Under the pieces are notes generated by a model. The model was not told where the DNA came from. It saw only the letters and a list, made by a program, of their open reading frames with translations, and ran no database searches. This document shows positions 1 to 11,280 of a DNA stretch of 11,280 nucleotides, in pieces; within the stretch, counting starts at the first letter, position 1; each line of letters opens with the position of its first letter. The DNA comes from Candidatus Phoenicimicrobium oleiphilum (GTDB lineage Bacteria > Atribacterota > Phoenicimicrobiia > Phoenicimicrobiales > Phoenicimicrobiaceae), in NCBI GenBank assembly GCA_039638295.1, contig JBDIWJ010000048.1:1-11280 (forward strand), given 5' to 3'. The translations under genes were made by a program, and so were the position numbers.

Positions 1-767
1 ATAAAAACAAAAATAGTAGTTCCAAAAAAATCTACAATAGCTTCCAATGAAATAAGTCCCTTTAATTCAACTTTTGACCATATCAGCTTTAATCCATCTT
101 TTATATCAGGAAATATTCCTTTAAGCTTTCTTTTTTCTTTCTTTTTGTCCTCTGCTTTAATAAACATTTCTGATATTCCTGAAAGAATAAAACTAATTCC
201 ATCAAGCAATATTACTGCTCTCAAACCTACTAAGGAAATAAGCACCCCACCTATTGCCATCCCGATAAGTTGAGAAAGATTATTTGTCATTGAAATCAGG
301 GCATTAGCCTGGGAAAGACTGCGGTCTTCTACAGCACTTGGAATTAAAGATTGCAGGGCAGGGCTAAAAATTGTAGAACAGACCTGGATAGCAAAGACAG
401 TGGAAAATAAAACCCAGACCTGAAATAGTTTTACGTTTAAAAATAGACTCAAAAAAAGAAGTAACCCACCACTTATTAAATCAGTTACAACGAGAATATT
501 TTTCTTTTTCCATCTATCTGCCCATATCCCAGCAAATGGTGATAATATTATAGATGGAATGGCACTAGCCATCAAAATAAAACTTACCGTAGCTGCTCCT
601 CCTAACTTACTAACTGTTACCCATAATATTGAAATGAAGAATATAGCCGAACCTGTGTTGGAAACGAGTCTTCCCAAAAACAAAAGTAAAAAATCATTAT
701 TTTTTGTTAGAAGATTTAACCCTTGAAGTGCTTTTGAATGGTTTGAAATATTAACTACCTCTTTCAT
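1..767 (-). CDS. MFS transporter, DHA3/MefA-like efflux family (partial; runs off the left edge)
   Basis: Not in the ORF track. Manual translation from ATG 767 is open to the window edge: MKEVVNISNHSKALQGLNLLTKNNDFLLLFLGRLVSNTGSAIFFISILW...SPFAGIWADRWKKKNILVVTDLISG (MFS motif A, GxxADRxxKK)...IFSPALQSLIPSAV...ANAL...LDGISFILSGISEMFI. The start could instead be ATT at 749, behind GAGGT (757-761). Confidence 0.9.
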   Translation of the reverse strand, partial: MKEVVNISNHSKALQGLNLLTKNNDFLLLFLGRLVSNTGSAIFFISILWVTVSKLGGAATVSFILMASAIPSIILSPFAGIWADRWKKKNILVVTDLISGGLLLFLSLFLNVKLFQVWVLFSTVFAIQVCSTIFSPALQSLIPSAVEDRSLSQANALISMTNNLSQLIGMAIGGVLISLVGLRAVILLDGISFILSGISEMFIKAEDKKKEKRKLKGIFPDIKDGLKLIWSKVELKGLISLEAIVDFFGTTIFVF

Positions 768-880
768 ATACTGTAATAATTTTTATTTATTCCTTAACGC
801 TAATAGCATAATATAGGTGATATTTATAAAATTAACTTTATTATTCCTTAATGTCTATATTAAAACTTTTAAATATTATG

Positions 881-1351
881 TCAGCATTTATATTCCATCT
901 TTATAAATTCATCACCGCCTATTAAAGTATCCTTTTGGTAAACATCGGTTATTTCAAATCCAGCCCTTTCATAACATTTGATTGCTCGTTTATTGAAAGA
1001 CCGGACTTCTAAAGCAATCTTTTTGCTGCCATACCTCTTTTTGCACTCATTTTTTAACAATTCCATAAGCATATTGCCTAAACCTTGCCCACATGATGAA
1101 GGCTTTAATCCCAATCCAACTAAAACAAAATCCTTGTTTTCTATAAATCTTATATATCCACATAAATTATTACTCTTATCGATAACGGCAGTAAACTCAT
1201 TCTTTCTTTTTCCCTCTATTGTTATCCCCCATCTTTGTTGGTTTAGAGTATCCCAATCCGGAAAATTATAAACAGAATAAATTCCTTCGTATTTCCAAGA
1301 ACATATTTGTCTTGCATGATCTTCAGTTAAGATTTCTAATCTTAAATCCAT
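881..1351 (-). CDS. GNAT family N-acetyltransferase
   Basis: 156 aa. Acetyl-CoA-binding motif A variant (GLKPSSCGQGLG) and C-terminal LEVRSFNKRAIKCYERAGF (NxxAxxxYxxxGF). Confidence 0.9.
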   Translation of the reverse strand: MDLRLEILTEDHARQICSWKYEGIYSVYNFPDWDTLNQQRWGITIEGKRKNEFTAVIDKSNNLCGYIRFIENKDFVLVGLGLKPSSCGQGLGNMLMELLKNECKKRYGSKKIALEVRSFNKRAIKCYERAGFEITDVYQKDTLIGGDEFIKMEYKC

Positions 1352-1593
1352 TACCTATCACTTACTTTCTTTGTAATACAATATAAAGAATCTGGTTTAT
1401 CTGAAGTAAGATTCTGGCATAAGGATGAGCTTTTATGTGTATAAAAAATTAAAACTTTGATTTAAATTAGTATACTTTTAACTTTTAGCTAACATAACCC
1501 ATACGAGCACATTATATGGAGGACACGCTGGCTTTTCTTGAGAGTACCATTTTGCTATAATTTTATCACTACAGCAAGCCTTAACTCTGACTC

Positions 1594-2826
1594 TCATATT
1601 TTCTCTTTTATATTTGGGATGGTGTATAAAAATAGGCCAAAAAATACTATAAATATTCCTATTAATATCATCAGTATTCTAACGCTAACTATGTTTAAAG
1701 CATAACCACTGAGAGCAAGTGATATTGGTAAAAGTCCGTTAGTTAATGCTCCTATAATGGCAAAGACTCGTCCTCTTTTTTCATTTGGTACTGTTTTTTG
1801 GACGAATACATTTATTAATATATTAACTAATGCGAATAGGAATCCAATTTTAAATGTCAGTATAAGTATATACCATAAACTAGGAAACAATGTAAAGAGT
1901 ATAAGCAGACTACCAATCCCAACTATCCCCCATATTACTGGGATATATTTTCGCTTTATCTCAGGCGAGATAGATAAAAAAGTTCCTCCCGATACAATCC
2001 CAAGTGAAAACAATGTCATCAAGATGCCAAATTCCTTTGTACCGTATCCCAAATCCATCTTTATGTATTTTGCGAAGATCAAATCTACTGGTCCAATGAA
2101 GAAGCTCAAAGCGGTGAAAGTAATGAGACCTTTCATCAAATAATCACGCCTCAAGATGAAATGAAAACCTTCTTTCAGATCCTTTACGGTGTTCTTAATT
2201 GTTATATTAGCGGAAGGAGGAGAAGTCATCGAGATAAATATCTCGCTTATTCCCGAAAAGAAGTAAGTGATGCCATTAATCAGGAAGACAAATGGAGCTC
2301 CGAAAATAGCTATTAAGAGCCCACCGACACCAGGCCCTAAGACATTCGAAATTTGGTTTCCCGTAGTATATAGAGAATTCGCGCGTGTAAGGTATTTATA
2401 AGACACTATATTTGGAATACTCGAAATAATAGCAGGATAGAAGAAAGCCCCAGCGAATGATATCAACAATGCTATGACATAGAGATGCCCTATCTGTAAG
2501 GTACCTTTCAATGCCATTAAAGCCATCCATACAATAATAACCCCTCTAAACAAGTCTGCCAACACTATAATCCACTTTCTACTCGTTCTATCCACCACTA
2601 CTCCTGCTATTGGGCCAATTATAACACGTGGGAGTACCGAAAGGGCAAATACATTCCCAAGTACGACTGAAGACCCTGTAACATCCAGCACCCACCACAT
2701 CAAGGCTATGTTGTATATTGAATCACCGAATGCAGATACTATTTGTCCTATCCACAACAGTAAGAAATTCTTGTTAAAAAGATTCGTCTTTAGACCAACC
2801 TTTGTGCTTTCATCTTTAGTAAGTAT
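1594..2826 (-). CDS. MFS transporter, DHA3/MefA-like efflux family
   Basis: About 12 hydrophobic segments, motif A GVVVDRTSRK and C-terminal VPNEKRGRV. The ORF track starts at TTG 2757, but the frame is open upstream through the typical TM1 lead-in NKNFLLLWIGQ to an in-frame TGA at 2833-2835. GAGGT (2836-2840) lies 9 nt before ATA 2826, so the start is uncertain (2757 or 2826). Confidence 0.88.
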   Translation of the reverse strand: MLTKDESTKVGLKTNLFNKNFLLLWIGQIVSAFGDSIYNIALMWWVLDVTGSSVVLGNVFALSVLPRVIIGPIAGVVVDRTSRKWIIVLADLFRGVIIVWMALMALKGTLQIGHLYVIALLISFAGAFFYPAIISSIPNIVSYKYLTRANSLYTTGNQISNVLGPGVGGLLIAIFGAPFVFLINGITYFFSGISEIFISMTSPPSANITIKNTVKDLKEGFHFILRRDYLMKGLITFTALSFFIGPVDLIFAKYIKMDLGYGTKEFGILMTLFSLGIVSGGTFLSISPEIKRKYIPVIWGIVGIGSLLILFTLFPSLWYILILTFKIGFLFALVNILINVFVQKTVPNEKRGRVFAIIGALTNGLLPISLALSGYALNIVSVRILMILIGIFIVFFGLFLYTIPNIKEKI

Positions 2827-2881
2827 AGTTTCTCAACCTCTTTTCCTATTGTCTACTAATACCATTAATATTAATGGTATG

Positions 2882-4066
2882 CTATTCAAGAATGTCTATG
2901 GCTTCTTTATATCTTTTCTGACAAGCCAATGCAAAACTTGCTATTTGTCTTACTCCATAATTCTGAGAGATTTCAGCATATTTTAGAATTTGTTCACTAA
3001 TTCCTTCTAAAGGAGAAAATCCTTCTGTAATACTTGTTAGAAGAGCTTTTAGGTTCAATAACACATTCAATGTTCGTTCTTGTATAGGCACCAATCCATT
3101 AGAGTGAAGTTCTAATACCTTGATTTTTTTTGTTTGTTTTTGATTGCTCTGTTTTTTAATATTTAGCAATTTAGTTATTTCTTGACTTTTTTTAACTGGT
3201 AAGGAAGAAAGTAAACTATTCAAGCTAATCAAATCATTATGATTAATTAATTTATAAGTATACTCTTTTTTAGTATACAAGTCCACATATTCTTTCAATT
3301 CATTGATCGTCTTCTTCCGGGACATCAGAAAAGATGACAACCAATTTAATTCGTTCAAATTCTCTTTGTTGTTACTCTTGGGGCGACTAAAAAAATATCT
3401 TAGAGCTTTATCACTTTTTGTAGATATTACTAATGCGCTTTCCCAAAGTGGTATCAAAGCTACTCGGGCACCTTGCCTGCACAATTCATTGGCAATGCTA
3501 TAGGTAATAGATTTGGGTTTATATTTTTCTGGAAACATAAAATTAAGTGCAATATATTTCATTGATGGATCAAAACAGTGCAAAAAAACAAAACCATCTT
3601 CAGGGATATGCTTCAAATATTTTCTCAAATATTCTTCTTTATATGCTTTCTGAACATATCCATTTGTATCATACAAATCTACGACTATAGCATTAAATAG
3701 GTTATTAGGATTTAAACTATCAATGTAAGTACAAGCTTCCTTTATGACAATAGATAGATTACTATATGACAACCATCCTTTCCTTTTTAACTCTGCTATC
3801 ATTTCTTCATTGTTTTCCACGCCTATACAAGTAGGAGTTACTTTCCATTTGCTTAAAATTTCCAGCGTTGTACCTCCACCAAGTCCTAACATTAAAAACT
3901 TTTTTACTTGTGACTTATAAACTGCCCATGCAAGATAATCCCAGTAATTGAAAGTAATATTATATTTATCTGGCTTTATTGAAAAAGTCATTTGTTTTTG
4001 ATACTTTTTTCCCTTGATTTTTATTATTCTATCCTTTATCAATAGTTTTATAGACATTTCCTTCAC
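2882..4066 (-). CDS. Class I SAM-dependent methyltransferase of spermidine-synthase-like fold with a C-terminal extension
   Basis: Motif I FLMLGLGGG, acidic residue after beta2 (GVENNEEM) and FNAIVVDLYD. The C-terminal ~170 aa are unassigned and end in a TPR-like helix pair (RQIASFALACQKRYKEAIDILE). The start may be ATG 4057 rather than GTG 4066. Confidence 0.75.
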   Translation of the reverse strand: MKEMSIKLLIKDRIIKIKGKKYQKQMTFSIKPDKYNITFNYWDYLAWAVYKSQVKKFLMLGLGGGTTLEILSKWKVTPTCIGVENNEEMIAELKRKGWLSYSNLSIVIKEACTYIDSLNPNNLFNAIVVDLYDTNGYVQKAYKEEYLRKYLKHIPEDGFVFLHCFDPSMKYIALNFMFPEKYKPKSITYSIANELCRQGARVALIPLWESALVISTKSDKALRYFFSRPKSNNKENLNELNWLSSFLMSRKKTINELKEYVDLYTKKEYTYKLINHNDLISLNSLLSSLPVKKSQEITKLLNIKKQSNQKQTKKIKVLELHSNGLVPIQERTLNVLLNLKALLTSITEGFSPLEGISEQILKYAEISQNYGVRQIASFALACQKRYKEAIDILE

Positions 4067-4973
4067 TCCCCAATCTTAAGTTTAATTTTTTCACTTTGCA
4101 AAATATATTCATTGCCTTCTCATTCTTTTCAAAACTAATGTTTGTAGCCCAATTTATAACTTGCCAATGATGTCTATACCATAATCTCCAATGTTCGGGG
4201 GACTTTAATATCTCTTCTCGGAAATATTTAAAACATTTCTCTGCTCCTTCCTGAACCTTATTTGTCTCAATAAAAACAGCTGGATATATTATAAGCTCTC
4301 TTTTTCCTTCGTTAATTCTCGTTATTACTGGAATAATAGGTTTATGAAGCCTTCCCATTAATCGAAATAGCCCACTTCTTATATAAATCTTAGAAGAAAG
4401 AAAATTCACATTAATAGGTGAACTATCGTTTCCAACACCTGTATTTCCATCTAAATAAACGTAGACCCAGTTATTATTAGAGATTAATCTGTACAATTTT
4501 AATCCAATATTAACTTGCTCTGCAATAATAAATTCGACGCCTACTTTCTTATACTTCAGCTTTATTTCTTCATTATATGATTCTTGGTCCACAAGCATTA
4601 TAAATTTTAGTTTAGGAACTCTTTTTAGCAAAAGTTGGGCAACAGCACGTGGACCATATCTATAATCACCATAATGAAAACTAAGTAATATCCCCCCTTC
4701 TTTTACCCATTCCATTATATTCTCCACTCCTATAATCTTATCAAAACCTGAAAATAAATACGGATGCTTTCTATAAATATTTGTCATCATATTATGGATG
4801 CGATAATTAATCCATGTCTTTCTAATAGAAGACCTTGGTTGTATGGGAAGAATTTCTTTGATTAGATTTGAATAGCTTATAAAATAATCGAAAGAAACCC
4901 CCTTAAACTTTTCATAAAGAAGGGAGATCTTAAGGAGTTCTTTGCAAAACCATAATAATAATTTTCTATCCAT
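4029..4973 (-). CDS. LpxL/LPLAT-superfamily acyltransferase (lipid A lauroyltransferase-like)
   Basis: GGILLSFHYGDYR (cf. LpxL HxGNWE block), VYVYLDGN (cf. LxDQ), VNFL, PIIPV and the C-terminal PEHWRLWYRH (cf. PEQWxWxHRRW). Confidence 0.72.
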   Translation of the reverse strand: MDRKLLLWFCKELLKISLLYEKFKGVSFDYFISYSNLIKEILPIQPRSSIRKTWINYRIHNMMTNIYRKHPYLFSGFDKIIGVENIMEWVKEGGILLSFHYGDYRYGPRAVAQLLLKRVPKLKFIMLVDQESYNEEIKLKYKKVGVEFIIAEQVNIGLKLYRLISNNNWVYVYLDGNTGVGNDSSPINVNFLSSKIYIRSGLFRLMGRLHKPIIPVITRINEGKRELIIYPAVFIETNKVQEGAEKCFKYFREEILKSPEHWRLWYRHHWQVINWATNISFEKNEKAMNIFCKVKKLNLRLGSEGNVYKTIDKG

Positions 4974-4987
4974 CCTTATCCTAAATC

Positions 4988-6064
4988 CTACAAAAATAAT
5001 CTCTTTAGACCATCTAAACAGTATGCTAAAATTTTAATCGGTAAATCATTTTTTTCTATTCCTTTTCTAACAGAGCCTTCTACCAAATCTATTCCGCAGA
5101 AAGGGATTTTTAAGCAAAATAATCTATCTAAAAAATTTAATAATTCCATTCCCATAGGTCCTCCTGAAACGGGAGAATCAACAAAAGGGAACTCAATCGG
5201 ATTAATACAATCCAAGTCTATGCTCAAGTAGAAACAAGCTTTGGGATTTTCTTTTTTAATGTTATCTAATTTATTAAATATTTGATCTGTAGAAAAATCT
5301 AGAAATCGAAATACTTTTGGGTCTTCTTTTAATTGAAAAACAGAACGTAACCCTCTAGTACCTATTTGAAGAATCTTTTCCACTTTATCACATTTTAATA
5401 GGTGGAACACAAAGTTGCTATTATTTATATCTTCGAGAGGTATCACTCTATAGCCAGAGTCATGGTGTGCGTCAAGTATTACTAGAATGATATCTTTTCC
5501 AAACTGCTCAATAAAAGCTTTCAGAATAGCATATGTTATAGAGTGATCTCCTCCAATTGAAATTAAAACACTTTGATCAGGTAAATTTTTAACAATTGTA
5601 AAGATGACTTCATAAAGATGATTTAAACTCTCCAGGGGTAAAAGTAAATCTCCTAGATCTTTAATTTTTAAGCCCCTAAATAATTTTCTACCTTGTCCAA
5701 TATCAAAAAGTCCAGAAGTTCCATTCCCTTCTATCTGGGAGTAAATCGGGTATTTGCAACTTAATTCTCTCAAATGTTTAGGAAATTTGTCGACTGTTGT
5801 GTTTGGAGATATTGAGCCTTGCTTATATGGGATCCCCAATAACAATACGTGTGGTTGACATGGAAAATATTCTTTGCAATTAAAAAAGTTGTATGGATAT
5901 TTCTTTAGCAAATATCCTAACTCATTATAAGGATTCTTATCTTGCGTTTCCAAAGAAAGTTTATCTCGTTTTGTTTTCCAAAATTCTTCAAAATTTCCAT
6001 CCGTAACTATGAGTTTTCCTTCTCCAGAATAAAAAATGTATTCAGGCTTTTTTATGGTCTCCAT
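4988..6064 (-). CDS. Arginase/agmatinase (ureohydrolase) family protein; candidate peptide arginase
   Basis: Mn-binding motifs GGDHS, DAHHD and SIDLDCINP, plus LLGIPY, DLGD, QIGTRG and PVSGG. About 70 aa of N-terminal extension precede the fold. Confidence 0.88.
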   Translation of the reverse strand: METIKKPEYIFYSGEGKLIVTDGNFEEFWKTKRDKLSLETQDKNPYNELGYLLKKYPYNFFNCKEYFPCQPHVLLLGIPYKQGSISPNTTVDKFPKHLRELSCKYPIYSQIEGNGTSGLFDIGQGRKLFRGLKIKDLGDLLLPLESLNHLYEVIFTIVKNLPDQSVLISIGGDHSITYAILKAFIEQFGKDIILVILDAHHDSGYRVIPLEDINNSNFVFHLLKCDKVEKILQIGTRGLRSVFQLKEDPKVFRFLDFSTDQIFNKLDNIKKENPKACFYLSIDLDCINPIEFPFVDSPVSGGPMGMELLNFLDRLFCLKIPFCGIDLVEGSVRKGIEKNDLPIKILAYCLDGLKRLFL

Positions 6065-6644
6065 AAAATAAACCTTTCTTATAAATACGAATTAATTTTT
6101 CGATAATCCTTATTATAATTGTAGTGCTAATTACTCCCAAAGATAAATTAAATATACCCTTGTGATCAATAGCATTTTGTACTATAAGTATTTCTGAAAT
6201 AACTCCACTTGTATACAAAATATAAAATATTGTCCATTGAGCAAGTCTAAACAATTTATTCATCAGTTTTCTATTCCATTTAGATGTTATTTGGAAGATA
6301 TAATAGCCATCTGAGGGTTTAACCGGGACAATATTTAAAGCAATAACCCCTAAATATAAGAAACTAAACAACTTAAGATTTGGAAAAATATTTTGTAATA
6401 AAAAAGCAAAATTAAACAAAAACTGAAACGTAAATCCTGCACTTGTTAGCACTAATTTTTTCATATCAGAGATATCAATATCAAATTTTATTTTACTATA
6501 GTACAAGGGAGGAACTTTTTTTACAATTACTATTTTCCCATTTCCACCTATAAAGTATGCTGTAATTAAATGGCCAGCTTCATGAAGCAAAGGCATAAAC
6601 AATATATAAAAGATAATTAATATACTTTCCAAAATCATTTCCAT
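6042..6644 (-). CDS. Site-2 protease / peptidase M50 family membrane zinc metallopeptidase
   Basis: HEAGH (HExxH) in TM1, NIVPVKPSDG (NxxPxxxxDG third Zn ligand) and several TM segments. Overlaps the next gene by 23 nt. Confidence 0.85.
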   Translation of the reverse strand: MEMILESILIIFYILFMPLLHEAGHLITAYFIGGNGKIVIVKKVPPLYYSKIKFDIDISDMKKLVLTSAGFTFQFLFNFAFLLQNIFPNLKLFSFLYLGVIALNIVPVKPSDGYYIFQITSKWNRKLMNKLFRLAQWTIFYILYTSGVISEILIVQNAIDHKGIFNLSLGVISTTIIIRIIEKLIRIYKKGLFYGDHKKA

Positions 6645-6701
6645 TATACTTTCTTGGATATTTTAATTTAATGCTTAAATTTGAATAAAATGTAAAGCAA
6701 T

Positions 6702-6737
6702 TGACATAGAGGCAACTTTAAAGTTGCCTCTATGTCA
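6702..6737. terminator. Perfect 36-bp inverted repeat after the precursor gene (leaky terminator or mRNA-stabilising hairpin)
   Basis: TGACATAGAGGCAACTTT/AAAGTTGCCTCTATGTCA is an exact 18+18 palindrome, 14 nt after the TAG of the 32-aa ORF. Only an interrupted U-tract (ATTGCTTTACATTTT) follows on the minus strand. Confidence 0.75.
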
Positions 6738-6751
6738 TAAAGCTGTTTACT

Positions 6752-6850
6752 CTAGCATCTAATAACACATCTGATCACGTTACATTCTAAATCTTCCAAT
6801 TCTTTAGGATCAATTTTTTCTAATTCCTTTTTCTTCTCATTTTTACTCAT
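6752..6850 (-). CDS. Small peptide, putative RiPP precursor (32 aa: MSKNEKKKELEKIDPKELEDLECNVIRCVIRC)
   Basis: Manual translation from ATG 6850 to TAG 6752-6754. SD AAAGGAGGTGA ends 8 nt upstream. A charged leader-like N-terminus precedes a Cys/Arg repeat C-terminus. It is followed by a hairpin and is the first gene before the tailoring enzymes. Confidence 0.85.
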   Translation of the reverse strand: MSKNEKKKELEKIDPKELEDLECNVIRCVIRC

Positions 6851-6891
6851 TGTGGAACTCACCTCCTTTCTTGTAATTTTTCATCTCTTAC

Positions 6892-6920
6892 AACATATAA
6901 AGGTAGAACTATTACTGCAA
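6892..6920 (-). promoter_or_regulatory. Candidate sigma70-type promoter for the precursor operon
   Basis: TTGCAG (6920-6915), 17 nt spacer, TATGTT (6897-6892), about 40 nt upstream of the precursor ATG. Imperfect matches in AT-rich DNA. Confidence 0.35.
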
Positions 6921-7094
6921 CATTGAATAGCATCACTCACCTGCTACCAAACAATTTTGACAAATAATTTAGTGCATAATACAAACATTGTCTTTAGTTG
7001 CTGTTTTTGCATTCTCCCAACATTGTCCAACTGATTTTTCCCTTGAAACATGATGCCATTAGTAATAAGGAACGGGGCTATGAACATTTCCTAC

Positions 7095-7232
7095 TTATCT
7101 CTCCACCATAACAACCACAGGTGAAAAACTCTGTACCTGTTGGCTATCAGAAGATGGATCTCCTAAAGCTACGCTATTTATACATAAGCTAAGACTAAGA
7201 GCAAGAGCTACGGCAATGAAAAGTTTTTTCAT
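7095..7232 (-). CDS. Small secreted peptide, putative quorum-sensing propeptide (45 aa: MKKLFIAVALALSLSLCINSVALGDPSSDSQQVQSFSPVVVMVER)
   Basis: Manual translation from ATG 7232 to TAA 7095-7097, with SD GGGAG upstream. Classic Sec signal: MKK, a hydrophobic h-region and a SVA/ALG cleavage-like site, then a ~21-aa tail. Divergent from the TPR+HTH regulator. Confidence 0.78.
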   Translation of the reverse strand: MKKLFIAVALALSLSLCINSVALGDPSSDSQQVQSFSPVVVMVER

Positions 7233-7376
7233 TTATATCTCTCCCTAATATTTATATTTTTTTGAGTATATACCTCTCCATATGACTTTCAAATTTGGCA
7301 GGCCCTAGAACGCCTATGAAATAAAGGTTTGAAGGGCATAATTTTTATGTATTTTTGGCATTTATAAAAATTCGGT

Positions 7377-7426
7377 TTGTAAGGGAACAGTAATGTGTTA
7401 AAATAGAAGTGTAATTTGAGGGAGGT
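7377..7426 (+). promoter_or_regulatory. Candidate promoter and RBS of the regulator
   Basis: TTGTAA (7377-7382), 16 nt spacer, TAAAAT (7399-7404) with an extended TG at 7396-7397. SD GGAGGT at 7421-7426, 5 nt before ATG 7432. Confidence 0.5.
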
Positions 7427-7431
7427 TACAT

Positions 7432-9087
7432 ATGAACATAAAAGTACCTCAGGTAATTGATGTACTGATGAAGTATGGTTCATTTGCCATGCCCTTGGTG
7501 AATTGGACCTTAAGCAATGATAATCTAAATCCTGCCTGGGAAGAATATTTTAAAGCTATAAGATACGATTGGCAGAAGGAATACACCCTCGAACTTAAGT
7601 GTATAGATCGAGGAATTAGAAGATGTAGAGATGATCAGACGGTTAAGTACCTGCTTTTGTCCTTGGAACTCTCTGTACTTCAAAATCTTAAAATGCCAGA
7701 AGGAAATAGATTGTATATTAAGTTGAGGAGAGAATTTTACAAGGTGCCAAAATTGGCGAGAAAGACAGTCGCTACAACTTTATTGAGTTATCCGTCTTTG
7801 AATATGAATGAAACGGACTTGGCAAAAATACGATTATGGAGTCAATATTATCAAAATGATAGGTCAACACAGGTATTCATTCTTTTGGGGAAGGCGAGGA
7901 AAAAGATAAAAACGGGAAACATTACAGAAGGTATAGCTCTTTACTTTAAAGGCTTGAGAATTGCGAAGGCAATTCCTCACCCTACAGGTATAATAGATAG
8001 TTTGAACGACTCGGCATGGTATATGCGATATAGCCATCCGCATTGGGCACTTAGATTTGCCAATCAGGCAATGTATTGGGTTGGATGGTATCGTGAAGAT
8101 GCCAGAGGCGTGTTTTACGTATTTGATACTTTTTTTGAGATCCAGAGAATAGTTAGTGACCAAAGATTATGTGAGACTGCAAATTTGATAGCTTCATTAC
8201 AGAAGTATCTTTCTTCAGGACAAGGGAGAAGCAAAAGGGAATACTACAAAGAAACCATCCAAGGCTGTAAATACTTTATCTTTGATCTCAAAAGCTCAAT
8301 GTACAAAAATTCCAATTCCCTGAGAAATTATCTGAGAATTTTTATGAAATCCATATCCTCAGCTTCAGTGGATTCAAACCTATCCAGAGGAAAACTATCT
8401 GCCATATTAAATGGTAAAACAAAAACCGTGCGCGGAGAAACGATAAGAAAGTTGGTAAAAGGATTGAAGCTTAAACCAAATCCATTAAATGATCCTGCAC
8501 CCCTTATCAATGAATGGATGAAAATGAAGATAGAGGATGCATTTTTCGATGCTCTTGAGAAACTCAAGGGAATAAAGCCAAATGATAGAATCGTATTACT
8601 CTTATCCACATATATGAGTATTCTTGATAGGAAGGAAAAACTTTCTTATCTAAGCAGAAAAAGGAAATTGAAACGGGCGATTGAATTCTGTACAGCGGAT
8701 ATGCATAAATTCACGAATTTTATGTCCAACAGATACGAGACAATGAGATTCGTATCTGATATGATAAGCGAAATGCATCCATTTTTAGAAGGAAGAAAAG
8801 ACCTTGTAAAGAAGTTTTTAGGAAAGATGCCCAAGAAGAGGATGAGGATGTTTGCTGCAGATTATGCCGAATTGACAGAGGGAGACCGTAAGACTGTTGA
8901 TGTCTTTGCAAGGGACTACACAAGATACGACTTGAGGTGGAAAGTTTACCTAAAATTACCTGTCGAATTGAAAGAATTTGTGGAATTCTTTCATCTCAAG
9001 AAAAGACCATCTACGCTTGCATCTTTTGCGTCTGAAAGACCGGCTGAGAGGAATAAGATCTTACGTGTATTTCAGGCACTCCGATGA
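7432..9087 (+). CDS. TPR-like repeat + XRE-type helix-turn-helix transcriptional regulator (candidate peptide-sensing, RRNPP-like receptor)
   Basis: 551 aa with a strong SD. TPR-like helices (LGKARKKIKTGNITEGIALYFKGLRIAKAIPHPTGIIDSLNDSAWY...ALRFANQA) and a Cro/C1-like HTH at about residues 305-345 (SISSASVDSNLSRGKLSAILNGKTKTVRGETIRKLVKGL). Confidence 0.72.
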   Translation: MNIKVPQVIDVLMKYGSFAMPLVNWTLSNDNLNPAWEEYFKAIRYDWQKEYTLELKCIDRGIRRCRDDQTVKYLLLSLELSVLQNLKMPEGNRLYIKLRREFYKVPKLARKTVATTLLSYPSLNMNETDLAKIRLWSQYYQNDRSTQVFILLGKARKKIKTGNITEGIALYFKGLRIAKAIPHPTGIIDSLNDSAWYMRYSHPHWALRFANQAMYWVGWYREDARGVFYVFDTFFEIQRIVSDQRLCETANLIASLQKYLSSGQGRSKREYYKETIQGCKYFIFDLKSSMYKNSNSLRNYLRIFMKSISSASVDSNLSRGKLSAILNGKTKTVRGETIRKLVKGLKLKPNPLNDPAPLINEWMKMKIEDAFFDALEKLKGIKPNDRIVLLLSTYMSILDRKEKLSYLSRKRKLKRAIEFCTADMHKFTNFMSNRYETMRFVSDMISEMHPFLEGRKDLVKKFLGKMPKKRMRMFAADYAELTEGDRKTVDVFARDYTRYDLRWKVYLKLPVELKEFVEFFHLKKRPSTLASFASERPAERNKILRVFQALR

Positions 9088-9472
9088 TCAATTATTCAGT
9101 CCTACTGTGGCTGAAGATATTGCCTTTGGTCCTCTAAACTTAAGAAAAAATCGTCAAGAGACTGAAAAGATTCTAAAAGAAACCTTAGAGACGTTGGGTT
9201 TAGCTGGTTTTGAAGATAGGATTACTTATAATCTTTCCTATGGAGAAAAAAGATTAGTTTCTCTGGCTACGGTATGGGCGATGCAGCCAGAGATTTTATT
9301 GCTTGATGAACCTACCATCTGGCTTGATGAGGGGACTATCGAAAAGATAGCTCAAATCTTAAATAGCCATCATCAGTTATCTTACATAATTATCTCTCAT
9401 GACAAAGAATTTTTAGAAGAAACCACTAATTGTACTTACCTTATGGATAACGGAAAGATAAGAAAAATATAA
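9067..9472 (+). pseudogene. cbiO: 5'-truncated CbiO/EcfA-type (Co/Ni ECF transporter) ABC ATPase
   Basis: Retains the post-Q-loop segment SDDQLFSPTVAEDIAFGPLNL, signature LSYGEKR, Walker B ILLLDEPT and H-loop ISHD. There is no Walker A. The first ~33 aa of ORF 8978-9472 are off-frame regulator sequence. Confidence 0.85.
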
Positions 9473-9492
9473 AATGATTTTAGATACCAATA

Positions 9493-9515
9493 GACAGGCG
9501 AGATGCCTGTCCTAC
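9493..9515 (-). repeat. GTAG-type REP-like hairpin
   Basis: The minus strand reads GTAG-GACAGGC-ATCTC-GCCTGTC: a GTAG tetranucleotide directly followed by a 7-bp stem. Confidence 0.55.
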
Positions 9516-9571
9516 TGGAGGGATGGATGGATTTTGCATTTTCACTTGCACTTCTACCCCACATTTTTTCT

Positions 9572-9721
9572 ATTACATATCACTCATCACTCATTACTTA
9601 TTACTGACTTTTTGCTCGATACTCGATACGCGATACAAAAAAGTAATTCTTATTTTTATTTTTGAAATGCATTTGTTATAATAAAGTTACAATGTTTTTT
9701 TACGAGATACGAGATACGAGA
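9572..9721. repeat. Degenerate heptamer tandem arrays
   Basis: ATTACAT-ATCACTC-ATCACTC-ATTACTT-ATTACTG (9572-9606), CTCGATA-CTCGATA-CGCGATA (9615-9635) and TACGAGA x3 (9701-9721). Confidence 0.7.
9674..9682 (+). promoter_or_regulatory. Extended -10 promoter element for ychF
   Basis: TGTTATAAT is a perfect TGnTATAAT about 55 nt upstream of ATG 9737. A G-rich SD (GAGGGGGAG) precedes the ATG. Confidence 0.55.
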
Positions 9722-9736
9722 TGAGGGGGAGAAGAA

Positions 9737-10810
9737 ATGAAAATTGGAATTGTGGGGATGCCTTTAGTGGGAAAGACCACTCTGTTTAATCTTTTGACTG
9801 GTCAACATAAAGAGACTTCCACCTACTCCTCAAAGGGGACTAAAAATGTAGGAATAGCCACTGTTTATGACCAGAGAATAGATTATTTAAGTTCTATTTA
9901 CCATCCCAAAAAAACCACTTATGCCTCTATTGAATTTGTGGACATCGGTGGAATTTCTCCGAAGTTGCCAGCAAAAGAGAAGGCAGAAATATTTAGTCTT
10001 ATCCAGGATGCCCAGGCCTTACTACTTGTAATCAGGTTATTTGAAAACCCGGCGGTTGCTGGTGAGAAAGACCCGATTGTTCAGCTAGAAAATTTAAAGT
10101 ACGAGCTTTTACTTAGGGATTTAGAAGTGGTAGAAAATCGGATAGAGCGGTTAAAAAAAGCAAAGCAAAAATTGACCCATGAGGAATTAGTAGAAATGGA
10201 AATTTTAGAAAAATGCAACCAGGGGCTGAGTGATGAATTTTTTCTCTCCAACCTTGAATTTTCCGAGGATGAGATAAAAAAGATAAGTGGTTTCAGTTTT
10301 TATACTCTAAAACCGATTATTATTGCCCTGAATCTTGGTGAGGAACAATTCAAAACAAAATCTTATCCTCAAAAAGAGAAATTAAAGCAGGTTATTCAGG
10401 ATGGGGATATGGCCAGTTTAAATATCTGTGGCAAGATGGAAATGGAGATAAGTGAACTGGAACCGGATGAGAGACAAATATTTTTAGAAGACTTAGGATT
10501 AAAAGAATCAGGAATTGAAAGGTTATCACGGGTGTGTTATAAACACCTGGGGCTAATATCTTTTTTCACTGTGGGCGAAGACGAAGTTAAAGCCTGGACT
10601 ATTAAGAAAGGCACTGTCGCTAAAAAAGCTGCGGGGAAAGTGCATTCTGATATAGAAAGGGGCTTTATACGAGCAGAGATAGTTAGATACCAGGATTTAG
10701 TTGCTCTTGGCTCTATGCATGCAGTAAAAGAAAAAGGGTTACTAAAGATTGAGGGGAAAGATGCGATAATCGAAGACGGGGATATTATTAATTTCCGATT
10801 TAATGTTTAG
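9737..10810 (+). CDS. ychF: YchF/Ola1 family Obg-like ribosome-binding ATPase
   Basis: P-loop GMPLVGKTT, FVDIGG (DxxG), NLGE (NxxE ATP-specific G4 variant) and the C-terminal TGS domain FFTVGEDEVKAWT...HSDIERGFIRAE...DGDIINFRFNV. Confidence 0.93.
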   Translation: MKIGIVGMPLVGKTTLFNLLTGQHKETSTYSSKGTKNVGIATVYDQRIDYLSSIYHPKKTTYASIEFVDIGGISPKLPAKEKAEIFSLIQDAQALLLVIRLFENPAVAGEKDPIVQLENLKYELLLRDLEVVENRIERLKKAKQKLTHEELVEMEILEKCNQGLSDEFFLSNLEFSEDEIKKISGFSFYTLKPIIIALNLGEEQFKTKSYPQKEKLKQVIQDGDMASLNICGKMEMEISELEPDERQIFLEDLGLKESGIERLSRVCYKHLGLISFFTVGEDEVKAWTIKKGTVAKKAAGKVHSDIERGFIRAEIVRYQDLVALGSMHAVKEKGLLKIEGKDAIIEDGDIINFRFNV

Positions 10811-10938
10811 GGAATATTTTAATAACCTATATGAATTGAAGCTAGATTAAATATTTATTATTGCTGTATAGTTAGCGTAAAATTTAATAATAGTATATGT
10901 TAATATAATTTTTATACCCTAAAATCTTTTTCTCTCTT

Positions 10939-11168
10939 TACGCAATATACGATACAAATTAGTCGTTAGTATTAAATACAAGTTCACAGTTTTCAGTAAG
11001 TAGGGACGTATTGCTATATGCCTGTCTAACTCCATGACTGGTTAACTAATCTTTAACTGGCAAACTGGCTAACCGGGTAGCTGGGTAATTAATATCCTAT
11101 CTGCTAGTACACGATAACCAATTTGAATTCTTGTTCTCTTCACGCAATATTCAATACGCAATACGAAT
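10939..11168. repeat. Intergenic 7-mer/8-mer tandem arrays and a degenerate GTAG REP-like element
   Basis: TACGCAA-TATACGA-TACAAAT (10939-10959), GTAGGGACGTATTGCTATATGCC (11000-11022), TTAACTGG-CAAACTGG-CTAACCGG-GTAGCTGG (11053-11084) and CACGCAA-TATTCAA-TACGCAA-TACGAAT (11141-11168). Confidence 0.55.
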
Positions 11169-11280
11169 TAATACTTGACAGGTCAACTTCGCCATTTAAT
11201 TCAATTTAAACTCTCCTAAACCCTTACTGCAGTTGTTTTTTCCTTTTTTTTATCCCATATATATAGTGAAATGATTATAT

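Follow-up and report, generated by a model that had tools for sequence, protein, structure and literature searches.

In the selidamides (kamptornamide, phaeornamide, and nostolysamides), an arginase converts Arg to ornithine and the side-chain amine is then fatty acylated, according to the available parts of PMC8784127 and PMC13647313. The same parts describe arginase-free members that use Lys, a GNAT acyltransferase, a PF12640 arginase, LanM lanthionines, one core, and NHLP/Nif11 precursors. Selidamides are our model for how the present cluster is predicted to work. However, this cluster has an acyltransferase of the LPLAT fold, a PF00491 arginase, no LanM, a short leader, repeated units of 4 to 6 residues, and an M50 or M16 peptidase. 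Lipolanthines, goadvionins, lipoavitides, and aphotorhaptins combine a RiPP with a dedicated fatty-acid pathway, as do the type B relatives described below, and are acylated at the N terminus by a GNAT (PMC13647313, available part). In contrast, the present cluster pairs an LPLAT-fold enzyme with an arginase and has no lanthipeptide enzymes. All fatty-acylating RiPP enzymes named in the available part of PMC13647313 (October 2026) are GNATs.

Enteropeptins have a peptide-acting PF00491 arginase (KgrD), an Arg beside Cys, and N-methylornithine. As described in the available part of PMC12703449, they need a radical SAM thiomorpholine and an Fe-S methyltransferase and have no acyltransferase. The sole characterized PF00491 peptide arginase requires a premodified substrate (PMC12703449). 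In contrast, our type A clusters have no radical SAM enzyme, and their SAM enzyme has a spermidine synthase fold. The cryptic ohk cluster of Ohtaekwangia koreensis has a proposed LPLAT gene, ohkE, directly beside a peptide arginase (PMC12703449, Table S3). Its OhkR is of the PF12640/UPF0489 type, its precursors are of the DD(I/V)LF type, and it carries radical SAM, cupin, and S41 and S8 peptidase genes. We liken OhkE to our acyltransferase by description only; its function is a proposal, and the main text of that paper does not name it (PMC12703449). In the daptides (MpaP) and the B. subtilis epipeptide (YydH), leader removal is the task of a membrane peptidase of the M50 type (PMC10036551, available part; NF041824 and NF058609). 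The present cluster differs in having no C-terminal Thr chemistry, no epimerase, and an M50 protein (200 aa) without an RRE fusion.

Conserved core and relatives of the locus

The window is the whole stretch of DNA that was analyzed (11,280 nt), and it is an entire contig, G000:C48. A sequence-only reading had proposed a RiPP gene set on one strand, and we found every named part at its place on the minus strand (Table 1). Judging from the sequence, we think it fairly probable that the repeated [Val/Ile]-[Val/Ile]-Arg-Cys precursor of this operon gives rise to short ribosomal lipopeptides acylated on ornithine, by a route that is probably new. The enzyme genes are as tightly packed as had been noted. 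The precursor and the M50 gene are 107 nt apart, followed by gaps of -23 nt to the arginase, 14 nt to the acyltransferase, and -29 nt to the SAM enzyme (methyltransferase). The gaps are wider thereafter: about 55-70 nt to MFS 1, 242 nt to the GNAT gene, and 113 nt to MFS 2.

Table 1. Features of the window, with positions and basis of assignment
Feature	Position	Strand	Basis
MFS 2, runs off contig, outside conserved core	1..767	-	Pfam above cutoff
Generic GNAT, 156 aa, outside conserved core	881..1351	-	Pfam above cutoff
MFS exporter 1, Mef/EntS-like, DHA3 type	1594..2826	-	Pfam above cutoff
Spermidine-synthase-fold SAM enzyme, helical C-terminal addition, accessory	2882..4057	-	Fold; Pfam E 0.004, below cutoff
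LpxL/LpxM/PatA-fold (LPLAT) acyltransferase, 314 aa, conserved core gene	4029..4973	-	Motifs, family alignment, fold
PF00491 arginase-family enzyme, 358 aa, conserved core gene	4988..6064	-	Pfam E 1e-29; Mn ligands; tree
M50-type membrane zinc peptidase, 200 aa, conserved core gene	6042..6644	-	Motifs; Pfam E 0.03, below cutoff
Perfect 16-bp hairpin behind precursor	6702..6737	-	Folding z -7.7
Precursor, 32 aa	6752..6850	-	Homologs at same position; synonymous divergence
Two [VI][VI]RC core units of precursor	6755-6781	-	Sequence; leader about residues 1-23
Shine-Dalgarno of precursor, aggaggtg	6860..6867	-	Sequence
Upstream unit, including 45-aa signal-peptide-like ORF (7095-7232)	6875..7317	-	Sequence
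Divergent 551-aa protein, weak central HTH match	7432..9087	+	HTH E 0.02, below cutoff

In what we call type A clusters, the linkage of precursor, arginase, LpxM/PatA-fold acyltransferase, and peptidase is fixed, both here and in distant bacteria, and in every type A locus it is the named genes that lie between precursor and MFS. The arginase, LpxL-like acyltransferase, and M50 peptidase, which had been put forward as partners of the small ORF, are thus conserved beside its homologs. The nine type A loci listed contain no radical SAM, LanM, or YcaO gene, in line with the earlier remark that a class-defining enzyme was lacking. The window itself has no radical SAM match, no class II lanthionine synthetase, and no NHLP/Nif11 precursor. 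That reading had also advised a look to the left of the window for further enzymes. There, as seen in the related genome G025, the flank is a cobalt transporter, and we rejected the idea of additional class-defining enzymes on that side.

An MFS gene is present at all nine type A loci tested, and MFS 1 is 99.8% identical to its G025 counterpart, comparable to the core genes. However, three genes that had been counted as members fared less well. The SAM enzyme occurs in 4/9 type A loci and is only accessory. A GNAT homolog occurs in 2/9, both of the window's lineage, and it has diverged more quickly than the core genes (96% and 93% versus 99.4-100%); MFS 2 is truncated in G025. Because the GNAT is rare and faster diverging, we excluded it and MFS 2 from the pathway and rejected the GNAT as the cluster acyltransferase. 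For the same reasons, the LpxL-like protein, whose LpxM/PatA-fold family is the conserved one, is likely the acylating enzyme.

Type B clusters are represented by Paenibacillus, where each of the 18 regions examined has a precursor of 5-20 Arg units with an RA-stop ending, and by G125. The type B peptidase is M16 in place of the type A M50. Beside the type B acyltransferase are an ACP, FabH-like enzymes, acyl-CoA dehydrogenases, an ATP-grasp enzyme, a PLP decarboxylase, and a PPTase, and this gene set fits the expectation for an acyltransferase that uses acyl-ACP. Type A and type B arginases group together in a single clade of a quick tree (SH-aLRT 99), and wherever a type A or B locus that we viewed has an arginase, the acyltransferase is its neighbor. 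Culturable carriers include Bacillus, Lysinibacillus, and Paenibacillus. Because many loci are kin, we count about six independent lineages.

Precursor peptides and core enzymes

The precursor has an acidic/basic leader and a tail, NVIRCVIRC, that holds its only two Arg residues, as the sequence-only reading had stated. That reading was also right about the strong Shine-Dalgarno sequence and about the small ORF being a conserved precursor. The neighborhood comparison it had recommended found precursors in 10/10 type A loci, with homologs occupying the equivalent place in L003, L006 (two copies), L007 (Bacillus stratosphericus), L169, L170, L181-L183, and L234; homologs were sought within the fetched loci only. 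A short, gene-encoded peptide with leader and core is therefore co-conserved with tailoring enzymes, as in a RiPP, in 10/10 type A loci and 18/18 Paenibacillus regions. The window precursor is alone in its hydrophobic-hydrophobic-R-[C/A] ending among 1026 small-ORF candidates in the genome that are led by a Shine-Dalgarno sequence, alternative starts being counted. As a control, 152 generic arginase loci (1.75 Mb) held no such precursor-like ORF. Judged by its codons, the precursor is under purifying selection across phyla. The two L006 copies differ by seven synonymous codons and one replaced codon, and the Bacillota precursors encode the same tail protein as the window with different synonymous Arg, Val, and Ile codons.

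Type A precursors are 29-40 aa long and end in [VI][VI]RC-stop (10/10 loci), with 1, 2, or 4 units; the window core has no Ser or Thr. The R-C junction is invariant in all type A precursors and in the type B precursor of G125, which has three units and ends in RC-stop. However, Cys is not universal, and Paenibacillus precursors have Ala instead. One Arg per unit is the element common to type A and type B precursors. The 10-residue core proposed earlier, C-N-V-I-Orn-C-V-I-Orn-C, did not survive this comparison. We rejected Cys23 as a core residue since homologs have A-D-R at that place. Because Cys23 is unconserved and the [VI][VI]RC copies number 1, 2, or 4, we favor repeated short cores.

The identities of the M50 peptidase, acyltransferase, and SAM enzyme were settled by motifs, family alignments, and folds, with Pfam matches below cutoff or absent. 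HEAGH (HExxH) and N-x-x-P-x5-D-G are present in all eight type A copies of the M50 peptidase listed, and the protein has four hydrophobic segments. Its profile reaches an RRE-M50 fusion in L008 (E 1e-6), which matches the NF041824 daptide and NF058609 YydH models below cutoff. By eye, the arginase N terminus, the acyltransferase C terminus, and the SAM enzyme N terminus resemble RRE hairpins, but all six profile comparisons, a weak test on short slices, gave a probability below 1%, and we set the half-RRE idea aside.

The arginase matches PF00491 only. It has all Mn ligands (GGDH, DAHHD [DAHxD], and SIDLD [DxD]), the substrate Glu, and an N-terminal extension of 60-70 residues, and its H174, D198, H200, D202, D283, D285, and E329 are invariant in 24/24 alignment rows. 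The EEHxEAF motif of the PF12640 (OspR type) enzymes is absent, with peptide-arginase motifs as given in PMC12703449. The window copy has Asn where a His usually precedes the substrate loop, in a position whose role we presume from arginases in general.

The acyltransferase gave no match when searched alone against Pfam. However, its fold is that of LpxM/PatA, which places it with the LPLAT enzymes (LpxL/LpxM/PatA, PF03279). It has His100-X4-Arg105 and Asp175, rather than the catalytic His-X4-Asp/Glu. Arg105 aligns with the catalytic Glu of LpxM, the residue mutated in 5knk, and Arg occupies His+5 in 28/32 close and 87/107 distant members that have the His. An Arg at this place would fit an amine acceptor better than a hydroxyl one. 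The family comprises 447 clusters at an E cutoff of 0.001. Homologs are found in 2/86 genomes of the window's phylum, 1/49 of the genus Bacillus, and 7/301 and 5/401 of two further samples (the last count including two weak partial matches, which were dropped); a sample of the class Clostridia had none in 399 scored genomes (2 more left unscored). Weak matches in G807 and G806:C93 lie among envelope and housekeeping genes, and we saw neither arginase nor precursor there; a RiPP link therefore does not hold for every distant PF03279 match.

The accessory SAM enzyme is 391 aa from an ATG led by a Shine-Dalgarno sequence, or 394 from a GTG at 4066. Its top Foldseek matches are the spermidine synthase folds 1uir, 3anx, and 4yuv (E 5e-8, partial cover, TM 0.36/0.44), and its fold match in the Atlas is 0.92. 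G-L/F-G-G/A-G-T (8/8 rows) aligns with GGGDG, without the Asp that, we assume, selects decarboxylated SAM in spermidine synthases.

Two genomes, G540 and G507, keep the acyltransferase and have no arginase of this subfamily in the locus or the genome (best match E about 1e-24, versus 1e-123 or better in carriers). Their three precursor genes end in KC-stop, a Lys-for-Arg control that consists of two closely related genomes and mirrors the Lys-acylated, arginase-free npu selidamide (PMC8784127, available part). Inside these precursors there is also a V-A-R or I-V-R motif, and hydrophobic-hydrophobic-Arg could accordingly mark where the peptide is recognized or cleaved instead of where it is modified.

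Proposed pathway and alternatives

We suggest that the leader would recruit the enzymes and that the arginase would hydrolyze each core Arg to ornithine. The LPLAT-fold enzyme would then transfer an acyl chain from acyl-ACP to the freed delta-amine, drawing on host fatty acids in the window cluster and on a chain made by the cluster itself in type B. In clusters that have the spermidine-synthase-fold enzyme, it may modify an amine, with SAM methylation likelier than aminopropylation. Cleavage of the membrane-held lipopeptide by the peptidase (M50 here, M16 in type B) would yield pieces like Val-Ile-Orn(acyl)-Cys for export by the MFS, probably as an antimicrobial or a signal. The unit register, the cut sites, and the splitting of repeats by one M50 peptidase are conjectural. 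Counting against this pathway are the Asn near the arginase substrate loop, the premodified substrate that the characterized PF00491 peptide arginase requires, and the Ala that replaces Cys in Paenibacillus.

That the acyl chain goes instead to the new N terminus after leader removal, leaving the ornithine free or methylated, we regard as unlikely. Lipolanthines, goadvionins, lipoavitides, and aphotorhaptins are as a rule acylated at the N terminus once proteolysis has occurred (PMC13647313, available part), and type B, like those classes, includes an acyl pathway of its own. However, this would explain neither the penultimate Lys of the arginase-less clusters nor the constant adjacency of arginase and acyltransferase. 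The invariant R-C junction and the missing acid of the acyltransferase could point to other chemistry at that enzyme or at Orn-Cys: Cys S-acylation, S-to-N acyl transfer, or Orn-lactam capping that also releases the units. Ornithine lactam formation and N-S shifts are known chemistry. However, 18/18 Paenibacillus precursors have no Cys and keep the same arginase clade and acyltransferase, and we find such chemistry distinctly doubtful.

A single uncut nine-residue NVI-Orn-CVI-Orn-C, disulfide closed and lipidated, would come near the picture drawn by the sequence-only reading. The nine-residue tail persists in the window, L006, and L007, where the methyltransferase occurs too, and daptide M50 peptidases remove the leader once (PMC10036551, available part). 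We consider it quite improbable nonetheless, since clusters sharing these core enzymes differ in unit number (1 to 4 for type A, 5 to 20 for type B), and the single-unit precursor has one Cys. It is scarcely credible to us that the cluster makes a small molecule (an ornithine lipid, or an acyl-polyamine from free Arg or agmatine) and that the small ORF is incidental. The best named matches of the arginase and SAM enzyme are agmatinases and polyamine aminopropyltransferases, and an LPLAT with a GNAT resembles OlsA/OlsB, which synthesize ornithine lipids. However, the GNAT is absent from 7/9 type A loci, no locus lacks a peptidase, the precursor keeps its position and is under purifying selection across phyla, and the Arg/Lys switch tracks the presence of the arginase. 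A hydroxamate siderophore was rejected, as the loci have no N-hydroxylase.

Returning to ornithine acylation, we propose tentatively, and just short of believing it, that these clusters form a new and widespread RiPP class. In such a class, a His-X4-Arg LPLAT enzyme would N-acylate Orn or Lys, up to about 20 units would yield many lipo-tetra- to hexapeptides, and exchangeable donor modules would supply the acyl chain; Paenibacillus would be a genus in which it is common. If true, it would be a ribosomal counterpart of short nonribosomal lipopeptides. With an LPLAT-fold enzyme that acts on peptides, site-specific peptide lipidation, a reaction sought for peptide drugs, would have a second and unrelated route. 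The class would also assign a function to several hundred unannotated LpxL-like proteins, many in bacteria without lipid A. PF00491 peptide arginases would then be of two kinds, and multicore precursors would gain an extreme example. The three-enzyme core is under 3 kb, and genome miners keyed to class-defining enzymes would overlook such clusters. A literature search, mostly outside subscription journals and judged by title and start of abstract, found no paper on the cluster family, and the papers that we read describe no LPLAT-fold enzyme shown to acylate a peptide amine.

Flanking sequence and transcription

The hairpin downstream of the precursor had been noticed before, and its perfect stem was matched in stability by 0/200 shuffles. 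It is likely a partial terminator or stabilizer that raises the precursor over the enzyme transcript. A promoter scan gave 37 sites versus 37.8 expected. Three oil-field or crude-oil RNA runs from two studies contain the stretch as contigs. The intergenic parts are covered too, so these runs show that the stretch is present rather than expressed. The upstream unit is shared, at 89%, with another RiPP cassette of a different kind that lies on contig C25, and its 45-aa ORF is possibly a regulatory peptide. The divergent 551-aa protein has no similarity to the type B HTH-TPR regulator. It occupies the same position in G025 and, given its weak HTH match, is a candidate regulator.

Precursor and enzyme genes of the cluster

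The window is the whole of contig C48 (11,280 nt), from a genome of 1.65 Mb that is 91% complete. The sequence-only reading had described it accurately: a small ORF with a Shine-Dalgarno (SD) site, a hairpin, and packed minus-strand genes are all present. The four enzyme genes overlap or almost touch, with gaps of -23, 14, and -29. The N terminus of MFS1 has no ATG, GTG, or TTG, and an ATA codon with a GAGGT site about 10 nt upstream, an arrangement identical in the related genome G025, may be its start codon. The SAM enzyme ends 14 residues short of the 405-aa variants P0346 and P0368.

Features of the window
Feature	Position	Strand	Remarks
Precursor ORF	6752-6850	minus	32 aa; SD aggaggtg
Hairpin	6702-6737	minus	perfect 16 bp; folding z -7.7; 0/200 shuffles equally stable
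M50-like gene	6042-6644	minus	
Arginase	4988-6064	minus	
Acyltransferase (orphan gene)	4029-4973	minus	314 aa
SAM-fold gene	2882-4057	minus	end at 2882-2884
MFS1, GNAT, MFS2		minus	downstream of SAM-fold gene, in that order; MFS1 ATA at 2824-2826
45-aa secreted-type peptide	7095-7232	minus	with upstream DNA, 6875-7317
551-aa protein	7432-9087	plus	divergent; weak HTH
cbiO 3' fragment	9067-9472	plus	between 551-aa gene and ychF
Short intergenic repeats	1374-1485, 10959-11116, 11175-11277		

The window arginase falls in a small full-length subfamily: of 308 matches, 11 proteins reach E 1e-24 or better. Lysinibacillus mangiferihumi (L006) and Bacillus stratosphericus (L007) share the window's gene order (precursor-M50-arginase-acyltransferase-SAM enzyme) and likewise have an MFS close by. 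Two tandem precursor genes in L006 end in NVIRCVIRC, and the L007 precursor ends in NVVRCVVRC. Acyltransferase-profile searches found further loci of this type (type A), all lacking the SAM enzyme. In a group of five kin loci (L169, L181-L183, and L234) the precursor ends in a single VIRC, and in L170 it has four DIVRC units. The L170 cluster lies on a 13-kb contig (G091:C4) amid replication-, integrase-, and resolvase-like genes (translations judged by eye), which suggests a plasmid or mobile element.

The short Arg/Cys-core ORF that had been proposed as a thing to seek in homologous clusters was found in 10/10 type-A loci (9 genomes, about four lineages, counting the window and the G025 locus L003, whose sequence is the same as L084). 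A full-length scan of 152 generic arginase loci (1.75 Mb in total) gave no similar ORF, a control that left out the family-linked L001-L007, L008, L084, L085, and L087. The own-genome control gave 1 among 1026 SD-led small-ORF candidates. Codon differences between the window and Bacillota tails are synonymous. Between the two L006 copies, 7 codon changes are synonymous and 1 replaces the residue. These comparisons identify the small ORF as a conserved precursor, and we are highly confident that a RiPP pathway uses it. The suggested 10-residue core beginning at Cys23 did not hold up, as Cys23 is not conserved in homologs.

In the nine type-A loci tested by profile, the M50 peptidase, arginase, acyltransferase, and an MFS were each present in all nine, the SAM enzyme in four, and the GNAT in two. 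The enzyme set first put forward therefore stands for its M50, arginase, and acyltransferase members and in part for the SAM enzyme. The GNAT, also 96% identical to its G025 counterpart versus 99.4 to 100% for the core, drops out of the pathway. Petrotoga mexicana likewise has neighbouring locus tags for arginase and acyltransferase, as does a Bacteroidales MAG.

Sister clusters and known systems

Type B clusters occur in 25/93 Paenibacillus genomes and in G125, G540, and G507. Their acyltransferase lies beside M16 peptidases or is fused to them, and is preceded by genes for FabH-like enzymes, a PreATP-grasp ligase, a PLP decarboxylase, an ACP, acyl-CoA dehydrogenases, a MATE protein, and a PPTase. 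There is also a divergent HTH-TPR regulator with a short secreted peptide. The upstream region was covered in 18 of the 25 Paenibacillus carriers and the entire cluster in 6. All 18 regions encode a precursor (leader M-x-x-K-A-T-P-I-T) with 5 to 20 units such as VSARA, VEARA, or DVATRA, an RA-stop end, and no Cys. Tandem penta-/hexapeptide units, up to about 20, are seen at L184:8039-8275, L233:16375-16749, and L232:3410-3646. The G125 precursor has three units and an RC-stop end. In a quick tree, type A and B arginases form a single clade (18 of 44 rows; SH-aLRT 99). In G540 and G507 the locus lacks an arginase, the subfamily is missing from the genome as well, and the precursor genes end in KC-stop (3/3 read). 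The Paenibacillus ATP-grasp, PLP decarboxylase, and ACP are reminiscent of BtrJ, BtrK, and BtrI, which build an amino-acyl chain, so an amino fatty acid may serve as the type B lipid.

The acidobacterial clusters L008 (5348-10981), L085, and L087 pair an M50 and an arginase, both fused to an RRE, with a distant LpxL-like acyltransferase; this arginase belongs to a different clade. In L008 a radical SAM/SPASM enzyme and a precursor ending CNCRPKVLK are added. Judged by gene content, they are the same three-enzyme module joined to a cross-linked RiPP.

This is an uncharacterised, conserved RiPP family with repeated short cores that extends beyond the window and would fall within the ribosomal lipopeptides. 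We found no paper on its enzyme set or core motifs in a literature where subscription journals were thinly covered and selidamide supplements may list such clusters. The precursor type is absent among those listed for peptide arginases in the available part of PMC12703449. Table S3 there proposes an LPLAT, ohkE, beside the arginase OhkR, an adjacency shared with the window, although the ohkE assignment is putative. The RiPP fatty-acyl transferases named in the accessible text of PMC13647313 are GNATs only, and the part of PMC10036551 at hand gives a precedent for leader removal by an M50 peptidase. The window acyltransferase is probably a new lipidation enzyme.

Proposed chemistry and its rivals

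The precursor family, gene linkage, folds, and motifs are established. For the full mechanism we have a modest preference: core Arg would become Orn, the LPLAT-fold enzyme would move a chain from acyl-ACP to the delta-amine of Orn, methylation would be optional, and the peptide would be cut at the membrane and exported. What speaks most for the side-chain amine as acylation site is that each repeat has one basic residue, Arg with an arginase and terminal Lys without, a pattern based on two kin genomes (G540 and G507) whose precursors also have internal Arg. It parallels the selidamides, as far as the available part of PMC8784127 goes, and the window cluster is predicted to work in a selidamide-like way. 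However, it does not belong among them: its core lacks a GNAT and a LanM, and its arginase family and precursor also differ.

Set against that pattern, a chain on the N terminus is unlikely. Chemistry at Cys or through a lactam is somewhat less likely still; Cys is not universal among the precursors, a point that also counts against the full mechanism. So do RNA runs that gave no expression evidence (their cover also spans intergenic parts), RRE-like parts in the cluster enzymes that profile comparisons of short slices did not support, and peptide N-acylation by an LPLAT fold being without precedent in the literature examined. That the product is a single uncut 9-mer seems improbable, and a small-molecule product very improbable.

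Probable transfer, possible regulation, and rearrangement

G025 belongs to a different genus of the window's family. From MFS1 through the precursor the two are 99.4 to 100% identical, whereas identity outside is lower (GNAT, 96%; MFS2 start, 93%; 551-aa gene, 89%; ychF, 87%; the 45-aa ORF, 79%), and 2/86 genomes of the phylum carry the cluster. Therefore, these comparisons point to recent horizontal transfer. Further enzymes had been thought worth seeking to the left; in G025 a truncated MFS2 is followed by cobalt transporter genes, so no further enzyme lies leftward there.

The 45-aa signal-peptide-like ORF and its upstream DNA are 89% identical on contig C25 of the same genome (L237:1146-7851). 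Between this shared unit and cobalt transporter genes, C25 carries a second, different RiPP cassette, comprising a 50-aa precursor ending CKMPVPR, a radical SAM/SPASM enzyme, a 149-aa membrane protein, an ApyD-like B12 radical SAM enzyme, and an ABC-F protein. The two contigs together suggest a place where cassettes are exchanged under one common regulatory unit, and the ABC-F protein could confer self-resistance against a ribosome-targeting product. The C-terminal part of the 45-aa peptide varies between copies, and its DNA identity to G025 falls below that of its flanks. The peptide and the 551-aa protein are a possible quorum-sensing pair of signal and receptor, here in a lineage that does not belong to Bacillota; in related clusters, Rgg, TetR, or HTH-TPR is used with a peptide.

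The cobalt ABC ATPase (cbiO) fragment is 86% identical to the intact C25 gene and, by this comparison, is a rearrangement scar. The short intergenic repeats are common to other contigs, and the rightmost also marks several contig ends.

Follow-up and report, generated by a model that had tools for sequence, protein, structure and literature searches.

A short repeat peptide encoded with an arginase and a lipid-A-type acyltransferase in Candidatus Phoenicimicrobium oleiphilum: a candidate family of ribosomal lipopeptides

The precursor gene and its neighbours

The stretch of DNA analysed here, which we call the window, covers positions 1 to 11,280 of contig JBDIWJ010000048.1 of Candidatus Phoenicimicrobium oleiphilum. 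In it, a 32-codon open reading frame is followed on the same strand by genes for an M50 protease, a PF00491 arginase, an acyltransferase, a SAM protein and an MFS transporter, in this order, with the four enzyme genes overlapping or lying at most 14 nt apart. The features are as follows.

1594..2757 (minus): MFS transporter (MFS_1, E=1e-44); homologous loci have MFS or MATE
2882..4066 (minus): SAM-binding protein, spermidine-synthase-like fold, below profile cut-offs; orthologs in L006 and L007 (see below)
4029..4973 (minus): lipid-A/PatA-type (LPLAT) acyltransferase, 314 aa, placed by fold search
4988..6064 (minus): arginase-family hydrolase, PF00491 (E=1e-29)
6042..6644 (minus): M50/site-2-type intramembrane metalloprotease; HEAGH and NxxPxxxxDG kept in the alignment
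6702..6737 (minus): 16-bp terminator-like hairpin with T-rich tail, 3' of the precursor stop and 5' of the enzyme genes
6752..6850 (minus): precursor peptide gene, 32 aa, with homologous precursors in other loci (see below)
6755..6781 (minus): conserved core NVIRCVIRC (Arg27, Arg31, terminal Cys32), identical in both L006 copies, NVVRCVVRC in L007
6785..6850 (minus): charged leader, residues 1-22, from the alignment; probable boundary at 22/23
6861..6867 (minus): ribosome-binding site AGGAGGT, 10 nt 5' of the ATG
6875..7317 (minus): upstream module, a conserved untranslated stretch plus a 45-aa signal-peptide-like ORF; second copy on contig C25
7095..7232 (minus): the signal-peptide-like 45-aa ORF, ending V-x-E-R
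7432..9087 (plus): divergent 551-aa helical protein with a weak HTH match (HTH_26, E=0.02)

The peptide, MSKNEKKKELEKIDPKELEDLECNVIRCVIRC, is built as an earlier note on this DNA had described it, with a charged 22-residue leader and a C23-x4-C28-x3-C32 core ending in Cys. The codons reported there are exact as well: the two VIRC units (GTG ATC AGA TGT and GTT ATT AGA TGC) differ at three positions and the two KELE units of the leader (AAG GAA TTA GAA and AAA GAA TTG GAA) at two, all of them synonymous. Taken together, the gene has what one generally looks for in a RiPP precursor, namely a small ORF with a ribosome site, a leader and a core, conserved beside maturases. As a chance control, we took all ATG-started ORFs of 25-45 aa from a six-frame scan of the same genome, 3188 in total: a tandem four-residue repeat is found in 6 of them and AGGAGG or GGAGGT upstream in 12, while both occur in just 1, which is 6752-6850. 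A profile built from seven homologous precursors placed this ORF at the top of 42481 segments, at an E-value of only 0.1. The hairpin behind it (observed 1, expected from shuffles 0.4) has counterparts 3' of the precursors in L006, L168 and L173, and it would yield a surplus of precursor transcript. One could still argue that the ORF is incidental or untranslated. Namely, the Pfam and NCBIfam profiles gave no family match for the 32-aa peptide, and three RNA-library runs from oil-field samples (X1-X3) cover the region at flat depth, with contigs of up to 106 kb, which resembles DNA, so that these runs show no expression. However, the ribosome site, the terminator, the synonymous-only divergence and the position in 26/26 loci, both discussed below, contradict this reading, which we regard as extremely improbable: 6752-6850 is almost certainly a real precursor gene.

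Several observations concern the surroundings of the cassette. The frame of the MFS gene extends about 29 codons 5' of the TTG at 2757 (2757-2860, minus) without any ATG, GTG or TTG; its true start may be an in-frame ATA, or there may be a frameshift, and the same is seen in L003 and L084. Downstream of the cassette, the window holds a GNAT gene (881-1351) and a second MFS gene (both within 3-1351, minus), neither of which is present in the Bacillota loci, those of L006 and L007 included in the case of the GNAT. In our own phylum set, the cassette was found in 2 of 86 genomes only, that is, its own (G000) and one from another genus of the same family (G025). In G025, the region from about 1400 to 6940 is more than 99% identical and the right flank 85-90%, which indicates that the precursor and the enzymes move as one unit; the block reflects either a recent transfer or a binning mix-up. 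The GNAT lies at the edge of this block, and identity drops to 96% at the GNAT and second MFS genes. GC content is 30% in the cassette enzymes and 37% in the right flank.

The upstream module has an 89% identical copy on contig C25 of the same genome and was not seen in the Bacillota loci; a further genome (G017) carries it on a contig that ends before the cargo. Its 45-aa ORF varies near the C-terminus among G025, G017 and C25. The divergent 551-aa protein, encoded in 3 of 30 family genomes, is possibly a regulator of the cassette, and together with the 45-aa ORF it looks like a peptide-signal/regulator pair. On C25 (19145-25934, our locus L192), the second module copy is followed by a 50-aa ORF (L192 8276-8428, minus), a 476-aa radical SAM/SPASM maturase, an MFS fragment, a 650-aa B12 radical SAM protein (best match ApyD, under the cut-off) and an ABC-F protein. 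Judged by gene content, this is a second, unannotated RiPP-like cluster, and one module would thus head two unrelated peptide clusters. What is more, a truncated ECF-type ABC ATPase (8978-9472, plus) overlaps the 3' end of the 551-aa gene, and an intact cobalt-type ECF operon lies beside the second cluster on C25, which suggests that the two clusters occupy related insertion sites.

Homologous loci and conservation of the peptide

The arginase profile led to two loci, in Lysinibacillus mangiferihumi (L006) and Bacillus stratosphericus (L007), with the same gene order: MFS, TetR, precursor, M50, arginase, acyltransferase and SAM protein. The former has two precursor genes ending NVIRCVIRC and the latter one ending NVVRCVVRC. 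The enzymes of L006 are about 35% identical to those of the window; for the acyltransferase, the identity is 34% with L006 and no more than 37% with any of 25 others. Over the nine core codons, the window differs from each L006 copy by 8 bases, 8 of them synonymous and 0 non-synonymous, and from L007 by 7 synonymous bases plus 4 bases in two Ile/Val codons. It is this comparison between genomes that provides the real evidence of selection on the peptide. The earlier note had reached the same conclusion from the repeats within the gene, an argument that is weak alone and in fact circular, because repeats picked for identical residues can differ only synonymously; the conclusion that the precursor is under selection at the protein level nevertheless stands on the comparison between genomes.

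For the analysis that follows, we used 26 loci, namely the window, 16 Paenibacillus loci (out of 25) and every other strong match. In 26/26 of these acyltransferase loci, a short ORF with a ribosome site lies directly upstream of the operon, so similar ORFs do accompany homologous enzyme clusters; 11 of the precursors were located by position and the others through a leader pattern written from those 11, and hence are not independent. The earlier note had further predicted that the number of xxRC repeats should vary near homologous M50/arginase genes, and ORFs with 1, 2, 3 or 4 units were indeed found: one VIRC unit in L168, L173 and L174, two units in the window, L006 and L007, three RC units in L190 and four DIVRC units in L189. 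In Paenibacillus, there are 5-20 xxRA units. Across eight aligned precursors, only Arg27-Cys28 is invariant, along with a leader motif around E-L-x-x-L-E, which the second half of our leader matches. The view of KELE as a conserved repeat did not survive this alignment: only the second unit has counterparts, inside the motif P/I-x-x-x-E-L-x-x-L-E, and the first is private to the window.

The loci fall into types that differ in their accessory genes. In Paenibacillus (L169, L170, L175-L188), the five-residue repeats ending RA are encoded upstream of a 13-gene operon with fatty-acid genes, the arginase, the acyltransferase, an M16 pair and a PPTase. At least 18 related loci add an ACP, three FabH-like enzymes, an ATP-grasp protein, a PLP decarboxylase, an acyl-CoA dehydrogenase and a PPTase; this set of added genes is reminiscent of the aminoacyl-ACP pathway of butirosin. 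The M50 gene is missing in 19/26 loci, and the annotated ones among them carry an M16 pair; this pair replaces M50 in the Paenibacillus-type loci, L171, L172 and L190, which also carry a MATE transporter. L190, with its RC units and fatty-acid genes, bridges the types. L171, L172 and L190 each encode a single protein of 741-759 aa that joins the acyltransferase to an M16 peptidase subunit, and in L172 an assembly gap spans an apparent tandem array of precursor genes.

As to the spread of the family, genome searches with the acyltransferase profile were positive in 1 of 91 genomes, in 5 of 201 genomes and in 25 of 93 Paenibacillus genomes, and gave three strong and two marginal matches in 401 Bacillales genomes; the one match in 401 Lachnospirales genomes (E=3e-4) was judged to be noise. 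The full profile search returned 31 clusters (at 50% identity) with E<1e-30 and 156 with E<1e-10, together with a second tier of proteins of 370-390 aa. Its members come from, for example, Petrotoga mexicana, where the arginase and acyltransferase locus tags are adjacent, Candidatus Acetothermia, Parageobacillus, Evansella, Mechercharimyces and Sulfobacillus. One acyltransferase gene, in G360, has internal stops. Two arginase scans yielded at least 160 loci, among the listed ones of which the acyltransferase profile matched only L004-L007, L084 and, weakly, L085; ORFs were read in five of them (L004-L008). In one of these, from Bryobacteraceae (L008, 3811-7981), a 50-aa ORF with an acidic leader and a Cys/Arg/Lys-rich tail sits between larger genes and precedes a distant arginase with an N-terminal extension, possibly another arginase RiPP. 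A degenerate DNA pattern of the core, run against viral contigs, gave three matches, all of them in shadow frames of phage genes and none accompanied by an enzyme of the cluster. Plasmids gave one weak acyltransferase match (25%), at a fatty-acid-type locus of Bacteroidota beside lanthipeptide genes. On a Chondrinema plasmid (L167, 7875-15791), a distant acyltransferase homolog heads a fatty-acid-synthase-like operon that adjoins genes for a lanthipeptide dehydratase and cyclase.

Arginine, the cassette enzymes and the proposed pathway

Which residue, then, would the enzymes act upon? The earlier note had reasoned from three Cys residues, which would allow one disulfide plus a free or acylated thiol, dimerisation or metal binding. 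This reasoning does not carry over to the family: C23 is absent in 7/7 aligned homologous precursors, the single-unit precursors have one Cys and those of Paenibacillus have none, although C28 and C32 of the window peptide could still pair in a disulfide. Arg, on the other hand, is the sole residue common to RC-type and RA-type units, and several of the latter (AAARA, VAARA) contain no other side-chain nucleophile. In addition, the terminal units covary with the arginase. In the 24 loci with an arginase, the precursors end RC or RA, and in the two without it (L171 and L172) three precursors end KC. The genomes of the latter two have no cluster-type arginase anywhere, the best score being 82-84 bits vs 302-345. 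Since the enzymes of L171 and L172 are identical and sister to L190 (tree support 96/94), which has an arginase and RC units, the swap of Lys for Arg is to be counted as one event. With Arg conserved, and Lys in its place in loci that lack the arginase, chemistry at Arg and ornithine is more likely than a role for thiols or metal binding.

The arginase scores 104 bits against PF00491 (cut-off 22) and keeps the metal ligands H174, D198, H200, D202, D283 and D285, with the six Mn ligands invariant in 24/24 cluster arginases. It is not of the OspR type (PF12640): PF00491 is its sole match at E up to 0.1, and it has GGDHS instead of EEH(N/H)EAF. Its residue Asn215, at what is presumably the position of the active-site His after the DAH-x-D motif, is His in 23/24 aligned cluster arginases and in solved relatives, and Gln in three further homologs; on the strength of this residue, the window arginase may be weak or dead. 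One could, therefore, also imagine that Arg stays in the peptide, either because the substrate of the arginase is a small molecule or the acyl donor (a guanidino-acyl chain), or because the enzyme has no activity in this genome. In keeping with this, its best solved relatives are arginases, agmatinases and a guanidinobutyrase, and a spermidine-synthase-like gene sits in the same operon. However, the enzyme falls far under the agmatinase cut-off (85 vs 302 bits), branches in a clade of its own, carries an extra N-terminal sheet (three strands at 9-31 in our model, with no three-helix bundle), and is present exactly where precursors end R-x, all of which makes this reading improbable in our view. 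A plain polyamine operon and a GNAT-type selidamide were considered too, and both rank low.

The acyltransferase has no Pfam match, and a sequence search against the PDB returned 0 matches, its placement coming from the fold search only. Its model (pLDDT 81) finds PatA (E=5e-10) and LpxM (E=3e-9) in Foldseek, with TM values of 0.55-0.59 by query and E from 5e-10 to 1e-8 for PatA, LpxM and LpxL, and in the Atlas it groups with an LpxL/LpxP cluster of 56 proteins, mostly from Bacillota (TM 0.91); of seven homologs scanned, three lie above the PF03279 cut-off. The motif of LPLAT and lipid A acyltransferases is an HX4D/E dyad. In the cassette family, H100-x4-R105 has Arg instead of Asp/Glu in 26/26, and D175 and E136 are invariant alternatives to the acid. 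A three-strand sheet is modelled at its C-terminus (287-309), again with no three-helix bundle, where a full RRE would comprise three strands plus three helices, and the N-terminus of the SAM proteins resembles these sheets of the arginase and acyltransferase models; that the leader docks there is a guess made from the models. PatA and LpxM, the solved relatives by fold, act on hydroxyl groups of sugars or lipids and are not known to acylate amines. A fold that normally makes esters, and a terminal Cys that none of the 8 homologous RC-type and 3 KC-type precursors lacks, might speak for acylation of Cys as a thioester in RC-type cores, as the earlier note had allowed. Against this, 16/16 Paenibacillus precursors lack Cys and their loci retain an acyltransferase in which the 23 invariant residues are unchanged, and we consider thioester formation highly unlikely.

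The M50 protein keeps HExxH and NxxPxxxxDG in a membrane protein, with Pfam scores that stay under the cut-offs: the window protein matches PF02163 at E=0.03 only, and its homologs PF13398/PF02163 at E=3e-5 to 4e-3. It is likely the leader peptidase. Proteases of the M50 type are known to process RiPPs, as reported for TglG and TmoG (in the accessible part of PMC10885120) and for the daptide M50/site-2 protease MpaP (likewise, daptide preprint), and EpeP acts similarly. Since the residues that TglG and TmoG remove from C-termini derive from Cys, and every RC/KC precursor ends in Cys, the peptide could in principle be a scaffold from which M50 trims small modified C-terminal units, such as acyl-Orn-Cys, in the manner of pearlins. 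However, there is no PEARL-like gene among the listed ORFs, and an M50 gene is absent from most of the loci, the annotated ones having the M16 pair in its place; the chances of this reading are slim. Finally, the SAM protein occurs in 3/26 loci, exactly those with an N-VxRC-VxRC core, and would be a methyl- or aminopropyl-transferase, while the MFS transporter is likely the exporter.

Putting these elements together, we propose, with somewhat better than even confidence and on the basis of the gene itself, its conservation, the synteny and the enzyme folds, that 6752-6850 encodes the precursor of a ribosomal lipopeptide in which Arg is turned into ornithine and the side chain then fatty-acylated. 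In particular, Arg27 and Arg31 would become ornithine by action of the arginase, and the side-chain amine set free in this way would receive a fatty acyl chain from the PatA/LpxM-fold enzyme. Transfer of a methyl (or aminopropyl) group would fall to the SAM-fold protein, removal of the leader at the membrane, probably near the 22/23 boundary, to the M50 protease, and export of the product to the MFS transporter. The acyl donor would be a housekeeping acyl-ACP or acyl-CoA here and a dedicated ACP-bound chain in the Paenibacillus-type loci, where the ACP and FabH-like genes fit a transferase that uses acyl-ACP. As for the first of these steps, KgrD offers a precedent for a PF00491 arginase acting on a peptide (accessible part of PMC12703449). 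A predicted complex of the acyltransferase with the precursor scored 0.41, the best of three controls reaching 0.00, which lends weak support; the mark for such scores was reached by 116/157 solved complexes and 2/215 mismatches, yet the passing complexes at or below 0.60 comprise only 18 solved ones and both mismatches. At least 63% of contacts were common between the runs, with a partner pLDDT of 56-58. Counting against the proposal are Asn215 of the window arginase, the Arg of the HX4R site, the hydroxyl substrates of PatA and LpxM, and the single origin of the swap of Lys for Arg.

The main alternative keeps the precursor and the arginase step, and places the acyl chain on the new N-terminus after proteolysis, either of the whole core or of each repeat, with ornithine left free or N-methylated. 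Lipolanthines, goadvionins, lipoavitides and aphotorhaptins are N-acylated after leader removal (accessible part of PMC13647313), and enteropeptins contain N-methylornithine (same of PMC12703449). What is more, the fusion of acyltransferase and M16 subunit would suit such a scheme, and precursors with up to 20 repeat units suggest release of single units. That said, N-terminal acylation leaves the appearance of Lys at the Arg position upon loss of the arginase unexplained, and the narrow distribution of the SAM protein (3/26 loci) speaks against it as well. We therefore hold it to be rather unlikely, and retain side-chain acylation as the preferred reading.

Relation to known systems and significance

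The closest parallel is provided by the selidamides (kamptornamide, phaeornamide and nostolysamides), which likewise have a gene-encoded precursor with an arginase and a fatty acyltransferase, and use Arg with an arginase or Lys without (accessible parts of PMC8784127 and PMC13647313). Among them, acylation on Orn depends on an arginase, and the nostolysamides carry the acyl group on Lys (PMC13647313, same part), an alternation that the covariation described above would, by analogy, mirror. However, in selidamides the acyltransferase is a GNAT, the arginase belongs to PF12640, the leaders are of the NHLP/Nif11 type with Gly-Gly, and there is a class II lanthionine synthetase (same parts of PMC8784127 and PMC13647313), whereas the cassette has a conserved transferase of PatA/LpxM fold, a PF00491 arginase, a leader of about 22 aa, repeated units of 4-5 residues, an M50 or M16 protease and no lanthionine enzyme; neither an NHLP/Nif11 leader nor such a synthetase was matched by Pfam or NCBIfam profiles in the peptide and 12 window proteins. 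In other words, the logic of the cassette is selidamide-like, but it lies outside the selidamides, having no conserved GNAT, NHLP/Nif11 leader, lanthionine synthetase or PF12640.

Other systems share single elements. Enteropeptins have a PF00491 arginase that acts on a peptide, followed by a methyltransferase, but need a prior radical-SAM thiomorpholine and an Fe-S methyltransferase and involve no acylation, as far as the accessible part of PMC12703449 describes them; the window has no radical SAM enzyme, of the kind found in enteropeptin and sactipeptide clusters, and the one on C25 has a precursor of its own. The orphan peptide-arginase types SCIFF, SCCRRSCN, DD(I/V)LF and MGXRRSSE also have short Arg-containing precursors beside arginases; all are PF12640, and no xxRC or xxRA repeat type is listed in that part of the source (PMC12703449). 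Lipolanthines, goadvionins, lipoavitides and aphotorhaptins resemble the Paenibacillus-type loci in having dedicated fatty-acid genes beside the RiPP genes, but use GNATs for N-terminal acylation (accessible part of PMC13647313), and the cassette has no such cyclase. Daptide MpaP and epipeptide EpeP share with it an intramembrane site-2/M50 protease in a RiPP cluster; MpaP has an RRE domain (daptide preprint, in part), for which the cassette-family proteases, at 184-200 aa, are too short, and the daptide tailoring enzymes are missing. Among the LPLAT enzymes (PF03279), PatA and LpxM/LpxL have the fold and the catalytic His in common with the cassette acyltransferase, which differs by HX4R and the C-terminal sheet, and by sitting in peptide operons, many of them in monoderm Bacillota. 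Among the main texts of the open literature searched, none reports these core motifs or combines a RiPP with an LPLAT/lipid A acyltransferase; within that literature, this is an undescribed RiPP family of the lipo-RiPP kind.

A wider proposal, which we put forward only tentatively and which is doubtful as a whole, is that of a RiPP class in which an HX4R lipid-A-type acyltransferase N-acylates every ornithine of a tandem-repeat core. This would give comb-like lipopeptides (two chains here, up to about 20 in Paenibacillus) or, from a single gene, numerous copies of a very small lipopeptide, with leaders docking via a helix-less three-strand sheet and a secreted-peptide/regulator module switching on unrelated RiPP clusters in this genome. 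The fatty-acylating RiPP enzymes named in the accessible part of a paper from October 2026 (PMC13647313) are all GNATs. If our reading is true, a membrane-lipid acyltransferase superfamily would work on peptides, and would add a new biocatalyst with which peptide drugs could be lipidated. Experimentally the family is tractable, with five small genes and culturable carriers in Bacillus stratosphericus, Lysinibacillus and 25 of the 93 Paenibacillus genomes searched. Finally, the precursors are short enough to escape annotation, and a common Paenibacillus cluster may thus have an unrecognised product.
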